From assembly GCA_048938105.1 (NCBI GenBank), contig JBHLMN010000002.1, positions 1-64,000 of the forward strand: a stretch of 64,000 nt of DNA, read 5' to 3'. The notes below the pieces were generated by a model. The model ran no database searches and was not told the origin of the DNA. It saw only the letters and a list, made by a program, of their open reading frames with translations. Source of the stretch: Promethearchaeota archaeon (GTDB lineage Archaea > Asgardarchaeota > Heimdallarchaeia > Hodarchaeales > Hodarchaeaceae). The position numbers and the translations under genes were made by a program. Below are positions 1-64,000 of the stretch, one piece after another (positions within the stretch are counted from its first letter, which is position 1; each line of letters opens with the position of its first letter).

Positions 1-2
1 AA

Positions 3-230
3 ACAAAAAGGAGAAATGGTGACGTTATTGCCGTAAAAAGTGTTGCAAGCACAGATTATTTAATGCTAGTTGCGAGTGATGGGAAATTAATTCAGATGCC
101 AATCAAAGACATTAGAACTATTGGGAGATCTACATCTGGTGTGACTTTGATGAGGCTAGACAAAGATAAAGGTGTTACGATCACTTCTATTGCTATTCTT
201 ACAGAAGAAAAAAATGGTGGAAATGAATAA
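3..230 (+). CDS. gyrA: DNA gyrase subunit A, C-terminal fragment (5' end outside window)
   Basis: Hand translation of frame 3: TKRRNGDVIAVKSVASTDYLMLVASDGKLIQMPIKDIRTIGRSTSGVTLMRLDKDKG...NE*. This matches a GyrA beta-pinwheel blade (I..IGR.T.GV.LMRL). The TAA overlaps the top6B ATG (TAATG). Confidence 0.85.
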   Translation, partial: TKRRNGDVIAVKSVASTDYLMLVASDGKLIQMPIKDIRTIGRSTSGVTLMRLDKDKGVTITSIAILTEEKNGGNE

Positions 231-3200
231 TGACTAAGGCTGCCAAAACCCACGAAGCTGCTAAAGAGAAAGTCGTACGTAGATCTGCAGCTGATTTTTT
301 TCAAGATAATAAAGCTATTGCTGGTTTTGATAACACCATGCGGGTTGTTTTCACCAGCGTACGAGAATTGGTAGAGAACGGATTAGATGCAGCTGAAAGA
401 ATTGGGAACTTACCAGAAATCCATGTTAAAATTCAGCGATTGGAAAAAGAAGAAATCGCTAAATTATTAAACATTAGTTCTTTTGAATCGGTAGAGAAAC
501 TTGATTTCCTTCGATTGACAATTAAGGATAATGGGAGTGGGGTTCAAAGCGAATTCGTACCACCATTATTTGGAAGAGTATTAACAGGAAGCAATTATGG
601 AGCTCGCCAATCACGAGGTCGGTTTGGCCTCGGCGCTAAAATGGTTTTACTAAATGCCATGTCATCTGTAGATCTCCCTCTCATAATAAAATCAAAGCAT
701 CTAAATGAAGATTTTACAAGCTATCATGAGTTAATGATAAATTTAGCTAAAAATGAGCCTATAATATTAAATAGAAGAGAAATTCCTCAAGGAACCGCAG
801 AAGCAATTAAAGATTCAGGAACAGAAGTAAGTGTGACTTTTACGGGTTCTTGGGCTCTCGCGTCCCGATGGGTGAGGGAATATTTCTCCCAATTAAGTCT
901 TATAACACCTTATGCTAGTATCTATGTTCAATATCCTGATGATGAAGAACCAATAGTAATGGAACGTGTCGTTGAGGAAATGCCCCCATATCCCCAGATA
1001 GCTAAAGTACATCCTTGGGGAACGGATATAACTCAATTTAAACGGGAAATAGCAGTTACAAGAAGTGAGAATATGGAGGAATTTCTCCAAGACCACTTTC
1101 AAGGTGTTGGGCCTAAAACAGCACAAGAATTTTTAGATTTTGTTAAGATAGATCGAAATAAAAACCCCAACAATCTTTCCGCAAGCGATATACGTCGAAT
1201 AGTCCACGAAGGGTTTGTGATGCCTGACTCAGACCCAAAAAAACGTCGTGAACAGAAATATTTTCCTTTCAGAAGGCCAAGCGGTGAGTCTCTTTCCCCC
1301 TTAGGTTGGGAATTACTAGCTAAGGGTATTGAGAAAGAGCTAGCACCTCAGTTTGTTCGTGCAGCAGCAGGTGATATTTCAGCATATTCTGGACATCCTT
1401 TCATTGTAGAGGCAGCCCTAGCTTATGGAGGCCCAATGCTTTCCAGTGAATCAGGCAGCCCCAAAATTTATCGTTTTGCAAATCGTATTCCATTATTATT
1501 TGGTGCTGGAAATGACATTATTTCTAAATGCGTCCAGAAAATGAAATGGAAGAATTATAAGATCAAAATTAACAAATCCCCCATCGCTATTGTTGTTTCT
1601 ATTGTTTCCTCAAAGATTCCTTTTCCAGAGACGAGTAAAGAATATATTGCTGATGTTGATGAGCTTCGAAAGGAAATAATTCGCGTATTGAAGAAATTAG
1701 CTCGTGGTTTAAGTCAGCACTTAGGCCGAGCGGAGCGAGAACGTAGAGAGAAACAAAGACAATCACGGTTTGAGAGTGCTGCCCCAAAAGTTCTTCGCAA
1801 CTTATCAAAAGTGTTAGATGTAGCAGAGACCCCTTTTCTATTACACTCTACTGAGGAGATATCAAAGCTCGAAAAAGCATTGGCTTCTGCAGTACCAAGA
1901 TTAGTTCGTCGCACTTTTCCCCCTAGCCCTTTAATTTCAAGTATTGGGGAGTGGCTGCCAATGCAAACTTATGTAACTCTCGTTGAGCATAATATTCAAA
2001 CAATCTATCAGTTCCTAAGAGCTCCTGCATTGGAATTAAGTAATATTACTGGATTGTCGCTAGAACGAATAGCAGAGATAAAACGTGCGACAGTGACTAG
2101 TCAAGAAAGGGCAAATAAGGCCCCCTCAATGCGTGAGTTTGAAATTTTCTCCAAATCGATAGAGGATGATTTTATTAAATATCGAAATACTCTACGTATT
2201 CATAAAGCGTTAAATAAACGATGGATTGTATCGTCTCTAGATTTTTTTGCCACCCCCATTTCACAACTACGGTTAGTAGAGAGTTTTCCTGAAAAATTGA
2301 TTTATGAGGCAAAACAACAAGCAATACATGAGCATCTAGCAAAAAATCCAGGAAAAACTTACACTTTAAGATTATTTCCTTGGATAACTGATAAAGTGGA
2401 GAAAAGTCTGAAATCAGAAAAGATTCATAATATTTTGGATTATATGATTGCATTCCCAGAAAAAATTTCTAAAATTACAAATTTATCAGTTCTATTACTT
2501 GAAAGCGTTAAAAAAGAAATCAAAAATGGAATAAAAGAAGGATATATTGATGCAGAGAAAGTAATTGGTGCTGCAACCTTTGATTGGATGGATTATCGTG
2601 TCACACCACGTTTAAGAGGAAGAAATATTTCAAAAATCAATGAATTTTTACAAACTCCAACTGAGAAATTGGCTGATATACCAGAATTAGTAGAAAATCT
2701 GATACTGCGCTCGAAAAAAGGTCAAGACGAAGAGATTAAGGAGTTAAATAAAGAGAGCGCATACTTGAAAGTTGCTGCTCTTCAAGAAGCAATGATACCA
2801 GATTTGGATCGTCTTGAAATTAAAGGATTTATTGACTTTCTGTTAACAAATGAAAAAGACTTACAAATTATTCGTGATTTTGTACCTCATCTTATTTCCA
2901 TGAAACAAGACGAAATTCTAGAGCAAATTGAGCAAGAACATGAAATATCTCCCACAAAAGCTGCCTGGTGGCTTGATCTAGAGTTAGAAGGTCAATTGAA
3001 GGATCAAGGAATTCAAACAGTATATGATTTCATACGCTATCCATCAATGAGCCTTTTGAAGCTAAAGAATATGGACCCTCAGATCCTAGAAACAATTAAA
3101 AGAACCTATGGAACACCTATCCCTCTTTTGACCCCAGAAGAGCGTAATAAGCTAGATTCTCAGCATATCCTCTGTCTAGAAGAATTACAGGAGACTTTAT

Positions 3201-6200
3201 CAGAGTATACATTGAAACCCAAGACATTTCATGATAGGATAGAGGAACTACTTGATCTCTTAAATGTCCCCATTTGTTTTCTTCCTATTCCAAGTAAATA
3301 TTATCGAACACTTCATAACTTAGGAGTTTCACGAGTTATTGATTTTCTAATCTGGCCTGATGCTGATTTACATCGAAAAACGGGTATGTCTTATAAGCTC
3401 ATTGAAAAAACAAAAAGTAAAATTTCCCCCGATGAAATTAAAGCTCTTATTGATTCTAAAAGCCTTCCTGTCTCTGTGTTGGCAAGTAATTTGGACAGTA
3501 AATCTTCGGAAAAGTTGCTTCAGTCAGATCTCAGTCTTCAGGAAATTTATTACAATCTTCCCTATTCAAATAATATAATAGAAAAGATCAATCTTTCTAA
3601 TCGCGATATAACACAACTGGATGCACTTTTTCACACCCCAATTTCACAATTCCCTCAGATCAAACCTAGATGGGTTGCTAGCCTCCATAGTAAAAATGTG
3701 AACTCCTTTATTGATTTGATTAGTTGGTCAAGATCAGGTATTGCAAAAATAATTGGTCGAGACGAAAGTTTTGTTGATAATATGTTATCTAATTTCTCTA
3801 AATTCAATCCTGGTATGCCACTTGTTGATCTGGGTGTTTTATCTGCCACGGAAATGAAATCCTTAATTGCTAAAGGATACCCAACTGTTGAAAACATATA
3901 CTTCTATGCACGAAAAGATACTTTTGGGGTAATGGGTGTGAGGTGGAAGACAATTGAAAGGTATCAACGGATCCTTGAAACTCCAGTGGCAATGCTTCAG
4001 TTACGAAGTAGTTCTGATAAGTCATCAATTCATATCTCTCATGAAGGTCTTGAAAAATTAGCCAGTAGTGGAATTGATCAAATAATCAAACTGATCTATT
4101 GGCCTCCTAATGAGTTGAAATCAATACTTCCAATGTCTTTAAAACGTATTGAAGAGTTGAAACAGTCTGTAGCGATAAAAGAACATGGGATGCCATTAGA
4201 AAACGTTTGTGGATACAATCGTAAAACAATCTCAACATTATTAGGTTATGGTATTGAAACTGTAGAAGATCTTTATTTTACAGCCTCAGAAGATATGCTA
4301 GATGAGGATGATGAGCTTGATTGGAGCTATGTAGAGAAAGCAATCTCGGCACTTGAACTTCCAATAACCTTCCTTAATGGAGTAATTGCAGCCAAATACA
4401 TTGATAATTTAATTAAAAAAAGGATTGACACTATTATTCGATTCTTAATAACATCTGAAGAAGAACTTTCTGAAATTCTAAAAACACCCGCCGAGAATGT
4501 TGATAATTTAAGAAAGAAGATAAATCTTGTCCAGTTGCGTGAATCGACAGAAACCTCAGTATCAATTCTTGAAGGTCTCCCTCGAAAACAGCTGCAATTA
4601 TTAGCTGATGAGCAGATTTTAACTATTTTTGACTTTTTGACAACCCCAGATGATCAGATCGCTAATATTCTAGATCTCGATCTTAAACAAGTGATCACAA
4701 TGAAAGAAGAGATTAATTACACTAACATTAAGGCAATTAAAGAGGAGAAGATGGTTCCTTTAGCCCGAGTTTCTCTTTTCGATAGAAATACCATTAGAAA
4801 ACTTGCTCGTTTGGGAATAGAGAGTCTAGCAGATTTATACTATGTTGCTACACCTAAGACCTTTGTTGATAGCGATATAGATTGGCAAGAAATAATAGAT
4901 GCAAAAACTGTTCTAGATATGCCAATAGAGATCAATCCAGTTTCTACACAAGAAGAAAATGACATTTTGCGAAAAGAGAAAATTAGAACGGTTTTAGATT
5001 TAATGATGGAGTCTCAAGATGAACTCGAGGCTCGAACAAAGTTGCCATCAGCTAGAATAAAGGCTATTCAAGATTCAATTAATATCAATGCAATTTTAAC
5101 CTTCTTAAAACGATTATCAATTGATAGACTTGATTTTCCTCAAAAATATCTCACTATTTTACATCAAGCGGAAATAAAAACTGTTTTTGATCTTCTAACT
5201 AACCCCAGTGAGGGCATATTTCTTAAAAAAGAAGGAGATAAGAAAGTACGTATTGATAGAGACAGATGGATACGATTATTCTCTATTATGGCTATACCCC
5301 TCGGTTTGGTACTAGGCCCCGATCGTGAAAGTGTCAAAAAACTGAAACAAAAACGAATTGAGACATTACAAGACGTGTACTCCACTTCATCGGAACGAAT
5401 TGAAGCAATACTTGAAAGTGATCCTGTTGAATTATATACTAAATTAGATTCCATTAGTTTTCTTGAAATAGCTCAATTTTTAGCAATTCCAATTTGCTTT
5501 ATTCCTAAAATTTCTTTGGATTGGATTCATATACTCCAAAAACATTCACTTAAGCGTATTGGAGAACTCTTTGACAAAAGTATTAGAGAACTCGCTGAAA
5601 AATTAGGTACTACATCACCCAAAGTTCGGGGATTAGTTACAGGAATCAAAATGCCAGAAGTCATAAAGTGTTTAGAAGATGAGATGATTTCATTACATAA
5701 TTTCTCAGATATACTTCCATCTAAAGTTATTTCTGAATTAGAAGATAAGAATATTACTTCTATACAAGAATTAATCCTACATGATGGAAAAGAATTTGAC
5801 AATGACGAAATAGAGATGATTTATGAAATTCTTGGAGCTCCCATTAATAGATTATCTGAAGAGCTTCCCTTGAATGATTTACGGAAATTATCACAGAACG
5901 GAGTGACAACTCTTTCTGACTGGTATTTCACTCCAAATAATGCTTTAGCTAAATTAATAGGAATGGATCCATCTGAAATAATTAACCTTAAGAAAAAATA
6001 CGATTTCCAAGCTACTGGAGAAATTACCGAAGCTGATACTCCTCTTCAAACTTATGTTGAATCGGGGTATATTGATTTAGCGGAAGTTGAAAAACACGGA
6101 ATTCAAGTGTTAGAAGACTTATTATTTGTTGATTTGGAAACGATCCCAGTTTCTGATCAATTGAAATCTCGATTGGCTAATTTAAAGGATGCTCTTAACT

Positions 6201-7165
6201 CATCTTTGGCTTATTATGCTTTACTCCCTCCTCAATACGTTACTCCGTTAGCATTCAATGGTATAACATCTGTTACCCAACTGATCAAGACTGATTTTTC
6301 CCAATTAGAAGATCCTATGGGTATTATTTCAGAAGAAGAATATCGTACAGCAAAAAAATCAATAAATTTAGTAGATATCATTACTCATAAAAAAACTGAC
6401 ACAGAATTTCGCGTGAAATTATCATCTCTTCGAGCGTTTACTCCAAAGCAGTTAGACCAAATTCATAAACTTGGGATTGATAACATTGTTGACTTGTACT
6501 TCCGGTTAGATACAGAAAGATTATCAAAATCACTTGTTAAACCTGTTGAAACCGTGAAACGGGTTCTTGAAAAACCTGTTGCCATATTGCCCAATGTACA
6601 GGAAAACTTTCCGCAGAAGATCGCCTTATTATATAATGCAGGGATCACTTCAACGATTGAGTTTATATTTTGGCCTAAAGACGACTTAGCAGAATTACTT
6701 GAAATAAAACGGTATGAGATATCAAAATACCGAAAAATTAATCTTGGTTCTTTGAAACGAAAAAAGAATTTGGGGACACCTATCGAGAATTTTGTTAGGA
6801 TCCCTGAAGAATATATTACTTCCTTACAGGATATTGGAATTGATAATATTGAAGATCTCTACTTCCATCTTAAGAGATATAACTTTATTCCTGAAGAGGT
6901 TGTCCCCAAAAAGTTGATAAATGCGTGTATTCAAGATTTGGAGAATCCAATTGTACGATTAGCTGGATTACCTATTCCAATTGCTCAAGAGCTGGTTAAA
7001 AGAGGAATTTCACGGATTATAGATTTCCTCTACTGGCCAGAAGATGATTTGAAGCAAATTTATGGATTATCAGCAGCTAAAATCAAGCAAATTAAGGCTA
7101 ATGTAAGACTTAGGAGAAAAGCAGACGTTGTTGGACGATTGGATGCATATATGTCAAAAGAATAG
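230..7165 (+). CDS. top6B: DNA topoisomerase VI subunit B with a very long C-terminal HhH-like repeat extension (2311 aa)
   Basis: GHKL motifs RELVENGLDA, DNGSG, QSRGRFGLG and SGTEV; H2TH FQGVGPKTA; transducer RFANRIPLLF and IPFPETSKEYIA in the first ~550 aa. About 1750 aa of repeats follow. Lies directly upstream of top6A. Confidence 0.93.
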   Translation: MTKAAKTHEAAKEKVVRRSAADFFQDNKAIAGFDNTMRVVFTSVRELVENGLDAAERIGNLPEIHVKIQRLEKEEIAKLLNISSFESVEKLDFLRLTIKDNGSGVQSEFVPPLFGRVLTGSNYGARQSRGRFGLGAKMVLLNAMSSVDLPLIIKSKHLNEDFTSYHELMINLAKNEPIILNRREIPQGTAEAIKDSGTEVSVTFTGSWALASRWVREYFSQLSLITPYASIYVQYPDDEEPIVMERVVEEMPPYPQIAKVHPWGTDITQFKREIAVTRSENMEEFLQDHFQGVGPKTAQEFLDFVKIDRNKNPNNLSASDIRRIVHEGFVMPDSDPKKRREQKYFPFRRPSGESLSPLGWELLAKGIEKELAPQFVRAAAGDISAYSGHPFIVEAALAYGGPMLSSESGSPKIYRFANRIPLLFGAGNDIISKCVQKMKWKNYKIKINKSPIAIVVSIVSSKIPFPETSKEYIADVDELRKEIIRVLKKLARGLSQHLGRAERERREKQRQSRFESAAPKVLRNLSKVLDVAETPFLLHSTEEISKLEKALASAVPRLVRRTFPPSPLISSIGEWLPMQTYVTLVEHNIQTIYQFLRAPALELSNITGLSLERIAEIKRATVTSQERANKAPSMREFEIFSKSIEDDFIKYRNTLRIHKALNKRWIVSSLDFFATPISQLRLVESFPEKLIYEAKQQAIHEHLAKNPGKTYTLRLFPWITDKVEKSLKSEKIHNILDYMIAFPEKISKITNLSVLLLESVKKEIKNGIKEGYIDAEKVIGAATFDWMDYRVTPRLRGRNISKINEFLQTPTEKLADIPELVENLILRSKKGQDEEIKELNKESAYLKVAALQEAMIPDLDRLEIKGFIDFLLTNEKDLQIIRDFVPHLISMKQDEILEQIEQEHEISPTKAAWWLDLELEGQLKDQGIQTVYDFIRYPSMSLLKLKNMDPQILETIKRTYGTPIPLLTPEERNKLDSQHILCLEELQETLSEYTLKPKTFHDRIEELLDLLNVPICFLPIPSKYYRTLHNLGVSRVIDFLIWPDADLHRKTGMSYKLIEKTKSKISPDEIKALIDSKSLPVSVLASNLDSKSSEKLLQSDLSLQEIYYNLPYSNNIIEKINLSNRDITQLDALFHTPISQFPQIKPRWVASLHSKNVNSFIDLISWSRSGIAKIIGRDESFVDNMLSNFSKFNPGMPLVDLGVLSATEMKSLIAKGYPTVENIYFYARKDTFGVMGVRWKTIERYQRILETPVAMLQLRSSSDKSSIHISHEGLEKLASSGIDQIIKLIYWPPNELKSILPMSLKRIEELKQSVAIKEHGMPLENVCGYNRKTISTLLGYGIETVEDLYFTASEDMLDEDDELDWSYVEKAISALELPITFLNGVIAAKYIDNLIKKRIDTIIRFLITSEEELSEILKTPAENVDNLRKKINLVQLRESTETSVSILEGLPRKQLQLLADEQILTIFDFLTTPDDQIANILDLDLKQVITMKEEINYTNIKAIKEEKMVPLARVSLFDRNTIRKLARLGIESLADLYYVATPKTFVDSDIDWQEIIDAKTVLDMPIEINPVSTQEENDILRKEKIRTVLDLMMESQDELEARTKLPSARIKAIQDSININAILTFLKRLSIDRLDFPQKYLTILHQAEIKTVFDLLTNPSEGIFLKKEGDKKVRIDRDRWIRLFSIMAIPLGLVLGPDRESVKKLKQKRIETLQDVYSTSSERIEAILESDPVELYTKLDSISFLEIAQFLAIPICFIPKISLDWIHILQKHSLKRIGELFDKSIRELAEKLGTTSPKVRGLVTGIKMPEVIKCLEDEMISLHNFSDILPSKVISELEDKNITSIQELILHDGKEFDNDEIEMIYEILGAPINRLSEELPLNDLRKLSQNGVTTLSDWYFTPNNALAKLIGMDPSEIINLKKKYDFQATGEITEADTPLQTYVESGYIDLAEVEKHGIQVLEDLLFVDLETIPVSDQLKSRLANLKDALNSSLAYYALLPPQYVTPLAFNGITSVTQLIKTDFSQLEDPMGIISEEEYRTAKKSINLVDIITHKKTDTEFRVKLSSLRAFTPKQLDQIHKLGIDNIVDLYFRLDTERLSKSLVKPVETVKRVLEKPVAILPNVQENFPQKIALLYNAGITSTIEFIFWPKDDLAELLEIKRYEISKYRKINLGSLKRKKNLGTPIENFVRIPEEYITSLQDIGIDNIEDLYFHLKRYNFIPEEVVPKKLINACIQDLENPIVRLAGLPIPIAQELVKRGISRIIDFLYWPEDDLKQIYGLSAAKIKQIKANVRLRRKADVVGRLDAYMSKE
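1925..7110 (+). repeat. Protein-level tandem array of ~28 degenerate HhH-like (RNAP alpha-CTD / RadA-NTD-like) units inside top6B
   Basis: Recurrent P-h-x2-L...L-x3-G-I-x-T/S-h-x-D-h-h...L-x2-h-x-G-h pattern, e.g. PICFLPIPSKYYRTLHNLGVSRVIDFLIWPDADLHRKTGMSYKLIEK and PIVRLAGLPIPIAQELVKRGISRIIDFLYWPEDDLKQIYGLSAAKIKQIK. The units are diverged at the DNA level. Confidence 0.8.
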
Positions 7166-7177
7166 GATGAATTATTC

Positions 7178-8590
7178 GTGTCTGAAAAACAATCAATAAA
7201 AGCCACAATTGAGGATTATTCTTTCACTAATAAGGTCATTGAAGCTGATATAGAAAAAGATGGATCGCTTAATGCCATAAGAATATTCGTAAAAAAAGAA
7301 CTAGGGTTAAAAGCAAAACAACCTTTCCTAATTTTCTTTGGCCCAAAGAAAGCGAAGCGTTTTGAAGAGCTTAAAAAAACGAATCTTAACTCATTATGGC
7401 AGCTAGCAAAATCAGAGGAGGTTGTACTACAAATCCGACGGAAGGTCGATCTTTCGAAAGTACGAGAGTTACGAAAAATGATGACATTGGATGAAGTCGA
7501 TTTACCAGTGTCCGTTCTTAAGGTGGATAATGTAGTTCCTGAGGAAACAAAAAAACGATTACAGACAGTCGCGAGAGATTTTTTAGAGGAAATAGCTGAA
7601 GACCCCAAAGGAGCAGCGTTTCGTATACCATCCCGAAGTTCCGAAAATGTCGGATATGATGATAATTCTAAAATGGTACTTCTTGGTAGTCATGTTGTCG
7701 ATAAGCAGTTTCGTCACCTTAGTAGCGTTAAGAGTGTGGTTCAATTAACTGGATTAATGCGATATGTGAGCGAAATTTTAGAAACTGACAAACATGCTAC
7801 AAAACGGCACTTATTTTACCGGGATGTCAACTTATTCGATAATCAACGAGTATCAGATGGATTAATTGAAGACCTGGGGGCATTATTACGTGTTTCTCGA
7901 AATTCATTAAATGTAATTGCTTCAGCTAAAGGAAAAGTAATTGGTAGAATGTCATTTACAGAAGGAGGGGATCTAATAGATTGTACTCAAGGATTGGGAG
8001 GGCATGCTATTACCCCCATGCTAGATCAGGTTGATAATATTGAGAGCGATGCTGAATTTGTACTTGTCATTGAGAAGGATGCGGTTTTCCAAGACTTAGC
8101 AGAAGATAAATTCTTCAATTACTTACCCTGTATCCTAATAACAGCATCAGGTCAACCAGATATGGCTACACGAATGTTTATCAAGAAAATTCACGAAGAG
8201 TTAAGCATTCCAATTTTGGGATTCCTAGATGCCGATCCTTATGGTTTGGATATTCTTAGAGTATATTCAATTGGCAGTAAAGCCTTAAGTTTTGAGAGCG
8301 TGGAGTTAGCTGTTCCAGACATTCGATGGTTAGGATTATTACCTTCGGATATCAAGGAATATTCTATACCCAAATCTGTTCTTATTAAAATGACAGAAAA
8401 TGACATGAAACGAGCAGAGGATCTACTTCAGGAAGATTTTGTGAAGTCTCGCCCCGAATGGGAAAGACAAATCAGAATAATGACCGAAACAGGAAAGAAA
8501 GCAGAGATACAAGCACTTGCGGGGAAAAATTGGCGATTTATGACTGGAACATATCTTCCAACAAAAATAGACTCTGCAGATTGGGTTTGA
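7178..8590 (+). CDS. top6A: DNA topoisomerase VI subunit A (Spo11 family) with a ~115-aa N-terminal extension
   Basis: Catalytic-Tyr region TKRHLFYRD; TOPRIM motifs VLVIEKDAVF, GQPDMATR and DADPYG; C-terminal KAEIQAL. GTG start. Confidence 0.95.
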   Translation: MSEKQSIKATIEDYSFTNKVIEADIEKDGSLNAIRIFVKKELGLKAKQPFLIFFGPKKAKRFEELKKTNLNSLWQLAKSEEVVLQIRRKVDLSKVRELRKMMTLDEVDLPVSVLKVDNVVPEETKKRLQTVARDFLEEIAEDPKGAAFRIPSRSSENVGYDDNSKMVLLGSHVVDKQFRHLSSVKSVVQLTGLMRYVSEILETDKHATKRHLFYRDVNLFDNQRVSDGLIEDLGALLRVSRNSLNVIASAKGKVIGRMSFTEGGDLIDCTQGLGGHAITPMLDQVDNIESDAEFVLVIEKDAVFQDLAEDKFFNYLPCILITASGQPDMATRMFIKKIHEELSIPILGFLDADPYGLDILRVYSIGSKALSFESVELAVPDIRWLGLLPSDIKEYSIPKSVLIKMTENDMKRAEDLLQEDFVKSRPEWERQIRIMTETGKKAEIQALAGKNWRFMTGTYLPTKIDSADWV

Positions 8591-8681
8591 TGCTAGAATA
8601 ATTATTCATTTGAAAGATCTATTTAAGATCTTGAAATGAAAGATTTTATAATTTTACTTCTGCAGAATCAATTTCAAGACA

Positions 8682-9350
8682 ATGTCCCAAATCTCATTTT
8701 TTTTATTTCCTGAATATAAGAACCAAATTTCATCTGGGGCATTGCAAAAAAGTCTCAACTTGGTTGAAAGCATTATTGCATTTTCTAAAGGTAAAAATTT
8801 GAGTGATAAAGCCATAGGGCAAATAAGCAAAAAATTAGGTTCTCGAATGAGAGGAACAAAACTGTACCCAGGAGGTAGTAGTGTTCTATTTGGTTGGAGT
8901 TTTTCTTTTGACAAAATTGGTTCAATAATTATAAAGCCATATTATAATCGCGAAATTTCAGCTTTAATCATTCATTACTTAACCAGGCAGGATTTTGTTA
9001 ATGAATTTCAAAATCTGCAATTTCAGTTGGAAAACGAAGAAATTCAAATTATAATCCCTAAAGTTGTCGGATTAGCCCATATAAAAACTTTTTCAAGGTT
9101 TTATCCCGTGTTAATGACCACCGAGGCTCCTGGAGAGCCTGCTCAGATGCATCCCTCTTTAATTAAGCATATCAGTGGGCTCGCGCGCGATTTAGCTCAG
9201 AAAGGGATCATATGCGATCCATATCCCTCAAATTGGAAGATTTCCTTCATTAATGGTGAGAGAATCATACAATACATTGACCTTTTGAGCTCCAACAAGC
9301 TCAAAAATGTACATAGTAGGATTGCAGATCTTCTAAAAGATTTTGATTAG
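8682..9350 (+). CDS. Hypothetical protein, possible atypical protein-kinase-like fold
   Basis: 222-aa ORF with a Gly loop (PGGSSVLF), a beta3-like IIIKP, a catalytic-loop-like ICDPYPSNW and a DFG-like YIDL. Confidence 0.5.
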   Translation: MSQISFFLFPEYKNQISSGALQKSLNLVESIIAFSKGKNLSDKAIGQISKKLGSRMRGTKLYPGGSSVLFGWSFSFDKIGSIIIKPYYNREISALIIHYLTRQDFVNEFQNLQFQLENEEIQIIIPKVVGLAHIKTFSRFYPVLMTTEAPGEPAQMHPSLIKHISGLARDLAQKGIICDPYPSNWKISFINGERIIQYIDLLSSNKLKNVHSRIADLLKDFD

Positions 9351-9375
9351 CTTATTAGTTATTTTATAGAGGATT

Positions 9376-9927
9376 TCATTTTAAAGAATCACGATAATAA
9401 ACGGCTCTGCGAATAGCTGAGGCAAAAGCTGTACCGACACCTTGATTTGTAATTGCTGAAGTTGCAAAATAAGTTGCATTCATTTTATCAGCAAATTTCA
9501 ATCCAATGTCATCATTGACTTCACGTTCTTTCTTTAAATCAATTTTATTTCCAACCAAGACGGCTGGACTGTCAGGGAGAATTTTTTTCGCTTCCCTTAC
9601 CCAACTTGGGAGTGATAAGACTGTAGACTTTCTTGTAACGTCAAATATGTACATAATAGTATGGGCACCCTCGTAAAAGAGGGGACGTACCTTATCAAAA
9701 GCAGGTTGGCCAGATAAATCCCAAAAAATGGCTGTAGTCGTTTGATCGCTTGAAGAGCTCTTAAGTTTCAAAAATGAAATATCAGCCCCTGCAGTTGGTT
9801 TATGCTCAAAATCCCTTCCAGTAAATACAGAGACTAACTGAGTCTTCCCTACTAACGCATCACCAGCAACAACAATCTTATATTGTGAGAAGTGAGGCAT
9901 CTCAAAAAGAATATCGTCAGTGGACAT
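9376..9927 (-). CDS. Rab-like small GTPase
   Basis: G1 GDALVGKT, G2 PTAGAD, G3 WDLSGQ, FYEGA, G4 GNKID, G5 TSA. No C-terminal prenylation motif. Confidence 0.92.
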   Translation of the reverse strand: MSTDDILFEMPHFSQYKIVVAGDALVGKTQLVSVFTGRDFEHKPTAGADISFLKLKSSSSDQTTTAIFWDLSGQPAFDKVRPLFYEGAHTIMYIFDVTRKSTVLSLPSWVREAKKILPDSPAVLVGNKIDLKKEREVNDDIGLKFADKMNATYFATSAITNQGVGTAFASAIRRAVYYRDSLK

Positions 9928-10092
9928 AATAAAGACATCTCCATGGTGTAATGAAATCTCTATCTGATATATTATGAATTTATGGTGATTTCTTAAGAAA
10001 CTTTCTTTTTGAAAAAACCTTTTCCTCCTCTTATATTGGAATTTTCCTCAAGAATGAATATAAGGTTCAAGAATTCACTGAAAAATTCTATC

Positions 10093-10236
10093 TTAATCTT
10101 CATTCGTGCCTTCATTGGGTATCGTTTTTTTTTCTTTGGCTAATCTTTCTTTAAGATGCATAGGACAATAATATTTTCCTTTATAACTAGCATAAAAAGA
10201 TTTATTGCACTTACAGCAATTTTGAGGTGTTCTCAC
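10093..10236 (-). CDS. Unannotated 47-aa zinc-finger microprotein (CxxC-x13-CxxH)
   Basis: Hand translation MRTPQNCCKCNKSFYASYKGKYYCPMHLKERLAKEKKTIPNEGTNED*. GTG start preceded by a strong GAGGTGA RBS, about 20 bp after the stop of the upstream gene. Confidence 0.75.
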   Translation of the reverse strand: MRTPQNCCKCNKSFYASYKGKYYCPMHLKERLAKEKKTIPNEGTNED

Positions 10237-10255
10237 TTGGTTTTCACCTCAAGAA

Positions 10256-11227
10256 TCAATACTCAGGTATCAATGGTACTGTTCTTGCATAGTTCGATGT
10301 TAGATAATAATAATTCACCTTTTTGATGGATTCTAAAGGAATAGCTGTTTCCTCAGAAATTTTATCTATTGAGAAGTCAGATTCCAATCGTATTAGAATT
10401 CGGTCAACCTCCTCTGGAGGAAGATTAAAGAAATATTCAAAGCTAGACGGTGATTGAGGTATTTTAGTGGTGAAATATTCTTGAAACCCTAGATACTCTG
10501 CAAGTTGTATGACTTGGGTTCGATAGAGGCCAGCTAATGGTAGGAAATCACAAGCGTGATAAGTACCAAATTTTGTAAATAATCCTAATAACCATTCAGT
10601 TTTGTTTGGGGATCCGATAACAGATCTATTCTCACTTTCAGCCAAAAGGAAAGCGAGGAGAATACCTAAGCGTATTTGGCTTTTATGATGAGCAATAGCT
10701 CTTTGGAAAAATCTTTCTCTTTGTGATGAAGGTTTTTTCACTGGAGGGGCATATGTCTTTTTTTCAATTTCACGACTTGCCATATCACGTAGTAGGAGGT
10801 AGCTAAGGTTGTAATTAAGGGCGGGAACAGGTTCAGGAACAATAAATCTTGATTTGACTGCATAATCTTTAGAGAAGATTTCTCTAATTTCTTTGAGGAT
10901 TCTTTCCTTATTTGCGAAGACAATATTCTCAGGTGGTAAATCTAAGTACTTATTAATTGTAGCGAGGTTCATGTCTTCACGGGGTTGCCTATTAAGGAAT
11001 CTTCCTTTAGTTACTAAGATTTTGACATTTTCTCTTCCCACAATTTCTTTTGCAAGAAAAACATTTGTGATTACCTCAATACAATCCCTGTATAAAATAA
11101 GAAGACCTTCAATATCTCTTTTTTCAATGGTGGAACTTATAAACTCAATGATTTTTGATTTAACATGAGCTGGATTAATTCTCAGTTTGTCTTCTGCAGT
11201 CATTTTTACTTCTCCATGATTACACAC
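10256..11227 (-). CDS. Degenerate NH3-dependent NAD+ synthetase (NadE)-like protein
   Basis: GSPNKTEWLLGLFTKFG..CDFLPLAGLYRTQV..LAEYLG matches the NadE core. The PP-loop SGGxDS is absent (YRDCIE at that position). The true start is probably MTAED. Confidence 0.7.
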   Translation of the reverse strand: MCNHGEVKMTAEDKLRINPAHVKSKIIEFISSTIEKRDIEGLLILYRDCIEVITNVFLAKEIVGRENVKILVTKGRFLNRQPREDMNLATINKYLDLPPENIVFANKERILKEIREIFSKDYAVKSRFIVPEPVPALNYNLSYLLLRDMASREIEKKTYAPPVKKPSSQRERFFQRAIAHHKSQIRLGILLAFLLAESENRSVIGSPNKTEWLLGLFTKFGTYHACDFLPLAGLYRTQVIQLAEYLGFQEYFTTKIPQSPSSFEYFFNLPPEEVDRILIRLESDFSIDKISEETAIPLESIKKVNYYYLTSNYARTVPLIPEY

Positions 11228-11654
11228 GAAACTAACTTTCTTTAAGAATTATTTAATTAAAGATCTGAACATTTTTATCAATATACCATGTTCCTAATCT
11301 CAATTTATTTTAACGTCTGTATAAAATAGACTCAGTTAACGTTGTTTTTAGGCTTTTTAAGACAAATTTATTACTTAACTTTTTGTGTTATAATTCTGAT
11401 TTCTCAGGATTCTTTTTATTTTATGATTTAGATGCAATGAACTCGAGAAACAATGAAGAATAGCTGCATAAAATAGGAGAAAAATACCAGCCAAAAAATT
11501 CTTGAAGAAATAGCTCTACTTATGTTTATCAAGGTTTATAAAAAGTTACAAATAATAATGAAATAAAAAGCCATTCATACTCTTATAATTTTAGGTTTGA
11601 ATTACATAGATTTCGAATTAAACATAATTTAAAGTTAGGTTGTAGCGTAGGGAA

Positions 11655-13157
11655 ATGACAGAGGAAAGAGATCAAATCATTCTAAAAGAAAAGAGGGAAA
11701 AAGAGTTCTATCCTCGGTTATTGGACCATCAATGGCTTAGAAGTCATCATCTATTTGACTTATTCTTTATCGTTGTTCTGGTTCTGTTATTAGGACTATT
11801 TTTGATTTCATATCCTAGAGATCCTCATCTAGGTAATATGATTCTTTTTTCATTGATTTTCGTTGGAACATTCCTTTTAGTGGCTAAATACCATCATCTA
11901 CAACTAACTATCATATTAGTAGCATGTTCAGTGTCATTATTTTTGGCATTTCTTCTACTGGAAGATTTCCGCTGGATGCATGTGATTGATGAATATATGG
12001 AGTGGGAAGTTCTTGCAGTAGTTTTTGGTATGTCAATCTTGGTAGCTGCAACCTCAGAAACTGGACTCTTTGATTGGTTAATAATTCGGATGTTGAAAAT
12101 TTCTAAGGGGGAGATTTTTCCTCTGTTTGCGCTTACTTTTCTTCTCACTTTTTCTTTATCTACAGTTCTAGCAAATGTGACTGCAATGATTTTAGTTTCT
12201 TCGATGATCATAACAGTTTGTAATGGATTAGATTACGATCCTACTCCTTTCTTACTTAGTGCTGTACTTGCAACAAGTCTCGCAGGTATGGCTACTCTTG
12301 TCAGCTCGTTACCTGCAATAATGGTTGGAGCAACAGATGCAGGCAACATCGGATTTATTGATTTTATTTTTGTATCTATCCCATTTCTTATTATTACAAT
12401 TCCTATTACAATCATTTATTTAAAATGGGCTTTTCCACCTGAAAAGATTCCAATAGGAAGTGTTACCAAAAATGGTGTAGATACACAGAAGATCCTTTCT
12501 CTTGATGAGTGGGGTGTTGTAGAGGATCGAAGGAAGTTTTACTTAGCAGCTGTATCACTACTGGTAACAATCGTCGGTTTTGTTCTTTCCCAACCGTTAG
12601 ATTTCCCCATAGGTGTGATTGCCATTTTGGGAGGTATTCTAGCGATAGTTTTAACGAGGAGTGACGAGCATCGCCTTATACGTGAGCTTTCATGGGATAC
12701 CTTGCTTTTCTTTGCGGGACTATTCATTTTAGTAGGTGTTCTTGAAGACACTCATGTTCTTGAAGATATTGCGAATTCTCTCAAGGAAATAAGTGGTGGA
12801 GATCTATTTTTTGCTGGATTTTTAATTCTTATAATTGCTTCAATATTTAGTGGAATCCTTGATAATATCCCTGTGACTGCTGCCTTAATCCCCATTGTTT
12901 CTGATATAAATGAGCCTTATGTTGTAAATAACCCGCGTTTTTTATGGTTTATCTTGGTTTTTGCAGGTGCATTTGGAGGGGGATTAACTCCATTTGGAAG
13001 TGCTGCTTCCATTCTAGCAATCTCTATCTTGACAAAAGAGGGACGCCCATTAAATTTTAAGTATTTCATGGTTCGACTTGTTCCAATCTCCCTGATTTTA
13101 CTTGTTTTTAGTGGCTTCTATCTTTCTTTCCTAGCTTTTGTGTTAAAAGTTATCTAA
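11655..13157 (+). CDS. ArsB/NhaD (IT superfamily, P-protein-like) ion transporter
   Basis: Many TM helices; motifs SETGLFDW, LANVTAM, WDTLLFFAGLFILVG, SGILDNIP and GGGLTPFGSAA. Confidence 0.85.
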   Translation: MTEERDQIILKEKREKEFYPRLLDHQWLRSHHLFDLFFIVVLVLLLGLFLISYPRDPHLGNMILFSLIFVGTFLLVAKYHHLQLTIILVACSVSLFLAFLLLEDFRWMHVIDEYMEWEVLAVVFGMSILVAATSETGLFDWLIIRMLKISKGEIFPLFALTFLLTFSLSTVLANVTAMILVSSMIITVCNGLDYDPTPFLLSAVLATSLAGMATLVSSLPAIMVGATDAGNIGFIDFIFVSIPFLIITIPITIIYLKWAFPPEKIPIGSVTKNGVDTQKILSLDEWGVVEDRRKFYLAAVSLLVTIVGFVLSQPLDFPIGVIAILGGILAIVLTRSDEHRLIRELSWDTLLFFAGLFILVGVLEDTHVLEDIANSLKEISGGDLFFAGFLILIIASIFSGILDNIPVTAALIPIVSDINEPYVVNNPRFLWFILVFAGAFGGGLTPFGSAASILAISILTKEGRPLNFKYFMVRLVPISLILLVFSGFYLSFLAFVLKVI

Positions 13158-13480
13158 GGAGAAATATTATAGGATAACATGTTCTATTTTCTTCTGGTTA
13201 TTGGTTTAGGAACTTTAAAAGATTTTTAGAAGGTATTAAATATAAAAAAGTATGAGTAAAGTCAATATAAAACCGTGACAGATGTAAAAATGCAGATATT
13301 AAAGGAAAGAGATAAGATATTGTATCTATATTTTTATAAAAAAACTGAAGAAACTTTATTTGTGGTGGCAATACAGAAAAATACTTTTCTTTTTTCATAT
13401 CTCAGAATAAGTAATTGTAAATAAACTATTTTACCAGTAAAAAATACTAAATATTATTACTGCTAGCTTAAAAAAATCTA

Positions 13481-14425
13481 GTGACATGGTGTAAAATTTT
13501 GGAAGAACTTGATATTAGTAAAGACATGATGAAGATTACGGAAAGAATTATTCAATTCATTGAGACATCTAAAGAAGAAAGGGGAGTAGAAGGTGTCTTA
13601 ATTTTATTCTCTGGTCATATGGACTCAACAGTTGTTTCTAAATTATCGCTTGATGCATTAGGTAAAGAAGCAGTAAAATTACTTATAAGAACCAATAAGT
13701 ATTTTGAAAAACATAAGGAAACGCTTGAAAAATCTATAGAATTTCTAGAAATAGCAGAAGAAAATATTGTCCACTGTGATATAGAACCAATACTTAAGAA
13801 TTTCGAGCCAAAAGACCTTATCCCAGGATCTGTTCGAGATATTCCTTCATTATATCAGCCACTTAGTTACTCATTGTTAAAGAGCACAGCCAAAAAAGAG
13901 ATTGAAGAAAAAACCTATAGCATGGTTGGAAAAGTAGATTCAGAACGAGAAAAATGGATCCAAAAAATTGTATCTCTGAATAAATTCCGATCAAGGCTGC
14001 AAATGGCTGTTGCATATTTAACTGCAGAACAAGAAAATCGATTTTTAGTGGGGACAATTAATAAAACGGAGCTCTCAACAGGATTATTCACTAAATGGGG
14101 CCATGGCCACTGCGCAGATTTAATGCCTTTAGGGGGTCTTTATCGATCCCAAATATTTCAATTAGCAGAACATCTTGGGCTTCCAGAGTCTATTCAAAAC
14201 TTATCAAAAGCTGATCTGATACCTGGCGTCGAAAATAAGTATATGTATTTCTTTGACTTGCCTGTTAATGATGTTGACAGAATTTTGGTTCGCTTGGAAC
14301 AAGGCCTATCAGGTACAGATATAAGCAGTACTACTGGTATACCAATAGATAAAATTGAAAAAATCTGCATGTATTATAATTCTGCAGCTTACACACGACA
14401 AGTACCACTTATTCCAAAGGTTTAA
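13481..14425 (+). CDS. NadE-like protein (second, less degenerate paralog)
   Basis: Altered PP-loop FSGHMDS; KFRSRLQM; VGTINKTE..GLFTKWG..ADLMPLGGLYRSQI; SKADL. Shares the C-terminal Y.R.VPLIP with 10256..11227. Confidence 0.75.
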   Translation: MTWCKILEELDISKDMMKITERIIQFIETSKEERGVEGVLILFSGHMDSTVVSKLSLDALGKEAVKLLIRTNKYFEKHKETLEKSIEFLEIAEENIVHCDIEPILKNFEPKDLIPGSVRDIPSLYQPLSYSLLKSTAKKEIEEKTYSMVGKVDSEREKWIQKIVSLNKFRSRLQMAVAYLTAEQENRFLVGTINKTELSTGLFTKWGHGHCADLMPLGGLYRSQIFQLAEHLGLPESIQNLSKADLIPGVENKYMYFFDLPVNDVDRILVRLEQGLSGTDISSTTGIPIDKIEKICMYYNSAAYTRQVPLIPKV

Positions 14426-14482
14426 TCTCTTACATATTTCCACTTTTGATGCAATATTCTATTTAATTTGTTTGGTCACCTA

Positions 14483-14547
14483 TTCTAATATTAGAACAGA
14501 TATATCTATAGGAAAAGGTTTTTATATAAACCAAATCTAATATTAGA
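14483..14547. promoter_or_regulatory. Archaeal promoter (BRE-TATA) flanked by two copies of a palindromic operator upstream of the PadR gene
   Basis: Perfect palindrome TTCTAATATTAGAA at 14483-14496 and its core TCTAATATTAGA at 14536-14547. They bracket GGAAAAGG-TTTTTATATAAA at 14511-14530. Confidence 0.7.
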
Positions 14548-14560
14548 ATAGGGAATAATC

Positions 14561-15187
14561 TTGAGTATTAAGGGCACCAAACTAACTCTGAACGATATTA
14601 CAGTATTGGGGCTGCTCATCGAAGAAAAGAATGGTGTAACTGGATTACAGCTTGAAAAAACGATCGAACAAAGGGGAATGAGGGTTTGGACAAATATTGG
14701 AAAATCTAGTGTATATTATGCTTTGAAAAAGCTACAAAAAAACAGATATGCGCATTCGGAGACTATTTCACATCGAAAAGATAATTTGAGTCCTCCTATC
14801 AAAGAAATTTTCTACAAAATAACTGAGGAGGGAGAGAGAGAGTTTGAAAAAGCGATCTATAGCGTAATAGCAAATCCTGAAAAAATAATCGACCCTTTTG
14901 ATATTGCTTATGCCTTCTCTGGAATTTTGTCATATGAGCTGTTGACTAAAGCATTTAGACAACGTATCACGCAGATTCAAGAACGAAAAGCGATTTTAAA
15001 AGATAAGATTGAGGAATTTAGCAAACCAGGAGCATATGGATATCAAATGGATGGGTCGAAGATCTATCACGAAACTGTTATTCAACATATAGTTGCCTTA
15101 TTCACAAGACCGTTGTCCTTTGTAGAGGCTGAGGAGGAATGGTTAATGGATATACTCAAGACCATGAAAGCTAATAAAAAGAAATGA
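14561..15187 (+). CDS. PadR-family transcriptional regulator
   Basis: VLGLL..GLQLEK.IE..W..IGKSSVYYALKKL...YKITEEG wHTH pattern with a helical C-terminal domain. TTG start. Confidence 0.85.
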   Translation: MSIKGTKLTLNDITVLGLLIEEKNGVTGLQLEKTIEQRGMRVWTNIGKSSVYYALKKLQKNRYAHSETISHRKDNLSPPIKEIFYKITEEGEREFEKAIYSVIANPEKIIDPFDIAYAFSGILSYELLTKAFRQRITQIQERKAILKDKIEEFSKPGAYGYQMDGSKIYHETVIQHIVALFTRPLSFVEAEEEWLMDILKTMKANKKK

Positions 15188-15300
15188 GGATATGTAAAAT
15201 ATATTTCAATATCAAAACCCTGCATAAGCAAACACGGAAAACTATGAGTTTTATAGAGAGTGGAATATGAATTCAAGTCACATCATAAACAATTTGGAGT

Positions 15301-16398
15301 ATGAAGAAGGTTTTAATTGATAATAATCGATTGGAGTTATTAAACATGGCAAATACTAAAATAAATAAATCTATAATTCCTAATTTTAACCATATTCCTG
15401 GAGTTCATTGTACTTCCTCAGCTATTCGAGATGTTTTCGAATTTCATGGATTGAAAACGAGTGAAGCAATGATTTTTGGGTTAGGTAGTGGTCTAGGATT
15501 AGGTTATGGAAAACTCGGAAGAGAGATGTCTATAATTGGTGGACGTCAATATAAATTTGAAGACAATCTATGTAATCTACTGAACATTGGATTGAATAAA
15601 TTTACTACAACTAATAAAGAAGAGGGTTGGCAACGTCTCAAGGAGATGTTGGAAAATGACTTACCTGTAGCAATAAACGTAGATATGGCTTTCTTGCCTT
15701 ATCAAGAGTTACCTGAGGGATTTCATTTTGGACAACATACAATTGTGGTAGCTGGGCACAATTCTGAAAATTCTATAGTCCATATTGCTGATACCCACTT
15801 CTCTGATTTAAAAGAAATTACCTTGGAAGACTTAACTAAAGCTAGAAATTATTCATACAGTCGTTGGATGGATCCAAGAAATTTTATCTATGAATTTTCA
15901 TTTCCAAGAGAGGAAGAAGTCCCAGATTTTAAGGATGTAATACCGATTGCAATTCAGAAGACTGGAAAGAATATCCAGAAAAAAAGTCGGATAATGCGCA
16001 TTTTTGGGATGATTAATGGTCTTGATGCAATTAGTAAATTTTCCCAAAGTTTGGATAAGTTAGCAGACTTAGAAAATTCAGTTCTTCAAGATAGATGCAA
16101 TGAAATAGCAGGATTTATCTCTGAATATGGAACAGGTGGGGGTCTTTTTAGATACATATATTCACAATTTTTGCTAGAGTCTGCAGAAATATGTAATGAT
16201 AACTCTTTGATCGAATTGGGGGATTACTACAAGAATCTAGGGGATAAATGGGAAGAAGTAGCCCAAAATGTACTCAGAATACCAGAATCATCTGATCAAG
16301 AGAGAAATCAAGTTATTCTGGTTGTAATGGATATTTTGAACACGATCAAGCTACTCGAAAAGAAAGGAGCTAAAAAACTCCAGGGATATTCAGGATAA
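15301..16398 (+). CDS. BtrH-like / DUF4872 papain-fold hydrolase
   Basis: GVHCTSSA (Cys), SEAMIFGLGSGLG, VDMAFLPY, HFGQHTIVVAG (His), IADT (Asp) and GTGGGLFR. The true start may be 15346 (MANTK). Confidence 0.8.
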   Translation: MKKVLIDNNRLELLNMANTKINKSIIPNFNHIPGVHCTSSAIRDVFEFHGLKTSEAMIFGLGSGLGLGYGKLGREMSIIGGRQYKFEDNLCNLLNIGLNKFTTTNKEEGWQRLKEMLENDLPVAINVDMAFLPYQELPEGFHFGQHTIVVAGHNSENSIVHIADTHFSDLKEITLEDLTKARNYSYSRWMDPRNFIYEFSFPREEEVPDFKDVIPIAIQKTGKNIQKKSRIMRIFGMINGLDAISKFSQSLDKLADLENSVLQDRCNEIAGFISEYGTGGGLFRYIYSQFLLESAEICNDNSLIELGDYYKNLGDKWEEVAQNVLRIPESSDQERNQVILVVMDILNTIKLLEKKGAKKLQGYSG

Positions 16399-16494
16399 TG
16401 ATACTGTCGAAATTAAAAAAAGGTTTAAATTGTTAAAGATCCGAAGTTGATCAATTATTTATATGGTAGCATAAATAATGAAATCTGATATACA

Positions 16495-16656
16495 ATGACG
16501 GGATCAGAGGAGTTACAGTAGGTAAACCAATTAATAGCTGAAGGCCAGTTCAAAGACGCATTAAACAGACTTGTGAAACTGGAAGAAAAAGGGGATCTTG
16601 CAGCTATCGACCAACTTAGAGTTCTGGGAGATATCCCTATCTATCCAGCTTACTAG
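16495..16656 (+). pseudogene. Truncated N-terminal remnant of a TPR-like helical protein
   Basis: MTGSEELQ*VNQLIAEGQFKDALNRLVKLEEKGDLAAIDQLRV...: a TPR-type helix pattern with an internal TAG at codon 9. It ends at the stop of the convergent 16653 gene. Confidence 0.5.
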
Positions 16657-17873
16657 ATACCAAATTCTTTTCGGTACTTATCTATATCGAAGCCTTTTTT
16701 CTTCAGAACTTGAAAAAAACGCTCTTTATCTTGAGGAGTTCGTTTTAAAAGCTGAAAAGTACCGCTAAGAAACTTTCGATAATTATCACGCCATACATTC
16801 CATTCATCAGGGGTAAGAATGATTCGGTCGCTAGAGGTGGAAGATCTTTGTGTTCCAAGGGGATACTGTTCACCTGTCGTTCGATCAGTTATAACAAAAT
16901 ATGACTCTCGGAGGAGTGGATCGTAATGAAGCCAGAGAGTATCAAGAGTAAATCGATGAGGATTTTCAATCTCTCGTGACACTGCTGCAAGAATATAATC
17001 GCTTAGAACAATAAATTCTCCTTCTATGTGAGCAATTCTTTCGAGGTCTTCACATAATGCCTCTTGATCAATAATGCCGTGCCAACTAGAGTCCTGGGAA
17101 TCATCGTCAATCCAATAAGAATACATGCAGGAATAATCCCAAGGGAATTCCCAATAATCTTCATCTCCTGTAGGTTCCGAGATATTGAATGTATGAGATC
17201 TTGCTTCACAGCCATACTTTCTAGCTATTTTTAACATGAGATCTACAGCTTTTGCTGACCTCACGTTATCTAGGGTTCCAATGAGGCAGACTCGAAAGAT
17301 ATGTTCCCCTGGATCACGATAAGAATGAGTCCTGTGATAAAAGTACGCCCAAGGTATTTTTAAGCCTATTTCTTCGGCTTGAGCGTTGAATAGCTGAACT
17401 TCTTGCTGGTGACAAACGAGTTTCGAGATAGTATTCGAGATTGCCTCAGCAGTAACTTCTTCAAGATTAGTCCTAATATCTTCAAAGTGGGCTCGAAAAT
17501 CATTGAAATCCAACCAGACCTTGAAAGTGTTGATCGAAATTGAGGCCCAAACATCTTCAGGAAAAGGAGCCCCTTCGAGACGAGCGGTAGTTCCCTCCCT
17601 TTTCTCTTCAAACTGTTGATAAAGGTCCAAGGTGTTTAACCCCAATAAATTAAGAAATATTCTTTTATCGCTCGGTGTATAAGTCAGAGAGATTTCTAGA
17701 TTGTTATCCATACGGATAGGAATCCATTGCCACGACTCACCAGTTTCAGGATCACATTCTAGATCCCCGACTTCTGCTGCTGTCGTGAATCCTTGTGTGA
17801 TTAATTCTTGGGTAATGGAAAGAGCAATTTTCTCCACTCTCGCAATATTTTCTTGATCATTGGTATTACACAT
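16653..17873 (-). CDS. Hypothetical protein (406 aa, acidic and Trp-rich)
   Basis: Long ORF overlapping the upstream ORF by 1 nt (TAATG). No motif recognised. DNA is visibly less AT-rich than the flanks. Confidence 0.75.
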   Translation of the reverse strand: MCNTNDQENIARVEKIALSITQELITQGFTTAAEVGDLECDPETGESWQWIPIRMDNNLEISLTYTPSDKRIFLNLLGLNTLDLYQQFEEKREGTTARLEGAPFPEDVWASISINTFKVWLDFNDFRAHFEDIRTNLEEVTAEAISNTISKLVCHQQEVQLFNAQAEEIGLKIPWAYFYHRTHSYRDPGEHIFRVCLIGTLDNVRSAKAVDLMLKIARKYGCEARSHTFNISEPTGDEDYWEFPWDYSCMYSYWIDDDSQDSSWHGIIDQEALCEDLERIAHIEGEFIVLSDYILAAVSREIENPHRFTLDTLWLHYDPLLRESYFVITDRTTGEQYPLGTQRSSTSSDRIILTPDEWNVWRDNYRKFLSGTFQLLKRTPQDKERFFQVLKKKGFDIDKYRKEFGI

Positions 17874-18220
17874 TATTCTTTCCTTTCTCCAGTGGTTAAT
17901 AAATCTGAAAAATCGTACTTTAACACAGATCCATAAAGATGCACGAATTCGAGTGAATAATCCTCTCCCCTCTCATTGACAAGAATGACCTCACCAATCT
18001 GCTCATTCACCCATCCTCTCTGTAACAAGTCCAGCCAAAACTCATCAAAGTTGTCACCCCTGAAGAATGCTTGTAATTCCCCCTTAGGGATGGATCTCAC
18101 TTTATTTTGCCTCCTTGTCTCCTCTATCAATCTTTTCTCAGCTAAGGTCAATCTCATCCGCACCTTTTTAGCTCTCCCAGTCTTAATATATCGTCCTTTT
18201 GAATTTTTTGGCTTTTTCAT
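17873..18220 (-). CDS. Small basic protein, possible ribbon-helix-helix DNA-binding protein
   Basis: GRAKKVRMRLTLAEKRLIEE resembles the beta-alpha start of MobC/CopG-type RHH proteins. Confidence 0.55.
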   Translation of the reverse strand: MKKPKNSKGRYIKTGRAKKVRMRLTLAEKRLIEETRRQNKVRSIPKGELQAFFRGDNFDEFWLDLLQRGWVNEQIGEVILVNERGEDYSLEFVHLYGSVLKYDFSDLLTTGERKE

Positions 18221-18642
18221 TGAGGTATCTACCTAACTAACCTTTGGGACATAAGATTATATGAAGTTTTACTTATGGGACACTGGTTAAAACACTATAT
18301 TTATTTCAATTTATCAATATAATCAGAGTCAATATCCTCCAGACATCTGACAGGACTCGAAGACATTGAGGATAAAATCGAGAAGAGGGGCTACTGTAAT
18401 TTTCCCCAGAAGTACGTATTTCAAATATTTAGGGGTATTATAATCATATAAGCAATTCAGAACTTAGTTTTCTAATAATAAGAACCTCTCCATCATTTTT
18501 CAAAATTAATCCAATAGATACTTTTATAAGCTATTGACGAAATTAATCCAATGAAACTGGTGACTTGTGCCAGTTTTCACCTCATCTATCTTTTTCACCT
18601 AACCTCTTCTTTCTTTTTTTTCCAGCTTAGGAGTGAATTTAA

Positions 18643-19107
18643 GTGAAATACTATCAAATATCGTTTGATCAGATGAAACAAATCAATTTCACCCAGCTGG
18701 GCCCCTTCCTTCTGGATCGAGTCCCTAAAGATGATATTATTTTTCACTACATCAAAAGTGACACAACTGGTTTTACTGTCTTAGCAGCTAATCTCGAGGC
18801 AATGAATTTTGCTAAAAAACATGAATTTAAAGAGATCTCGTTTGCGCAGGATAAAAATGTGAAACTCAATGAAGTAGCTATTGACGTTCTGACAACTACT
18901 CGAAGCTCCCTACGACGACCTGGTGACGAGGCCATTTTGAAAAACAATTCTGATTTAATCATTGAAATGCATATTATCTTGAAAGAGTTGATTGACTTAG
19001 TTGGCATACCCGTCGATTATTGGAAGCGTTTTTTAGCAAAATACGATAAACAAGAGGGGAAGAAAATTCGTGACATAATTACTAAGGTAGTTACTCCACA
19101 GAAGTAG
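18643..19107 (+). CDS. Hypothetical protein (154 aa)
   Basis: GTG start preceded by an AGGAGTGA RBS. No motif recognised. Confidence 0.7.
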   Translation: MKYYQISFDQMKQINFTQLGPFLLDRVPKDDIIFHYIKSDTTGFTVLAANLEAMNFAKKHEFKEISFAQDKNVKLNEVAIDVLTTTRSSLRRPGDEAILKNNSDLIIEMHIILKELIDLVGIPVDYWKRFLAKYDKQEGKKIRDIITKVVTPQK

Positions 19108-19224
19108 TTTTTCAATAAGGACAGCTTGTCAATTAATCGATCTCATATGAAATTGACTTCCCTTATGTATACTATAAAAAAATATCAACTCAACTTTATT
19201 CAGAATACGCTGAAGGTTTTTCAG

Positions 19225-20955
19225 ATGACAAAAAAATCGTATTTTGTCCTTGGATGCTTTTTTCTAACCTTCTGTGGCAGTTTTTCTCCTGTCAGCGCCG
19301 TTGATTATACAATAATGGCACAAAATCTCCTTCTTGTAAGGGATTGGCCAAATGTCTCTTTGATTTATCCAAACAAGTTCCACACTCCCCCTGAAGTAGT
19401 CGAAGAATTAGAGCTCCTTAATGATACGGCCCCAGATATTATAGATCTCTTTACTATCGGTGATAGTATTGAAGGTCGGGCAATCTATTGTGTGAGAGTG
19501 ACTAATGAACAAAATCCCCTCCCTAAAGCAGGTACGATGATTGTTTCCCATCAACATTCACGTGAACAGATAACAGTTGAAGCTGCACTTCGATTTCTCC
19601 ATCGGTTGGTAAATAACTACGGAACACATGAAGAAATCACTCAGTACATTGATTCTGAAGAAATTTTTGTCATTCCTGACGTTAATCCCGATGGTTTGCA
19701 CTATGTGCTTGGAAATGAAACCCTTCCGAGTGATTATTGGTTACGGAAGAATTTACGTCAGTTCGACGATGACAATGATGGTGAATTCGATGAAGATCCC
19801 GCTGAAGATGTGAATGGAGATGGAATTGTCTCAGGATATGATGTCTATAAAAAATCAGGAGGCGAATGGGTGTTCCAATATACGTATTTTGAGGGTAATG
19901 ACTCTGATGGCGATGGTTTCATCAATGAGGATCCTCGTGGAGGTGTTGATTTAAATCGGAATTTTGGCTACCGTTGGAACGACTCGACTTGTACAACTGG
20001 TTCTACAGGCAATACATTAGATGAGTGTTTTCCAGGAACTTCTGCATTCTCTGAACCAGAAACCCAGGCTTATTGTGATTTTGTGAAAGATAAGTCTTTT
20101 GCTATGGCCATCTCGCTCCATTCAGGAATTAATGCAACTTATTTTCCTTGGGCATCAGAGGTTGCCGTTTGGCCTGAACCATTCTTGTATACTGAGATCT
20201 ATAATGATCTAAAAGACATCTTACCCTACAGATTCTTTGGTGAAGGCTACCTGGGGTCTCGAGCTAAAGCCACGATAGCCACGGTTGATTATACCAGTGC
20301 TGGTTCTTGGGATGATTGGATGTATGCAGAACAGGGTTGTGTTGTACCAATGACTTTCGAAATCTATCATAATGGATCCTATGTAGATTTCATTGAGGTT
20401 GAATCAGAGAATAACACGCATCTGATTGAACGGTGGGATTGTATCTACGAATATTTTGCCCCTACAGAAGCTGGAAAGAATTTTGACGCTTTATGGAGAG
20501 ATATTCAACCCGCATTTGATTATTGGTTAAAAAATACCCCTCGCTTAGTACTCAACGTTAAATCTGTCACAGGAGGTAATACAGAAGGTGATTCGGTCAC
20601 TGTAAAACTTGATGTGCAGAATCTGAGTCCACGACTATCTACTGTTACCGATTTGAATGTTCTTAGGGATAATTTCACTTCTGTGCTTTATCATGGTTCA
20701 TCTGTAACAATATCGGCTATAGAAGCTGCTGATAGCGATAGCAAATCCTTTACCTTTAAGTTAGAAGATTCACTTTCCCCTAATACAAATATTACTTTTC
20801 TAATTGGCAATGACTACGTTGGTTACTCAAAAATTAGTTTTCAGGGAAATCAGATCACAGAAAGTACTCCTGTAAATATTATTATCGTTTTAGTTGCAAT
20901 TCCAATTCTTATTACTCTAAAAACGATTTCATGCGAAAATAAACGCAAAAGATAA
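19225..20955 (+). CDS. Secreted, membrane-anchored M14 zinc carboxypeptidase
   Basis: Signal peptide MTKKSYFVLG...VSA; HSRE (HxxE), NPDG, GVDLNRNF, SEPET, ISLHSG and TFEI. Asp-rich Ca-binding-like loops DDDNDGEFDED, DVNGDG and DSDGDG. C-terminal TM plus basic tail. Start moved from 19126 to the ATG at 19225. Confidence 0.9.
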   Translation: MTKKSYFVLGCFFLTFCGSFSPVSAVDYTIMAQNLLLVRDWPNVSLIYPNKFHTPPEVVEELELLNDTAPDIIDLFTIGDSIEGRAIYCVRVTNEQNPLPKAGTMIVSHQHSREQITVEAALRFLHRLVNNYGTHEEITQYIDSEEIFVIPDVNPDGLHYVLGNETLPSDYWLRKNLRQFDDDNDGEFDEDPAEDVNGDGIVSGYDVYKKSGGEWVFQYTYFEGNDSDGDGFINEDPRGGVDLNRNFGYRWNDSTCTTGSTGNTLDECFPGTSAFSEPETQAYCDFVKDKSFAMAISLHSGINATYFPWASEVAVWPEPFLYTEIYNDLKDILPYRFFGEGYLGSRAKATIATVDYTSAGSWDDWMYAEQGCVVPMTFEIYHNGSYVDFIEVESENNTHLIERWDCIYEYFAPTEAGKNFDALWRDIQPAFDYWLKNTPRLVLNVKSVTGGNTEGDSVTVKLDVQNLSPRLSTVTDLNVLRDNFTSVLYHGSSVTISAIEAADSDSKSFTFKLEDSLSPNTNITFLIGNDYVGYSKISFQGNQITESTPVNIIIVLVAIPILITLKTISCENKRKR

Positions 20956-21098
20956 TCAACCTAGGTAAATCTTCTTCCTCCTCTCTTCTTTTTAGTTCTC
21001 TATTTTGAATTATATTAATAAAGAAATTCTAATATTGAAACATTTAAATAACAGAGTTAAGTCATACTGCTTAATTGCTAAACCACTAAAAGAATGAG

Positions 21099-21410
21099 AT
21101 GAGGTATAATATGGAAGGTAGAAGTGTCTTTGTATTTATTCTATCAGTTCTTGTGTTTATTCTAATTTTGTCTGGAGTGGGTGCCCTCGTGTTCCATGTG
21201 ATAAATTATGATGTCCCTATTTATATGTTCGAAGAAGAAACGATTGGTAACGAAACCTTTGCAGAAGTCGTTTATAGTGAAGCCTATATCGGGAAACGTG
21301 ATACTAATACTTTTCTTGAGATTTTAGCGTTAATGATTTTATCCCTCTCAATTTTTTATGCGGGGTTGTTGAATTATTTAAAGACACCGAGGTTACGAAG
21401 GAAAGAATAG
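21099..21410 (+). CDS. Small two-TM membrane protein
   Basis: Two hydrophobic helices and a basic C-terminus. Confidence 0.7.
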   Translation: MRYNMEGRSVFVFILSVLVFILILSGVGALVFHVINYDVPIYMFEEETIGNETFAEVVYSEAYIGKRDTNTFLEILALMILSLSIFYAGLLNYLKTPRLRRKE

Positions 21411-21490
21411 CAACTCATTCGAATGGATTTTTACTATTGAGTTTAAGAATCAATCAATAAACTCTCTATAGCCAGTTAATTAGATAAAAA

Positions 21491-21612
21491 AAAACTAGGA
21501 TTAAATCCCATAGAATTTGATTGAGAACAGAAGACACAATATATACTCCAAATTCCCCTAGAAGGGGGCTATATTACTTCATGCAGCCTCAACAATGATT
21601 ATGGCTTTATCT
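21491..21612. repeat. Degenerate direct repeat, copy A (decayed 3' end of the 27391 gene)
   Basis: Aligns at roughly 80% identity by eye with 27380-27502, including the exact 22-mer ACTCCAAATTCCCCTAGAAGGG. Confidence 0.85.
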
Positions 21613-22044
21613 ACCGATTAAAGGAGTTTGATGCTATCCCTCTTATCGAAGTAACCAATTGAATTCTTAATACAACAACTAAAGATACCAGAAGTGGATA
21701 ATATCGATCTGGAAGTTATTTCAAGACATAATAGAGTTTAGATAACTATTTCCTTTTTTATAATAAATGATTATTAATTAAGAAGATAATTTCATCTTAA
21801 GATTATCTTATAGAAATTTTCCTAATTAACGATTGTACAATAATTAATGATAAAAAATAATGGAGAAACACTATTGTATTCAGAGAAGGCTAAACATAAA
21901 TATTGTAATTTATCTCAAGTACCTAGAAAGGTAAATAGAATTACTGAGTTATAGATAGTCATTATATAATTATAAGCCTTACTTAATATCCTTAATTTAT
22001 CCACAAAAAAGGATTGTCTTATACAGTGGTTCAGATATCAGGTT

Positions 22045-23139
22045 GTGGAGAAGATATACGAATTAGATTGTGCTATTTGGGAAATTACGCTTGCATGTAA
22101 TATGAACTGCAAGCACTGTGGATCTAGTGCTGGTATAGCGAGAGAAAATGAGTTAAATACGAAAGAAAGCTATATATTATGTGAAGCACTTGCAGAAACA
22201 AAATGTAATGTAGTTAGTCTTATGGGTGGGGAACCTTTTGTTCGTAAAGATTGGCATTTAATAGCAGAATGTATAAAAGACTTGGGAATGGACTTAGCAC
22301 TTGTATCAAATGGATTGTTGATACCTAGAGAGATTGATATAATCGACCGTTTAGAAACACTTGTCGTTGGTATTTCTTTAGATGGAATGGAAAAAAATCA
22401 CGACATGATCAGAAAAAAGGGGGCTTATAAATCGGCTATAAAAGCAATCGATCTTTTAACAGAGCGTAATATTCAAACTACGGTCATTACCACTTTAACA
22501 AAAGAAAATTTTTTTGATCTACCAAAACTCAGAAACATCTTGATTGATAAAAACGTTAATTGGCAAATTCAAGTGGGGGTACCTTTTGGTAACCTTGACC
22601 CCAATCTAGTTATCGATAAAGAAGAATATTACGCCTCTGCAATGTTCATTGCATCTGAGAGTATTAAAAATAAATTTGAAGACATGCCTGTTGTTGGTGC
22701 TCATTGTTATGGTTATAACTCTTATTTACTACCGACTGGTAAAAAATGGTCAGGATGCACAGCAGGAATCTCTACTGTCGGTATAACCTCCGATGGATCA
22801 ATAGTAGGGTGTCTTTCTATGGGAAATGACCAATTTCTGGAAGGGAATGTCAGAAACCTTAGTTTTATTGATATCTGGGAGAATCCCAATTCTTTTTCGT
22901 ATAATCGTCATTTTAACAAAAAAGATTTGGGAAAAAACTGTCAAGGCTGTTATTATGGAAGTTCATGTAAAGGAGGATGTAATTCAGTATCTTTTCATCT
23001 AACAGGTCAATTTCATAACTCCCCCCTTTGTTTGAGACGAATTGAGGAAACAATCTTGGATGTTAAACTCTCAAAAAGGGAAAAAATTGCCCATTTATTT
23101 TTCAAAAGTAAAAATGAGATAAAAAAATGGCCAAATTGA
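22045..23139 (+). CDS. Radical SAM/SPASM peptide or protein maturase, splicease (PlpX)-like
   Basis: WEITLACNMNCKHCGSSAG..RENEL, GGEP and WQIQ...GN; SPASM WSGCTAG...GITSDGSIVGCLS and CQGC...CKGGC...C. Confidence 0.88.
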   Translation: MEKIYELDCAIWEITLACNMNCKHCGSSAGIARENELNTKESYILCEALAETKCNVVSLMGGEPFVRKDWHLIAECIKDLGMDLALVSNGLLIPREIDIIDRLETLVVGISLDGMEKNHDMIRKKGAYKSAIKAIDLLTERNIQTTVITTLTKENFFDLPKLRNILIDKNVNWQIQVGVPFGNLDPNLVIDKEEYYASAMFIASESIKNKFEDMPVVGAHCYGYNSYLLPTGKKWSGCTAGISTVGITSDGSIVGCLSMGNDQFLEGNVRNLSFIDIWENPNSFSYNRHFNKKDLGKNCQGCYYGSSCKGGCNSVSFHLTGQFHNSPLCLRRIEETILDVKLSKREKIAHLFFKSKNEIKKWPN

Positions 23140-24413
23140 ATTTAGGTTGTGGATTATACTACAAACCTGGATATGTTAATATTGATAGATATGAAGAATC
23201 TATTAGCGATATGAGAGCAGATATTCGTCACTTACCATATAATAATAACAGTGTTGAGGAAATTGAAGCATCACATGTATTAGAACATTTTGATAGCATA
23301 ATACTTCCCTATTTATTATCAGAGTGGTATAGAATATTGAAACCACAAGGTGAATTACATATAGAAACCCCTCATTTAGTTAATACAGTAAAGAAGCTAC
23401 GATTTAGGCGCTACTCAAATCAGAAGAACACCTTACGATTTCTTTTTGGGATTGATCTTCCAGGCAATGTCCATAAATTTGGTTTTACCCCTTCTTTTCT
23501 GAAAAAAACATTGGAGCTAGTTGGATTTAGCAAAACAGAAGAAGAAAAACCTCTAAGTTTTAGAACAGAGAAAAGCTTTCGTATCAAAGCAGTGAAACCT
23601 GTGGGGGGGTCATTTTTTGATAAAACTCTTTTTCTTACAAGATTTCGCTGGAAAATACTGACTAAATTTCGAACCACTGATATATTGCTCTTAGAAGCTA
23701 TTGAAAATAATTGTATTGATCCATTAAATAAAATACTTCCAGAAAATGTTAAATTCTTCTTTGATACTGAAACAATAATATCTACATGTGCTAATTTCGC
23801 GTTGTTAAATCCAAAAGTAGCTAAAATCTTTCTCTCATTATTTCCAAAAGAAAAATGCAAAGAAATAAATACAGAAGTATTTGACTTCATGCAATCACAG
23901 AATTTCCCCTCTCTTTTCCTTGCTAATTGGGCCAAATGGAAGAAAAGACCTAAAGATCATATTGTTTCTATTACAAGGTTTCATATGCATTGGTCAAAGA
24001 AAATAGAACGTTTAATGGCCACAAAAAATAATTTTGAAGAAAATTTCAGTTATTTATTGTCATTACAAAAAAAAGAAGTAGGGTATTTTTCCTCAGAAGT
24101 TTTGAACCTTCATTCAATAAAATTAACGAATCAAGGAATTAAATCCTTTTCAAAAAATAATCTTAAAAAAGCAAATCAAATGTTCTTGGACGCGTTAAAA
24201 TATGATCCAACAAATGGACTCACGTATTGGAATCTTGCTAGGCTTTCTATCCAATTAAATGAAAGTAATGAAAAAATAAAACAATATTATATGTTAGCAG
24301 CGACGAATATTGGTAATAAAAAAAGAAAAAAAGACATTAAACAGGAAATGAGGGATTATTTGAGGAATGAAGGTAACTTCAACAAAATAGATCCAATACA
24401 GATACGACTTTAG
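23127..24413 (+). CDS. Class I SAM-dependent methyltransferase-like protein with C-terminal TPR
   Basis: KLNLGCG....GYVNID, LPY..NSVEEI.ASHVLEH, W.RILKP.G; C-terminal TPR (ALKYDPTNGLTYWNLA). Overlaps the rSAM stop. Confidence 0.85.
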   Translation: MAKLNLGCGLYYKPGYVNIDRYEESISDMRADIRHLPYNNNSVEEIEASHVLEHFDSIILPYLLSEWYRILKPQGELHIETPHLVNTVKKLRFRRYSNQKNTLRFLFGIDLPGNVHKFGFTPSFLKKTLELVGFSKTEEEKPLSFRTEKSFRIKAVKPVGGSFFDKTLFLTRFRWKILTKFRTTDILLLEAIENNCIDPLNKILPENVKFFFDTETIISTCANFALLNPKVAKIFLSLFPKEKCKEINTEVFDFMQSQNFPSLFLANWAKWKKRPKDHIVSITRFHMHWSKKIERLMATKNNFEENFSYLLSLQKKEVGYFSSEVLNLHSIKLTNQGIKSFSKNNLKKANQMFLDALKYDPTNGLTYWNLARLSIQLNESNEKIKQYYMLAATNIGNKKRKKDIKQEMRDYLRNEGNFNKIDPIQIRL

Positions 24414-24528
24414 ATAAATCAATTATAAGAAGATGATATATATGCAATGAAAGGTTTAAAAGACTTACAACCTATAAGTCCTAATAAGAACCTCTCAGAT
24501 AAATTAGTAGCTTGCAAGGCGAATATAT

Positions 24529-25023
24529 TTGAATACAGAAAAATTTCATGAAATTGGAGGAATGTTAAACACCGATGTTTCAAGCTTAAAACAAAAGAAA
24601 AGCAGTTTCCTTACAAAGCCAGTGTATTTTCTGATTCAATTTTTGATTTATGAAATTTCCTTATTACTCGGTTTATCAATCGCTTCCACTCAAGATAAAG
24701 CTACATATCCTATAACGTCACCTAATTCCTTATTTCTAATACCTTATTCATTCTTCATGCTTCTTCCAATACATGGAGTAAATGGAATCATTACAATACC
24801 AGGAAAGAGAAGATTTGGATTTAGTTACAAAATTAGAATAACTGTCTTTTTAATGAATTTACTAATATCAATGTATGCAGTTAGTTTGATCCTAGGGACT
24901 GTGTCTCCTGGAGCTGAAGGTGTAATGTATGGAGTATTTGACAGATCATCATTACTTCACAGAGGAGATCACAACAATAAGATTTGGATAAATTTTGTCT
25001 CATCCGATGATATTACCTTATAA
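24529..25023 (+). CDS. Membrane protein with a C-terminal GVMYGVF motif; candidate substrate of the radical SAM enzyme
   Basis: Two to three TM segments, then TVSPGAEGVMYGVFD. TTG start. Confidence 0.7.
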   Translation: MNTEKFHEIGGMLNTDVSSLKQKKSSFLTKPVYFLIQFLIYEISLLLGLSIASTQDKATYPITSPNSLFLIPYSFFMLLPIHGVNGIITIPGKRRFGFSYKIRITVFLMNLLISMYAVSLILGTVSPGAEGVMYGVFDRSSLLHRGDHNNKIWINFVSSDDITL

Positions 25024-25050
25024 TATTGTCTATATTTCATTATTTTCTCA

Positions 25051-26994
25051 TTAACGTAACCTTTTGGAGTATTTAAACCCTATTGCAGGTATTAAAATAA
25101 CAATTGGTAATAAACTAAAGAACAAGTAGAGGCTATTTCTGGTTTTAAGGTCAGGAGGAAACCTAAACCCTGGGTACATCGCTCGTGGATCTTTAGGATT
25201 CATGCCAAAGATAGGGTGCATATGGTTGATACCTATCTCTTGATAACCCCATTCGTATCCACAGAGAATCTTACCCCAATTAGATGTATTGATTTCCTCA
25301 GCTTGGGTTTGAATACCCATCAGAGAATCAATAAAGTCGTAGGTACCATCCCTAAGACCTGTAACAGCAGTTGTGGCCTCTTTCACCACTTTGTAAGTGA
25401 CTGGAGATAGACTAGGAGTTGGTATCCAGTTACCACCACCTACCATAGTAGGATCATGACCCATGACTGCTGGATCGTACTCTGGATTGGTTTTGATGAC
25501 GATGGTATCAGAGTCTGGGAACGAATCAAACATGTATTGGCCACAACCAATTGGAGCGTATTTGGTATTGGTGTCATCAGTCTTCCATTCCGCGAAGGGG
25601 ACTTTTGACATTTGAGCTTTTTGCAAAATATCGAGCTGGAATAAGACAGTTTCCACGTAAGGATAGAACTTAGGCAAGGTGAACGTGATTTCCATATCGC
25701 CAATTTTCTTAATATTACTAGCATTACCCACGATATTGAGTAATGTACCTCGGCTTGGACATCCGACATCTTTGTCTAAAGCAGCCTGATAGGAAAAGTA
25801 AACGTCATCAGCAGTCACAGCGGTGCCATCACTCCATTTAACTCCGTCTCGGATTGTAACTACCCATTCTAAGTAGTCATCACTGTGTGTCCATTTTTCA
25901 GCTAACCATGGGATTGCATGAGTAATATTGTATTCGCCTCTTCTCCTAGAGAGTTCACAGAAGATGTTATCAAGGATGATAAGGTCGTAATAACTGCTGG
26001 ATTCCAGTGGATTAAGATCAATATAGTCTCCAGGTTGAGCAATAACAGCCGAGGTTTGGCCAGGGATGGTTATGTTCCCAAGGTTTTGTTTAAATCCATA
26101 TAAGAGATCAAATCCTTTAACATTTATATCCATGCCAAAAACTAGAATTTCCTGCCAAATGATAGCAGTAGGTACTTGATCATAGCACCATTGCTGATAT
26201 TCTTTCAGGAGCTTCACTCGTTCGATGGGGTCAGGTTCAGCATAAATATCGGTCCATAACGCAGTCACATTCGGATATGCTTTATCTGCCCATTTACCAG
26301 AGGTAGGAGCACCATCCTCTATCCAGTAACAATTGCTTGATGGAGGGTAGCACGTTTTATCGTAATATTCTTTGTATGTCGGGTCAGGGGAAGCATTGCA
26401 GCCAACGAAAAACATGTCGTACCCACCATGCTCATAGTTATAGCCAGTACCGACTGGATCAAGGAAGAGACGGGGCATAATGATGTTCCAGTTCCACCAC
26501 TTTAAGTTTGTATCAATTCCAACATTGTTTAATGAATAGGAGATTAGTGATGCGCTGGCGCTGTTAGTAGTTGGGACAATTAGGGTCATTTTGAAATAAG
26601 GTACATTTGTGTGGGTTGTGTTGGTCCCATCAGCAGCTTCGTCATAAATTAGACCGAAAACATCTTTCAAAAGTTCTGCAGCCTTTTCAGGACTGTACTC
26701 TCTGGATTTGATAGTTGGTTCATATACACCTTCGAAGTTCACCCCGATAGGTGAGGGAATCGCTACAGCGTATTCCATATATATGTCATCAATGATCGTC
26801 TCACGGGGAATACAATAGTCTATTGCTTGACGTATTTTTTGGCGATCTTCATGATTAAGGTTATCATAATACCAACCTAACCCCTGATCTTTCCATGGAG
26901 CTTTATCAGCAGCCTGGATTGGAACGGTCATGAATAAGAAGAGGAAATTAAATGTTAATAGAGCTAGAAGTAATAATGCCCTTCCTTTGTGCAT
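25051..26994 (-). CDS. ABC peptide/nickel (family 5) solute-binding protein, circularly permuted, with signal peptide and C-terminal anchor
   Basis: KIRQAIDYCIPR and YSPEKAAELL lie near the N-terminus. DLNP..LAEKW..IRDGVKWSDG..VTADDV.FS and PIGCGQY lie in the C-terminal half. Confidence 0.85.
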   Translation of the reverse strand: MHKGRALLLLALLTFNFLFLFMTVPIQAADKAPWKDQGLGWYYDNLNHEDRQKIRQAIDYCIPRETIIDDIYMEYAVAIPSPIGVNFEGVYEPTIKSREYSPEKAAELLKDVFGLIYDEAADGTNTTHTNVPYFKMTLIVPTTNSASASLISYSLNNVGIDTNLKWWNWNIIMPRLFLDPVGTGYNYEHGGYDMFFVGCNASPDPTYKEYYDKTCYPPSSNCYWIEDGAPTSGKWADKAYPNVTALWTDIYAEPDPIERVKLLKEYQQWCYDQVPTAIIWQEILVFGMDINVKGFDLLYGFKQNLGNITIPGQTSAVIAQPGDYIDLNPLESSSYYDLIILDNIFCELSRRRGEYNITHAIPWLAEKWTHSDDYLEWVVTIRDGVKWSDGTAVTADDVYFSYQAALDKDVGCPSRGTLLNIVGNASNIKKIGDMEITFTLPKFYPYVETVLFQLDILQKAQMSKVPFAEWKTDDTNTKYAPIGCGQYMFDSFPDSDTIVIKTNPEYDPAVMGHDPTMVGGGNWIPTPSLSPVTYKVVKEATTAVTGLRDGTYDFIDSLMGIQTQAEEINTSNWGKILCGYEWGYQEIGINHMHPIFGMNPKDPRAMYPGFRFPPDLKTRNSLYLFFSLLPIVILIPAIGFKYSKRLR

Positions 26995-27379
26995 CTTCCA
27001 TTTCCCACAGACAAATATTCATATCAAACTAAATTACTGAATGTACTCTAGTCTTATCTCCTTTTTATGATTTACTTATATGAAGAACTCCTGACACTTT
27101 TTAAAGAAAAACAGGAGAAAGTTAAATATGTACTATAATATGCTTGATTGGGCTTATCAGCATTAGTTTTTCGTAATCAGAGATGAATTAAATGAAAAAC
27201 TATCAAAACTCTTTTGATCAGATAAAATAAATTGATTTTTCACCGTTAGAACCCTTCTTTATAAATAATTCAACTGCATGAAAAAAATGTAAAGTATAAT
27301 GAATTTAATGGAAGAGTTTTTTAATAATAAGCTCTATCTGATGATTTTCCACTGGATAAACCAATTAAGCCAGTAAAAG

Positions 27380-27502
27380 AAAACTAGGAGTTAATCCCAT
27401 AGAATCTGATCGAGAACTGAAGATGCAATATTAACTCCAAATTCCCCTAGAAGGGAGCCTAAATTACTTCGTGCTGTCCCACCAATATGTAAGACTTTAT
27501 CT
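27380..27502. repeat. Degenerate direct repeat, copy B (intact 3' end of the 27391 gene)
   Basis: Partner of 21491-21612, in the same orientation. Confidence 0.85.
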
Positions 27503-28071
27503 TTCTGAGCAATTATTATACCTTCTACTGGATCGATCTGTACTAGTTTTTCTTCTCCTTCTCGGACTGAGATCTGTTTCTTGTGAATGAGAACGAATTT
27601 ATTCTCTTCCTTAGATCCGATAAGAAGAAAATTCCTGCGGCCAAAAATAATATGTCCACACTCTTCATCTGTCTTACCAAATGATATGTTCATATGAGAG
27701 TCTGGGTCTTCTATTCGTTTTTTAAATTTTGAAATTATTGCTTGAGCTTGATTTCTTAATTCTTGAGTCTCTTCTCCATTAAGGGTACTCTTTGTGAGAA
27801 AATCTTCTAGTTTAATGAGCGGAAAGCCGAGGATGACTAAATTTGTACCTGAAAAGGTAGTAGTGTTTCCCACGCTTCCAGAGTCCGTGTAGATTATTGC
27901 ATCAACTACTACTTCAATACGTCCTAGAATTACGATTCCATCAGTTTCATCAGTTATGATTTCCAAAATTTTGGGCTGTTTAATAAGCGTGACTTTATAA
28001 AAAGGGGTGTAGAGAATTTCAGGTTTTCCGTGCCAATCAAAAATTTCATCTTTTAGTTGAATTGTTTTCAT
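27391..28071 (-). CDS. Hypothetical protein (226 aa), co-transcribed with the ArsR-type regulator
   Basis: The ATG at 28071 (MKTIQLKDE) lies just after the upstream stop. The longer 28191 start overlaps the regulator gene and is unlikely. Confidence 0.75.
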   Translation of the reverse strand: MKTIQLKDEIFDWHGKPEILYTPFYKVTLIKQPKILEIITDETDGIVILGRIEVVVDAIIYTDSGSVGNTTTFSGTNLVILGFPLIKLEDFLTKSTLNGEETQELRNQAQAIISKFKKRIEDPDSHMNISFGKTDEECGHIIFGRRNFLLIGSKEENKFVLIHKKQISVREGEEKLVQIDPVEGIIIAQKDKVLHIGGTARSNLGSLLGEFGVNIASSVLDQILWD

Positions 28072-28075
28072 CGCC

Positions 28076-28828
28076 CTATTCTTCCTCTTCAGGGAATTCG
28101 TCTTCCTCTTCTTCATCGGTAGAGTAGACGGGTATTGGAATCCTTTTCTTGGCTCGAGAATAGAGAAATTCCACCAATTTAAGTGCCTCACGTCCAGAGA
28201 ATGTTAGCATATATCTTTCCCGGACTCCTTCCTGTCGAACTAATCCTTCATCCTTGAGAATAGTAATATGGTGTTTGAAGTTGCCCCCACGTGTGTTTGT
28301 CTTTTCTGAAAGATCTGATTGACGAAGAGGTCTTTTTTCAAGCTCTTTAAGCATTCGAAGGCGAGTTTGGTCAGAGAGAGCTCCTATGATAGACGCTCCT
28401 TTCTGGAAAAATTCCTCTAATTCCTCCTCTGGGACAAAATATGGTTCTTTTCTTCTTCTTTTCCGCCCCCGTCGGTGAGTTGGAGGGGTTTGGAAGATAG
28501 AACCAACGGTACGATCAATAGTATCACCAATAGAGTCTAAAAGTCCTCCAATGTAGTGTTCAAATGAATCACTAAATCGTTTTCCCCAATCATCCCAACC
28601 CTCATCATCTATTCGGATGGCTATATCACCTCGTGGTTTTCTAGGAGGTCTTGGTGGTCTTGGTCTTCTTGGAGGGGGAAAATCTTCCTTTATATGACTG
28701 ATTTCCTCCTTTAAATCCCTCATCTGATCACGAAATTCCTGTTTCATTTCACGGAAAGATTCCTTAAGGTCATCAAAGGCCTCATCTTCATCTTGAGGTT
28801 CTTTAGTATCCTTATCCTCGTTATCCAT
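28076..28828 (-). CDS. ArsR-family winged-helix regulator with acidic and Pro/Arg-rich N-terminal regions
   Basis: ALSDQTRLRMLKEL...QSDLS...GGNFKHHITILKDEGLV...YMLTFSGR; low-complexity PPPRRPRPPRPPRKPR. Confidence 0.82.
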   Translation of the reverse strand: MDNEDKDTKEPQDEDEAFDDLKESFREMKQEFRDQMRDLKEEISHIKEDFPPPRRPRPPRPPRKPRGDIAIRIDDEGWDDWGKRFSDSFEHYIGGLLDSIGDTIDRTVGSIFQTPPTHRRGRKRRRKEPYFVPEEELEEFFQKGASIIGALSDQTRLRMLKELEKRPLRQSDLSEKTNTRGGNFKHHITILKDEGLVRQEGVRERYMLTFSGREALKLVEFLYSRAKKRIPIPVYSTDEEEEDEFPEEEE

Positions 28829-29211
28829 AATAATTAACTCCTAAATGAACATCTTTTAAGCAATATCAAGCAATAATTGGTAATGAATTGCTTTTTACAT
28901 AATATTGGATGTTTATTACACTTAAATGAATCTGTATAAAAATTACTCAACGCCTTTAAATAGCCTTTCTTTTTGGCAAAGGAGATTAAATCTCATAAGA
29001 ATCGTTTACAAGGGTGAGATGGCCTATAATCATTGTTTAATAAAGATAACGCCCTTCATGTTCTAAAAAGTAGTACCAATTAGGTCAAATCATAATTTTT
29101 TCGTTGGATTTGAGAATTATTATCAGATATTGTTTTTCTTGTAGTTCTTATCTACAGATTTCTATATAAATTACCAAAAAATTAGGTTCTTTTGAAGGAA
29201 ATACTATAACT

Positions 29212-30096
29212 ATGAAACGGGTGATTTTTGATACTGATCCTGGAATAGGAGTGAACTATCGAGATATCGATGATGGATTAGCACTCCTCTTCCTTATTGC
29301 TTCAAATAATGTCACAGTTGAAGGTGTTACCATTAATTTTGGTAATACTCCCTCAGAGAAAGGTTATCAGATAGCACAAACCCTGTTAAAAATAACACAA
29401 ACTGATATCCCGTTATCCATTGGATCAAAAGCAAAAACTGACTTAGGAAAACTTAACCCTGCAGTCAAATACATGATAAGAACCGTCAGTGAAAACCCAG
29501 GAGAGATTTCTTTATTAGCTACAGCACCTCTAACCAATATTGCTAGCGCAATGGCTTATGATGAGGATTTTATGTATAATTTGCGGGATTTAATCATTAT
29601 GGGAGGATCTCTAAAATTCAGACCCTTTTCCTTATTTGGTGAATTTAATTTCCATAAGGATGCTAAAGCTGCAGCATTAGTTTGTTCATCCCCTATTTAT
29701 AAAACCTTAATCACGATGGACGTATGTTCTCAATTAGTTTTTCAACAGCAGCACTTAGACATATTAAAGAAGAATTTGTCACCTGTTTCAAAATATTTAC
29801 TTAGAGTGATTCCTCATTGGTTAGAACTAAATAAAAAAATCTTTTTTAAGGCAAAAGGGTTTTTCCCTTGGGATGTAGTTGCTGCACTCTACTTGACACA
29901 TCAAGAATTATTTGATAAGAATCCCTATACTTTTTCAATTCGTGAAACAGGAATTCGATCAGGGAGTATTCATAAACTCACTCCCTGTGACAATTTCAAA
30001 ACAACAAAAAATAAACATATACCTATTAATATACCTCTTCATTTAAAGGAGAGACGAATAATGGAATTAATTGTACAAAAATTATGTACATTGTAA
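29212..30096 (+). CDS. Inosine/uridine-preferring nucleoside hydrolase family protein
   Basis: IFDTDPG....IDDGLA, INFGN, APLTNIA, IMGG, EFNFHKDA.AA and PWD. Confidence 0.9.
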   Translation: MKRVIFDTDPGIGVNYRDIDDGLALLFLIASNNVTVEGVTINFGNTPSEKGYQIAQTLLKITQTDIPLSIGSKAKTDLGKLNPAVKYMIRTVSENPGEISLLATAPLTNIASAMAYDEDFMYNLRDLIIMGGSLKFRPFSLFGEFNFHKDAKAAALVCSSPIYKTLITMDVCSQLVFQQQHLDILKKNLSPVSKYLLRVIPHWLELNKKIFFKAKGFFPWDVVAALYLTHQELFDKNPYTFSIRETGIRSGSIHKLTPCDNFKTTKNKHIPINIPLHLKERRIMELIVQKLCTL

Positions 30097-30118
30097 TTCA
30101 AGATCTAATTTTATAAGA

Positions 30119-30799
30119 TTAAAAGAGTTGATTGATAGTAGAGGCTAAGATTATACTAGGTAAAAGGATTGGGACGTTTATTAGATTATGGATTTTCTGT
30201 TTATCCATTAATCTAAATCCGATGCAATCAAGAATAATAGCCTCCACCTCCTCCTCAATAAAACTTTGTGTAATAATTTCCCAACTTTCCCCTTTTATAT
30301 ATGGTGATTTCGCTTCAATAACAATTTTCTCTGTTTCCCATTTTTGTCTTGTTTTAGCAATTTGATTTTTTAAAGGAACCACTACCCCGAGAATTCGAAT
30401 TTTCAATATACGGTTGACTAAAAATCGTAGAAGATCAAACGGAAAAATAACAGGAAAAAAAACATTGTCATATTGAAAACTATGTGTACAAAGGATTCCA
30501 ATAGCGTTAACTTTTGCCTTGGTTTTCATCTGATCAATGGCTTTGGGTAAAAACTCTATCACTTTTTTTTCACTTAATTGAACTTGGCTGCCATCTCTCA
30601 ATCGAGTGATTAAAGGAATTTCATGAGCTTTTGGTTTTAGGTCTCCGATTTCTTCTGAACTAACGTTATCTAATAAGCCCCCCTCAACAATCTCTATATG
30701 AGGAAGAAGGAGAGGTATTATATCCGCCATGATGTCTTCCCTTGGAGATTGACCAATTGTGAGGACTCCAATTCTCACTTTAGTCATTAAAATAATCAT
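30119..30799 (-). CDS. AroM-family protein
   Basis: TIGQSPRED, GLLD, LITRLRDGS, LCT, SPY and LDCIGF signatures. Confidence 0.85.
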   Translation of the reverse strand: MIILMTKVRIGVLTIGQSPREDIMADIIPLLLPHIEIVEGGLLDNVSSEEIGDLKPKAHEIPLITRLRDGSQVQLSEKKVIEFLPKAIDQMKTKAKVNAIGILCTHSFQYDNVFFPVIFPFDLLRFLVNRILKIRILGVVVPLKNQIAKTRQKWETEKIVIEAKSPYIKGESWEIITQSFIEEEVEAIILDCIGFRLMDKQKIHNLINVPILLPSIILASTINQLF

Positions 30800-31069
30800 C
30801 CTGAACTACTTTTTTGCTCGATTAACTTACCTCTTGATACCAAAAACGGTAATTCGAATATTGTGATAACAAATACACTGGCATTTTTCTATAGGATAGT
30901 CTATTGTTACAACGGATATTAATATACTATCATCATTTAGACTCAATCTCCTCATCTTTGCTTGAATGATACCTCGATTATAAATTCTATGTGGCCATAT
31001 GATGCAAAATAATTATCAGTCAGTTCATTCCAAGATTCAATACTGAAAAGAAATTAATTCATAAAAAAT

Positions 31070-31912
31070 CTAAAAGAATTCTCTAAGACTCATTTGTCTT
31101 CTTATGTATTTATCTGCGTTTTCAAATCCTTGTGCTGGTATATTCTCTTTTGTGAATATTTTTCGAAGAGCAATAGCGTCATTTATAGCATAACCAGAGA
31201 ACCTATTGTTAATAAGGACGAAAATAGTATCATACGGTTTACTAAGCCGTATAATTTTTCGAGACCAGTCCTTTCTTTCTTGTTTCTTTTCCAGGAAGAA
31301 TTTTCCAAGTTTCTCATCTGGAATGATCCTCCGATCACCAAGAAGACGAATGTAATACAATGATATGTCTTTATTTCTATATTTATCAGGAATATTTAGC
31401 ATAGTCGTCTCAGCTAATGTAATAGCCTTTTCACTAAGTAGATCTTTAAAATCGTCACTGAACCATGATTTATTCCGAATCTCTAGAACTATTTGGCCTG
31501 AGAAATGACCCGAGCACTTATCAAGTACTCGAGATAAATAAGAGAGTGTTTCAGGAGTTTTACGGAGACTGGGAGGAAATTGGACTAAAATCACTTGTAA
31601 TTTCTCTTCAAGCCTCGCCAAACGAGTAAAAAATTCGGTTATTTTATCTAACTTTGAAGCGAGGCGTGTGTGCCTTCCTGAGTGGGTCACTTCCCTAATA
31701 AGTTTTGCACTAAAGATGAAATCATCAGGAGTGGAGTGATACCATCTCTGAACCATGTGTTCTGAAGGGATGTGATAAAATGTGTTATTTATTTCATTTA
31801 ATTGAGAATAATGACTATAATACTCGAGCTCATTGAGATTCTCAACGTCCCTTGGATAAAACGTACCACGCCAATGGGGATATGACCACCCTGCAGTTCC
31901 TAGATAAATCAT
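31070..31912 (-). CDS. DUF72 (YecE-like) protein
   Basis: IYLGTAGWSYPHW.G.FYP, EINNTFY..P, W...TPDDF.FSAK, LVQFPPS and EIRNKSW. Confidence 0.92.
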   Translation of the reverse strand: MIYLGTAGWSYPHWRGTFYPRDVENLNELEYYSHYSQLNEINNTFYHIPSEHMVQRWYHSTPDDFIFSAKLIREVTHSGRHTRLASKLDKITEFFTRLARLEEKLQVILVQFPPSLRKTPETLSYLSRVLDKCSGHFSGQIVLEIRNKSWFSDDFKDLLSEKAITLAETTMLNIPDKYRNKDISLYYIRLLGDRRIIPDEKLGKFFLEKKQERKDWSRKIIRLSKPYDTIFVLINNRFSGYAINDAIALRKIFTKENIPAQGFENADKYIRRQMSLREFF

Positions 31913-32085
31913 TACTAAATGAACAACGTTATTTTAGTATATATAATGTTCGATTCCCTATCTATATATTGCACTAAAAAATCCTTTAAATGAACTATTT
32001 AATAACTTTCTTCTCAGAGTTTCTCCCCAAATCGAATTTATGATGGTTTGAACCTAAAAAAAAGAGGAATTGTGGGAATTTTGTT

Positions 32086-32148
32086 TTATTTTTTCTGTTT
32101 AGATTTTGCTTGTGTTTTTTTCTTTGTTGCTTTCTTTTTCTTTGCCAT
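32086..32148 (-). CDS. Unannotated 20-aa lysine-rich micropeptide
   Basis: MAKKKKATKKKTQAKSKQKK*. GGTGA RBS just upstream of the ATG, and an oligo-T terminator-like run about 20 nt downstream. Confidence 0.55.
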   Translation of the reverse strand: MAKKKKATKKKTQAKSKQKK

Positions 32149-32260
32149 TCTTTTTCACCATAAAGTATATCTTTCGTTATTATTCAAAAAAAATCTTCTT
32201 ATAACTCTCTCCTATTCATATGATTTGCGAAAGTTAATATTCTCATCTATTACTTGTTAA

Positions 32261-32392
32261 TTAGGCATCTTCTTCGTAATATTCGTCGTCATCTTCTGAC
32301 CAGTCGTCTTCTTCGTCATCCCAGTCTTCATCATCCCAATCATCCTCTTCCTCTTCTTCTTCTTTTCTCTTGTTTTTTGGGCCGAATTTCAT
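32261..32392 (-). CDS. Unannotated 43-aa hyper-acidic micropeptide with three DW repeats
   Basis: MKFGPKNKRKEEEEEEDDWDDEDWDDEEDDWSEDDDEYYEEDA*. Mixed synonymous GAA/GAG/GAT/GAC codons indicate coding sequence rather than a microsatellite. Confidence 0.75.
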   Translation of the reverse strand: MKFGPKNKRKEEEEEEDDWDDEDWDDEEDDWSEDDDEYYEEDA

Positions 32393-32939
32393 GGTTGGTT
32401 AATCCCTTTTTTTGCTATATCTGGATTTTTTCAACTTACGGACAGTTTAACCTAATTTGGGGAAAATCTGACCATAAAAAACGTCTGAATATTCATATAT
32501 TTAAACCTTTACAATTTAATATGCTGTCATCTAAAGGAGACTCTTCTTAAATCGGAATCTTATAATATTTCTTGTAACATTTTCTATTCAACCTTGTTGT
32601 AATTTTCTCAAATCGAGTAATTCATGACCCACATTCAAAATTTGGATTTATTTATACTAGACTCAATAAATATATCGACACTCATAATAAGAGATGTAAT
32701 TAATTTTTGGTTTATGAAGATGATACGAATATAGTTCTAGCATATTCATCTAGCAAAATGATGTTATCTAATTACTCTGTCCTTGTTAAAACTAGTATAA
32801 TTTTATTTTATCAAATTATTTATTTGATTTCTAATCCTAATATAATGATAAAGAGAACGTTATCAGATGTTATGTCTATTGAATTTTAAATTACCTGGGT
32901 ATAGTTCAAAGGATAAACACAAGAGATGTACTTATTAAA

Positions 32940-33333
32940 TCATAATGCAATCCCGAATTTCTGTCGAGAATACCATGGATTTTCAGCAATGAAATTTCCA
33001 AACTTTTTCATAGCTTCTTTCAAGTTAATATTTGGTCTAAAACCTGTTAGTTTTATTTTTTCATTATCTATCCAGATATTTTGTTCTAGTTTATCAAATA
33101 GAGTTGGGATTAATATTAATTTTCCTTTTGATCTGTTTTCAAGTTGCCATAAAAAAGATCAATTTCTTTATCTTCACACCATTGTAAGAAGCGTTACCTA
33201 TGAGGATTTTCATTATTTTTCCTGATTAAGAATCGTATTTTATAGGATATTTGACATAATCTGTTTCATCTATAAGATAACGAACTGTTGCTTACCCCCC
33301 CAACCATGTTCCGCCTGTAATTAACAAAGTCAT
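32940..33333 (-). pseudogene. Remnant of an NAD-dependent epimerase/dehydratase (extended SDR) with an internal deletion
   Basis: The 5' end reads MTLLITGGTWLGG*ATVRYLIDETDY. The 3' end reads IWIDNEKIKLTGFRPNINLKEAMKKFGNFIAENPWY...*. Only ~400 bp remain of an expected ~1-kb gene. Confidence 0.7.
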
Positions 33334-33429
33334 TTTTACAGCCTTCACTCTATCATCAAACTAGGATTATTGCTAGATAATAACACCAAGAAAGAAGAAG
33401 AACATCTAACTCTTAGTAAATGAGCGATG

Positions 33430-34758
33430 TTATAGAAAACCAAAAGTGGAAAGTAAGATTAAATAAATTGTACCTATAAAAAGATGGAGTAATCCTAATA
33501 CTGCCCCGACTTTTAAAAATTGCATGAATGTAATCGTTGATCCTTCTTGATTAGATAAATTTATTGCCAAAATATTTGCTGGACTTCCAATCGGGAGAAC
33601 GTACCCCCCCAGATTCACAGCTATCACTAATGTCCACCATTGGATTGGATCAATAACACCTGCGGATTGTAAATCAAAAAAAACTGGAGCCAACGCGGCT
33701 GAGATGGGAATATTGTCCACAACTGCTGAAATAAATCCGATTCCAAATGAGACAAAAGGTAGCGAAATTATCAAAGGTTGTTCCAAGAACGGGGTTAAGA
33801 GTTTGCCTAGGAGCTCTAGTAATCCCAAAATTTCAATCGATCCAACAAGGAGGAACAGTCCTATAATGAAGTAGACTGAGATCCATTCGACATCTCTGAA
33901 GATTTCTTTTGGATGCATTCCTGAAAAGAGTAAAAGCCCTGCTGCGATTAATAGGGCAATTTCAGCCGCTTTCAAGTTTATTATATTGCCAAAGATGAAT
34001 CCTAGTACTAACACAATTAGTCCAAAGATGGACACATAGAAAGTTTGTTTATCTTCTACGAGGATATTTGGATCTAATAGGAAAATTTCCCTGACCAATG
34101 ATGCTGGAGGGTCTTTGAATGTGGATCTTGCTGTGAAATAGTAAATAGGTAGGGCTGTTACAAGTAAGATAAGACTAAGGGGCCCCATTACTAGTACGAA
34201 GTCTATAAATGTTGCTCCACTCCTATCTGCTAAGACAATGTTTGGGATACTCCCTACTAATGAGGAGATTGAAGCGAAATTAGCTGTAATTGCTTCAGCA
34301 ATGAGTGTAGGTCTAAAATCGAACTCTAGAATTTTATATATTTCAACAGTTAGAGGTGCAATAATTAGCATTGTGGTAATGACATCAAAGACGAAGCTGA
34401 TGATGAATGTCAACATAGATAAAGAGAATAGTAATGTTTTTGGATTTCCTTTGGTCAAACGGACAATAATGATACTGATATATTGAAAAAGGCCTGATCG
34501 GCTTGAAATGATAGTTATGATCATCATAGCAGTGATAAAAATGAAAGTATTCCATTCCACTCGGGAAACAATAGTATGAAAGGTTGTTACATGATTAGGT
34601 TCGTATTCCCATTGTGTGACGATCAACAGAATTGAAATGAAGCTAGCTCCTAGAAGAGCAGAAATGGGTCTATGCAATTTTTCAGACGTAATCAAAATGT
34701 AGGTTGCGATGAATATTACTAGACCAATTAATTGCACAGGATGGAGTACCATAATCAA
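33430..34758 (-). CDS. ArsB/NhaD-family ion transporter (paralog of 11655..13157)
   Basis: SRSGLFQY, FDVITTM, SLVGSIPNI, SAVVDNIP and NLGGYVLPIGSPANI. Confidence 0.88.
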   Translation of the reverse strand: MIMVLHPVQLIGLVIFIATYILITSEKLHRPISALLGASFISILLIVTQWEYEPNHVTTFHTIVSRVEWNTFIFITAMMIITIISSRSGLFQYISIIIVRLTKGNPKTLLFSLSMLTFIISFVFDVITTMLIIAPLTVEIYKILEFDFRPTLIAEAITANFASISSLVGSIPNIVLADRSGATFIDFVLVMGPLSLILLVTALPIYYFTARSTFKDPPASLVREIFLLDPNILVEDKQTFYVSIFGLIVLVLGFIFGNIINLKAAEIALLIAAGLLLFSGMHPKEIFRDVEWISVYFIIGLFLLVGSIEILGLLELLGKLLTPFLEQPLIISLPFVSFGIGFISAVVDNIPISAALAPVFFDLQSAGVIDPIQWWTLVIAVNLGGYVLPIGSPANILAINLSNQEGSTITFMQFLKVGAVLGLLHLFIGTIYLILLSTFGFL

Positions 34759-35407
34759 ACCATTCGTAAAAGGATATTCATTTAATAATACAGCCTATTT
34801 TTGTGATTTTAGAACATTTAAGTGGCAGAGATGGGTAATATATGTAAAATGATAAAATTTTTTAAATGCAATTATCTGTTGAATTGCAGCTCCTAGCTGA
34901 TAGATATTATAGAAGTGTACCATCTGGCTTTGAATAAGTTGTTTTTATTTCATCAATTTTTATACACGAAACTCAAAATTGCTTCAACAATATAATGTAG
35001 TTAATGAAGGCATTTAAATGAATAATTGTACTCATCATTAATAATTATTCATTAATATCAATTAAAATCAAAATTTAGGATGTCGTTGGATTATAGTCAC
35101 ATTTTAATCGGAATTTGGGACTAAGTATTACTATTGTTAAGTTGAATCGTTCTGTAATTGTAAAAAATAATGTAAAATATTTAAAAGAGTTTAAATATGC
35201 CATAACATGCTAAAATGGTTCAAGCAGTCGTATCTACTCATAATTAGATAATATGTAGTAAAAGTGTGAAATTATATTTCCTTTCAATGAAGCAATTGAG
35301 GTCAGCCTATCAAATGGAAGGAATTTCACTAAGTGTTGACCTAGACTCAACTTCTTATATTTCACTTAAAGTGTAAAAAAAAAAAAAGCTTTGGAAAAGA
35401 AAATGAG

Positions 35408-35911
35408 ATGAATTACATGCAAGTAATCAATTTTTCTAAAAGAAATGAGTTGATCAACGAAAATCTTTCTCTTTCTTATTGTTACCAATGCTCAACATGC
35501 ACAGGAGGTTGCCCTGTTGCCTTAAAAACAGCGGGGAAATACAACCCTCGGAAGATTATTGAACTCTCTCTGCTAGGTTTAGAACAGAGATTAATTGAGG
35601 GTCAAGACATAAATATATGGTTATGCAGCACTTGTCAAAACTGTGTGGAGTATTGTCCACAGAAAGTGTTATTGACTGAGATATTTAATACTGTTAAAAA
35701 TCACTCCGCAGTGGAAGGATTAGCCCCTGAGGCATATTATTTACAAGGAAAAGCGATCTATGATTCAGGATTAGCTATTCCATATTCTTCAGCTATTTTA
35801 CGTAGAAGGGAACAATTAGGCTTACCACTAATAAACACACCAAATGTAGAGGAGATTCAATCCCTACTAAAAGAAATAAAGTTTGATGTGAAAATAATTT
35901 CAAAAATATAA
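35408..35911 (+). CDS. hdrC: Heterodisulfide reductase subunit C
   Basis: CYQCSTCTGGCP, YNPRKII and WLCSTCQNCVEYCP. Confidence 0.92.
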   Translation: MNYMQVINFSKRNELINENLSLSYCYQCSTCTGGCPVALKTAGKYNPRKIIELSLLGLEQRLIEGQDINIWLCSTCQNCVEYCPQKVLLTEIFNTVKNHSAVEGLAPEAYYLQGKAIYDSGLAIPYSSAILRRREQLGLPLINTPNVEEIQSLLKEIKFDVKIISKI

Positions 35912-35926
35912 TCCAGAGGGAATAAA

Positions 35927-36805
35927 GTGTCGAATAAATACTTTTTAGGATGTGTAATTCCTGCAAGATTTCCATTTATTGAAGCATCTACAAGAAAAAT
36001 GTTTGATAGCTTAGGAATCGAAGTTTCTGATATCGATGGAGCAAGTTGTTGTCCTGATCCGACTGGACTTGAAGGTTTAGATCACGAAAGCTGGCTTCTT
36101 CTTGGTACAAGGAATATTAGTCTTTTTGAGCAAGAGGGTAGTGACATCATTAGTTTGTGCAATGGATGTACGGAGACACTCAAATGGGTTCAACATGAAC
36201 TTAACGAAGATGAAGTAAAGAAACGAGAAATTAACAAAATTTTGAAAAAAATCGGAAAAGAGTATAAAGGTACAGCTAAAATAAAGCATTTTGCACAAGT
36301 CCTTCACGAAAATCTAGACCTAGTAAAGAAAAAAGTGACTAAACCTTTGGAGGGGTTTCGAGTTGCTGTACATTACGGTTGTCATTATATGAGACCTTCA
36401 TCCATTATACAATGGGATGATCCATTTGAGCCACATTCTTTGGATGAGATCGTGAATGGATTGGGTGCTGAATCAATAGACTACAATTCGAAGTTAGGAT
36501 GTTGTGGTAATCCTGTTGGAAAAGCTGATGAGAAATTGTCCTTTGCGATGTTAAAGGATAAATTAGATAATATCAATCAAACAAAAACTAATTGTATTTT
36601 AGTTGTATGCCCTGCGTGTTATCAACAATTTGATTTTGGACAGAAAACGGTAAATAAAGAATTTGGTACAGACTTTAGTTATCCAATTTTCTATCTTTCA
36701 GAATTAATTGGTCTATCTTTAGGTTTTAGTTATGACGAACTGGGGCTTAAATATCATCGAAATAATGTAAAACCATTATTGAGAAGTATTGGTTTTATGT
36801 CTTGA
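35927..36805 (+). CDS. hdrB: Heterodisulfide reductase subunit B
   Basis: Two CCG domains: FLGC..SCCP..CNGC and HYGCHYMRP..CCG..CPAC.QQFD.GQ. Confidence 0.95.
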   Translation: MSNKYFLGCVIPARFPFIEASTRKMFDSLGIEVSDIDGASCCPDPTGLEGLDHESWLLLGTRNISLFEQEGSDIISLCNGCTETLKWVQHELNEDEVKKREINKILKKIGKEYKGTAKIKHFAQVLHENLDLVKKKVTKPLEGFRVAVHYGCHYMRPSSIIQWDDPFEPHSLDEIVNGLGAESIDYNSKLGCCGNPVGKADEKLSFAMLKDKLDNINQTKTNCILVVCPACYQQFDFGQKTVNKEFGTDFSYPIFYLSELIGLSLGFSYDELGLKYHRNNVKPLLRSIGFMS

Positions 36806-36846
36806 AGAATAAAAAATAATCAATTTCGTAATAGGGAAAACTTTAG

Positions 36847-38169
36847 ATGGTAAAAAAGAATCATGCGACTTTAATTATTGGAGCGGGAATTGCTGGAATT
36901 CAAGCTGCATTAGATTTAGGAGATATGGGAATACAGGTTTATTTAATTGAAAAAAGACCATGTATTGGGGGAAGAATGGCCCAATTGGATAAAACTTTCC
37001 CTACGAATGACTGTTCAATTTGCATTTTAGCCCCGAAACTATCAGAGGCCGTACGCCATCCAAATATTGAACTTTATACCCTCTCTGAAGTAGTGGGATT
37101 GGAGGGAGAAGCTGGGAATTTTTCTGTGAAAATCCTTAAGCATCCGCGATACATTAAGGAGGATGCGTGCATAAACTGCGGTTTGTGTATAGATAAATGT
37201 CCAGTACGCGTAGATGATGATTTTAATGTAGGTTTAATAAAACGAAAGGCAATATATCTTGATTATTTGCAAGGAATTCCAGCCAAAATGGCAATAGATG
37301 ACCGTTATTGCATATACTTGACTCGAGGGAAATGTGGGGTTTGTCAGAAAGTTTGTCCAAAAGAAGCGATTGATTTCGATCAAAAAGAAACAGCATTTGA
37401 TTTAAGCGTGGGAGCCGTTATTGTAGCCACTGGCTACGACCCGTTTGATCCGACACCCCTTTATAATTTTGGGTATGGGCGAATCAAAAATGTGATTACT
37501 GCTATAGAAGCAGAGCGATTTGAATGTGCTTCTGGTCCCACAAATGGACATTTGGTGAGACCCTCGGATGGAAAACCTCCTAAAAAACTTGCATTCATTC
37601 AGTGTGTTGGATCAAGGAATAAGAATTACAACGATTACTGTTCATCAATTTGTTGTATGTATTCTACAAAGGAAGCTATGGTCGCTTACGAGCATAATAA
37701 TGAACTTGAAATTAAGATTTTTTATATTGATATGCGGGCAGGAGGAAAGCATTTTCGGAAATACCAGAAACGTGGCGAAGAAGAATACAATATCACCTAT
37801 ATTAAAGGTAAAGTTGGGGAAATCCGTGAGGATGAGGATCAAAACCTAAATATAATTTATGAGGTAAGTAAAACCGGAGAGGTCAAATCTGAAAAGTTTG
37901 ATATGGTTGTACTTGCAACGAGTATTATTCCCAAACGGGATGTTGATAAAGTCGCAAATGCTTTGGGGATTGAACGGGATAAATTTAATTTCATCAAGAC
38001 ACTTCCCAACGCTCCGATGATAACTACTAGAGAGGGTGTGTATGCTTGTGGCTGTTGTCACGAACCAATGGACATCCCAAATTCCGTTATAGAGGCGAGC
38101 GGTGCTGCAGCTCTAGCTTCGGAAGTGCTAAGAAGTTCAAGTGAATTTACAAGGCGAGATGATATATAA
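36847..38169 (+). CDS. hdrA: HdrA-type flavoprotein, N-terminal module (FAD plus inserted ferredoxin)
   Basis: IGAGIAG, GGRMAQLDKTFPTNDCSICIL, CINCGLC..CP, IQCVGSR and YCSSICCMY. Confidence 0.9.
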   Translation: MVKKNHATLIIGAGIAGIQAALDLGDMGIQVYLIEKRPCIGGRMAQLDKTFPTNDCSICILAPKLSEAVRHPNIELYTLSEVVGLEGEAGNFSVKILKHPRYIKEDACINCGLCIDKCPVRVDDDFNVGLIKRKAIYLDYLQGIPAKMAIDDRYCIYLTRGKCGVCQKVCPKEAIDFDQKETAFDLSVGAVIVATGYDPFDPTPLYNFGYGRIKNVITAIEAERFECASGPTNGHLVRPSDGKPPKKLAFIQCVGSRNKNYNDYCSSICCMYSTKEAMVAYEHNNELEIKIFYIDMRAGGKHFRKYQKRGEEEYNITYIKGKVGEIREDEDQNLNIIYEVSKTGEVKSEKFDMVVLATSIIPKRDVDKVANALGIERDKFNFIKTLPNAPMITTREGVYACGCCHEPMDIPNSVIEASGAAALASEVLRSSSEFTRRDDI

Positions 38170-38171
38170 AA

Positions 38172-39836
38172 ATGGAAGACGAAGATGTAAGGATTGGCAT
38201 ATTTGTCTGCCATTGTGGATCCAATATTGGAGGAGTTATGGATTGCAAAGCCATTGCAGAATATGCTGCTACTTTACCTAATGTGGTGTACGCGGAAGAT
38301 AACTTATATACTTGTTCCGAGGTCGGTCTCAAACAAATTAAAGAAGCTATTAAAGATCACAATCTCAACCGAGTAATTGTCGCATCTTGTACACCCAGAA
38401 CCCATGAAGCTCTCTTTCGGGACACCATTCGAGAAGCTGGATTGAATCCCTACCTTTTCGAGATGACGAACATAAGGGATCAATGCTCATGGGTTCATAC
38501 GAAGGAACCTGAGAAAGCAACCAATAAGGCAAAAGATTTGCTCAAAATGGCAATAGGTAGGGCAAAGTTGCTTGAGCCCCTTGAAAAAATCGAAGTAGGA
38601 GTCACACCTGCCGCTGTGGTAATTGGTGGTGGCATCGCGGGAATAACAGCAGCAGCCAATCTTGCTAATCAAGGGTATAAAGTTTTCCTCTTAGAAAAAA
38701 CCAATCAATTGGGTGGAATCATAAATCAATTATATAAGGTCTATCCTTCAAATGAATTAGCTTCCAATTTCATCCAGAAAAGGATAAATCACATCCAGAA
38801 CCATCCCAACATCGAAGTATTGACCAATACAACAATTAAAAACGTTTCTGGATTTGTGGGCGAATTCAATTTGGAAATCGAAGTTGGAAGTTCATTAAAA
38901 AAGGTCAAAGCTGGCATAATTATAATCGCTACAGGTGCCCAGGTTCTCAAAACCCAAGATGTTCAAGAATTCAAGGGTGAAAATGTAATCAATCAAGCAG
39001 AATTGGAAGGGCGATTGAAGAATGGGACTTTTAGCGCTAAAAATGTTGTAATGATCCAATGTGCAGGTGCTAGGATTCCTGAGCGACCTTATTGTTCTAA
39101 TATTTGTTGTATGACTGCCTTGAAGAATGCATTACTTATCAAGGAACAATCTCCAGACTCCGAAGTGACAATACTATATCAAGATATTCAAACTTTAGGG
39201 ACAAAGTATGAGGAAACCTACCAAAAAGCCCGAGAATCGCGAGTAATGTTCGTAAAATACTCCCCCGAAAAAATTCCTATCATTAAAGATAAACATGTTC
39301 AGGTCTATGCTGAATTAATTGGTGATGAAATTTCGATTCCTCGCGATCTAATAGTGTTATCCACTCCAATTGTAGCAAATCCAGATTCAAATGAATTGGC
39401 TCAATTTTTCAAGGTGCCATTGGAAGAAAATCAATTCTATCTAGAAGCACACATGAAATTACGGCCTGTGGATTTCGCCACAGATGGTATTTATGTCTGT
39501 GGATGCGCAAAATGGCCTGTTGATATTCCAGAGACAATTTCACAAGCATATGCAGCCTCTTCACGGGCAAGTACAATTTTGTCTCATGAAACCTTTGAAG
39601 TTGAAGGTTCAACAGCAAAAATCTTGGATAAGAGGAAATGTGTTGGATGTGAAATTTGCATTAAAATTTGTCCTTTTGGGGCCATAACCAAAAACGAAGA
39701 AGATGAAGTGGAGATTATTCAGGTTCTTTGCCATGGTTGCGGGATATGTGGCGCATCCTGTCCCCATAAGGCTATTACCATAAGTCATTTCACGACCGAG
39801 CAAATTGTATCACAAATTCATTCGTTTGGAGGTTAA
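38172..39836 (+). CDS. hdrA: HdrA-type flavoprotein, second module (N-terminal Cys domain, FAD, C-terminal ferredoxin)
   Basis: RIGIFVCHCG, ASCTPRTHE, NIRDQCSWVH, IGGGIAG, EAHMKLRPVDF and two C-terminal CxxCxxCxxxCP motifs. Confidence 0.9.
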   Translation: MEDEDVRIGIFVCHCGSNIGGVMDCKAIAEYAATLPNVVYAEDNLYTCSEVGLKQIKEAIKDHNLNRVIVASCTPRTHEALFRDTIREAGLNPYLFEMTNIRDQCSWVHTKEPEKATNKAKDLLKMAIGRAKLLEPLEKIEVGVTPAAVVIGGGIAGITAAANLANQGYKVFLLEKTNQLGGIINQLYKVYPSNELASNFIQKRINHIQNHPNIEVLTNTTIKNVSGFVGEFNLEIEVGSSLKKVKAGIIIIATGAQVLKTQDVQEFKGENVINQAELEGRLKNGTFSAKNVVMIQCAGARIPERPYCSNICCMTALKNALLIKEQSPDSEVTILYQDIQTLGTKYEETYQKARESRVMFVKYSPEKIPIIKDKHVQVYAELIGDEISIPRDLIVLSTPIVANPDSNELAQFFKVPLEENQFYLEAHMKLRPVDFATDGIYVCGCAKWPVDIPETISQAYAASSRASTILSHETFEVEGSTAKILDKRKCVGCEICIKICPFGAITKNEEDEVEIIQVLCHGCGICGASCPHKAITISHFTTEQIVSQIHSFGG

Positions 39837-39979
39837 TACGATAAGAATTTCAAAGAATAAAATGGGGCATCTGCTCATTGGCCTAACGAGTATGATAGTA
39901 TATCAAACTTTAAGCGATAATACGATTGAATATCAAAAAGAAATATCATTTCCAGAAATCATCAGAGGAGAATAGTGAT

Positions 39980-40750
39980 ATGAATTTCGAACCAAAAATT
40001 TTAGGTTTCCTTTGTAATTGGTGTTCTTACGCGGGAGCAGACCTAGCGGGGGTGAGCAGGATACAATATCCTCCTAATATTAGGATAATCCGTGTTATGT
40101 GTAGTGGTCGTGTCGACCCAGAGTTCTTTTTTGAAGGATTCCTTAAGGGAATTGATGGTATTATCTTAACAGGTTGCCATCTTGGTGATTGCCACTACTT
40201 AGAAGGAAATTATGAAGCATTGATGAAATTCGATTTAGTTAAACGCCTTCTCAGTTTCATAAACTTTGGAAATCGCGTTCGATTGGAATGGGTGTCTGCT
40301 TCAGAAGGCAAGCGATTCGCAGAAGTGGTAACTGATTTCACTAATCATATTAAAGAAATAGGTCCTTCTCCAATAGGACTAGATAATCCAGATCCAATGT
40401 TGGTAGAAAAGTTAAAAGCGTTAAAAAACGCTGCGGGTAGTCAAAAACTCAGGGCATTAGTGGGGCGGGAGAGAAAAATCACGGAGCAAGAAAATGTCTA
40501 CGGGGAAGTTGTATCTAAAGAGAAATTTATCGAGTTGTTGGATAAAGCAATAAAAGACGAATTCGAACGACAATGGATTTTATTAAAGCTCCAGAAAGAA
40601 CCTAAATCCGTGAAAGATATAGCTAAAGAATTAGAGATCGACTCTAGTGAAGTTTTGAATCATATTGTATCATTAAGAGGACAAAATCTCGTTGTGTTGG
40701 AAAAAATTGAGGGGCTTTCTCCAATTTATGCAAAAATCGGGGAAAATTAA
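39980..40750 (+). CDS. mvhD: MvhD/FlxD [2Fe-2S] protein fused to a C-terminal winged-helix domain
   Basis: FLCNWCSYAGAD, RVMCSGRV, GCHLGDCHY and WVSASEG; C-terminal PKSVKDIAKELEIDSSEVLNHIVSLRGQNLV. The ATG at 39980 follows a GAGGAG RBS. Confidence 0.88.
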   Translation: MNFEPKILGFLCNWCSYAGADLAGVSRIQYPPNIRIIRVMCSGRVDPEFFFEGFLKGIDGIILTGCHLGDCHYLEGNYEALMKFDLVKRLLSFINFGNRVRLEWVSASEGKRFAEVVTDFTNHIKEIGPSPIGLDNPDPMLVEKLKALKNAAGSQKLRALVGRERKITEQENVYGEVVSKEKFIELLDKAIKDEFERQWILLKLQKEPKSVKDIAKELEIDSSEVLNHIVSLRGQNLVVLEKIEGLSPIYAKIGEN

Positions 40751-43700
40751 ATGGAAAATGTCGGAGCAGTTTTAGTAGTAGGTGGGGGTATCGGAGGAAC
40801 TCAGGCGGCATTAGATTTATCTATGTCTGGCTATAAAGTATATCTACTTGAGTCTTCTACTAGTATTGGAGGAGTAATGGCCCAATTAGACAAAACATTT
40901 CCTACGAATGATTGCTCTATGTGCATTCTCTCACCAAAATTAGTTGAAGCAGGTCGTGCTCGGAATATTGACCTGATTATTAATGCAAAAATAGAAAAAG
41001 TGGAAGGTGAGGCTGGAAATTTCCAAATAACAATTTTTAAGCGCTCTCTCTACATAAATGAAGAAAAATGTACTGGATGTGGGGTATGTGCTTCTGAATG
41101 CCCTGTTGAAGCTATAGACCTCTTCAATGAAGGATTAGGAAAGATAAAAGCTATTTCAGTCAAGTATCCCCAAGCTGTTCCTTTAGTGTTTGCAATTAAT
41201 CACGAGAACTGTATTGGATGTGGAGTATGTGAAGGAGTTTGTAAAGCTGGAGCAGTTGAATACGACCAAGAAGATAGAATAATCGTTTTAAATGTTGGCG
41301 CAATCATTCTCGCTTTAGGTTATGATGAGTTCAATCCAACAGCTTTGAAACAATATGGCTATGGGAAATTCAAAAATGTTATTACCAGTATCGAGTTTGA
41401 GCGAATCCTAAGTGCGAGTGGGCCTTATGCAGGGAAAGTCCTGAGACCATCTGATGGAGATATACCAGAAAAGGTCGCATTTCTCCAATGTGTGGGATCC
41501 CGAGATTGCAATGTCGAGAAAGAATATTGTTCTTCCGTTTGTTGTATGTACACAGCTAAAGAAGCTGTGATTGCTAAGGAGCACCAGCAAGAGGTGAATC
41601 CAACTATTTTTTACATGGATATTCGGGCTTATGGCAAAGATTTTGATAAATACATAGATCGAGCGAGAGAGGAATACGGTGTACGCTATATCCAAAGTCG
41701 AATTTCATCAATCCAAGAGATTCACAACACAAAAGATTTGAAATTAGTGTATGAAAACATGAAAGGAGAGGTTGTGGAAGAGATTTTTAACATGGTTGTC
41801 TTAGCTGTGGGTTTGGATGCTCCCCGCGATGCTTTGGAGTTAGCTAAGGTAATGGGAATTTCCCTGAACAAATTCGGATTTGCCCAACCAGATCCTCTTA
41901 CTCCAGTCAGAACCATTAAACAAGGTGTTTATGTTTGTGGTGCCTTTGCTTCCCCAAAAGACATCCCCGAAACTGTAACTGAAGCAAGCGCGGCTGCTGG
42001 TGAAGTGAATGTTCTCTTGTCAGATGCGAGAAACAAGTTAATTGTTAAAAAAGAGTATCCTGAAGAAATAGAAGTTCAAAATCAACCACCACGGCTTGGT
42101 GTGTTCATTTGTCATTGTGGGATTAATATTGGAGGTGTGGTTGATGTCCCAGCGGTAACAGAGTATGCTAGCAAGTTACCAAACGTGGTATTAGCCGATC
42201 AGAACTTGTACACGTGTTCAGCTGATACTCAAGAGATTATCAAAGACAAAATTTTGGAGAATGGGCTTAACCGAGTGGTCGTTGCCTCTTGTACACCCCG
42301 TACTCACGAACCAATGTTTCAAGAAACAATTAGGGAGGCTGGGCTGAATCCTTATCTCTTTCAAATGACCAATATTCGTGACCAAGATTCGTGGGTACAT
42401 ATGCATGAGCCTGAAGCGGCTACAGAGAAGGCGAAGGATCTGGTACGAATGGCCGTAGCGGCAGCACGAAACCTAGAACCTTTACAGCGTCAAAAAATCA
42501 AAATGACTAAGAAAGTGCTAGTGATTGGAGGTGGGGTCTCTGGATTAAATGCTGCTCTTGCTTTTGGGGAACAGGGGTTTGAAACCTATTTAGTTGAGCG
42601 TGAAAAAGAACTGGGTGGTTTTGCCAGGAATATTTTTACTACATTGGAAGGAAAAAATGTCCAAAAATATCTTACTGATATAGTCCACAAAGTGAAATCC
42701 AACGATAAAATTCAGATATTCACGGATACAACGATCAAGAGTATTGAAGGTTATGTTGGAAACTTCAGGACGACCGTGATGCACAATCCCAATGGGAATG
42801 AAAGCGAGCTCGAGCATGGGGTGGTAATTGTTGCAACAGGAGCAAAAGAATATCAACCTAAGGAGTACATGTTTGGTGAAGACCCGCGTGTAATCCTACA
42901 ATCACGTTTTGAGAAATTAGTGCATACTGACCCAGATCAACTAAAACAGAAGAAGACCATAGTCATGATTCAATGTGTTGGGTCTAGGAATGCGGAACAC
43001 CCCTATTGTAGTCGTGTCTGTTGCGTGGAAGCCATTAAAAACGCCTTAAAAATGAAAAAAACAAATCCTAGTGTGAATATAGTAATCATGTTTAGAGATA
43101 TCCGTACCTATGGTTTCAAAGAATTATATTACCGAAAAGCAAGAGAGGCAGGAGTTGTTTTCATCCAATTTGAAAAGGAAAGTTATCCTGAGATTATATC
43201 TAAAAATGAATGCTTATCAGTAACTGTAAAAAACCCAAAACTTGGAATTATTTCCGTGGATGCTAATCTCGTTGTGTTAAGTACTGGAATCGTTGCATGG
43301 GAGGAAAATGAGGATCTTGCTAAGATGTTGAAAGTACCAATAAACGATGATAATTTCTTCCTAGAAGCACATGTAAAATTACGCCCTGTGGACTTCGCAA
43401 CAGAGGGGGTATTTCTAGCAGGAATGGCACACGCTCCGAAATTTATTGAGAACTCAATTGCACAGGCTTTAGCAACTGTTTCAAGAGCTTGTATTTATCT
43501 CTCAAAAGACTCAATTGAAGCAGAAGGTAGTACCTCATTTGTTGATGAAGAAATTTGCGTGGGTTGTGGTGTTTGTTACGAAATCTGTTCCTATAATGCT
43601 ATTTTCCTAAAAGAAGAAGATGGCAAAGCCTGTGTAAATGATGTTTTATGTAAGGGATGCGGACTTTGTGCCGCAAGTTGCCCTGAGAAAGCAATAACAA

Positions 43701-43765
43701 TAAAACATTTCACAAATGATATGATATTAGCTCAAATTTCAGCATTAGGAGGGATATCTCAATGA
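40751..43765 (+). CDS. hdrA: Large two-module HdrA-like flavoprotein (1004 aa), copy 1
   Basis: Two Rossmann GGG motifs, LDKTFPTNDC, an internal RLGVFICHCG and four ferredoxin motifs. Confidence 0.92.
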   Translation: MENVGAVLVVGGGIGGTQAALDLSMSGYKVYLLESSTSIGGVMAQLDKTFPTNDCSMCILSPKLVEAGRARNIDLIINAKIEKVEGEAGNFQITIFKRSLYINEEKCTGCGVCASECPVEAIDLFNEGLGKIKAISVKYPQAVPLVFAINHENCIGCGVCEGVCKAGAVEYDQEDRIIVLNVGAIILALGYDEFNPTALKQYGYGKFKNVITSIEFERILSASGPYAGKVLRPSDGDIPEKVAFLQCVGSRDCNVEKEYCSSVCCMYTAKEAVIAKEHQQEVNPTIFYMDIRAYGKDFDKYIDRAREEYGVRYIQSRISSIQEIHNTKDLKLVYENMKGEVVEEIFNMVVLAVGLDAPRDALELAKVMGISLNKFGFAQPDPLTPVRTIKQGVYVCGAFASPKDIPETVTEASAAAGEVNVLLSDARNKLIVKKEYPEEIEVQNQPPRLGVFICHCGINIGGVVDVPAVTEYASKLPNVVLADQNLYTCSADTQEIIKDKILENGLNRVVVASCTPRTHEPMFQETIREAGLNPYLFQMTNIRDQDSWVHMHEPEAATEKAKDLVRMAVAAARNLEPLQRQKIKMTKKVLVIGGGVSGLNAALAFGEQGFETYLVEREKELGGFARNIFTTLEGKNVQKYLTDIVHKVKSNDKIQIFTDTTIKSIEGYVGNFRTTVMHNPNGNESELEHGVVIVATGAKEYQPKEYMFGEDPRVILQSRFEKLVHTDPDQLKQKKTIVMIQCVGSRNAEHPYCSRVCCVEAIKNALKMKKTNPSVNIVIMFRDIRTYGFKELYYRKAREAGVVFIQFEKESYPEIISKNECLSVTVKNPKLGIISVDANLVVLSTGIVAWEENEDLAKMLKVPINDDNFFLEAHVKLRPVDFATEGVFLAGMAHAPKFIENSIAQALATVSRACIYLSKDSIEAEGSTSFVDEEICVGCGVCYEICSYNAIFLKEEDGKACVNDVLCKGCGLCAASCPEKAITIKHFTNDMILAQISALGGISQ
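42128..43023 (+). repeat. ~0.9-kb tract apparently identical to 45136-46031
   Basis: Offset 3008 bp; identical antisense shadow ORFs (42218/45226 and 42590/45598). First mismatches at 42127/45135 and 43024/46032. Confidence 0.9.
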
Positions 43766-46764
43766 GTATAGGAGCAGTCTTGATCGTCGGAGGAGGTATT
43801 GGGGGAACACAAGCTGCATTGGATTTAAATGAATCAGGATTTAAAGTTTACATAGCTGAAACCACTACGAGTATTGGAGGTGTGATGGCTCAGCTTGACA
43901 AAACTTTCCCAACGAATGACTGCGCAATGTGCATTGTATCTCCAAAATTGGTCGAAGCAGGACGTGCACAGAACATTGAATTAATGATTAATTGTGATAT
44001 AGAAAAAATCGAGGGAGAGGCGGGTAATTTCCAAGTTACTCTTAATAAGCGAGCCCTTTTTGTGAATCAAGATAAATGTACTGGTTGCGCTATCTGTGCA
44101 ACAAAATGCCCAGTAGAAGCCATTGATTTTTTCAATGAGGGTCTTGCAAAAGTAAAAGCTACTTCCATTAAATATCCACAAGCTGTGCCATTAGTATTTT
44201 CAATTGATAATAAGAAATGCATAGGATGTGGTATCTGTTTCAGAATGTGTAAAGCTAATGCAATTGAATACAACCAAAGGGATGAAAAGATTATACTAAA
44301 CATTGGAGCTGTGATTCTAGCCCCAGGATTTGATGAATTCAATCCAACAATTTTGAAACAATATGGTTATGGAAAATTCAAAAATGTCATTACCAGTATC
44401 GAGTTTGAGCGAATCCTAAGTGCGAGTGGGCCTTATGGAGGGAATGTCCTAAGACCATCTGATGGGGATATTCCAGAAAAGGTGGCATTCTTACAATGCG
44501 TAGGATCAAGGGATTGTACAATTGAGAAGGAATATTGTTCATCAGTTTGTTGCATGTACACTGCAAAAGAAGCCGTAATTGCCAAGGAACACCAAAAAGA
44601 AGTGAATCCTACTATCTTTTACATGGATATTCGGGCTTATGGTAAAGATTTTGATAAATACATTGAACGGGCAAAAGAAGAATATGGAGTTCGTTACATC
44701 CAAAGTCGGATATCCTCGATTCAAGAGATTCCAGAGACTTGTGACCTAAAAATAACGTATGAAAACGAAAAGGGGGAAGTATTGGAAGAAATTTTCAATA
44801 TGGTTGTGCTAGCAGTCGGATTAGATGCTCCCCAGGAGGCCCAAAAAATTGCACGACTAATGGATATTGAATTAAATAAATATGGTTTTGTTGCACCAAA
44901 TAATTTTGCTCCTGTTGGAACAAATAAACAAGGTGTTTATGTTTGTGGTGCCTTTGCTTCCCCAAAAGACATCCCCGAAACCGTAACTGAAGCAAGCGCG
45001 GCTGCTGGTGAAGTGAATGTACTACTATCTAAAGCAAGGGGTCAATTAATCACTAAAAAAGAATATCCTGAAGAAATAGATGTCATTAATCTACCCCCTC
45101 GAATTGGTGTATTCATTTGTCATTGTGGGATTAACATTGGAGGTGTGGTTGATGTCCCAGCGGTAACAGAGTATGCTAGCAAGTTACCAAACGTGGTATT
45201 AGCCGATCAGAACTTGTACACGTGTTCAGCTGATACTCAAGAGATTATCAAAGACAAAATTTTGGAGAATGGGCTTAACCGAGTGGTCGTTGCCTCTTGT
45301 ACACCCCGTACTCACGAACCAATGTTTCAAGAAACAATTAGGGAGGCTGGGCTGAATCCTTATCTCTTTCAAATGACCAATATTCGTGACCAAGATTCGT
45401 GGGTACATATGCATGAGCCTGAAGCGGCTACAGAGAAGGCGAAGGATCTGGTACGAATGGCCGTAGCGGCAGCACGAAACCTAGAACCTTTACAGCGTCA
45501 AAAAATCAAAATGACTAAGAAAGTGCTAGTGATTGGAGGTGGGGTCTCTGGATTAAATGCTGCTCTTGCTTTTGGGGAACAGGGGTTTGAAACCTATTTA
45601 GTTGAGCGTGAAAAAGAACTGGGTGGTTTTGCCAGGAATATTTTTACTACATTGGAAGGAAAAAATGTCCAAAAATATCTTACTGATATAGTCCACAAAG
45701 TGAAATCCAACGATAAAATTCAGATATTCACGGATACAACGATCAAGAGTATTGAAGGTTATGTTGGAAACTTCAGGACGACCGTGATGCACAATCCCAA
45801 TGGGAATGAAAGCGAGCTCGAGCATGGGGTGGTAATTGTTGCAACAGGAGCAAAAGAATATCAACCTAAGGAGTACATGTTTGGTGAAGACCCGCGTGTA
45901 ATCCTACAATCACGTTTTGAGAAATTAGTGCATACTGACCCAGATCAACTAAAACAGAAGAAGACCATAGTCATGATTCAATGTGTTGGGTCTAGGAATG
46001 CGGAACACCCCTATTGTAGTCGTGTCTGTTGTGTGGAAGCCATTAAAAACGCCTTGAAAATGAAATCATTGAATCCTGATATAAACATCGTAATTCTCTA
46101 CAGAGACATTCGAACATATGGTTTCAAGGAGCTATATTATCAAGAAGCACGTCACAAAGGAATATTGTTTATCCAATTCAAAAAAGGAAAGGAACCGCGA
46201 GTAGAGGAAAATAATGGTAAATTAAGGGTTGTTGTGGATAATACAAGGTTAGGAGAAATTTTAATTGATACTGACCTTTTAGTTTTGAGCGTAGGAATAG
46301 TTGCACGAGAAGACAATAAAGAATTAGCAACAATGTTGAAAGTCCCTTTAAACGACGATCATTTTTACTTAGAAGCGCATGTGAAACTACGTCCTGTGGA
46401 TTTTGCAACAGAGGGAGTATTTTTAGCAGGATTAGCTCATTCACCAAAGTATATCGAAAATTGCATCGCTCAATCCCTTGCAACGGTTTCAAGAGCATGT
46501 ACTTTGTTAACACTTGATACAATAGAGTCTGAAGGCAAAATCTCAGTTGTTAATAGCATTCGGTGTATGGGATGTGGTCTGTGTGTATCTGTGTGCGCAT
46601 ATAATGCGATTTCAATCAATGAAGAGGATGGAAAAGCCTATATCAATGAGGCCTTATGTAAAGGTTGTGGTGCTTGTTCTGCCACATGTAGATGTTCTGC
46701 AATTGACGTATTAGGTTTCACAGACCAACAAATCAATAATATGATTTTCACCAAGGAGTATTAA
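43762..46764 (+). CDS. hdrA: Large two-module HdrA-like flavoprotein (1000 aa), copy 2
   Basis: Same architecture as 40751..43765, with an ATGA overlap. Confidence 0.92.
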   Translation: MSIGAVLIVGGGIGGTQAALDLNESGFKVYIAETTTSIGGVMAQLDKTFPTNDCAMCIVSPKLVEAGRAQNIELMINCDIEKIEGEAGNFQVTLNKRALFVNQDKCTGCAICATKCPVEAIDFFNEGLAKVKATSIKYPQAVPLVFSIDNKKCIGCGICFRMCKANAIEYNQRDEKIILNIGAVILAPGFDEFNPTILKQYGYGKFKNVITSIEFERILSASGPYGGNVLRPSDGDIPEKVAFLQCVGSRDCTIEKEYCSSVCCMYTAKEAVIAKEHQKEVNPTIFYMDIRAYGKDFDKYIERAKEEYGVRYIQSRISSIQEIPETCDLKITYENEKGEVLEEIFNMVVLAVGLDAPQEAQKIARLMDIELNKYGFVAPNNFAPVGTNKQGVYVCGAFASPKDIPETVTEASAAAGEVNVLLSKARGQLITKKEYPEEIDVINLPPRIGVFICHCGINIGGVVDVPAVTEYASKLPNVVLADQNLYTCSADTQEIIKDKILENGLNRVVVASCTPRTHEPMFQETIREAGLNPYLFQMTNIRDQDSWVHMHEPEAATEKAKDLVRMAVAAARNLEPLQRQKIKMTKKVLVIGGGVSGLNAALAFGEQGFETYLVEREKELGGFARNIFTTLEGKNVQKYLTDIVHKVKSNDKIQIFTDTTIKSIEGYVGNFRTTVMHNPNGNESELEHGVVIVATGAKEYQPKEYMFGEDPRVILQSRFEKLVHTDPDQLKQKKTIVMIQCVGSRNAEHPYCSRVCCVEAIKNALKMKSLNPDINIVILYRDIRTYGFKELYYQEARHKGILFIQFKKGKEPRVEENNGKLRVVVDNTRLGEILIDTDLLVLSVGIVAREDNKELATMLKVPLNDDHFYLEAHVKLRPVDFATEGVFLAGLAHSPKYIENCIAQSLATVSRACTLLTLDTIESEGKISVVNSIRCMGCGLCVSVCAYNAISINEEDGKAYINEALCKGCGACSATCRCSAIDVLGFTDQQINNMIFTKEY
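45136..46031 (+). repeat. Second copy of the ~0.9-kb identical hdrA tract
   Basis: See 42128-43023. Confidence 0.9.
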
Positions 46765-46788
46765 AAGTACCAAAAAAAGGATGAAAAA

Positions 46789-47247
46789 ATGACTAAAATT
46801 ATCACCCAATCTAATTCAATAAACGAATCAAAAGATTGGGAACCAAAAATAATAGCCTTCTTATGTAATTGGTGTTCTTATGCTGGAGCAGATTTGGCTG
46901 GGGTAAGTCGAATTCAATATCCGCCTAACATACGTATAGTTAGAGTCCCCTGTTCCGGACGAATTAGTCCGTATTATATTTTAAAAAGTCTTCAAGTAGG
47001 ATGGGACGCAGTGCTTGTATCTGGCTGTCATCCTGGTGATTGTCATTATTTAACAGGTAATTTAGTAGCTCGAAGAAGGTTTGCTGTATTGAAAGATTTA
47101 TTGATTTTTATGGGAATTGAACCAGAACGGGTGAATTTTACTTGGGTTTCCGCAGCTGAAGGAGAAAGATTTGCAAAAATTATAGGAAAAGTTGTAGAGA
47201 AAGTGAAAATAGTCGGCCCCATAAGAAAGATGTTAAAAAAGCTGTGA
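46789..47247 (+). CDS. flxD: MvhD/FlxD [2Fe-2S] protein
   Basis: FLCNWCSYAGAD, RVPCSGRI, GCHPGDCHY and WVSAAEG; heads the flxDCBA-like series. Confidence 0.88.
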   Translation: MTKIITQSNSINESKDWEPKIIAFLCNWCSYAGADLAGVSRIQYPPNIRIVRVPCSGRISPYYILKSLQVGWDAVLVSGCHPGDCHYLTGNLVARRRFAVLKDLLIFMGIEPERVNFTWVSAAEGERFAKIIGKVVEKVKIVGPIRKMLKKL

Positions 47248-47325
47248 AAGGTTTAATGGATACTATTTGTAAAAAAATCCATAGAAGAAAGTGTAAATTG
47301 AAAGGAAAGGCTTTGGGAAACAAGA

Positions 47326-48291
47326 ATGGTTGATTTTGAAAGTGAAATGAAGCAACTCGCAAGAAAATTGTTGACTAGTAAGACAGTAGATAAAATAATT
47401 GGTTATCAGCAGTGTTCATCCACAAAGGAGACAATACCTCTTATTATTAATGATCCTACTTTGGTTGACAATTTAGTTTGGAATTCACTGTGTGACATCA
47501 ATTTGGCAAGGTACGTGGATAGAGCTGATAAACAATCAAAAATTGGGATTATAGCCAAGGGTTGCGTGAGTAGAGCACTTATACAATTAATTTATGAGAA
47601 ACAGATTAACAGGGATAATATTTACATTATTGGTTTGAATTGTGGAGGAATGGTTGACCAAAGGAGGATTAAAGAAGAAGTTGGAAATAAAGAAATCTTA
47701 GAATGGGAGGAAACTGAGAAAGAAATTGTTGTAAAAGGGAAGGGGTTTGAAAAGAGTTTTGCAAAAGATGAATATATGAATTATTTATGTAAAGTTTGTA
47801 AGTTTCCAGTTCCACCTATTTATGATGAATTGATTGGTGGGGATAAGCCAAAAGAGACCATAAACAAGAATTATGAGGACATCGAGGAATTTGAGGGTAA
47901 ATCCCCTGATGAAAAATGGGAATATTTCTCTAATGAATTGAAAAATTGTATCAGATGTTATGCTTGTAGACAAGCGTGTCCTTTATGTTATTGCGAGGAA
48001 TGCTTCTGTGACCAAAGTCAACCAGTTTGGTTTGGAAAATCAACAGAATTGTCTGACACTATAATTTTTCATCTTGTTAGGTCAATGCATCTTACAGGCC
48101 GTTGCGTTGCTTGTGGGGATTGTAATACTGTATGTCCTGTAGGTATAGATTTAATTCCTCTTACTAGAAAGTTAGAAAAAATCGTAAAAGAACGCTTCAA
48201 TTTTACTGTTGGCTTGGATCTTGAAAAGGTTCCTCCACTTTCTGATTTTAGAATGGATGACCAAGAAGAATTTATGGTGGAAGAGGATTAG
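47326..48291 (+). CDS. flxC: FlxC-like iron-sulfur protein (FrhB/FdhB-like N-terminus)
   Basis: AKGC, CIRCYACRQACPLCYCEECF and HLTGRCVACGDC..VCP. Confidence 0.8.
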   Translation: MVDFESEMKQLARKLLTSKTVDKIIGYQQCSSTKETIPLIINDPTLVDNLVWNSLCDINLARYVDRADKQSKIGIIAKGCVSRALIQLIYEKQINRDNIYIIGLNCGGMVDQRRIKEEVGNKEILEWEETEKEIVVKGKGFEKSFAKDEYMNYLCKVCKFPVPPIYDELIGGDKPKETINKNYEDIEEFEGKSPDEKWEYFSNELKNCIRCYACRQACPLCYCEECFCDQSQPVWFGKSTELSDTIIFHLVRSMHLTGRCVACGDCNTVCPVGIDLIPLTRKLEKIVKERFNFTVGLDLEKVPPLSDFRMDDQEEFMVEED

Positions 48292-48303
48292 GAGGTGGGA
48301 ATA

Positions 48304-49371
48304 ATGCAATCTAAAATTATACTAAAAAATGAATTAAACCAAATCATAAAGAAATTAATGGATTATTACACCGTAATTGCTCCTCAAAAAGAGAAAGAAT
48401 TTTTGAAATATGGAGAACTCGCTAATGTGGAGGATATAATCCTTGATTTTCCAGGACCAAGTAAAATCCCACCAAAAAGCATTTTATTTCCACAGAAAGA
48501 AATCCTCTTTACTTTTGAGTTAAAAAATAAGAATGTTAAATTATCTGATAGTAAGACCAGTACTCAAGAAAAACCGCAAATTCTATTCGGAATTAGGCCA
48601 TGCGATACAAGAAGTCTTGCGTTACTCAAAATGTTTTTTGAATGGGGGAATTACAAAGATGTTTATTATTCTGAAAAATATAATAACTCCATTTTTATTT
48701 CCTACGCGTGTAACTCCCCTAGATCAACATGTTTCTGCACTTCAGTCAATGGTGGACCATTTAATAAGGACAACTCCGATTTGTTACTTGTGGATATCGG
48801 TAAAAAGTACGTCTTATCCAGTTTAACTGATAAGGGTGATTCGGTCTTAGAAGTACTTAGCGAATTAAAGGATGCAACCAACCAAGATCTCGAAAAGGTC
48901 AAGAGATTGGAACAAGAAGCTAAGAATTCAATGAAAAAAGTTCCAAATATTGACAAAATAAATGAAGATCTCGAAGGTATGTATGATAACGAAATTTGGG
49001 ATACCCTTAGTGAAGTTTGTCTGGGGTGTGCAACTTGTACTTTCCTATGTCCCACTTGCCATTGTTTCGATGTGTTAGACGAACGTCTTGATGAACATCA
49101 TGGTGCAAGGATTAGAATCTGGGACACTTGCCAATTCCCGTTATTCTCAAAGCATGGCTCGGGACACAATCCACGTGGTACGAAATCATCTAGATTCCGT
49201 CAACGTGTATTCCATAAGTTTAGCTATTATCCTATAAACTATGGTGTTCTTGGTTGTGTAGGATGTGGTCGATGCATAAACTATTGTCCAATGCATTCCG
49301 ACATACGGGAGGAACTCACTAGGATCGAAGAAGTAAAGAAAAATCTTCATAAAAACAAAGAAGGGACATAA
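48304..49371 (+). CDS. flxB: FlxB/AsrA-like 4Fe-4S protein
   Basis: PPKSILFPQKE, FGIRPCD, TCFCTS, CLGCATCTFLCPTCHCF, R.WDTC, RFRQR..HK and CVGCGRC...CP. The ATG follows a GGAGGTG RBS. Confidence 0.85.
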   Translation: MQSKIILKNELNQIIKKLMDYYTVIAPQKEKEFLKYGELANVEDIILDFPGPSKIPPKSILFPQKEILFTFELKNKNVKLSDSKTSTQEKPQILFGIRPCDTRSLALLKMFFEWGNYKDVYYSEKYNNSIFISYACNSPRSTCFCTSVNGGPFNKDNSDLLLVDIGKKYVLSSLTDKGDSVLEVLSELKDATNQDLEKVKRLEQEAKNSMKKVPNIDKINEDLEGMYDNEIWDTLSEVCLGCATCTFLCPTCHCFDVLDERLDEHHGARIRIWDTCQFPLFSKHGSGHNPRGTKSSRFRQRVFHKFSYYPINYGVLGCVGCGRCINYCPMHSDIREELTRIEEVKKNLHKNKEGT

Positions 49372-50222
49372 AAATAGCTTTAGTAAAGAATCCATATATT
49401 CCAAAATTAGCTATAATCAAGGAAATTACGCACGAAAATTTAATTAAGGATTTGAAAACATTCAGACTGGTTTTTCAAAACGAGGAGGAATTCAAATCCT
49501 TTAATTACATCCCAGGCCAATTTGCTGAGATTAGTCTCTTAGGAATTGGGGAATTTCCGATTGGTATTGCATCGTCTCCCACTGAAAAAGGATATTTGCT
49601 ATTTACTGTTAAAAAAGTAGCACAAGTTACAAGCCATGTACACAATTGCACAGTAGACGATATTATAGGAATACGGGGTCCTTTTGGCAATGGGTGGCCT
49701 ATCGAAACGATGAAAGGAAAAAATGTAGTAATCGTTGGAGGAGGATTTGCATTTTCAACTTTAAGATCGATGATCGAGTACATTATCGCTGATGAGAATC
49801 GAGCTCAATTCGGAAACATTACCGTCATTTATGGAGCTCGAAATTCCCCCGAACTCTTATACGAGAATGATTTAGAACGATGGTCAAAAAGAGACGATAT
49901 GAAGTTAGTGTTAACGATTGACACTCCAGAAGAGGGATGGACAAAAAATGTTGGATATGTACCAACAATTCTCAAGGAAACAGCACCTTCATCAGAGAAT
50001 GCTATAGCATTAGTCTGTGGCCCCCCAATAATGAACAAATTCTCAATCCCTGTGTTGACTGAGCTGGGATTCTCAGATGATTTGATCATTCTCTCGTTGG
50101 AAAATCGAATGAAATGCGGTATAGGGAAGTGTGGGCATTGTAACGTCGGGAACAAGTTAGTCTGCGTAGATGGTCCCGTTTTTTCGCAAGAGAAGCTGAA
50201 AAATATGCCCAAAGAATATTGA
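49368..50222 (+). CDS. flxA: FlxA/AsrB-like FAD/NAD(P)-binding [2Fe-2S] oxidoreductase (start uncertain)
   Basis: PGQF, RGPFGNG, VGGG, YGAR, CGPP and LENRMKCGIGKCGHC...CVDGPVF. The family-typical N-terminal NPYIP lies upstream of the TTG at 49452. Confidence 0.85.
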   Translation: MKIALVKNPYIPKLAIIKEITHENLIKDLKTFRLVFQNEEEFKSFNYIPGQFAEISLLGIGEFPIGIASSPTEKGYLLFTVKKVAQVTSHVHNCTVDDIIGIRGPFGNGWPIETMKGKNVVIVGGGFAFSTLRSMIEYIIADENRAQFGNITVIYGARNSPELLYENDLERWSKRDDMKLVLTIDTPEEGWTKNVGYVPTILKETAPSSENAIALVCGPPIMNKFSIPVLTELGFSDDLIILSLENRMKCGIGKCGHCNVGNKLVCVDGPVFSQEKLKNMPKEY

Positions 50223-50395
50223 AACCATTAGATTGGCCAGTTCTGTAGAATTTTTGCGGATTCGATGAAAAATTCATCTTCATTTCCGATTTTCGATTCA
50301 GTAAATTATTGATTAAAGGAATTATTATCGAGAGATGAAGTTAAATTCTCTAGTTTCATGTCTTCTCATTTCTTTCAATTCTGAGATGCTAACAA

Positions 50396-51799
50396 ATGGT
50401 ATCAATAATCAAAACTGATATAGCAATTATAGGAGGTGGTCCTGCTGGTTATGTCGCGGCAATTCGTGCTTCTCAACTTCAAGCTAAGGTTGTACTGATT
50501 GAGAAAGGAGAATTAGGAGGTACATGTCTCAATAAGGGATGTATTCCAACGAAAGTATTAGTCGAATCAGCAGAAAGATATAGAGCTTTTAAGGAATCAT
50601 CTAGATTCGGATTACAAGCAGAGAATGTGAGCTTTAATTACTCTCGAATTAATAAGAGAAAAACTCGGATAGTAAAACGCTTAGTTAAAGGGGTAGAATT
50701 TTTACTTAGAAAGAATCATATTCAGGTTTTAAAAGGTTATGGGAGTTTTATTGACCAGAATAGAATTTTTGTAAAGGGGAGCGATGAAAGTTATGAAGTT
50801 CATGCAATGAATGTCATTATTGCCACAGGAAGTAACCCCATGTTATTACCTATTCCAGGAATTGATGGTTCTAAGGTTCTCACTAGCGATGATCTTCTTG
50901 AATTGAGTATCATCCCCAAAAGTATGATTGTAATTGGAGGAGGGGTGATAGGAGCTGAATTTTCCCATATTTTTCATTCCTTTGGGTGTAAGATCACAAT
51001 CTTAGAAATGCTTCCTGAATTGATTCCGATGGAAGATCCTGACCTAGGAAAAGAGCTTGAAGCATCATTTATAATTAGTGGGATAAAAGTTTATACAAAT
51101 TCACGCGTAATTCGAATTTCTGACACTCCAGAGGAAAATAAGAAGGTTACTTTTATTGATTCTAGTGGAAATGAACAGGATATTGAAGCCGAATATGTAT
51201 TAATAGCTATTGGACGAACATCAGTAATAAACGGATTGAATCTTGATTCTATCGGAGTAAAATATGATCAGGGGATATTTGTCAATGCTAAGATGAAAAC
51301 TAATGTTCCCAATGTGTTTGCAGTTGGTGATGTTATACAAGGACAACCTTCGCCAATGCTAGCCTATACTGCATCCCATGAGGGTGAGGTAGCTGTGGAA
51401 AATGCACTTGGTTATGAGGTTGAAATGAATTACGAGGCCATCCCAAGTACGATTTTTACAAACCCTGAGGTAGCTTCAGTAGGTTTATCCGAGAATAGAG
51501 CTAAAGAAAAAGTGGATATACTCGTAGGGACTTTTCCATTTCAGGTAAATGGTAGAGCAATTATTTCAGGGCAAAATCGTGGATTAGTCAAAGTAATACT
51601 TGATGCAAACACTACTGAAATAATCGGTGTACATATCATTGGTCCTAGTGCTACAGATTTGATTGCGGAAGGAGTATTAGCAGTAGCTAATAGAATGAAA
51701 GCTGAAGATTTGATTAAAGTTGAACATGCACACCCTGTGTTCTATGAAACGATCAAAGAGGCAACGTTGGATGCCCTTGGTCGTGCTATTCATAAATAA
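50396..51799 (+). CDS. lpdA: Dihydrolipoamide dehydrogenase
   Basis: IGGGPAG, GGTCLNKGCIPTK, IGGGVIGAE, FTNPEVASVG and HAHPVFYE. Confidence 0.93.
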   Translation: MVSIIKTDIAIIGGGPAGYVAAIRASQLQAKVVLIEKGELGGTCLNKGCIPTKVLVESAERYRAFKESSRFGLQAENVSFNYSRINKRKTRIVKRLVKGVEFLLRKNHIQVLKGYGSFIDQNRIFVKGSDESYEVHAMNVIIATGSNPMLLPIPGIDGSKVLTSDDLLELSIIPKSMIVIGGGVIGAEFSHIFHSFGCKITILEMLPELIPMEDPDLGKELEASFIISGIKVYTNSRVIRISDTPEENKKVTFIDSSGNEQDIEAEYVLIAIGRTSVINGLNLDSIGVKYDQGIFVNAKMKTNVPNVFAVGDVIQGQPSPMLAYTASHEGEVAVENALGYEVEMNYEAIPSTIFTNPEVASVGLSENRAKEKVDILVGTFPFQVNGRAIISGQNRGLVKVILDANTTEIIGVHIIGPSATDLIAEGVLAVANRMKAEDLIKVEHAHPVFYETIKEATLDALGRAIHK

Positions 51800-52076
51800 T
51801 CGATGTATGTAAGTTGTCATAGATAATCTTTTAATGTAGAATGGTATATTATAAGGGGTGTTTTGTATATCCTTGAAATCAACTTGGAAAAAAAAACTTT
51901 CTTATCTATTCAATATTGCACAAACATCATCTTAATTCAAATTCTGTTTACAAATCAGATGATATCGAACGATTTAAGGATTCTACACCCATGATTGAAA
52001 TGCTTTAGGCTGGAAGAAAGCATTTTAAGTATTTAAACAAAAAAACCAAAAATAAAATCTTAGGAGGATTGGAAAA

Positions 52077-52910
52077 ATGACAAATATATTGAGTCCATCA
52101 ATTTCAGAACTTGTGAACTTAACTGGAAAAACAGCAATTGTAACAGGTGGTGCCATGGGTATCGGTCAAGCAATTTGTTACCGGTTAGCTGAGGCTGGAG
52201 CCGCTGTTATGGTTGTAGATATCAATCTTGATGCAGCAAAAGAAACTGCAAAAACAATCAGCGATAAAGGTGGAAAAGCAAAGGCTCTACTAGCAGATGC
52301 AAGTAGTCTTGATGATGCAAAGAAGGTAATTCAATCGACTGTTGATGAATTCGGAGGTATTGATATACTAGTTAATAATGCTGGTATTTATCCAATGTCT
52401 CCAGCACTTGATACAACTGAAACATTATGGGACAAGGTATTGGGATTAAATCTAAAAGGCGTATTTTTTTATAATCAAGCTGCTGCAAAAAGGATGATCG
52501 AGGCAGGAAAAGGTGGAAAGATCATTAGCGTTGCTTCAGGAGCGGGTTTAAAACCTTCAGGTATGAATCTTGTTCATTATGATACCTCAAAAGCTGGAGT
52601 TATCATGATGACAAAGTCTTTAGCTACAGAAATGGCACCTCACAAGATAAATGTTAATGCAATTGCACCTGGAGCAATTGATACTCCTGGATCTAAAGTT
52701 ACTTTTGCAGCTATGAAAGAACAACTAATAGCATCTGGTATGTCACCAGAAGAGGCTGAGAAAATGACTGATTTCACCACACGAGTACCCCTCGGTCGTA
52801 TGGGAATCCCTGACGATATAGCGAAAGGAATCCTCTTTTTAGCTTGTGATTTATCTGAATATATAACTGGTTTCACGCTTGTGGTTGATGGTGGGTCTCT
52901 ACTAATGTAA
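52077..52910 (+). CDS. Short-chain dehydrogenase/reductase (FabG/KduD-like)
   Basis: TGGAMGIG, LVNNAG, HYDTSK (YxxxK), VNAIAPG and PLGRMG.PDDIA. Confidence 0.93.
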   Translation: MTNILSPSISELVNLTGKTAIVTGGAMGIGQAICYRLAEAGAAVMVVDINLDAAKETAKTISDKGGKAKALLADASSLDDAKKVIQSTVDEFGGIDILVNNAGIYPMSPALDTTETLWDKVLGLNLKGVFFYNQAAAKRMIEAGKGGKIISVASGAGLKPSGMNLVHYDTSKAGVIMMTKSLATEMAPHKINVNAIAPGAIDTPGSKVTFAAMKEQLIASGMSPEEAEKMTDFTTRVPLGRMGIPDDIAKGILFLACDLSEYITGFTLVVDGGSLLM

Positions 52911-52974
52911 TTGACCAATTGTGTCATTATAGTAAGAGTTATCCTTGCTTCGATAGATGCTTATCATCCAACTG

Positions 52975-53315
52975 CAAATCTTGTTCATTATGATACCTCA
53001 AAAGGTGATATCCGCATGATGACAAAAACTTTAGCCTTAGAACTAGCGTCCCGCAAAATAACTGTAAATGCGGTTGCCCCTGGGGGAATTTCGACTCCAG
53101 GAACAGATGTTACTATAGAAGCAAAGAGAGAACAAATGGTAGCAGCTGGCATGTCACCAGAAGACTTTGAAGCAACATTTACTACTCGAATCCCCCTTAG
53201 CTGTATGGGGGTTCCTGATGACATAGTAAAAGTGATTCTCTTTTTAACTAGTGGTTTATCCGAATATATGACTGGTACTACTTTAGTGGCAGATGGTGGT
53301 TACCTACTCTCTTAG
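52975..53315 (+). pseudogene. C-terminal half of an SDR paralog
   Basis: NLVHYDTSKG...VNAVAPG...RIPL..MGVPDDI...DGG with no Rossmann N-terminus. Shares AATCTTGTTCATTATGATACCTCAAAAG with the upstream gene. Confidence 0.8.
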
Positions 53316-53344
53316 TTGATGTTTAGTCTATTCAAAACTAGTCA

Positions 53345-53415
53345 AATTAACTGGAAAAACTACAAATATTGCAGCTGGTGCCCTAGGTATCGGTCAAGAA
53401 ATGTTCTACGACCTA
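53345..53415 (+). pseudogene. N-terminal fragment of a third SDR copy
   Basis: TTAACTGGAAAAACTACAAATATTGCAGCTGGTGCCCTAGGTATCGGTCAAG (LTGKTTNIAAGALGIGQ) aligns with 52119-52170 (LTGKTAIVTGGAMGIGQ). Confidence 0.7.
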
Positions 53416-53471
53416 TCATCCTACCTATTACCACTTTTTTCTTTTTATTTACCAAAGCAATCTCTCCTCAC

Positions 53472-53891
53472 CTAAAAATGCCATAATTGACGCCAAGAAA
53501 CACCTTCAGTCAATATTAATGGGATTAGAATAATCAACGCTATAATAGCATCAATTAAACCAAATAATAGATACACTATTTCTAATCCCTGGCTGATTAA
53601 GGTTAGAATTACTATTGAAAAGTACCCCAGTCGAGTCACCACAGATCCGAATCCAATTATGACTAATTTCTGTGGATTTTGTGCAGCATAAACTAGAAAA
53701 TATCCCACAATGATAAGAAAAAGAGCAGTAAATTGAATAAAAATCAGTTCTGGCTTTTGAACTTCAACGTATGATGAAAAAAATTCCCCGAAAAATAAGA
53801 GGAGTATTACCATTGAGATATTATACAATCCACCTATAAGAAATGATAATTTCAAAAACAAGTCATTGTTGATTCTTTTCAACATAATCAC
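53472..53891 (-). CDS. Small four-TM membrane protein
   Basis: Four hydrophobic helices. Confidence 0.75.
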   Translation of the reverse strand: MIMLKRINNDLFLKLSFLIGGLYNISMVILLLFFGEFFSSYVEVQKPELIFIQFTALFLIIVGYFLVYAAQNPQKLVIIGFGSVVTRLGYFSIVILTLISQGLEIVYLLFGLIDAIIALIILIPLILTEGVSWRQLWHF

Positions 53892-54013
53892 TTAATATCT
53901 CTCTAAATGTAGGAAATTATATTTAATAGCCTTCTTTCAATGATTGGCTCATTCACCTAATCGAGTAACGGTTAAACTAAACTTCAATTCAAAATTCTTT
54001 ACAAAAATCAGAG

Positions 54014-57000
54014 CTACTTTCTACTATTTTTCCTCTTAACAATTTTGGGCCTGTTTTTCAATTTTGGCTTTTCAAGCTCAAAAATCATGTCTCGAATTTC
54101 CGCAGCCTTCTCAAATTCAAGGTTTTTTGCAGCTATCTGCATTTCTTGTCTCAACGCTTTAATATAATCTGGAAGGTCTTCTGCTGGGACCTTTTCCTGT
54201 TTAATGTCAGTAAATGACGTTTTTAGCTCAACAAGTGGAGATCGTACTTCTTTGATAATTGTTTGTGGAGTTATCCCCATTTTTTTATTGTATTCCAGTT
54301 GTTTGCGACGACGTCTCTTTGTTTCAGCAATAGAAATTTCCATAGATTCGGATATTTTGTCTGCATAAAAAACTACCCGCCCATTGACGTTTCGAGCCGC
54401 ACGACCAATAGTTTGTATAAGTGATCTCTCATTTCTGAGAAATCCTTGTTTATCTGCATCTAGAATAGCAACCAAAGAAACTTCAGGTAAGTCCAATCCC
54501 TCTCTTAGAAGATTGATTCCTACAAGGACATCAAAATCCCCAAGTCTTAGTGAGCGTAAGATGTCCGTTCGTTCTAAGGTTTTAATCTCTGAATGTAGGT
54601 AACGGGCACGTATACCAATGTCATCAAGATAGTCAGCAAGATTCTCAGCCATTCGTTTTGTTAAGGTAGTTACTAGCGTACGTTCTCTTCGGCCTGTAGT
54701 TTTTTGAATTTCCTCTACAAGATCATCTATTGGATTATCTAATTTAATTTTTATCTCAATTTCTGGATCAACTAATCCCGTGGGTCGAATTATTTGCTCA
54801 ATTATGCCATTTTTTCCACTTTTTTCCCAAGCATATGGACCTGGTGTAGCACTGACAAATATTGTTTGTCCCATTCGGGCTTCAAATTCCCTAAAAGTAA
54901 GGGGTCGATGATCATACGCAGAGGGAAGTCGAAATCCATAATCTATTAGATTCTTTTTCCGAGAAAGATCTCCTTCTCGCATCCCTCCGATTTGAGGAAT
55001 AGTCATGTGTGATTCATCGATGATAAGGAGATAATCCTTCGGAAAAAATTCCATTAACGTTGAAGGGGGTTCTCCTTCTTCTCTATTATCAAAGTAACGA
55101 GAATAATTCTCTATTCCCGGGCAATGACCAATTTCTTCCATAAGTTCTAGATCATATAAAGTTCTTTGTTGAAGACGATGAGCTTCTATTATTTTGTTTT
55201 GATGTCTTAGTTCTTTTAATCGTTTTCTTAATTCTTTACGAATTTCTCCAAGGGCTGCTCTCAGTTCATCTTTAGGACGAACATAATGTTTAGCAGGAAA
55301 AATAATCGTACGATCAAGCTTAACTAGAGTTTTACCCGAAATTGGGTGAATGTGGGTTATACGTTCAATTTCATCTCCAAATAGTTCGATTCGTACTGCT
55401 ATATAATCTTCATAAGCCGGCCAGACATCGATCGTATCCCCTCTGATTCTGATTTTCCCACGTAATAAATTATTTTGATCGCGTTCATATTGAATATCGA
55501 TTAAATTGGAAAGAATCTTTTCCTTAGAGATTTTCATACCCTTTTGAACAAATAAACTCATATTTTTATAAGACTCGGGCGATCCAAGACCGTAAATACA
55601 GCTAACACTCGCTACTACAATTACATCGTCGCGTTCAAGGAGACTTCGGGTTGCTGAAGCCCTCATCTTCTCGATTTCCTCGTTGATATCGAAGTCCTTC
55701 TCTATATAGCGATCAGTGGTCGGAAGGTAGGCTTCAGGTTGGTAGTAGTCGTAATATGAAACAAAGTATTCTACAGCATTATGTGGGAAATATTCTGAAA
55801 ACTCTTGATATAATTGCGCTGCCAAGGTCTTATTATGAGAGATTACTAGGGTTGGCTTCCGCACCTGTTCAATGACATTGGCAATAGTAAATGTATTATG
55901 AACGAAAATATTCCCATTACCTGCAAAAAAGTTTTCATTATCCTTTACAGAAATATCATAAACGTAACCATTTGCCGTTTTTACTCTTTCAATCTTATTA
56001 ATCCTACGAAAATTAAAATTCAAAATGTTCTGAAATAATTCTTTTTTAGGATCTAGTTTTATTATCTTCTTGAAAAGATCTTTGGATGGATTTCTTTTAT
56101 TTTGTTCGATTAGTGTTATATGAGACCTAGCACATCCTATTTGATTTGCCAGTTGTTTTTGTGTGAATTTAAGACCTTTTCTTAGCTTAATAATGTAATT
56201 AGAACATTTTGGAAAAACATCAACATTTGTATTACTTTTTTCTGTGATGTTTTTTATTAATTTCTTCTTTTTATGCTCCAAAGAAAAATAAATGGTGTTT
56301 TTAAACTTAATTAGATTCTCTCGACCAGATATGGTTAAAGAATAATATTCTTTTTCAATAGGATTATTGTTTGCTCCTTTGTAAAGCGATTTTTTCTTTC
56401 GAATACGTGAAACTATATCAAATCTTAGCAATAAATTTTTGATATCATAAATTAATTTTTCTGAAGCTGATGTATATACGACTCTATTTTTTTCGACACC
56501 CCCATCCCCATCAAATACTGCTCTTAAAAAGACTGTGAGATTTTCATTTGATAGATTGTAAAAGAAATTAGTTATTCTTTTTTCTTTGGCAGTTTTTCCG
56601 AGTGACTTAAAGAAGTTTGAAAAGGGTTTTGAAAAATAGACAATATCATTCTCGTTTCGTTGGTTATAATTCAAATTATAAGCGTTAAAAAATTCCTTAC
56701 AAATATTTTGTAAGGTTTTTTCTGGATTAGATATTAAAATATATCGATCTGTACAATGACCTTCTGATATGTATAATCCTGCAAAAGTTAAAAAATTATT
56801 ATTAATCGGTATTAAAGGATTTAGAGAATCATTTCCTTTAGTAATGATTTTAATATATTTATTGACATCTCTTAAGTTCAAACCTGATCTTGATAAGAGA
56901 ATGTACATTTGTTCAATTGTTATTCCCCTTTCAGAAGTTTCATTTACTATTTGATCAAATTTCCAATTATAAGCTTTGAATTCTCCTTTTAGAAATTCCT

Positions 57001-57625
57001 TGATTATTTCTACATTTTTATATTGTTTTTTAATTAAATCACTGATATTTACTTTAGAATCTGAATTATATTCTAGTAAATTCAAAAATCTTAAGGGCTT
57101 TTTAGGTAATGGCATATTATTTGAAAGAGGTAAATAATCACCTATTTTGAGGCTCTCTGTAGCAACTAAATCAAGTTTACAGTTATATAAACGAAAACAA
57201 TTATGATCTTTTGTAATTCTGATTGTAGAATTATCATCGAGAGTGATTTTATATATGAATTTTGCTTTATGTTTTGAAACTTCAGTAATTTCTTTTGTTT
57301 CAATTGAATAATCCTTGGAATTAAAAGATAAAGTAAAAAAACCATTTATTTTTTGATATAGAGTATCACTTAGTTTTTTGGGATTTGATAATTTTTCTTC
57401 TACAAATTTTCCAATTTTTATTCTAGTAATAGTTGAATTCTCATTAATTATAACAATTTGTTCATCATAATCAATACTTTTCCCGCTCCCAGTAACCCCT
57501 AAGAGAGTTTGATACTTTTTTCCATTTTCTATTCCCTGTACTAGTTGTTTAATCGCTGGTATTTGATCACCACGCGGCTGATAAGGGGAAATTATTTGAA
57601 ATTCTGGCAGGATGCTTCTCTCCAA
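54014..57625 (-). CDS. uvrB: Excinuclease ABC subunit B, interrupted by an intein
   Basis: [14 protein letters not shown]|[49 protein letters not shown] and a C-terminal UVR domain. The spliced product would be 675 aa. Confidence 0.97.
55895..57478 (-). mobile_element. 528-aa intein with LAGLIDADG homing endonuclease and XRE-type HTH, inserted in the UvrB Walker A motif
   Basis: Begins SIDYDE after GSGK; block B ITKDHN; LAGLIDADG-like FAGLYISEG and [10 protein letters not shown]; [20 protein letters not shown]; ends VYDISV..NENF...FVHN before Thr. DNA is more AT-rich than the exteins. Confidence 0.95.
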
Positions 57626-57908
57626 TTTGAAGAAGATCTCATTACTTTCATTACATTGATAGATGATTTATTCATAAATGACAGTTTGTTGGCAATCTGA
57701 ATTTATACTTAAAATAATACCCAATAACAGAAGTTTTCTTTCCTTCTTAATGAGCTTGTTAACATAATCCTTCAAAAAAAGGATTATCCTCTTATTAAAT
57801 TCGATTTTTTATCACTTGAATGAATTAGTTTTTAAATGACTATACTTTTTTACCAATACGAAATCAAGAATAACCTTCCGAGATTATTGTTCAAGACGAG
57901 GTTAGAAA

Positions 57909-58583
57909 GTGTTTGATCGTGATATTCGGGTAACTGTGTTAGGGAATACGGGAGTAGGTAAAACTACGCTGATAGATCGGATGATAGGAACGGATGTCCA
58001 TAAAATCATGAGTAAGAAAACACTTGAGATTAATATTGAGGAAAAGAAGATTAAATTACAAAGCTCTCAATCTCATCCCTGGTATTCACTCGAAAAACAT
58101 CGAAGTTATCGAATCATAGCAATAGATAACCCAGGTGACTATAAACTGCGACGAAAATGGCGTGAGGCCATGCGAAAGTTTAAGACTGACGGGATGCTAT
58201 TTCTACTTGATCCTGAACAATCAATTGAGGTTCAAAGGGTAGCAATGGAGGATAGCTACAATTACTTTTTGGATTCTCTTGATTTGAGGCCAGAAAGAGC
58301 AGATAGGAAAGCGAGGGATACAAAGTATATTTTTCACTTTGTAGTAAATAAATGTGATATCTTACTACCAAATGATAGTGATAAAAAAACCTTTGTAATG
58401 AATCCTCTTGTCAAAGAACAAGCAGTAGATTTTCTATCTCGGTTCGCTCCGACAATGGATGAGTTTAAAGAAACCTTTCCCCTTTCAAAGTTTGGAATTT
58501 CCTATCTCTCTGCATTATATAGTCCTTACAAGGCTTTGGATAAGTTATTTGAGATCCTAAAAGTATACATTTATCATATTTAG
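57909..58583 (+). CDS. Divergent small GTPase (Ras superfamily)
   Basis: G1 GNTGVGKTT, G3 DNPGD, G4 NKCD, G5 LSA. Confidence 0.85.
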   Translation: MFDRDIRVTVLGNTGVGKTTLIDRMIGTDVHKIMSKKTLEINIEEKKIKLQSSQSHPWYSLEKHRSYRIIAIDNPGDYKLRRKWREAMRKFKTDGMLFLLDPEQSIEVQRVAMEDSYNYFLDSLDLRPERADRKARDTKYIFHFVVNKCDILLPNDSDKKTFVMNPLVKEQAVDFLSRFAPTMDEFKETFPLSKFGISYLSALYSPYKALDKLFEILKVYIYHI

Positions 58584-58615
58584 ATATGTTTTAGGAATCT
58601 TTTTGGTACTTAATA

Positions 58616-59437
58616 TTACTTCATTTCTACTAAAGAGGCGATTTTTTTGACTATTTCTGTTGAATCAAGTCTCATTGGGTTTATTTTTAGTACAATATGC
58701 CTTTTTCGCCTTTCTAAGTAAAAATATTCTTTCATTGCGTTAAGCATACGTATTTTTCGTATTATTGGAGCAAAAATATGAAAAGACAAATGTTGATGGT
58801 CAGAAACTTGTTGAGCTTGTGCGAGAAGGATTGTTAATAGATCCTTGTGAAGTTTGAAGAATCTAGGAAAATCTCGGGAAAAAGTACCAACTGTAGTACT
58901 TGCTTCTTCTTTCTCGGTTCGGTTGTGGATTGCAGAAATGAATTTTCGCTTAAAGGGAACGAAAACATTCTCATCAAAAGTTGATATTGTTGTTGTCATT
59001 GTTTCTTCAATGGTGGACGACATTCTATAAAATTCTTGATATATAGAATCAGGGAGCATCTTCAATTGATAAAAACCTGAATCAAATTGCCTCATCGTGA
59101 AAGGTAGGATTTCTCCAAAAATAAAATCCAATAACAGGTCATCTTTCCTTTTTCCAGCAAGTGAGAAACAAATTTCACTCATCCCTTTAGAAAGCTGATG
59201 AAATAGTTGAAATGAGTCAATATCAGCATAAGGTGGTAATTCCGTCATTATTCCTATCCCCTCTTGTGGTTGCAGTACTAAAAATTCTGTAGTCAAGTTA
59301 GTGATTTTGTATTGGATTTTATTATGAGAAATTTCGAGATATCCCCTTTTCGTGACAACAACTTGCTTTTTCCCTATAATTTCAAAAGGGGGGCACATGA
59401 TAAAGAAATGCTTCGTACCAGTTAACAATAAGTCCAC
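58616..59437 (-). CDS. Hypothetical protein (273 aa)
   Basis: Long ORF convergent on the GTPase gene. No motif recognised. Confidence 0.7.
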   Translation of the reverse strand: MDLLLTGTKHFFIMCPPFEIIGKKQVVVTKRGYLEISHNKIQYKITNLTTEFLVLQPQEGIGIMTELPPYADIDSFQLFHQLSKGMSEICFSLAGKRKDDLLLDFIFGEILPFTMRQFDSGFYQLKMLPDSIYQEFYRMSSTIEETMTTTISTFDENVFVPFKRKFISAIHNRTEKEEASTTVGTFSRDFPRFFKLHKDLLTILLAQAQQVSDHQHLSFHIFAPIIRKIRMLNAMKEYFYLERRKRHIVLKINPMRLDSTEIVKKIASLVEMK

Positions 59438-59629
59438 CTTATTTAATAGAATTGAAACACTAGTTACATACTTTTATTCTATTTGTATTTTTCTTTTCTT
59501 TTATTGAATTCAAATTAAATAATTAATTCATATTGCCACTATCTTTATTCTTAAGTTTGGTTCCTAACAAAGATAAAAATGACTATATTTCATCTTAAAT
59601 TATAAGTAGTGCTGATAAAGGTAATAAAA

Positions 59630-62600
59630 ATGACCAAGGATCTTCCTACGAAAGATTCTCATTTCAGTATAAATGAGCTACACACTAAGCAAGTCCACAC
59701 TATGAGAATTCGTCACCCTAATACTCCTCAAATGGCAAAAATTCGCGAATTATTTGTCACTTTGAAAGATGCTGGCCGACTTGCTGATTGTGTGAACGAA
59801 TGGTCAGAAGATGATAGTTGGGGTGGAGGATTTGGAAATACTAAATTTACAGCTGAAAGAATACTCAAAGAATGGTTTTCAACAAAATTAATAAGACGAA
59901 TGGTCATTGATGAGGAAGGAATTGTCCAGGGGTACTGTACGGTTGACAATCATTGGACTGATGAAGATACAATGTATGTTCAGCTTTTAGGTGTTCGCCC
60001 TTCTCAACAGAAACGGGGTTTCGGAAAAAGTTTACTCTTAAAAGCTGTTGAAACCGCAATGAATCATGGTAAACGACGTTTAGATTTACATACCTGGGCT
60101 GGAAACTTACGTGCTGTTCCTGTTTATAAAAAAACGGGTTTTATGTGGTGTCCCAAGACATCCGTGTTGATGGAGAATTTCCTACCAGGGATTTTAAACA
60201 CAGCTTTCTTCAATACATTCTTTCTCCAAAATGATTGGTACAAGTCACGGCTTTTTACTGTAATCCAAAAAGCTGATGATTTTGAGAAATTCGGTATGAA
60301 ATCTTATTATTATTATTTTGTTCAAGATGATCAAAATTCTTTAACAGTATATGTGGATCGTCACGCGAAAGATATCTCAGGATTCTCTTATGTTGTTAAT
60401 GGGGAAGAGCTATCTGTACAGCTGATTCCTAATTTGCATGAAGTATTTCTTGGTATTGATTTAACTACGGCCGAACTGAGGATAAACAATAAATGTAAGA
60501 GGCCTATTACGATTAAAGGCAGTTTTAATTTTTTCAAAGGTATTCAGGCCGTTTCTATTGAATCAATAGATGAAGTTATTGAAGCTTACACTAAAAAGCA
60601 GATCGTCATCAAAGTAGAACTAAATCCTGAGGTTGAAACATATATCTTAGATCAAGATCCTTGGAAACGAACCGATTGTCGTCTTTATGGTCTTTTTGAG
60701 ATTGATAATAAAGAAATTCAATTAGCTGTAGGATGGGCGCCAAAAGAATCTTTCCAAGTTATATTGAGTGAACCCTCGGCCTATTTTGGGAGATATATAG
60801 AACGGATTGATGTCCCAGTTGGATTCCGGAATATGATGAATCGCCCTTTTAATGGACGAGTTGTAATTTCTGGAGAAGGGTTATCAGCTCCTCATGAAGT
60901 TAGAATTGATTCATTGGAATCTGGTGATGCTTTTGAAACCCAAGTAGAGGTTCAAAAACCTATAAAATCAACTGTTACAGCTTGGCAGTGGAATATCCAA
61001 TTTTACCAACAGAAATCTGATGGAGAGTCAGCCTTACCTCCAATAATTCGGCATGTAAGTTGTTTTACTAAGGCAGGAGCAGTTGCTTATGTTAATCCTC
61101 ACAAAGCTGCTATAATTGAAAACGAACAGTTACGATTTCAATTTGATTTGAAGGAAATTAATGAACTACAATATATAAATTCAAAAGATGTCGGTGAATT
61201 CCCTTTTAGGACATTTGGAATGAATATTGGAAAACCGTTTCCTGCTGAATCCTCAGAGTTTTGGCGTCTTGATCGTCCATATAAAATCATACAATATGAC
61301 AATGGGGTTTCTTTTAAACAGGTTATGTTGAGTAAAGTCGAAAAACCAGGATTGCAAGCCACACGTTGGATCACTGTTGAAGGCGGAAAACCATTTATCT
61401 CCTGTTATTACAGAATGACAAATACCTCTGATTTTCCAATTGAAAATATCGCTATTCGTCATTGGAGTCCTTGGAGAACCCCCTCACTTTTAATTGGTAA
61501 ATATATTTTACCACTGGAATCTGGATGGATTGTTTCAGATGATCCTGAATTCAATGATAATTTTGATTTTCCTCAAAATGCTGATGAATATGCAGAACCT
61601 TGGATAGCAAAAGAGAATCAGCTTGGCTTTGGGTGTGGTCTTATCTGGGATTCTTCTCAAGTTAAGTCAATTCAGGGTAATCCATTCAGTGGGCCACAGA
61701 TAGACACTAAGACCTATACTCTACAACCAGGAGAAACAATCAATTTGGGACATATTACTTGGGTTTTTGGAAGATCTATAGCTAATTTGACTCGTAAAAT
61801 TTGGTTAAACGAGTTCAATGGCAAGGAATTTTCCTTTATTGAGGATGGTAACATTGAACATAGTACTTCACTCCTTGAGGTTCGATGTGGTCAAAATTTG
61901 GCACTTCCAAAAGTTTCATATAATCCACTACCTAGTTTAAACTGGATAGACCTGGACTCAAACAATATCCCAATAGATATTTTATATCATGCTCGTCGTG
62001 AGACACCCATAGAAGTTAAAATTGAATTAAAGAGTTCCTTTTGGGAATCTCCTTTTCAATGGAAAACGAAACTTGAAAGTGGAATTAATAAACGGACTCA
62101 AAAAGAAATTAGGAAAGATAAACAATTTGACTTTCAAAGCATTCAGATTTTCACATTCAAAGGAGAAATTCATCTTCCCTATACTTCTCGGCCATTTTCT
62201 GGAGTAGTAATTCCATACAAGAGTTCAGGAAAGGTAACCCTTGAAAAAAAAGATGATAAATGGCTATTTTCAAACAATCTGTTGTCTTTTCAAACAAGTC
62301 CAACCCATGGTGCGAGTTTATACTCTGGGAGATTTAATGGTGGTGAAAATCTCTTCTTTTCACGTTTTCCTGTTCGAGAATCTTTCGTTTGGTACAAACG
62401 TTTTGTTGGTGGTTTTCATCCTTTTATTAAAATTTCTTACCATTGGGATTGGTTAGAGTTTCTTGACAACGTTTGGTCTAATCCTGTTCTTTTCAAAGAA
62501 GATAAATGGTTTGGATTGTCATATCAGCTTGACTCTCCTGAAAATGATTTCCGTTTGAAGAATATTAGCTGTAGAATTAATTACTATACTCGTTATGAGA

Positions 62601-63028
62601 GTCCTTTGCTTTGGGGTCAATTTTCATTCACGAATAATTCTGGAGTAACAGTATCAATAGATGCAGGTTTTTTCTTGTTCTTAAAACCAATCCAAGAGCT
62701 CAAAGTAAAGCGACATAACAAGATTTGGACGTATTCTAAAACTGAAAAGGAACGTAATTTACATACAATTCCACCAGATAATTGGGTAATCGCATCATTT
62801 GGAGAGAACAAAGAAAAAGTACTTATGGTTTCACCAAACCCTAAAATCACTTTACGTGGGGATTATATGAATGCTAATAATTATAGTGAGTTTGTATGTG
62901 TTAATAGTTATAAATTAGCCCCTGAAAGCACTAAAACAATTGATATTGGTTTAATTTTCAGTAATAAGGGGACAGTTGAAGACTTTCAAGCTATTTTTAG
63001 TCAAGGGCGTGAATTCATACGAAAATAA
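59630..63028 (+). CDS. Large protein with an N-terminal GNAT acetyltransferase domain and beta-rich C-terminal domains
   Basis: YVQLLGVRPSQQKRGFGKSLL (acetyl-CoA motif A) and LDLHTWAGNLRAVPVYKKTGF (motif B). Start uncertain (59609, 59630 or 59702). Confidence 0.85.
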   Translation: MTKDLPTKDSHFSINELHTKQVHTMRIRHPNTPQMAKIRELFVTLKDAGRLADCVNEWSEDDSWGGGFGNTKFTAERILKEWFSTKLIRRMVIDEEGIVQGYCTVDNHWTDEDTMYVQLLGVRPSQQKRGFGKSLLLKAVETAMNHGKRRLDLHTWAGNLRAVPVYKKTGFMWCPKTSVLMENFLPGILNTAFFNTFFLQNDWYKSRLFTVIQKADDFEKFGMKSYYYYFVQDDQNSLTVYVDRHAKDISGFSYVVNGEELSVQLIPNLHEVFLGIDLTTAELRINNKCKRPITIKGSFNFFKGIQAVSIESIDEVIEAYTKKQIVIKVELNPEVETYILDQDPWKRTDCRLYGLFEIDNKEIQLAVGWAPKESFQVILSEPSAYFGRYIERIDVPVGFRNMMNRPFNGRVVISGEGLSAPHEVRIDSLESGDAFETQVEVQKPIKSTVTAWQWNIQFYQQKSDGESALPPIIRHVSCFTKAGAVAYVNPHKAAIIENEQLRFQFDLKEINELQYINSKDVGEFPFRTFGMNIGKPFPAESSEFWRLDRPYKIIQYDNGVSFKQVMLSKVEKPGLQATRWITVEGGKPFISCYYRMTNTSDFPIENIAIRHWSPWRTPSLLIGKYILPLESGWIVSDDPEFNDNFDFPQNADEYAEPWIAKENQLGFGCGLIWDSSQVKSIQGNPFSGPQIDTKTYTLQPGETINLGHITWVFGRSIANLTRKIWLNEFNGKEFSFIEDGNIEHSTSLLEVRCGQNLALPKVSYNPLPSLNWIDLDSNNIPIDILYHARRETPIEVKIELKSSFWESPFQWKTKLESGINKRTQKEIRKDKQFDFQSIQIFTFKGEIHLPYTSRPFSGVVIPYKSSGKVTLEKKDDKWLFSNNLLSFQTSPTHGASLYSGRFNGGENLFFSRFPVRESFVWYKRFVGGFHPFIKISYHWDWLEFLDNVWSNPVLFKEDKWFGLSYQLDSPENDFRLKNISCRINYYTRYESPLLWGQFSFTNNSGVTVSIDAGFFLFLKPIQELKVKRHNKIWTYSKTEKERNLHTIPPDNWVIASFGENKEKVLMVSPNPKITLRGDYMNANNYSEFVCVNSYKLAPESTKTIDIGLIFSNKGTVEDFQAIFSQGREFIRK

Positions 63029-63230
63029 GCTTATAACATTAAAATCAGTCTTCTATGTTAGCTAAGGTTGGGATCTCACAATTTTTTGCCTTTTTTACCT
63101 CAATAATTTATAATATACTGATAATCTTTAGATAATTCACTTCCAAATGAATTAAGAAAAATACTAGAATCATTACTTAAACATATATTATATGGATTAC
63201 ATTTAAGCAAAGATGTAGTATGAAATAGTA

Positions 63231-64000
63231 ATGAGTAGAATGCCAACTGAGGATTTTTCTCTCGAATCTGTCTTGAATACACTACCTCCTCAGCCTGGAA
63301 TCTATCTCATGTTGAATGAAAAGGGTAAAGTCATCTATATTGGAGCCAGCTCAAATCTCAAAAAACGAGTGGCTTCATATTTTAGCAAGGATTTACCTGA
63401 TCCAAAAACTAAACGATTAGTTTCAAAAATAAAATCAATAGATTACGAAATTCATAAATCTATTGAAGCTGCATTCTTACGCGAACGGGAATTAATTCAA
63501 ATTCATTCACCTCGGTTTAATCTTGATTGGAAAGATGATAAACAATACCCTATGATCCAGATTACAGCCCCCTCAGACAAAGAACTTTTTTCTCGTTTAT
63601 TTATTGTCCGAAGTATCACCAATCGTGGTGATTGGTACTTCGGAAGAAAAAAAGACGTTAAAGCTCTTCGTGCATCGGTTCGTTCTTTACGTAAGGTTTT
63701 TCCTATTGCAAATAAGAGTTATTGTTTTCGTACAAAAAAAGAATGTCTTGATTACTCCATTCAACGATGTACAGCTCCCTGTGTTGGTAAAATATCTAAA
63801 GATGAATATCAACAGATTGTAGATCAATTTATTTTATTTTTACAAGGGAAAAAAGAAGATCTATTGTATATTCTACATCAAAAGATGGATCAAGCTGCTG
63901 ATGATTTAAACTTTGAATTTGCAGCGAAAGTTCGAGACCGTATTACTCAGATTGAAAGCATTATTGACTCTCAACAAGAATTTCCCCAACCCAGAGATAA
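63231..64000 (+). CDS. uvrC: Excinuclease ABC subunit C, 5' part (runs off the window)
   Basis: Hand translation MSRMPTEDFSLESVLNTLPPQPGIYLMLNEKGKVIYIGASSNLKKRVASYF...ERELIQIHSPRFN..WKDDKQYP...CLDYSIQRCTAPCVG...AADDLNFEFAAKVRDRI. This gives the GIY-YIG, Cys-rich and UVR domains. Confidence 0.93.
   Translation, partial: MSRMPTEDFSLESVLNTLPPQPGIYLMLNEKGKVIYIGASSNLKKRVASYFSKDLPDPKTKRLVSKIKSIDYEIHKSIEAAFLRERELIQIHSPRFNLDWKDDKQYPMIQITAPSDKELFSRLFIVRSITNRGDWYFGRKKDVKALRASVRSLRKVFPIANKSYCFRTKKECLDYSIQRCTAPCVGKISKDEYQQIVDQFILFLQGKKEDLLYILHQKMDQAADDLNFEFAAKVRDRITQIESIIDSQQEFPQPRD

What the first reader, a model, noticed from the sequence alone, without database searches (positions are those of the whole stretch)
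1925..7165. Topoisomerase VI-B carrying ~28 tandem HhH-like (alpha-CTD/RadA-NTD-like) domains
Seen: an intact Top6B core of ~550 aa continues in frame for ~1750 aa of degenerate ~55-65-aa units. I count about 28. From the middle onward they mostly alternate between long units (..DFLxWPxxxLxxxxG..) and short units (..GIxxVEDLYF..), giving a ~120-aa super-repeat. The best units align by eye with the bacterial RNAP alpha-CTD and RadA/Rad51 N-terminal HhH pattern. Known: ordinary Top6B is about 500-800 aa, and a long HhH array on a topoisomerase is best known from Methanopyrus topoisomerase V, an unrelated enzyme. Inference: a type IIB topoisomerase with a large DNA-wrapping, processivity or scaffolding tail, and the strongest candidate for an undescribed system in this window.
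Basis: partly seen in the sequence, partly recalled or inferred. Interest (0 to 1): 0.92.

Follow-up and report, generated by a model that had tools for sequence, protein, structure and literature searches.

The report
Giant Topo VI-B with HhH arm
This Asgard (Hodarchaeales-type) archaeon's only topoisomerase VI ATPase subunit is four times the normal size because a conserved chain of about 28 small RAD51-N-terminal/RNA-polymerase-alpha-CTD-like helix-hairpin-helix domains follows its normal core. I found no paper describing this design, and what the arm does is untested.

Summary
Window 230-7165 (+) is one 2311-aa frame: an intact Top6B core (aa 1-545), then 24 statistically clear and 4 degenerate ~60-aa units (aa 566-2296).

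It is not an assembly artefact:
- About 75 database proteins and most Heimdallarchaeia genomes sampled carry the same fusion (1115 to about 4300 aa).
- Same-genus orthologues align with almost no indels.
- The tail is under purifying selection (dN/dS about 0.09).
- It is the genome's only Top6B.

Units match RAD51D/RAD51/RadA N-terminal domains and RNAP alpha-CTD by profile and by fold (Z 8-9.3). However, none keeps a canonical G-h-G hairpin and the tail is net acidic, so DNA binding is inferred, not shown.

The gene sits in a gyrB-gyrA-top6B-top6A operon. Its Top6A partner carries an N-terminal beta-grasp domain that co-occurs with giant Top6B. Another Asgard family puts canonical HhH arrays on the Top6A N-terminus, next to the Top6B-Top6A interface.

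Most likely the tail is an accessory DNA- or chromatin-holding arm beside the DNA gate; a protein-scaffold role is the main rival. No paper found describes it. This scan has already found the same architecture in at least 10 other genomes. I rate it a new variant of a known kind.

The parts
1..230 (+). 3' end of gyrA (last beta-pinwheel blade), cut by the contig start. Its TAA stop (228-230) shares one base with the top6B ATG (230-232).
   Evidence: Sequence read. The same-genus locus L002 has gyrB (657 aa), gyrA (827 aa), top6B (2311 aa) and top6A (470 aa) on one strand. The rest of the own-genome gyrA lies on contig C31.
230..7165 (+). top6B ORF, 2311 aa. It is the only Top6B in this 5.85-Mb, 99%-complete genome.
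230..1864 (+). Top6B core, aa 1-545: GHKL ATPase (ELVENGLDA N-box, DNGSG, GRFGLGAK), H2TH, transducer with WKNY, and terminal helices.
   Evidence: NCBIfam PRK04184 E 3e-134; Pfam Topo-VIb_trans 7e-51; HATPase_c. Motifs read.
1865..1924 (+). Short linker, aa 546-565, between the transducer end and the first unit.
   Evidence: Not matched by the core profile or the unit profile.
1925..7117 (+). Array of about 28 (HhH)2-like units, aa 566-2296: 24 significant plus 4 degenerate. 'Full' units have four helices, often with ..DFLxWP..; 'short' units have ..DLY[FY].. with the third helix replaced by an acidic loop.
4187..4354 (+). Unit 13 (aa 1320-1375). It is the best-conserved unit in the genus (84% identity) and strongly acidic (-9.2 +/- 1.0 across 28 orthologues).
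6941..7117 (+). Unit 28 (aa 2238-2296). It is basic (+5.4 +/- 1.0) and 79% conserved, the closest relative of units 8 and 12, and ends in RLRRK.
7118..7165 (+). C-terminal peptide (aa 2297-2311) with the genus-conserved motif [VL]G[RQK][LI][DE]x[YF]M, then the stop codon. The motif is PIP-box-like in its second half but lacks the Gln.
   Evidence: PCNA binding was not tested.
7178..8590 (+). top6A, 470 aa, GTG start 12 nt after the top6B stop: TP6A_N plus Toprim.
7178..7552 (+). N-terminal beta-grasp (PB1/ubiquitin-like) domain of Top6A, aa ~5-90 of the first 125. In the genomes sampled it occurs only in lineages with giant Top6B.
   Evidence: AF2 pLDDT 73. Foldseek to PB1 1oey, USP15 UBL, ubiquitin and SUMO: prob 1.00, TM 0.65-0.78 by target. 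Pfam ubiquitin/Rad60-SLD hits on the f20 orthologue. Length survey.
8682..9350 (+). 222-aa ORF with no family match. It keeps the same position and length after top6A in the same-genus locus L002.

Best explanation
SHOWN. The gene encodes a genuine, selected Top6B whose C-terminus carries about 28 RAD51-NTD / alpha-CTD-type (HhH)2 modules. These are predicted to fold confidently into a largely continuous all-helical chain.

INFERRED from established knowledge. Topo VI is an A2B2 enzyme, so each holoenzyme would carry two arms (about 56 modules). The arms would start at the transducer end, where Top6B meets the N-terminus of Top6A beside the DNA gate.

INFERRED mechanism. The arm is an accessory nucleic-acid or chromatin-holding device. 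A subset of modules (the basic 'full' units and the basic last unit), together with lineage-specific Lys-rich or PIP-like ends, would hold DNA flanking the G-segment or a second duplex. This would raise local DNA affinity and favour crossings and catenanes. The acidic, hairpin-eroded modules would act as spacers or protein-docking sites.

In this genus the enzyme is co-expressed with gyrase from one operon. That fits a division of labour: gyrase sets supercoiling, and topo VI acts as a tethered decatenase.

The confidence given is for the inferred mechanism. That the fusion is real and the units are of this fold I hold at about 0.97.
For: - Core intact and the only copy in the genome.
- Fusion conserved: about 75 giant Top6B proteins of 2190-3917 aa. 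Open frames are 2312-2346 aa in the genus and 2258-4305 aa in five other families of the class; elsewhere the usual size is 500-680 aa, with exceptions such as family f20 (2286-2297 aa).
- Same-genus tails align with about 0 indels at 45-77% identity.
- dN/dS is 0.083-0.127 in the tail, 0.048 in the last 310 aa and 0.045 in the core.
- Per-unit charge is conserved.
- Fold: AF2 pLDDT 85, pTM 0.62 over 10 units; RAD51D/RAD51/RadA N-domains Z 8-9.3, alpha-CTD Z 6.6-7.2; profile hits.
- Site: the Top6A N-terminal helix and the last Top6B transducer helix form the A-B interface in Asgard and eukaryote enzymes (PMC9665070).
- Independent second fusion near the same interface: family f11 has a 950-aa Top6A with an N-terminal canonical HhH array (HHH_5 4e-96, 14 G-h-G) beside a 645-aa Top6B.
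- A shorter 1115-aa Top6B in family f7 keeps canonical HhH (HHH_5 8e-26, 5 G-h-G).
- Sister lineages end the arm in Lys/Ser/Thr-rich basic tails.
- Precedent: topo V's (HhH)2 domains wrap DNA and appear to act as a processivity factor (PMC9489208).
- Operon with gyrase. Within the class, the gyrase-bearing families have the longest arms.
Against: - No canonical G-h-G hairpin in 1766 tail residues. The hairpin-1 Gly is kept in 11 of 24 units and the hairpin-2 Gly in 7 of 24.
- The tail is net acidic (-29, pI 5.6; -47 in a congener), while the core is basic (pI 9.1).
- The best-conserved unit is the most acidic one. That fits protein docking or DNA mimicry better than DNA binding.
- The fold family also includes pure protein-binding modules such as the NusA acidic repeats.
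- The gyrase link is not strict: two 100%-complete f20 genomes have a 2289-aa Top6B and no detectable GyrA.
- There is no expression, binding or activity data.
Confidence: 0.55

Rival explanations
1. The arm is a protein-protein scaffold or localisation device, not a DNA binder. The eroded, partly acidic (HhH)2 modules would dock partners such as PCNA via the C-terminal peptide, the Top6A beta-grasp domain, gyrase or chromatin proteins. Alternatively they would act as an autoinhibitory DNA mimic, as the NusA acidic repeats do.
For: - Net acidic tail with conserved acidic units.
- Loss of the G-h-G hairpins.
- Position-specific conservation of each unit with no copy-number change.
- Strict co-occurrence with a beta-grasp/PB1-like domain on Top6A in the genomes sampled.
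- A conserved C-terminal PIP-like peptide.
- alpha-CTD, the RAD51 NTD and NusA-AR are all known protein-docking modules (established knowledge; NusA hits).
Against: - Homologous arms in sister lineages end in Lys-rich tails and keep canonical HhH.
- A parallel canonical HhH array sits on Top6A in family f11.
- The canonical f11 array is also acidic (pI 5.2), so net charge does not discriminate in these organisms.
Confidence: 0.3
2. The arm is mainly a structural element. The two arms of the A2B2 enzyme would associate to enclose DNA, acting as a surrogate third gate or cage for a two-gate type IIB enzyme, or would link holoenzymes into a chromosome scaffold.
For: - pTM 0.62 over 10 units suggests a fairly rigid chain.
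- The last 310 aa are as constrained as the core (dN/dS 0.048).
- PB1-type beta-grasp domains can polymerise (established knowledge; the fold match is).
Against: There is no positive evidence for arm-arm contact, and this is the most speculative reading.
Confidence: 0.1
3. Artefact or decay: an assembly chimera, a read-through of two genes, or a neutrally expanding repeat without function.
For: The gene starts 230 nt from a contig end. The units are degenerate.
Against: - The same 2311-2330-aa frame occurs in more than 25 independent assemblies, including single-contig genomes.
- There is no DNA tandem repeat.
- Contigs of another sample tile the core-tail junction without joints or indels.
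- dN/dS is about 0.09, and alignments are collinear with almost no indels.
Confidence: 0.02

Closest known systems
Canonical archaeal topoisomerase VI B subunit (NCBIfam PRK04184 / TIGR01052; S. shibatae, M. mazei enzymes)
   Same: Full GHKL-H2TH-transducer core with ATP-binding boxes and WKxY. Encoded directly upstream of top6A.
   Different: About 1750 extra C-terminal residues. Canonical forms stop after one or two helices, or after a ~100-aa Ig-like CTD in gyrase-bearing Euryarchaeota (PMC9348778).
Topoisomerase V of Methanopyrus kandleri (type IC, 12 tandem (HhH)2 domains; PMC9489208)
   Same: A topoisomerase followed by a long tandem array of (HhH)2-type modules. It is the top, though weak, Foldseek hit for the 10-unit model (4gfj, E 0.014).
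   Different: The catalytic domain is unrelated. Topo V modules are a different HhH subfamily with repair (AP lyase) sites. TM is only 0.1, so the resemblance is in layout only. Here there are 28 modules, up to about 50 in sister lineages.
RAD51/RadA/RAD51-paralogue N-terminal domain and bacterial RNAP alpha-CTD (Pfam RAD51D_N, RNA_pol_A_CTD, PF26169 HHH_XRCC3_RpoA)
   Same: Single-unit fold and sequence pattern (L..L...GI.T..DL ... L..i.G.s...i..iK).
   Different: Those occur as single domains. Here there are 28 in tandem, many with the second hairpin eroded or replaced by an acidic loop.
Top6A with N-terminal HhH arms in another Asgard family (f11; Thorarchaeota by the ESM Atlas cluster label)
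   Same: An HhH array is appended to topo VI next to the A-B interface.
   Different: It sits on the other subunit, is shorter (~600 aa), and has canonical G-h-G HhH motifs. The enzyme is a paralogue beside ordinary topo VI copies.
Plant topo VI accessory DNA-binding subunits BIN4/MID and RHL1 (own knowledge, not checked here)
   Same: Topo VI depends on extra DNA- or chromatin-binding parts.
   Different: Those are separate proteins with AT-hook and topo II-CTD-like regions, not fused HhH arrays.

Membership tests
Topoisomerase VI subunit B | Profile match over the whole GHKL-H2TH-transducer core, above the curated cut-off | tested here: met
   PRK04184 448 bits (cut-off 274), aa 6-535; Topo-VIb_trans 172.6 bits. 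TIGR01052 scores 355 bits, just under its 380.7 cut-off.
Topoisomerase VI subunit B | ATP-binding Bergerat boxes and the WKxY DNA-sensing motif | tested here: met
   ELVENGLDA, DNGSG, GRFGLGAK and WKNY are present in the translation. This was read by eye, not by structural alignment.
Topoisomerase VI subunit B | Partnered with a Top6A that has a catalytic 5Y-CAP and Toprim | tested here: met
   top6A lies 12 nt downstream: TP6A_N 3e-18, Toprim 5e-64.
Topoisomerase VI subunit B | ATP-dependent strand passage | not testable with these tools
   Needs enzyme assays.
(HhH)2 domains of the RAD51-NTD / alpha-CTD type | Sequence-profile match | tested here: met
   Whole-protein RAD51D_N 90.9 bits (cut-off 27.3), RNA_pol_A_CTD 38 bits (23.8), HHH_5 28.4 bits (27). 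Taken singly, only 3 of 24 units reach E<0.01. The unit profile hits 2kz3 at E 7e-5.
(HhH)2 domains of the RAD51-NTD / alpha-CTD type | Compact helical fold (four helices plus a linking helix) superposable on solved domains | tested here: met
   Z 8-9.3, rmsd 1.3-3.3 A over 55-62 of ~60 residues for unit 17. A second unit (aa 1376-1431) scores Z 7.5. The other units are tied to these by sequence homology.
(HhH)2 domains of the RAD51-NTD / alpha-CTD type | Canonical G-h-G hairpins that contact DNA phosphates | tested here: not met
   0 G[ILVMF]G in the tail. A single Gly is kept in 11 of 24 (hairpin 1) and 7 of 24 (hairpin 2) units.
(HhH)2 domains of the RAD51-NTD / alpha-CTD type | DNA binding | not testable with these tools
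   Needs EMSA, fluorescence anisotropy or a structure.
Topoisomerase V (type IC) | Type IC catalytic domain followed by (HhH)2 repair domains | tested here: not met
   The catalytic part here is Top6B. The array similarity is weak (E 0.014, TM 0.1). The resemblance is analogy of layout, not membership.

The most novel reading that the evidence does not exclude
In the archaea closest to eukaryotes, topo VI has become a large chromosome-organising machine. Two long, semi-rigid HhH arms per enzyme, plus a PB1/ubiquitin-like domain on Top6A and a clamp-docking-like end, would tether the decatenase to replicating chromatin, or link or enclose DNA segments. This would prefigure the scaffold role of eukaryotic topo II.
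Probability: 0.15. Interest if true: 0.9.

Novelty: new variant of a known kind. Interest (0 to 1): 0.72.

Why it matters
[quoted passage not shown] Heimdallarchaeia, and Hodarchaeales in particular, are the closest known relatives of eukaryotes. Their sole topo VI carries a conserved 1750-3600-residue arm, a beta-grasp domain on the partner subunit, and operon coupling to gyrase. This suggests an unstudied way of directing a type IIB enzyme to its substrate.

It also gives a concrete system for two tests. One is the proposal that topo VI specialised after gyrase arrived (PMC9348778). The other is how tandem HhH arrays change topoisomerase behaviour, so far known only from topo V.

Tried and rejected
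- Self-BLAST of the whole tail returned only the identity hit; windowed BLAST and an iterated HMM were needed.
- Foldseek with the 626-residue model gave no match at E<=0.001; single-unit matches came from VIA.
- The atlas shape search gave TM 0.18-0.26 only. I used it for its domain-composition leads, which I then checked.
- PF26169 is not in the local Pfam copy. Its name, HHH_XRCC3_RpoA, appeared.
- Homodimer prediction of the last 327 aa returned 'no answer' (score 0.00). This is evidence neither way.
- No RNA holder was listed for the gene, so nothing can be said about expression.
- Logan contigs of other runs cover only parts of the stretch. One sample tiles 1400-2577.
- Non-Top6B hits of the unit profile that I checked (1590 and 1243 aa) are contig-spanning fragments, not stand-alone proteins.
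- The 1353-aa Top6B frame of G239 extends at the N-terminus, not the C-terminus, so it is a different form.
- A strict 'giant arm = gyrase present' rule was rejected because of two complete f20 genomes without GyrA.
- The C-terminal peptide lacks the PIP-box Gln; I could not test PCNA binding.
- Five paper searches and nine papers read found no description of the array.
Full report
**Anatomy**

Window 230-7165 (+) is one open frame of 2311 codons. Its ATG shares a base with the TAA stop of a gene fragment at 1-230. That fragment is the last blade of GyrA, cut by the contig start.

Residues 1-545 are a complete Top6B. NCBIfam PRK04184 scores E 3e-134, well above its cut-off, and Pfam places the transducer at 350-510. 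The ATP-binding boxes and the WKNY motif can be read in the translation.

Twelve bases after the stop, a GTG opens a 470-aa Top6A with TP6A_N and Toprim domains. A search of the whole 5.85-Mb, 99%-complete genome finds no second Top6B.

**The repeats**

Windowed BLAST shows many internal matches at 25-45% identity. An HMM iterated on the protein converges on 24 units of about 59 residues between aa 566 and 2296. Four gaps hold weaker unit-like stretches, and the three inside the modelled stretch are modelled as the same kind of helical module.

The consensus is xPIxxL..lp.k....L...GI.T..DL.....eL..i.gl....i..iK.i. Two classes are visible:
- 'Full' units have four helices and often the motif DFLxWP.
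- 'Short' units carry DLY[FY], and their third helix is replaced by an acidic loop.

Unit-to-unit scores show a two-unit period in units 8-14 and 22-28, and a three-unit (~185 aa) period in units 12-23. The best partners are often far apart (8-28, 12-28, 13-16-27), which suggests old block duplications. There is no tandem repeat at the DNA level.

**Is it real and selected?**

- A length-restricted search returned about 75 Top6B proteins of 2190-3917 aa from Hodarchaeales, Kariarchaeaceae and Heimdallarchaeaceae-type assemblies. Where a name is given, it is usually just 'DNA topoisomerase VI subunit B'.
- A survey of 300 genomes of the phylum gives open frames of 2312-2346 aa in the genus. Five other families of the class have 2258-4305 aa. 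Family f7 has about 1110-1155 aa plus a ~500-aa copy. Family f20, outside the class, has about 2290 aa. Most other matches listed are 500-680 aa.
- Same-genus orthologues align to the tail with essentially no indels, at 45-77% identity against 80-90% in the core.
- Against an 80%-identical orthologue, dN/dS is 0.045 in the core, 0.083-0.127 along the tail and 0.048 in the last 310 residues. dS is saturated, so these ratios are rough.
- Each unit keeps its own charge across 28 orthologues. Unit 13 is -9.2 +/- 1.0 and the best conserved; the last unit is +5.4 +/- 1.0.
- Contigs from another sample tile the core-tail junction without joints.

An artefact, or neutral repeat growth, is therefore excluded for practical purposes.

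**What the units are**

Pfam hits on the whole protein are RAD51D_N (6e-26), RNA_pol_A_CTD (1e-9) and HHH_5 (2e-6). Precomputed annotation adds PF26169, named HHH_XRCC3_RpoA.

A profile of the 24 units finds the RAD51D N-domain (2kz3, E 7e-5), followed by alpha-CTD, NusA acidic repeats and the DMC1 N-domain.

An AlphaFold model of ten units, built with 45 orthologues, has mean pLDDT 85 and pTM 0.62 and is all-helical. One unit superposes on RAD51D/C, RAD51, DMC1 and RadA N-domains at Z 8-9.3, and on alpha-CTD at Z 6.6-7.2. For the whole model, the best but weak Foldseek hits are the topo V HhH fragments.

In the own genome the unit profile matches nothing outside this gene. Among 1.84 billion representative proteins only 151 match at E<=0.001. 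Those at the top that also appeared are giant Top6B proteins, and the non-Top6B hits I checked are contig-spanning fragments.

**Context**

In a single-contig genome of the same genus, the order is gyrB, gyrA, top6B (2311 aa), top6A (470 aa), then a 222-aa ORF, all on one strand. The window shows the same arrangement from the gyrA end onward.

Within the class, GyrA is found in families f1-f6, which have the long arms, and in none of the 12 genomes of family f7. Family f7 has a shorter 1115-aa Top6B with a ~600-aa tail that still carries canonical HhH (HHH_5 8e-26, five G-h-G), plus an ordinary copy.

This fits the published idea that Top6B C-termini diversified in gyrase-bearing archaea (PMC9348778). 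It is not a rule, however: two 100%-complete f20 genomes have a 2289-aa Top6B and no detectable GyrA.

Top6A is 462-483 aa in every family with a giant Top6B and about 400 aa elsewhere. The extra N-terminal ~90 residues model as a beta-grasp. Foldseek matches PB1 domains, USP15 UBL, ubiquitin and SUMO at probability 1.00. The f20 orthologue hits the Pfam ubiquitin family.

**A parallel fusion**

An atlas lead and the Top6A survey pointed to long Top6A proteins in family f11. One I fetched is 950 aa with an N-terminal array of canonical HhH motifs (HHH_5 4e-96, 14 G-h-G), next to a 645-aa Top6B.

In Asgard and eukaryote enzymes the Top6A N-terminal helix and the last helix of the Top6B transducer form the A-B interface (PMC9665070). 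Both fusions therefore hang an HhH array next to that interface, beside the DNA gate.

**Mechanism**

I consider an accessory DNA- or chromatin-holding arm most likely (about 0.55). The grounds are:
- the fold family;
- the attachment site;
- the parallel canonical array on Top6A;
- the canonical short arm in family f7;
- the Lys/Ser/Thr-rich basic tails that end the arm in sister lineages;
- the topo V precedent, where (HhH)2 domains wrap DNA and appear to act as a processivity factor (PMC9489208).

Several observations argue against it:
- This tail has no G-h-G at all, and hairpin glycines survive in only 11 and 7 of 24 units.
- The tail is net -29 with pI 5.6, and its best-conserved unit is the most acidic.

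Net charge is a weak argument, because the canonical f11 array is acidic too. The main rival is a protein-docking scaffold or autoinhibitory arm (about 0.3). A cage or scaffold formed by the two arms is possible but unsupported; the homodimer prediction gave no answer.

The genus-conserved C-terminal peptide [VL]G[RQK][LI][DE]x[YF]M after RLRRK resembles the second half of a PIP box. It lacks the Gln, and I could not test it.

**Novelty**

Five full-text searches and the relevant papers mention Asgard Top6B C-terminal extensions only in general terms (a 'globular domain', 'CTD +'). None describes an HhH array. The proteins are public but unremarked.

This scan has already reported the same architecture in at least ten other genomes, so this window adds a further member, not a first sighting. 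I rate it a new variant of a known kind: a known enzyme and a known domain type, combined at a scale that is undescribed in the papers I could search.

Noticed in passing
window 7178-7552 (+): The Top6A N-terminus is a beta-grasp (PB1/ubiquitin-like) domain. Top6A is 462-483 aa only in lineages with giant Top6B and about 400 aa elsewhere in the sample.
   Followed up: yes
window 1-230; G000 contig C31 ~133500-133840: gyrA is split by a contig break: its last blade opens the window and the earlier blades lie at C31. The gyrA TAA stop and the top6B ATG overlap (TAATG), which suggests translational coupling.
   Followed up: partly
L004 (G041:C6:512000-531000): A family outside the class has two topo VI gene pairs in tandem: a 557-aa Top6B with a 387-aa Top6A, then a 968-aa HEAT-repeat protein, then a 2289-aa Top6B with a 463-aa beta-grasp-Top6A. 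No GyrA was found in that complete genome.
   Followed up: partly
L005:3656-6508 (-) (G037): A 950-aa Top6A paralogue with about 600 aa of canonical HhH repeats at its N-terminus, next to a 645-aa Top6B. Family f11 genomes carry 2-3 topo VI copies.
   Followed up: partly
C-termini of P0044-P0076, L003: Giant Top6B of other lineages end in long Lys/Ser/Thr-rich low-complexity tails (for example KKTTG repeats). Some have QKSLNAF- or QKSLDEY-like peptides near the end.
   Followed up: no
L009 (G239:C93): A 1353-aa Top6B frame whose extra length lies before the GHKL domain, not after the transducer. This is a different, N-terminally extended form.
   Followed up: no
G026, G073, G144, G186, G282 (about 1270-1286 aa), G156 (1726 aa): GyrA open frames of about 1270-1726 aa in family f3, against about 830-860 aa in the genus. 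These may be inteins or other insertions.
   Followed up: no
window 8682-9350 (+) and 9376-9927 (-): A 222-aa ORF without any family match is conserved after top6A in the same genus. Next to it lies a Ras/Rab-like small GTPase (Pfam Ras 4e-34).
   Followed up: no

Follow-up and report, generated by a model that had tools for sequence, protein, structure and literature searches.

Three adjacent genes in a 64,000-nucleotide stretch of Asgard archaeal DNA (the window) form, as judged from their sequences, a protein-tail maturation cassette that belongs to a large, so far uncharacterised family. They encode a radical SAM (rSAM)/SPASM enzyme, a methyltransferase with a TPR domain and a small membrane protein, which is very probably the substrate of the cassette. 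Homologues of this protein that lie beside rSAM genes and carry a conserved tail tyrosine far exceed chance. The closest studied relatives of the enzyme are the bacterial spliceases, which cut a tyrosine from the peptide backbone and thereby create protease-blocking groups.

The three genes and their surroundings

The ORF list confirmed all three genes proposed by a first-pass annotation of this DNA. The rSAM/SPASM enzyme, splicease-like, is encoded by a complete ORF of 364 amino acids (22045..23139, forward strand) with Pfam matches to Radical_SAM (73 bits) and SPASM (32 bits). Segments of its product read ..IWEITLACNMNCKHCGSSAGIARENEL.., ..NWQIQVGVPFGN.. and ..WSGCTAGISTVGITSDGSIVGCLS... The rSAM cluster motif is CX3CX2C (C18, C22, C25). 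The full set of SPASM auxiliary-cluster cysteines is also present, so that the enzyme has both cysteine features of the PlpX type. The first-pass annotation had named the right residues in these motifs but was off by one or two positions in their spacing, giving for instance C..C where the sequence has CX3CX2C. In an alignment of 15 members, the three rSAM cysteines are invariant together with C221, C238, C256, C299, C302, C308, C312 and C329. The nearest solved structures include PqqE, CteB and SuiB. A predicted complex of the enzyme, SAM, three 4Fe-4S clusters and the tail (residues 118-164) scored 0.05, 0.65 and 0.02, values that count neither for nor against the pairing.

The second gene (23127..24413, forward strand) overlaps the rSAM gene by 13 nt. 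Its product consists of a class I SAM methyltransferase (residues 1-160; Pfam Methyltransf_11), an all-alpha domain and a C-terminal TPR region (residues 322-418). Pfam and an AF2 model (pLDDT 92) agree with its earlier description as a methyltransferase-TPR protein. Structure alignment (VIA-align) yielded Z values of up to 14.7 to methyltransferases for residues 1-160 and of 13.6 to TPR proteins for residues 322-418, with fold matches to the TPRs of STI-1 and SPY. Residues GCG, D20, D28, E53-H54, E80, P82 and H116 are invariant among 22 aligned members. In Foldseek and VIA-align comparisons, the matches were confined to TPR proteins and to class I methyltransferases of a generic kind. The RiPP methyltransferases LahSb, CypM and CgnL ranked no higher than unrelated methyltransferases, so that no clue to the substrate emerged.

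The predicted substrate (24529..25023, forward strand, TTG start, 164 amino acids) begins with a leader-like helix and ends in a C-terminal tail, with three hydrophobic segments between them. It matched no Pfam or NCBIfam family, and in public records the substrates are named 'hypothetical protein' and carry no Pfam domain. Residues 1-30 (MNTEKFHEIGGMLNTDVSSL..; 24529..24618) fit the consensus KLxEIGxxLxVxxxDI drawn from family alignments, which supports the TTG start. Just past the first hydrophobic segment lies the dipeptide Tyr60-Pro61 (YP; 24706..24711, translation KATYPITS). Positions 24904-24954 translate to SPGAEGVMYGVFDRSSL, which places Tyr134 at 24928-24930, within the core motif M133-Y134-G135-V136-F137 (24925..24939). 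This motif is an X-Tyr-Gly site like those in the substrate genes of PlpX-type enzymes, Met133 being the X residue. The rSAM enzyme is predicted to act on Tyr134, and the YP motif might offer a second site for recognition or modification. By hydropathy, the number of transmembrane segments in the window protein is odd, and the protein is rich in K/R at its N-terminus and in its second loop. Most type A relatives show two hydrophobic segments by crude hydropathy, which by parity would put the tail inside.

A pair of 98-nt direct repeats (21472..21569 and 27361..27458, 83% identical) bounds a block that holds the three genes and, on the reverse strand, a gene for a membrane-anchored family-5 solute (peptide)-binding protein (25051..26994; Pfam SBP_bac_5). 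The right copy overlaps the 3′ end of the reverse-strand ORF 27391-28191. It is doubtful that the solute-binding protein is a member of the cassette. Across all loci, BLAST matched it only in L004, a near-identical locus, and in locus L001 an unrelated SBP_bac_5 gene precedes the cassette. This protein, an M14 carboxypeptidase (19126-20955) and a 103-residue membrane protein (21099-21410) were not counted as parts because they are not recurrent neighbours. A Pfam and NCBIfam scan of six neighbouring proteins revealed neither a PqqD/RRE-like gene nor a Nif11/NHLP-type leader, in line with the earlier remark that a separate PlpY/RRE gene is absent. The sequencing runs listed were of DNA, none of RNA, and came from sediment, mangrove and seawater metagenomes, mostly with small shares.

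Conservation of the cassette and of the tail tyrosine

An HMM built from substrate-like neighbours of rSAM homologues recovered 125 such proteins in 82 loci, and all 125 have a tyrosine in the same aligned tail column. The cassette occurs in Asgard archaea, Thermoplasmatota, other archaea and some bacteria, with rSAM homologues at 55-89% identity across the Asgard archaea and Thermoplasmatota. Most of 79 genome loci, including that of the cultured Promethearchaeum syntrophicum MK-D1, carry one to five adjacent substrate paralogs together with the methyltransferase. A flanking homologue of the latter was found at 60 of about 80 loci. The three gene types co-occur across several archaeal and bacterial phyla, in variable order.

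Substrates fall into two motif types. Among 36 type A substrates, with a mean identity of 22%, only Y60, P61 and Y134 are invariant, and the type A consensus reads x-Y-[G44 D6 N4 S2]-[V50]-[Y28 F22]. In type B, a Y(P) motif stands six residues before the core tyrosine, within the same 16-residue core. Further positions are conserved around the tyrosine: an aromatic residue at -6, V/T/S at +2, an aromatic residue or I/V at +3 and, in type B, K-D-F at +6 to +8. No residue other than the tyrosine is invariant across both types. The enzyme clades track the motifs: Y-G-V-[Y/F] accompanies the type A clade, Y-S-[ST] the Loki clade. The first-pass annotation had expected a YG motif to be conserved beside rSAM genes. 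This expectation holds for the tyrosine and fails for the glycine, which follows it in about 66% of the family (44/58 in type A, 35/62 in type B) and is otherwise replaced by D, N, S, A or Y. Indeed, a second cassette in the same genome (contig C52) has the tail motif A-Y-S-V-F.

The residue before the tyrosine behaves differently from its neighbours. At position -1, where D is common, paralogs of one locus are identical in 4 of 106 pairs; shuffling gave a mean of 15.0 and, in 2000 rounds, never a value as low. Positions -4 to -2 and +1 to +5 are more alike among same-locus paralogs than after shuffling, so that -1 is the sole nearby position that differs between them beyond chance. The same residue also varies between the repeats of multi-core soluble relatives (for example K/W/M, W/H/M or Y/R/Q). 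Soluble substrates of 46-106 residues occur in the family; a search for fused substrate forms longer than 263 residues yielded none, a result of little weight.

In bacterial relatives, the leader helix is followed by a lipobox signal peptide, or by a signal anchor and a Kunitz_BPTI domain (PF00014, 20-56 bits), and then by the tyrosine tail. That lipoproteins and Kunitz inhibitor proteins carry this leader and this tail suggests that the tail is modified while still in the cytoplasm, is then exposed on the outside of the cell and may serve to inhibit proteases. The Kunitz-type loci keep the rSAM gene and the tyrosine tail and have no methyltransferase within about 5 kb; the constant pairing is hence that of the rSAM enzyme with the tail.

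Affiliation of the enzyme and candidate reactions

As the first-pass annotation had predicted, TIGR03913 (196 bits), TIGR04103 (190 bits) and TIGR04133 (147 bits) are the three best NCBIfam matches of the window enzyme, followed by NirJ at 134 bits. TIGR04103 and TIGR03913 were the top two matches for 11 of 11 diverse members of the rSAM family. Their alignments cover the full length, including SPASM, and lead the next family by 20-75 bits, mostly by about 40-70. The scores stay well below the curated cut-offs, however: 190 vs 725 for TIGR04103, 196 vs 591.75 for TIGR03913 and 147 vs 425 for TIGR04133. Ten other members reach 168-237 bits with TIGR04103, and the family as a whole 165-237, as compared to 805-862 for its true members. 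With TIGR03913 the range is 166-213 bits, below the cut-off for every member tested, and TIGR04133 ranks third to fifth at 135-164 bits.

A quick IQ-TREE analysis of 78 rows, with few outgroups (10 other SPASM rows), places the family in a clade of its own (44 rows, SH-aLRT 95), with the window enzyme in its 17-row type A subclade. The true TIGR04103 members and their cyanobacterial relatives form a separate clade (SH-aLRT 99), which does not include the window enzyme. Both clades lie on the same side of a split, supported at 98, from the 10 other SPASM rows. One TIGR04133 member scored above cut-off, in Bacteroides thetaiotaomicron; no TIGR03913 member scored above cut-off in 301 Desulfobacterota genomes, which left none to compare in the tree or in the motifs. 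Membership of the PlpX type, as claimed earlier, was not upheld by these scores, below 725, 592 and 425 bits, or by the separate clade. The enzyme does stand apart from non-splicease SPASM proteins in the tree, as had been anticipated, and every computable test put forward with the first-pass annotation came out in the direction predicted. Taken broadly, as an rSAM/SPASM enzyme closer to PlpX than to other SPASM families that is encoded beside precursors with a conserved YG, the system counts as spliceotide-like.

We propose that the N-terminal helix of the membrane protein would serve as a leader in the cytoplasm and that the rSAM/SPASM enzyme would act at Tyr134 of M-Y-G-V-F, the likeliest reaction being that of the tyramine spliceases. 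The co-translated methyltransferase-TPR protein might methylate some position or dock the substrate through its TPR domain, and the modified tail would come to lie on the outer face of the membrane. In spliceotides, the residue before the tyrosine provides the side chain of the ketoamide (PMC9811515), and known spliceotides are protease inhibitors (PMC11626197). If the residue before Tyr134 likewise sets the side chain of a warhead, each paralog in a multi-paralog cell could present a warhead of its own, and the resulting panel may consist of protease inhibitors. Display of the tail outside the cell is probable. Tyramine splicing is the chemistry towards which we lean, by a narrower measure of confidence, and protease inhibition is a possible role. 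The combined picture, in which Asgard and Thermoplasmatota archaea and some anaerobic bacteria excise a tyrosine from membrane-anchored tails before export and so encode a panel of alpha-ketoamides with specificity set by residue -1, is offered tentatively.

The Y-G-V context shared by true PlpX loci and the window motif favours splicease-type chemistry, and so does the diversified position -1, which corresponds to the X of spliceases. Other observations count against splicing: the scores far below the cut-offs of every splicease-related model, with the separate clade; the presence of glycine after the tyrosine in only about two thirds of the family; the second invariant motif, Y-P, which splicing does not explain; and the methyltransferase. 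We know of no spliceotide pathway that requires a methyltransferase, and a ketoamide has no obvious methyl acceptor.

Part of this evidence would fit a different radical reaction at the invariant tyrosine of the same substrate, with the methyltransferase capping the product. The candidates are a C-C or ether crosslink of the tyrosine (a three-residue cyclophane of the triceptide kind, or a bond to the aromatic residue at -6 or +3), epimerisation and side-chain cleavage; taken together, we consider them rather unlikely. Many rSAM/SPASM maturases, such as PqqE, SuiB and the triceptide enzymes, crosslink aromatic residues. The low family scores, the dispensable glycine, the presence of PqqE, CteB and SuiB among the nearest structures and the conservation at -6, +2, +3 and, in type B, +6 to +8, beyond what an XYG site needs, all speak for such a reaction. 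Models of crosslinking maturases nevertheless score far lower with the window enzyme (WgkB 110, StsB 98 and DynA 74 bits) than do PlpX and TIGR03913. The lack of an invariant partner residue across the two motif types also argues against a crosslink, which would leave the diversification of -1 alone unexplained, as does the match of the Y-G-V context to real splice sites.

It is improbable that the roles are swapped or split, the methyltransferase modifying the tail tyrosine (by O-methylation, for example) and the rSAM enzyme acting elsewhere, such as on Tyr-Pro, or that the TPR protein has no role beyond that of a chaperone or dock. Two invariant motifs would then have two enzymes, the catalytic-looking methyltransferase residues are invariant, and TPR domains bind peptide tails. 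Yet the Kunitz-type loci retain the rSAM gene and the tyrosine tail with no methyltransferase within about 5 kb, and in type B the Y(P) and the main tyrosine share one core. That the adjacency is meaningless, the rSAM enzyme acting on a small molecule or cofactor as enzymes of the NirJ/AhbD type do, is very improbable: AhbD, NirJ and mycofactocin models match at 125-134 bits, but the heme-pathway models mostly cover no more than the N-terminal rSAM core, the three gene types keep together from phylum to phylum, and the enzyme clades track the motif types.

If tyramine splicing of exported tails is confirmed, these would be the first archaeal spliceotides. Splicing of the backbone would then also be seen for the first time in integral membrane proteins, lipoproteins and Kunitz proteins, and it would be coupled to methylation. 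Proteins edited to contain beta-amino acids would no longer be just an oddity of secondary metabolism in bacteria but a conserved trait of the cell envelope in the archaeal lineage nearest to eukaryotes, with a warhead side chain variable by design. The family would also provide new leader-dependent spliceases that accept residues other than glycine at +1 and whole folded proteins, of use in protein engineering. If the chemistry is another one, hundreds of natural substrates would undergo a new tyrosine-directed radical modification. In either case it is directly testable, thanks to the cultured host P. syntrophicum MK-D1 and to the soluble substrates.

Comparison with known systems

No description of this archaeal family was found in the spliceotide literature searched, to which Scott et al. 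2022 (Chem 8:2659) did not belong. According to PMC10849128, that survey, which mined spliceotide-like systems with PlpX-like rSAM genes beside YG-rich precursors, took in 189 bacterial genera; PMC11626197 mentions both bacterial and archaeal genomes. TIGR03913, the 'GDL motif peptide-associated radical SAM/SPASM maturase', is an equal-best HMM match for all members tested; no description of its chemistry was found.

The rSAM/lipoprotein system TIGR04133/TIGR04134 likewise pairs an rSAM/SPASM enzyme with exported Tyr-Gly proteins, and in the loci examined cyanobacterial relatives adjoin lipoproteins in which the lipobox LSAC is directly followed by YGTPPP. Unlike the present family, that system uses the motif Y-G-P-P/T-P-P and has no methyltransferase. 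Triceptide and three-residue cyclophane maturases are rSAM/SPASM enzymes whose target is an aromatic residue within a short motif that recurs. The present family includes multi-core precursors too. No model of this kind is among the 25 best NCBIfam matches of the window enzyme, and the potential crosslink partner is not conserved across motif types; Y-[G/S]-[V/T] formally fits aromatic-X-X, however, so that such chemistry may apply.

Type I spliceotide systems are represented by PlpX/PlpY/PlpA and PcpXYA of Pleurocapsa (PMC11002830, PMC11414181, PMC9811515), PlpX corresponding to TIGR04103 and IPR026482 (PMC11002830). PlpX shares with this family the N-terminal signature AxWExTLxCNxxCxHCGSxAG..R..EL, is one of its two best HMM matches and belongs to the neighbouring clade of the tree. 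In both, the substrate tyrosine lies a few residues from the C-terminus in an x-Y-G-V-hydrophobic context, the X residue is variable, and a locus carries several substrate genes or cores. The 'MYGV context' attributed earlier to PlpA-type precursors was borne out: of the 25 YG sites at loci of true TIGR04103 members, 22 have the form x-Y-G-V-[V/I] close to the C-terminus, with glycine in 25 of 25. Unlike PlpX systems, the family described here lacks a Nif11/NHLP leader and PlpY, has membrane proteins, lipoproteins or Kunitz proteins as substrates, dispenses with glycine at +1, usually includes the methyltransferase-TPR partner and resides mainly in archaea.

The absence of a Y protein has a precedent in the binary spliceases (PMC11414181). 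These type II enzymes of Rheinheimera, RhaX/RhaA, RcsX and RasX, follow the same two-component logic (PMC11414181, PMC11626197). No splicing took place at the DYG site of RcsA (PMC11626197), yet in the present family D is often found at -1. The soluble Helarchaeota peptides of this family (46-65 residues) also differ from binary splicease substrates in having no leader helix. In binary spliceases, an alpha-helix of the leader is proposed to activate the enzyme, and a conserved N-terminal helix is found here as well. Finally, the products of binary spliceases are protease inhibitors, which matches the Kunitz fusions among the bacterial relatives of this family.

The cassette and its genomic setting

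Three forward-strand open reading frames make up the window locus. The first encodes a radical SAM (rSAM)/SPASM enzyme of 364 residues (22045-23139; Pfam Radical_SAM and SPASM). Its stop is overlapped by 13 nt by the start of a methyltransferase gene (23127-24413; 428 residues), and a gap of 115 nt precedes the gene of a predicted substrate of 164 residues with a TTG start (24529-25023). The latter protein has three hydrophobic segments and the tail SPGAEGVMYGVFDRSSL, and no family match was found in Pfam or NCBIfam. The rSAM, methyltransferase and MYG-tailed membrane protein reported by the first-pass annotation were confirmed; the residues of its rSAM motifs are present, though it slightly miscounted their spacing. 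The three rSAM cysteines and eight further cysteines are invariant in a 15-member alignment.

Homologues sharing 55-89% identity with the rSAM are present in Thermoplasmatota as well as in Heimdall-, Loki-, Hel- and Hodarchaeota, the nearest genome locus being that of a Hodarchaeota MAG (94% identity). Across 79 genome loci and 3 metagenome/MAG loci, 1-5 small genes adjoin the rSAM, in most cases accompanied by the methyltransferase, in variable order; in Promethearchaeum syntrophicum MK-D1, the locus comprises the rSAM, the methyltransferase and three tandem substrates. The rSAM, methyltransferase and substrate genes are a conserved cassette.

A second complete cassette lies on the minus strand of contig C52 (~486345-489337; loci L115 and L117), in the order rSAM (488321-489337, 343 residues), methyltransferase-TPR (436 residues), substrate (486345-486761, 168 residues). 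The tail of this substrate, ..GVAYSVFKDSPQSL, reads A-Y-S-V-F, with Ser instead of Gly after the Tyr. The assembly, reported as 7.25% contaminated, encodes two tails, with Met (window) or Ala (C52) before the Tyr.

In the window, two copies of a 98-nt direct repeat, 83% identical (21472-21569 and 27361-27458), bracket a 5.8-kb block containing the cassette and a solute-binding protein gene. The left copy carries a remnant, ..SSVLNQILWD, and the right one overlaps the 3′ end of an open reading frame on the minus strand (27391-28191). This arrangement is consistent with acquisition of the block by insertion, and the repeat resembles a scar left where DNA was inserted into the end of a gene; no integrase gene was recognised inside the block. 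The solute-binding protein (25051-26994, minus strand) belongs to family 5 and has a C-terminal TM anchor. Its halves match profiles in swapped order (residues 50-295 with DppA positions 305-519, residues 365-590 with Opp4A positions 83-296), and neither permease nor ATPase genes adjoin it. Just outside the block, an M14 zinc carboxypeptidase (19126-20955, plus strand; Pfam 167 bits) starts with a signal-like sequence, carries an Asp-rich insert and ends in a TM anchor; in a comparison across loci, it was not recurrent among cassette neighbours.

Tail motifs of the substrate family

The substrate family was collected by iterating an HMM over every open reading frame of the 79 + 3 loci. All 125 members have a Tyr where they align with Tyr134 of the window protein. 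In public records they are 'hypothetical' and without Pfam domain. Two tail subtypes were distinguished. Type A, which includes the window protein, reads x-Y-[G44 D6 N4 S2 ..]-[V50 ..]-[Y28 F22 ..]; Y60, P61 and Y134 are the sole invariant positions among 36 aligned members, whose identity averages 22%. Type B, whose members come from bacteria, Thermoplasmatales and Thor- and Lokiarchaeota, reads Y-x-x-G-x-x-Y-[G35 S23 ..]-[T/S]-[I/V]-S-x-K-D-F. In the rSAM tree, the enzyme clades correspond to these types. Some Thermoplasmata/Euryarchaeota type B loci (L027, L028, L035) have two tandem rSAM paralogs from different subclades of this tree. Searched against 1.84 billion representative proteins, the type B profile matched only 188 clusters, all of 52-188 residues. 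The proposal that YG is a conserved motif did not hold: Gly follows the core Tyr in only ~66% of the family, the second cassette of the same assembly has A-Y-S-V-F, and one MK-D1 locus combines Y-N, Y-D and Y-G tails.

The residue preceding the core Tyr (X, position -1; Met133 in the window protein) behaves differently from its neighbours. Same-locus paralogs are more alike than shuffled pairs at positions -4, -3, -2 and +1 to +5, as expected of tandem duplicates, whereas X is identical in just 4 of 106 such pairs (shuffled mean 15.0; 0 of 2000 shuffles as low), a test in which independence is overstated since the loci are mutually related. Even so, the contrast between position -1 and neighbouring positions is striking. 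Typical sets of X per locus are L/E/D/R/M, L/E/D/R, R/M/D and L/D/K. In soluble multi-core relatives, X also varies between repeats of a 16-residue core (e.g. K/W/M, W/H/M, Y/R/Q). These precursors (P0350, P0382, P0383, P0379, P0322, P0323, P0363) consist of one leader helix and 2-5 tandem cores reading ..YKAGT-x-YGTVSPKDF..; in P0363, two leader-plus-core units are fused in tandem.

Leader, predicted export and the methyltransferase

Besides the Tyr motifs, the best-conserved part of the substrates is an N-terminal helix (consensus KLxEIGxxLxVxxxDI). In bacterial relatives, two layouts follow this leader. In one, a linker joins a lipoprotein signal peptide, with its lipobox Cys, to the tail; in the other, the tail comes after a signal anchor and a Kunitz_BPTI domain (PF00014; scores of 22, 56, 52 and 19.9 bits, the last slightly short of the 21-bit cut-off). 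Kunitz-type substrates (L044 4607-5011, L045 4460-4999, L059 4583-5011, L061 4607-5011; also P0343 and P0364) come from Smithellaceae, Syntrophus and Nitrospiraceae MAGs, lie directly upstream of the rSAM and end in YPVSKYG[G/A]V..RDF; L044 has an additional stand-alone Kunitz gene (2503-2874). The disulfide-rich Kunitz domain and the lipobox imply that the substrates of the bacterial relatives would be exported. The leader would then be an extended N-region of the export signal, and the predicted tail modification must precede export, in the cytoplasm. For the window substrate, three hydrophobic segments with a K/R-rich N-terminus and second loop predict a tail outside the cell. This topology may not be general, as many type A relatives have two hydrophobic segments by crude hydropathy. 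Helarchaeota peptides lack the helix as well as an anchor and contain only GYP[F/Y] and a tail with Y-G-V-Y, so these two motifs are the minimal predicted substrate.

A high-confidence model of the methyltransferase (pLDDT 92) shows an all-alpha section between an N-terminal class I methyltransferase domain (residues 1-160; structural matches with Z up to 14.7) and a C-terminal TPR domain (residues 322-418; Z 13.6). Among 22 homologues, the GCG of the SAM-binding site never varies, nor do several acidic and His residues. Because it is found in 60 of ~80 loci, many of the remaining ones being truncated, and no such gene lies within ~5 kb in four Kunitz-type loci, it looks like a frequent yet dispensable tailoring or docking partner. 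Fold searches yielded no clue to its target.

Relation to spliceases and predicted chemistry at Tyr134

TIGR04103 (the PlpX family, IPR026482; PMC11002830) and TIGR03913 (GDL motif peptide-associated maturases) are the best two NCBIfam models for the window enzyme and for 10 of 10 diverse relatives. The matches (166-237 bits) are full length, including SPASM, and lead heme-pathway, mycofactocin and crosslinking-maturase models by 20-75 bits (mostly ~40-70); they fall far short of the curated thresholds (725 and 592 bits, respectively). A quick IQ-TREE search on 78 rows, which included genuine TIGR04103 genes (805-862 bits) as well as lower-scoring relatives from cyanobacteria, gave one 44-row clade for the cassette family (SH-aLRT 95) and another for the PlpX group (99); a 98-supported split placed both together, opposite a small outgroup set of 10 other SPASM proteins. 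Since it forms a separate clade beside PlpX and scores under the cut-offs, the cassette rSAM is, by sequence, a neighbour of the spliceases and not a member. No solved splicease structure exists; the nearest solved proteins by sequence to the window rSAM are SkfB, PqqE, anSME, CteB and SuiB.

Three rSAMs branch outside both clades: L062 (Gastranaerophilales), L064 (unclassified bacterium) and L082 (Methanosarcinales). Of all non-members scored against TIGR04103, L062 and L064 rank highest (237 bits; L082 excluded), and no substrate-like neighbour was recognised at the three loci. Cyanobacterial PlpX relatives (L096 1701-2177, L097 1747-2211, L099-L103; 430-615 bits) adjoin other YG substrates, namely a seven-APMYGMP-repeat protein, a QPVYGAP protein and lipoproteins in which YGTPPP immediately follows the lipobox Cys.

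No description of the cassette family was found in the searched literature, the key survey of Scott et al. 2022 being outside its scope; a review describes that survey as bacterial (PMC10849128), and another paper refers to archaeal genomes (PMC11626197).

Spliceases convert the residue before the Tyr to the alpha-keto-beta-amino acid (PMC9811515); in the cassette family, this is the position at which same-locus paralogs and repeated cores differ. The limited occurrence of Gly at +1 in the cassette family disfavours strict splicease identity, and the main rival, a different radical reaction directed at the Tyr, is judged rather unlikely. Splicease-type editing of Tyr134, as first proposed, stands as the best single hypothesis and is slightly favoured, so that the first proposal is supported in part. 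The MYGV-like context expected of PlpX-type precursors was indeed found: at true TIGR04103 loci, Nif11-type precursors read x-Y-G-V-[V/I] at 22 of 25 splice sites, a few residues from the C-terminus, the same context as M-Y-G-V-F in the window protein and as the type A consensus.

Follow-up and report, generated by a model that had tools for sequence, protein, structure and literature searches.

Two candidate microproteins of opposite charge, encoded side by side in a Hodarchaeales archaeon and its genus

Layout of the locus and signs of coding

On the minus strand of the window (the whole stretch of 64,000 nucleotides that was analysed) two small ORFs follow each other closely, one for an acidic peptide with three tryptophans and one for a peptide that is rich in lysine. 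The genome to which they belong, called the host genome or G000 here, measures 5.85 Mb with ~35% G+C and is 99% complete as judged by marker genes; the sequencing runs with this organism are from sediment and mangrove DNA, and reads from four DNA runs gave identical or very short contig pieces only and no informative variants. The features at the locus, from the putative promoter onward and ending with two ORFs on the opposite strand, are these:

32498..32505, minus strand: putative TATA-like box TTTAAATA, with AAAGG before the box, ~108 nt upstream of the ATG of the acidic ORF
32461..32487, minus strand: leader block CAGACGTTTTTTATGGTCAGATTTTCC of 27 nt, within the presumed 5' UTR of the acidic ORF
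32261..32392, minus strand: acidic-Trp microprotein gene, 43 aa, net charge ~-21, basic N-terminus MKFGPKNKRK
32149..32260, minus strand: spacer of 112 nt with conserved blocks AGATGAGAAT and GGAGAGAGT
32159..32155, minus strand: GGTGA Shine-Dalgarno sequence, 6 nt before the ATG of the 20-aa ORF
32086..32148, minus strand: polylysine microprotein gene, 20 aa, net charge +11
32063..32056, minus strand: oligo-T run, T8, 22 nt past the stop of the Lys-rich ORF
32254..32550, plus strand: shadow ORF of 98 aa
32048..32260, plus strand: shadow ORF of 70 aa

The acidic ORF (32392..32261, minus strand; MKFGPKNKRKEEEEEEDDWDDEDWDDEEDDWSEDDDEYYEEDA) has 26 Asp/Glu and five Lys/Arg among its 43 residues, with Trp at positions 19, 24, and 31; the basic ORF (32148..32086, minus strand; MAKKKKATKKKTQAKSKQKK) has 11 Lys and no Asp/Glu among its 20. 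These values, together with the 112-nt gap, the ribosome-binding site, and the oligo-T run, agree exactly with the original prediction, which had described a tandem microprotein pair hidden beneath antisense shadow ORFs, and the overlapping shadow ORFs are present as well. A CitMHS transporter gene lies upstream of the pair and a DUF72 gene (31912..31070) downstream.

With the archaeal BRE/TATA consensus as the ground for reading it so, we infer that the TTTAAATA box may be the promoter of the two-gene unit; the box is near-invariant in an alignment of three loci with the same gene order (type A, below) from G000, G003, and G014, the last of which has different flanking genes. The leader block is almost unchanged in the same three genomes despite the differing flanking genes and is unique in the genome when up to three mismatches are allowed; its consensus fold is weak and lacks a covariation term. 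The acidic ORF of the window carries no canonical Shine-Dalgarno (SD) sequence; the GGTGA before the Lys-rich ORF would base-pair with the 3' end that is usual for archaeal 16S rRNA. Oligo-T termination is known in archaea, and the T8 run, which is kept as T8-T9 in G003 and G014, is likely the terminator of the unit.

Coding constraint was assessed by codon position in the three-genome alignment of type-A loci. Since the entire intergenic DNA of G003 is ~85% identical to that of the window, the comparison with G003 alone is weak. The acidic ORF differs from its G003 counterpart by indels of 3 and 9 nt that preserve the frame, and across the three genomes its variable columns number 6/41, 3/41, and 20/41 at codon positions 1, 2, and 3 (Fisher p = 8e-6). 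Start and stop are conserved, and in the family of 13 homologues (alignment A5) P5, W19, W24, and D26 are invariant, as are the TGG codons. For the Lys-rich ORF the corresponding counts are 6, 6, and 7 of 21, with no third-position bias; only its N-terminus and composition are kept, MAKKKKxTKK being invariant in type-A loci. The original prediction had set this basic peptide against an overlapping alternative frame, MVKKNGKEK..., which proved to be open only in G000, G003, and G014 and to be startless or closed in all other modules, so that the basic peptide outlasts a rival frame that is not conserved beyond these three genomes. The antisense ORFs shift in frame, length, and start from locus to locus and are not conserved.

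These data also bear on whether the locus is translated at all: GA-rich and A-rich sequence keeps several frames open, and in the three closest genomes the non-coding flanks show good conservation too, as would be expected if the purine-rich frames were open through a lack of stops and the conservation were that of an RNA or DNA element. This reading is scarcely probable, however, given the strict GAN periodicity with third-position variation, the invariant Trp codons, the ATG and SD held at fixed spacing across loci without common flanking DNA, and the lack of conservation in the other frames and on the antisense strand; moreover, the fold is weak, Rfam returned zero family matches at the locus, and a reversed control pattern has no match in 399 genomes (below). 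Judged from the sequence, both ORFs behave as genuine, separately initiated microprotein genes, with coding constraint shown for the acidic ORF. That annotation would overlook the pair was correctly foreseen: the genes are conserved and separately initiated, and the exact sequences of seven peptides occur nowhere in a collection of 15 billion proteins. The window peptide is present unaltered in the ESM Atlas, where the other look-alikes are unnamed and score <=0.78.

The module in the genus and in the rest of the genome

Twenty-one genomes of the genus were surveyed by protein, profile, and pattern searches of relatives. Nine of them carry modules, with 16 acidic-Trp ORFs counted, and the other 12 gave zero match with the patterns used, a patchy distribution. 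Fifteen of the 16 acidic-Trp ORFs have between one and three Lys-rich companions, ORFs of 19-24 aa that lie ~10-125 nt away on the same strand; the sixteenth, which is unpaired, is truncated by a contig end. All modules share the same polarity, an acidic peptide with a basic one, and the acidic and Lys-rich ORFs form a dedicated pair. Three arrangements occur:

Type A, acidic then basic: the window, G003, G014, and one G018 locus
Type B, basic then acidic: contig C39 of the host genome, G018, twice in G011, and tandem pairs in G001 and G016
Type C, MKPPKKKKKVE... with several basic ORFs: G015 and G009

The modules vary in gene order, spacing, number of basic ORFs (1-3), and neighbours, the flanks including genes for DUF72, DUF6144, an ICMT-like methyltransferase, an ABC transporter, ApbA, a zinc-binding alcohol dehydrogenase, and SAVED-domain proteins. 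Because the flanking genes differ so widely, the pair is held together while its surroundings change. The synteny with DUF72 that had been suggested as a check does not hold for the genus, for the pair lies beside DUF72 only in the nearest relative of the window, G003.

The same variation weighs on a role in cis, in which both ORFs would be leader peptides and ribosomes that stall or are destabilized on Asp/Glu, or slide on AAA-Lys codons, would regulate a downstream gene such as DUF72. Acidic runs and AAA lysine runs do perturb elongation in bacteria and eukaryotes, and the next gene downstream of the unit in the window starts 174 nt away in the same orientation. The unit is, however, separated from DUF72 by the conserved oligo-T run, an interval that in G003 also contains an insertion of 106 nt, and the gene downstream of the type-A unit changes from DUF72 (G000 and G003) to DUF6144 (G014). 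In type B the downstream gene is convergent, which leaves nothing to regulate. With no conserved gene downstream, and a convergent one in many cases, a leader-peptide role is highly unlikely.

The host genome contains a second, paralogous module (C39:235647-235878, which is L054:1392-1623) in the order opposite to that of the window: the basic peptide MTEKEKKPKTKKPRAKKTKK is followed after about 45-46 nt by the acidic peptide MKKAPKRKVPQKKPIYEEEEEEEEEDWEDEDDEDWDDEDN, a GGTGA SD precedes both ORFs, and a hairpin follows the stop codon. A gene for a SAVED-domain protein (C39:234109-235335; L054:1-1080) is found directly upstream, as it is for three basic-then-acidic modules in all (G000, G018, and G011; also L039:115-984 and L055:2-991); only the SAVED part of these proteins matches models of Cap4-like CBASS effectors.

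Against the background of the genome both modules are rare. Among all 76,023 ORFs of 18-100 aa, two reach 45% or more Asp/Glu; these are the acidic-Trp peptides of the two modules, and in either module the neighbouring Lys-rich ORF has a strong GGTGA SD. Small K/R-rich ORFs with an ATG number 116 genome-wide, six of them with a GGTGA/AGGTG SD, and the probability that a K/R-rich ORF falls by chance within 200 nt on the same strand is P = 0.004, or 0.0002 if an SD is required. Within the genus GGTGA/AGGTG precedes 12 of ~15 Lys-rich ORFs vs. 1.3% of random ATGs; ~12% of long ORFs carry such an SD before a start within their first 60 codons. The pairing of acidic and Lys-rich ORFs is more than chance gives.

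Some neighbours of the modules encode proteins of chromatin or transcription. Histone genes adjoin the module in G015 and G018, that is, in two of ~16 modules. A non-canonical TFS paralogue stands beside the module in G015, G018, and G009, an arrangement that the host genome does not share; of the three TFS-like genes of the host, the C38 gene alone is canonical, and another forms part of a locus (C27:211939-212628; L204:940-1629) in which a histone with a short Lys tail (MTKKPKRKAGF...) is followed at once by a TFS paralogue without the catalytic SADE hairpin. It is the orthologue of this C27 TFS gene that the modules of G015, G018, and G009 adjoin. The TFS linkage is a lead only.

Similar peptides in other archaea and in viruses

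Relatives outside the genus are recognized by low-complexity similarity and gene context only. The pattern [DE][DE]W[DE]4W[DE][DE] was matched in 52 of 399 Asgard genomes, and its reverse, used as the control, in 0 of 399; a scan of all species has many archaeal small ORFs among the matches listed. In other Asgard families the acidic-Trp micro-ORFs often lie beside a Lys-rich micro-ORF (e.g., acidic, then MAKKKKGGTKK...), and they often adjoin members of one homologous basic family of 267-286 aa with a pI of 10.2-11.3 and no Pfam domain. Loci of this family are:

L074:3405-4244 and L095:4-822: members of the basic family
L253, L254, L264, L265, L276, L279, and L280: members that are neighbours of acidic ORFs

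Very basic partners thus accompany acidic-Trp ORFs in several lineages. Neither tblastn nor an HMM run over all six-frame ORFs detected a member of this basic family (~275 aa) in the host genome, and the genus therefore carries a two-part version.

A different context is seen in TACK archaea, where ABCE1 is directly preceded by an acidic-Trp ORF of the same orientation at all four loci with usable context (two from Thermoprotei, two from Bathyarchaeia). These TACK ORFs consist of (E/D)nW repeats, are 24-36 aa long, and lie near a THUMP-domain gene (L059:4324-6753, L099:1-2186, L093:1892-3897, and L101:1-1869); between the acidic ORF and ABCE1, both Thermoprotei genomes also have a gene for a ~100-aa protein that combines an RPB9-type zinc ribbon with an acidic tail. 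The position of the TACK look-alikes upstream of ABCE1 points to translation rather than chromatin.

In a translational reading the target of the two microproteins of the window would be the translation apparatus, in place of chromatin or of one another, and they would be encoded together only for co-expression. A ribosome-associated factor would be docked or mimicked by the acidic-Trp peptide, much as by the N-terminal acidic Trp motif of eIF3j/Hcr1, which cooperates with ABCE1, and the Lys-rich peptide would be an rRNA- or ribosome-binding filler. The peptide does resemble the acidic Trp motif of eIF3j/Hcr1, in which a Lys-rich stretch comes after the motif, and the strong SDs fit highly expressed genes. 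The contact of eIF3j with the RRM of eIF3b is reported to centre on a conserved Trp of the acidic N-terminal domain (PMC2824034), and eIF3j sits with ABCE1 on 43S complexes (PMC7780240). On the other hand, neither of the two ABCE1 copies of the host genome has an acidic ORF upstream, and no model of eIF3j, DSS1, or any other family is matched. The TACK peptides, moreover, are without the basic N-terminus and are putative relatives of the window family at most, and the strict pairing with a polycation is left unexplained. We regard this reading as unlikely.

The Thermococcaceae have a peptide of ~50 aa with Trp at its end, for which the strict pattern MQPPKKKKKVEEFEEE...W...W was matched in 47 of 81 genomes. 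It occupies a fixed position between a gene of ~260 aa (no Pfam match) and moeA; the host genome has a homologue of the ~260-aa neighbour (C54:7981-8802), with no microprotein beside it. The loci of these apparently unannotated microproteins are:

L229-L252, L132, and L104: Thermococcaceae microprotein loci, with a second copy in some genomes

Type C of the genus and the Thermococcaceae peptide have nearly the same N-terminus, and hhalign aligns the two over nine N-terminal columns only, at 96% probability. Common descent of the two is plausible on this likeness. In homologous-protein searches the family alignment gave one marginal match of 64 aa and the Thermococcus peptide none.

Viral contigs (IMG/VR) encode a recurrent protein of 64-67 aa in which a CxxC...CxxC zinc ribbon is joined to a C-terminal EDDWDEDDWDD tail, unpaired with a Lys-rich ORF. 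The contigs concerned are:

L285, L292, L293, L303, L305, L326, L330, and L332: viral zinc-ribbon/acidic-Trp proteins

The viral and Thermococcaceae loci are relevant to a further proposal, that the module is a conflict or addiction pair, in which a toxic polycation that binds nucleic acids or ribosomes would be held in check by an acidic antidote and the pair would spread as a mobile or defence-island cassette. Such a role is possible, if distinctly improbable, because the distribution is patchy, tandem copies occur (G001 and G016), and SAVED neighbours are present, three type-B modules lying directly downstream of a gene with this sensor domain of CBASS and type III CRISPR systems; the variable contexts and the one to three basic ORFs per acidic ORF would also suit a cassette. 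With respect to type II toxin-antitoxin systems, a two-gene unit is present, and the acidic peptide, the only one of the two that was scanned, matches no family model. Yet no known toxin fold or motif is found, the viral contigs contained no comparable acidic/basic pair, and the SAVED neighbourhood may be simple orthologous synteny, while the Thermococcaceae look-alike keeps to one fixed chromosomal position as a housekeeping gene would.

A polycation with an acidic partner, compared with known systems

The explanation that best accounts for the locus, which we hold tentatively, is that one of its two microproteins is a polycation resembling a histone tail and the other, acidic and aromatic, its binder or antagonist. 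The pair forms a unit of its own, read as an independent two-gene transcription unit made up of TATA box, leader, acidic ORF, spacer with SD, Lys-rich ORF, and oligo-T run, and both products, opposite in charge, would be intrinsically disordered. The 20-aa polylysine peptide (+11) would be a free-standing polycation, like a histone or H1 tail, that binds nucleic acids or other polyanions, and the 43-aa acidic-Trp peptide (~-21) would be its dedicated binder, able through electrostatics and Lys-Trp cation-pi contacts to hold, buffer, or displace the polycation; the acidic peptide would probably handle other very basic proteins too. The cellular target would be chromatin or the ribosome and its RNA. 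We infer from the sequence that both ORFs are translated and that the peptides bind each other. The idea of a nucleic-acid-condensing peptide with an acidic chaperone, put forward in the original prediction, is plausible in view of charge, aromatic content, and the strict co-occurrence with basic partners.

The host genome encodes many archaeal histones, which together with its eukaryote-type actin mark it as Asgard, and it has ten histone-fold regions, none of them at the Lys-rich ORF of the window. One tailed histone (C42:168783-169040, minus strand) begins with a 19-aa N-terminal tail, MAKKKTPAKKAAPKPAKGE, before the histone fold, and the free-standing Lys-rich peptides closely resemble this tail. 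That likeness, together with the modules beside histone genes and a non-canonical TFS paralogue in G015 and G018 and the Lys-rich histone tails documented in Asgard archaea, favours a link to chromatin. Several points weigh against an acidic binder of a histone-tail-like polycation: the Lys-rich ORF is without third-position bias, the acidic ORF of the window has no canonical SD, the distribution in the genus is patchy, histone neighbours are few, and the TACK look-alikes precede ABCE1. A predicted complex of a histone dimer with the acidic peptide scored 0.01, a result that gives no support and counts neither for nor against binding.

A wider reading would see in the Lys-rich peptides Asgard polycations that are histone tails only, served by a dedicated acidic-aromatic chaperone or antagonist that foreshadows the acidic-chaperone logic of eukaryotes, and in the acidic-Trp peptides an ancient archaeal family servicing very basic nucleic-acid-binding proteins; as a whole we consider this improbable. 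Should the peptides be made and bind, they would represent a conserved, genetically linked system of polycation and polyanion microproteins in the closest prokaryotic relatives of eukaryotes, which could bear on how disordered partners came to chaperone basic proteins, histone-like or ribosomal, by charge, and on the regulation of Asgard chromatin or translation. The system would also be cheap to test, with peptides of 20 and 43 residues that are accessible by chemical synthesis, and the Thermococcaceae, with their conserved look-alike, include genetically tractable members. More generally, strict composition filters can recover real microprotein families from purine-rich 'non-coding' DNA.

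The acidic peptide of the window and seven relatives had zero Pfam matches in hmmscan, the acidic-Trp peptides had none in NCBIfam or the PDB, and in the literature we found no paper on the peptide sequences or on a paired acidic-Trp/polylysine module. Some known proteins can be set aside by their features. The LysW/ArgW carriers have Zn-ribbon CxxC pairs and a C-terminal tail of the EDWGE type; no Cys is present in any of the 13 family members, the C-termini differ, and neither NCBIfam nor Pfam gives a match. Ribosomal proteins of the eL41 type, of ~25 aa, are Arg/Lys-rich with an MRxKWxKKR motif, and the Lys-rich peptide of the window has neither Arg nor Trp. The host genome has a separate eL41-like ORF of 22 aa, MRNKWKKKRLRKRKRKERRRTR (C9:155634-155702, minus strand), among only five strongly basic small ORFs from the composition filter.

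DSS1/Sem1 is small, disordered, acidic, and Trp-bearing, and acts as a DNA mimic that docks to basic surfaces or to OB folds. The acidic peptide is like it in being a small acidic protein with Trp, but differs in its basic N-terminus and its polylysine partner gene; PF05160 is unmatched by the window peptide and its seven relatives at E up to 0.01 and even up to 10, and the motif order and C-terminal helix of DSS1/Sem1 are absent. With eIF3j/Hcr1 (PF08597) the peptide shares an acidic stretch around a conserved Trp, whereas eIF3j/Hcr1 has ~260 aa with a folded, helical C-terminal half vs. 43 aa in the window; there is no Pfam match, archaea lack eIF3b, and the host genome shows no ABCE1 linkage.

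The acidic (A) region of WASP-family proteins, to which the original prediction had likened the peptide as a docking motif for Arp2/3, is again an acidic stretch with Trp, and the host genome encodes a full-length eukaryote-type actin (442 bits). The analogy finds no support: the peptide has no WH2 domain, no C helix, and no Pfam match, and it has three Trp vs. one near the C-terminus in the WASP CA region. To our knowledge, Thermococcales lack actin and Arp2/3. Since similar peptides occur in Thermococcaceae and in TACK archaea, an Arp2/3-specific role is unlikely.

Asgard tailed histones of the HLoB type come closer to the basic peptide, MAKKKK.TKK... resembling their Lys-rich N-terminal tail; the microprotein, however, ends at 19-24 residues, in the window after 20 with no histone fold following, so that it is not itself an archaeal histone, and the similarity is one of low complexity that may be convergent. 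Tailed histones with Lys-rich tails, along with modifying enzymes, have been documented in Asgard archaea (bioRxiv 10.64898/2026.07.02.735847).

For the pair as a whole the nearest parallel is prothymosin-alpha and H1. The two microproteins likewise carry large opposite net charges (~-21 and +11) and are probably disordered, and by analogy a Lys/Ala/Thr-rich, histone-tail-like polycation would be held or displaced by its polyacidic partner. Prothymosin-alpha is not known to contain aromatic residues, whereas the acidic peptide of the window has periodic Trp as well as a basic N-terminus. There is no sequence relationship between the two systems, and the sizes differ, at 20 and 43 aa here vs. 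roughly 110 and 200 aa; the window peptides, in addition, are encoded side by side, and in a prokaryote. The case of H1 and prothymosin-alpha establishes that disordered polyelectrolyte pairs can bind tightly (PMC7661507, PMC10576128).
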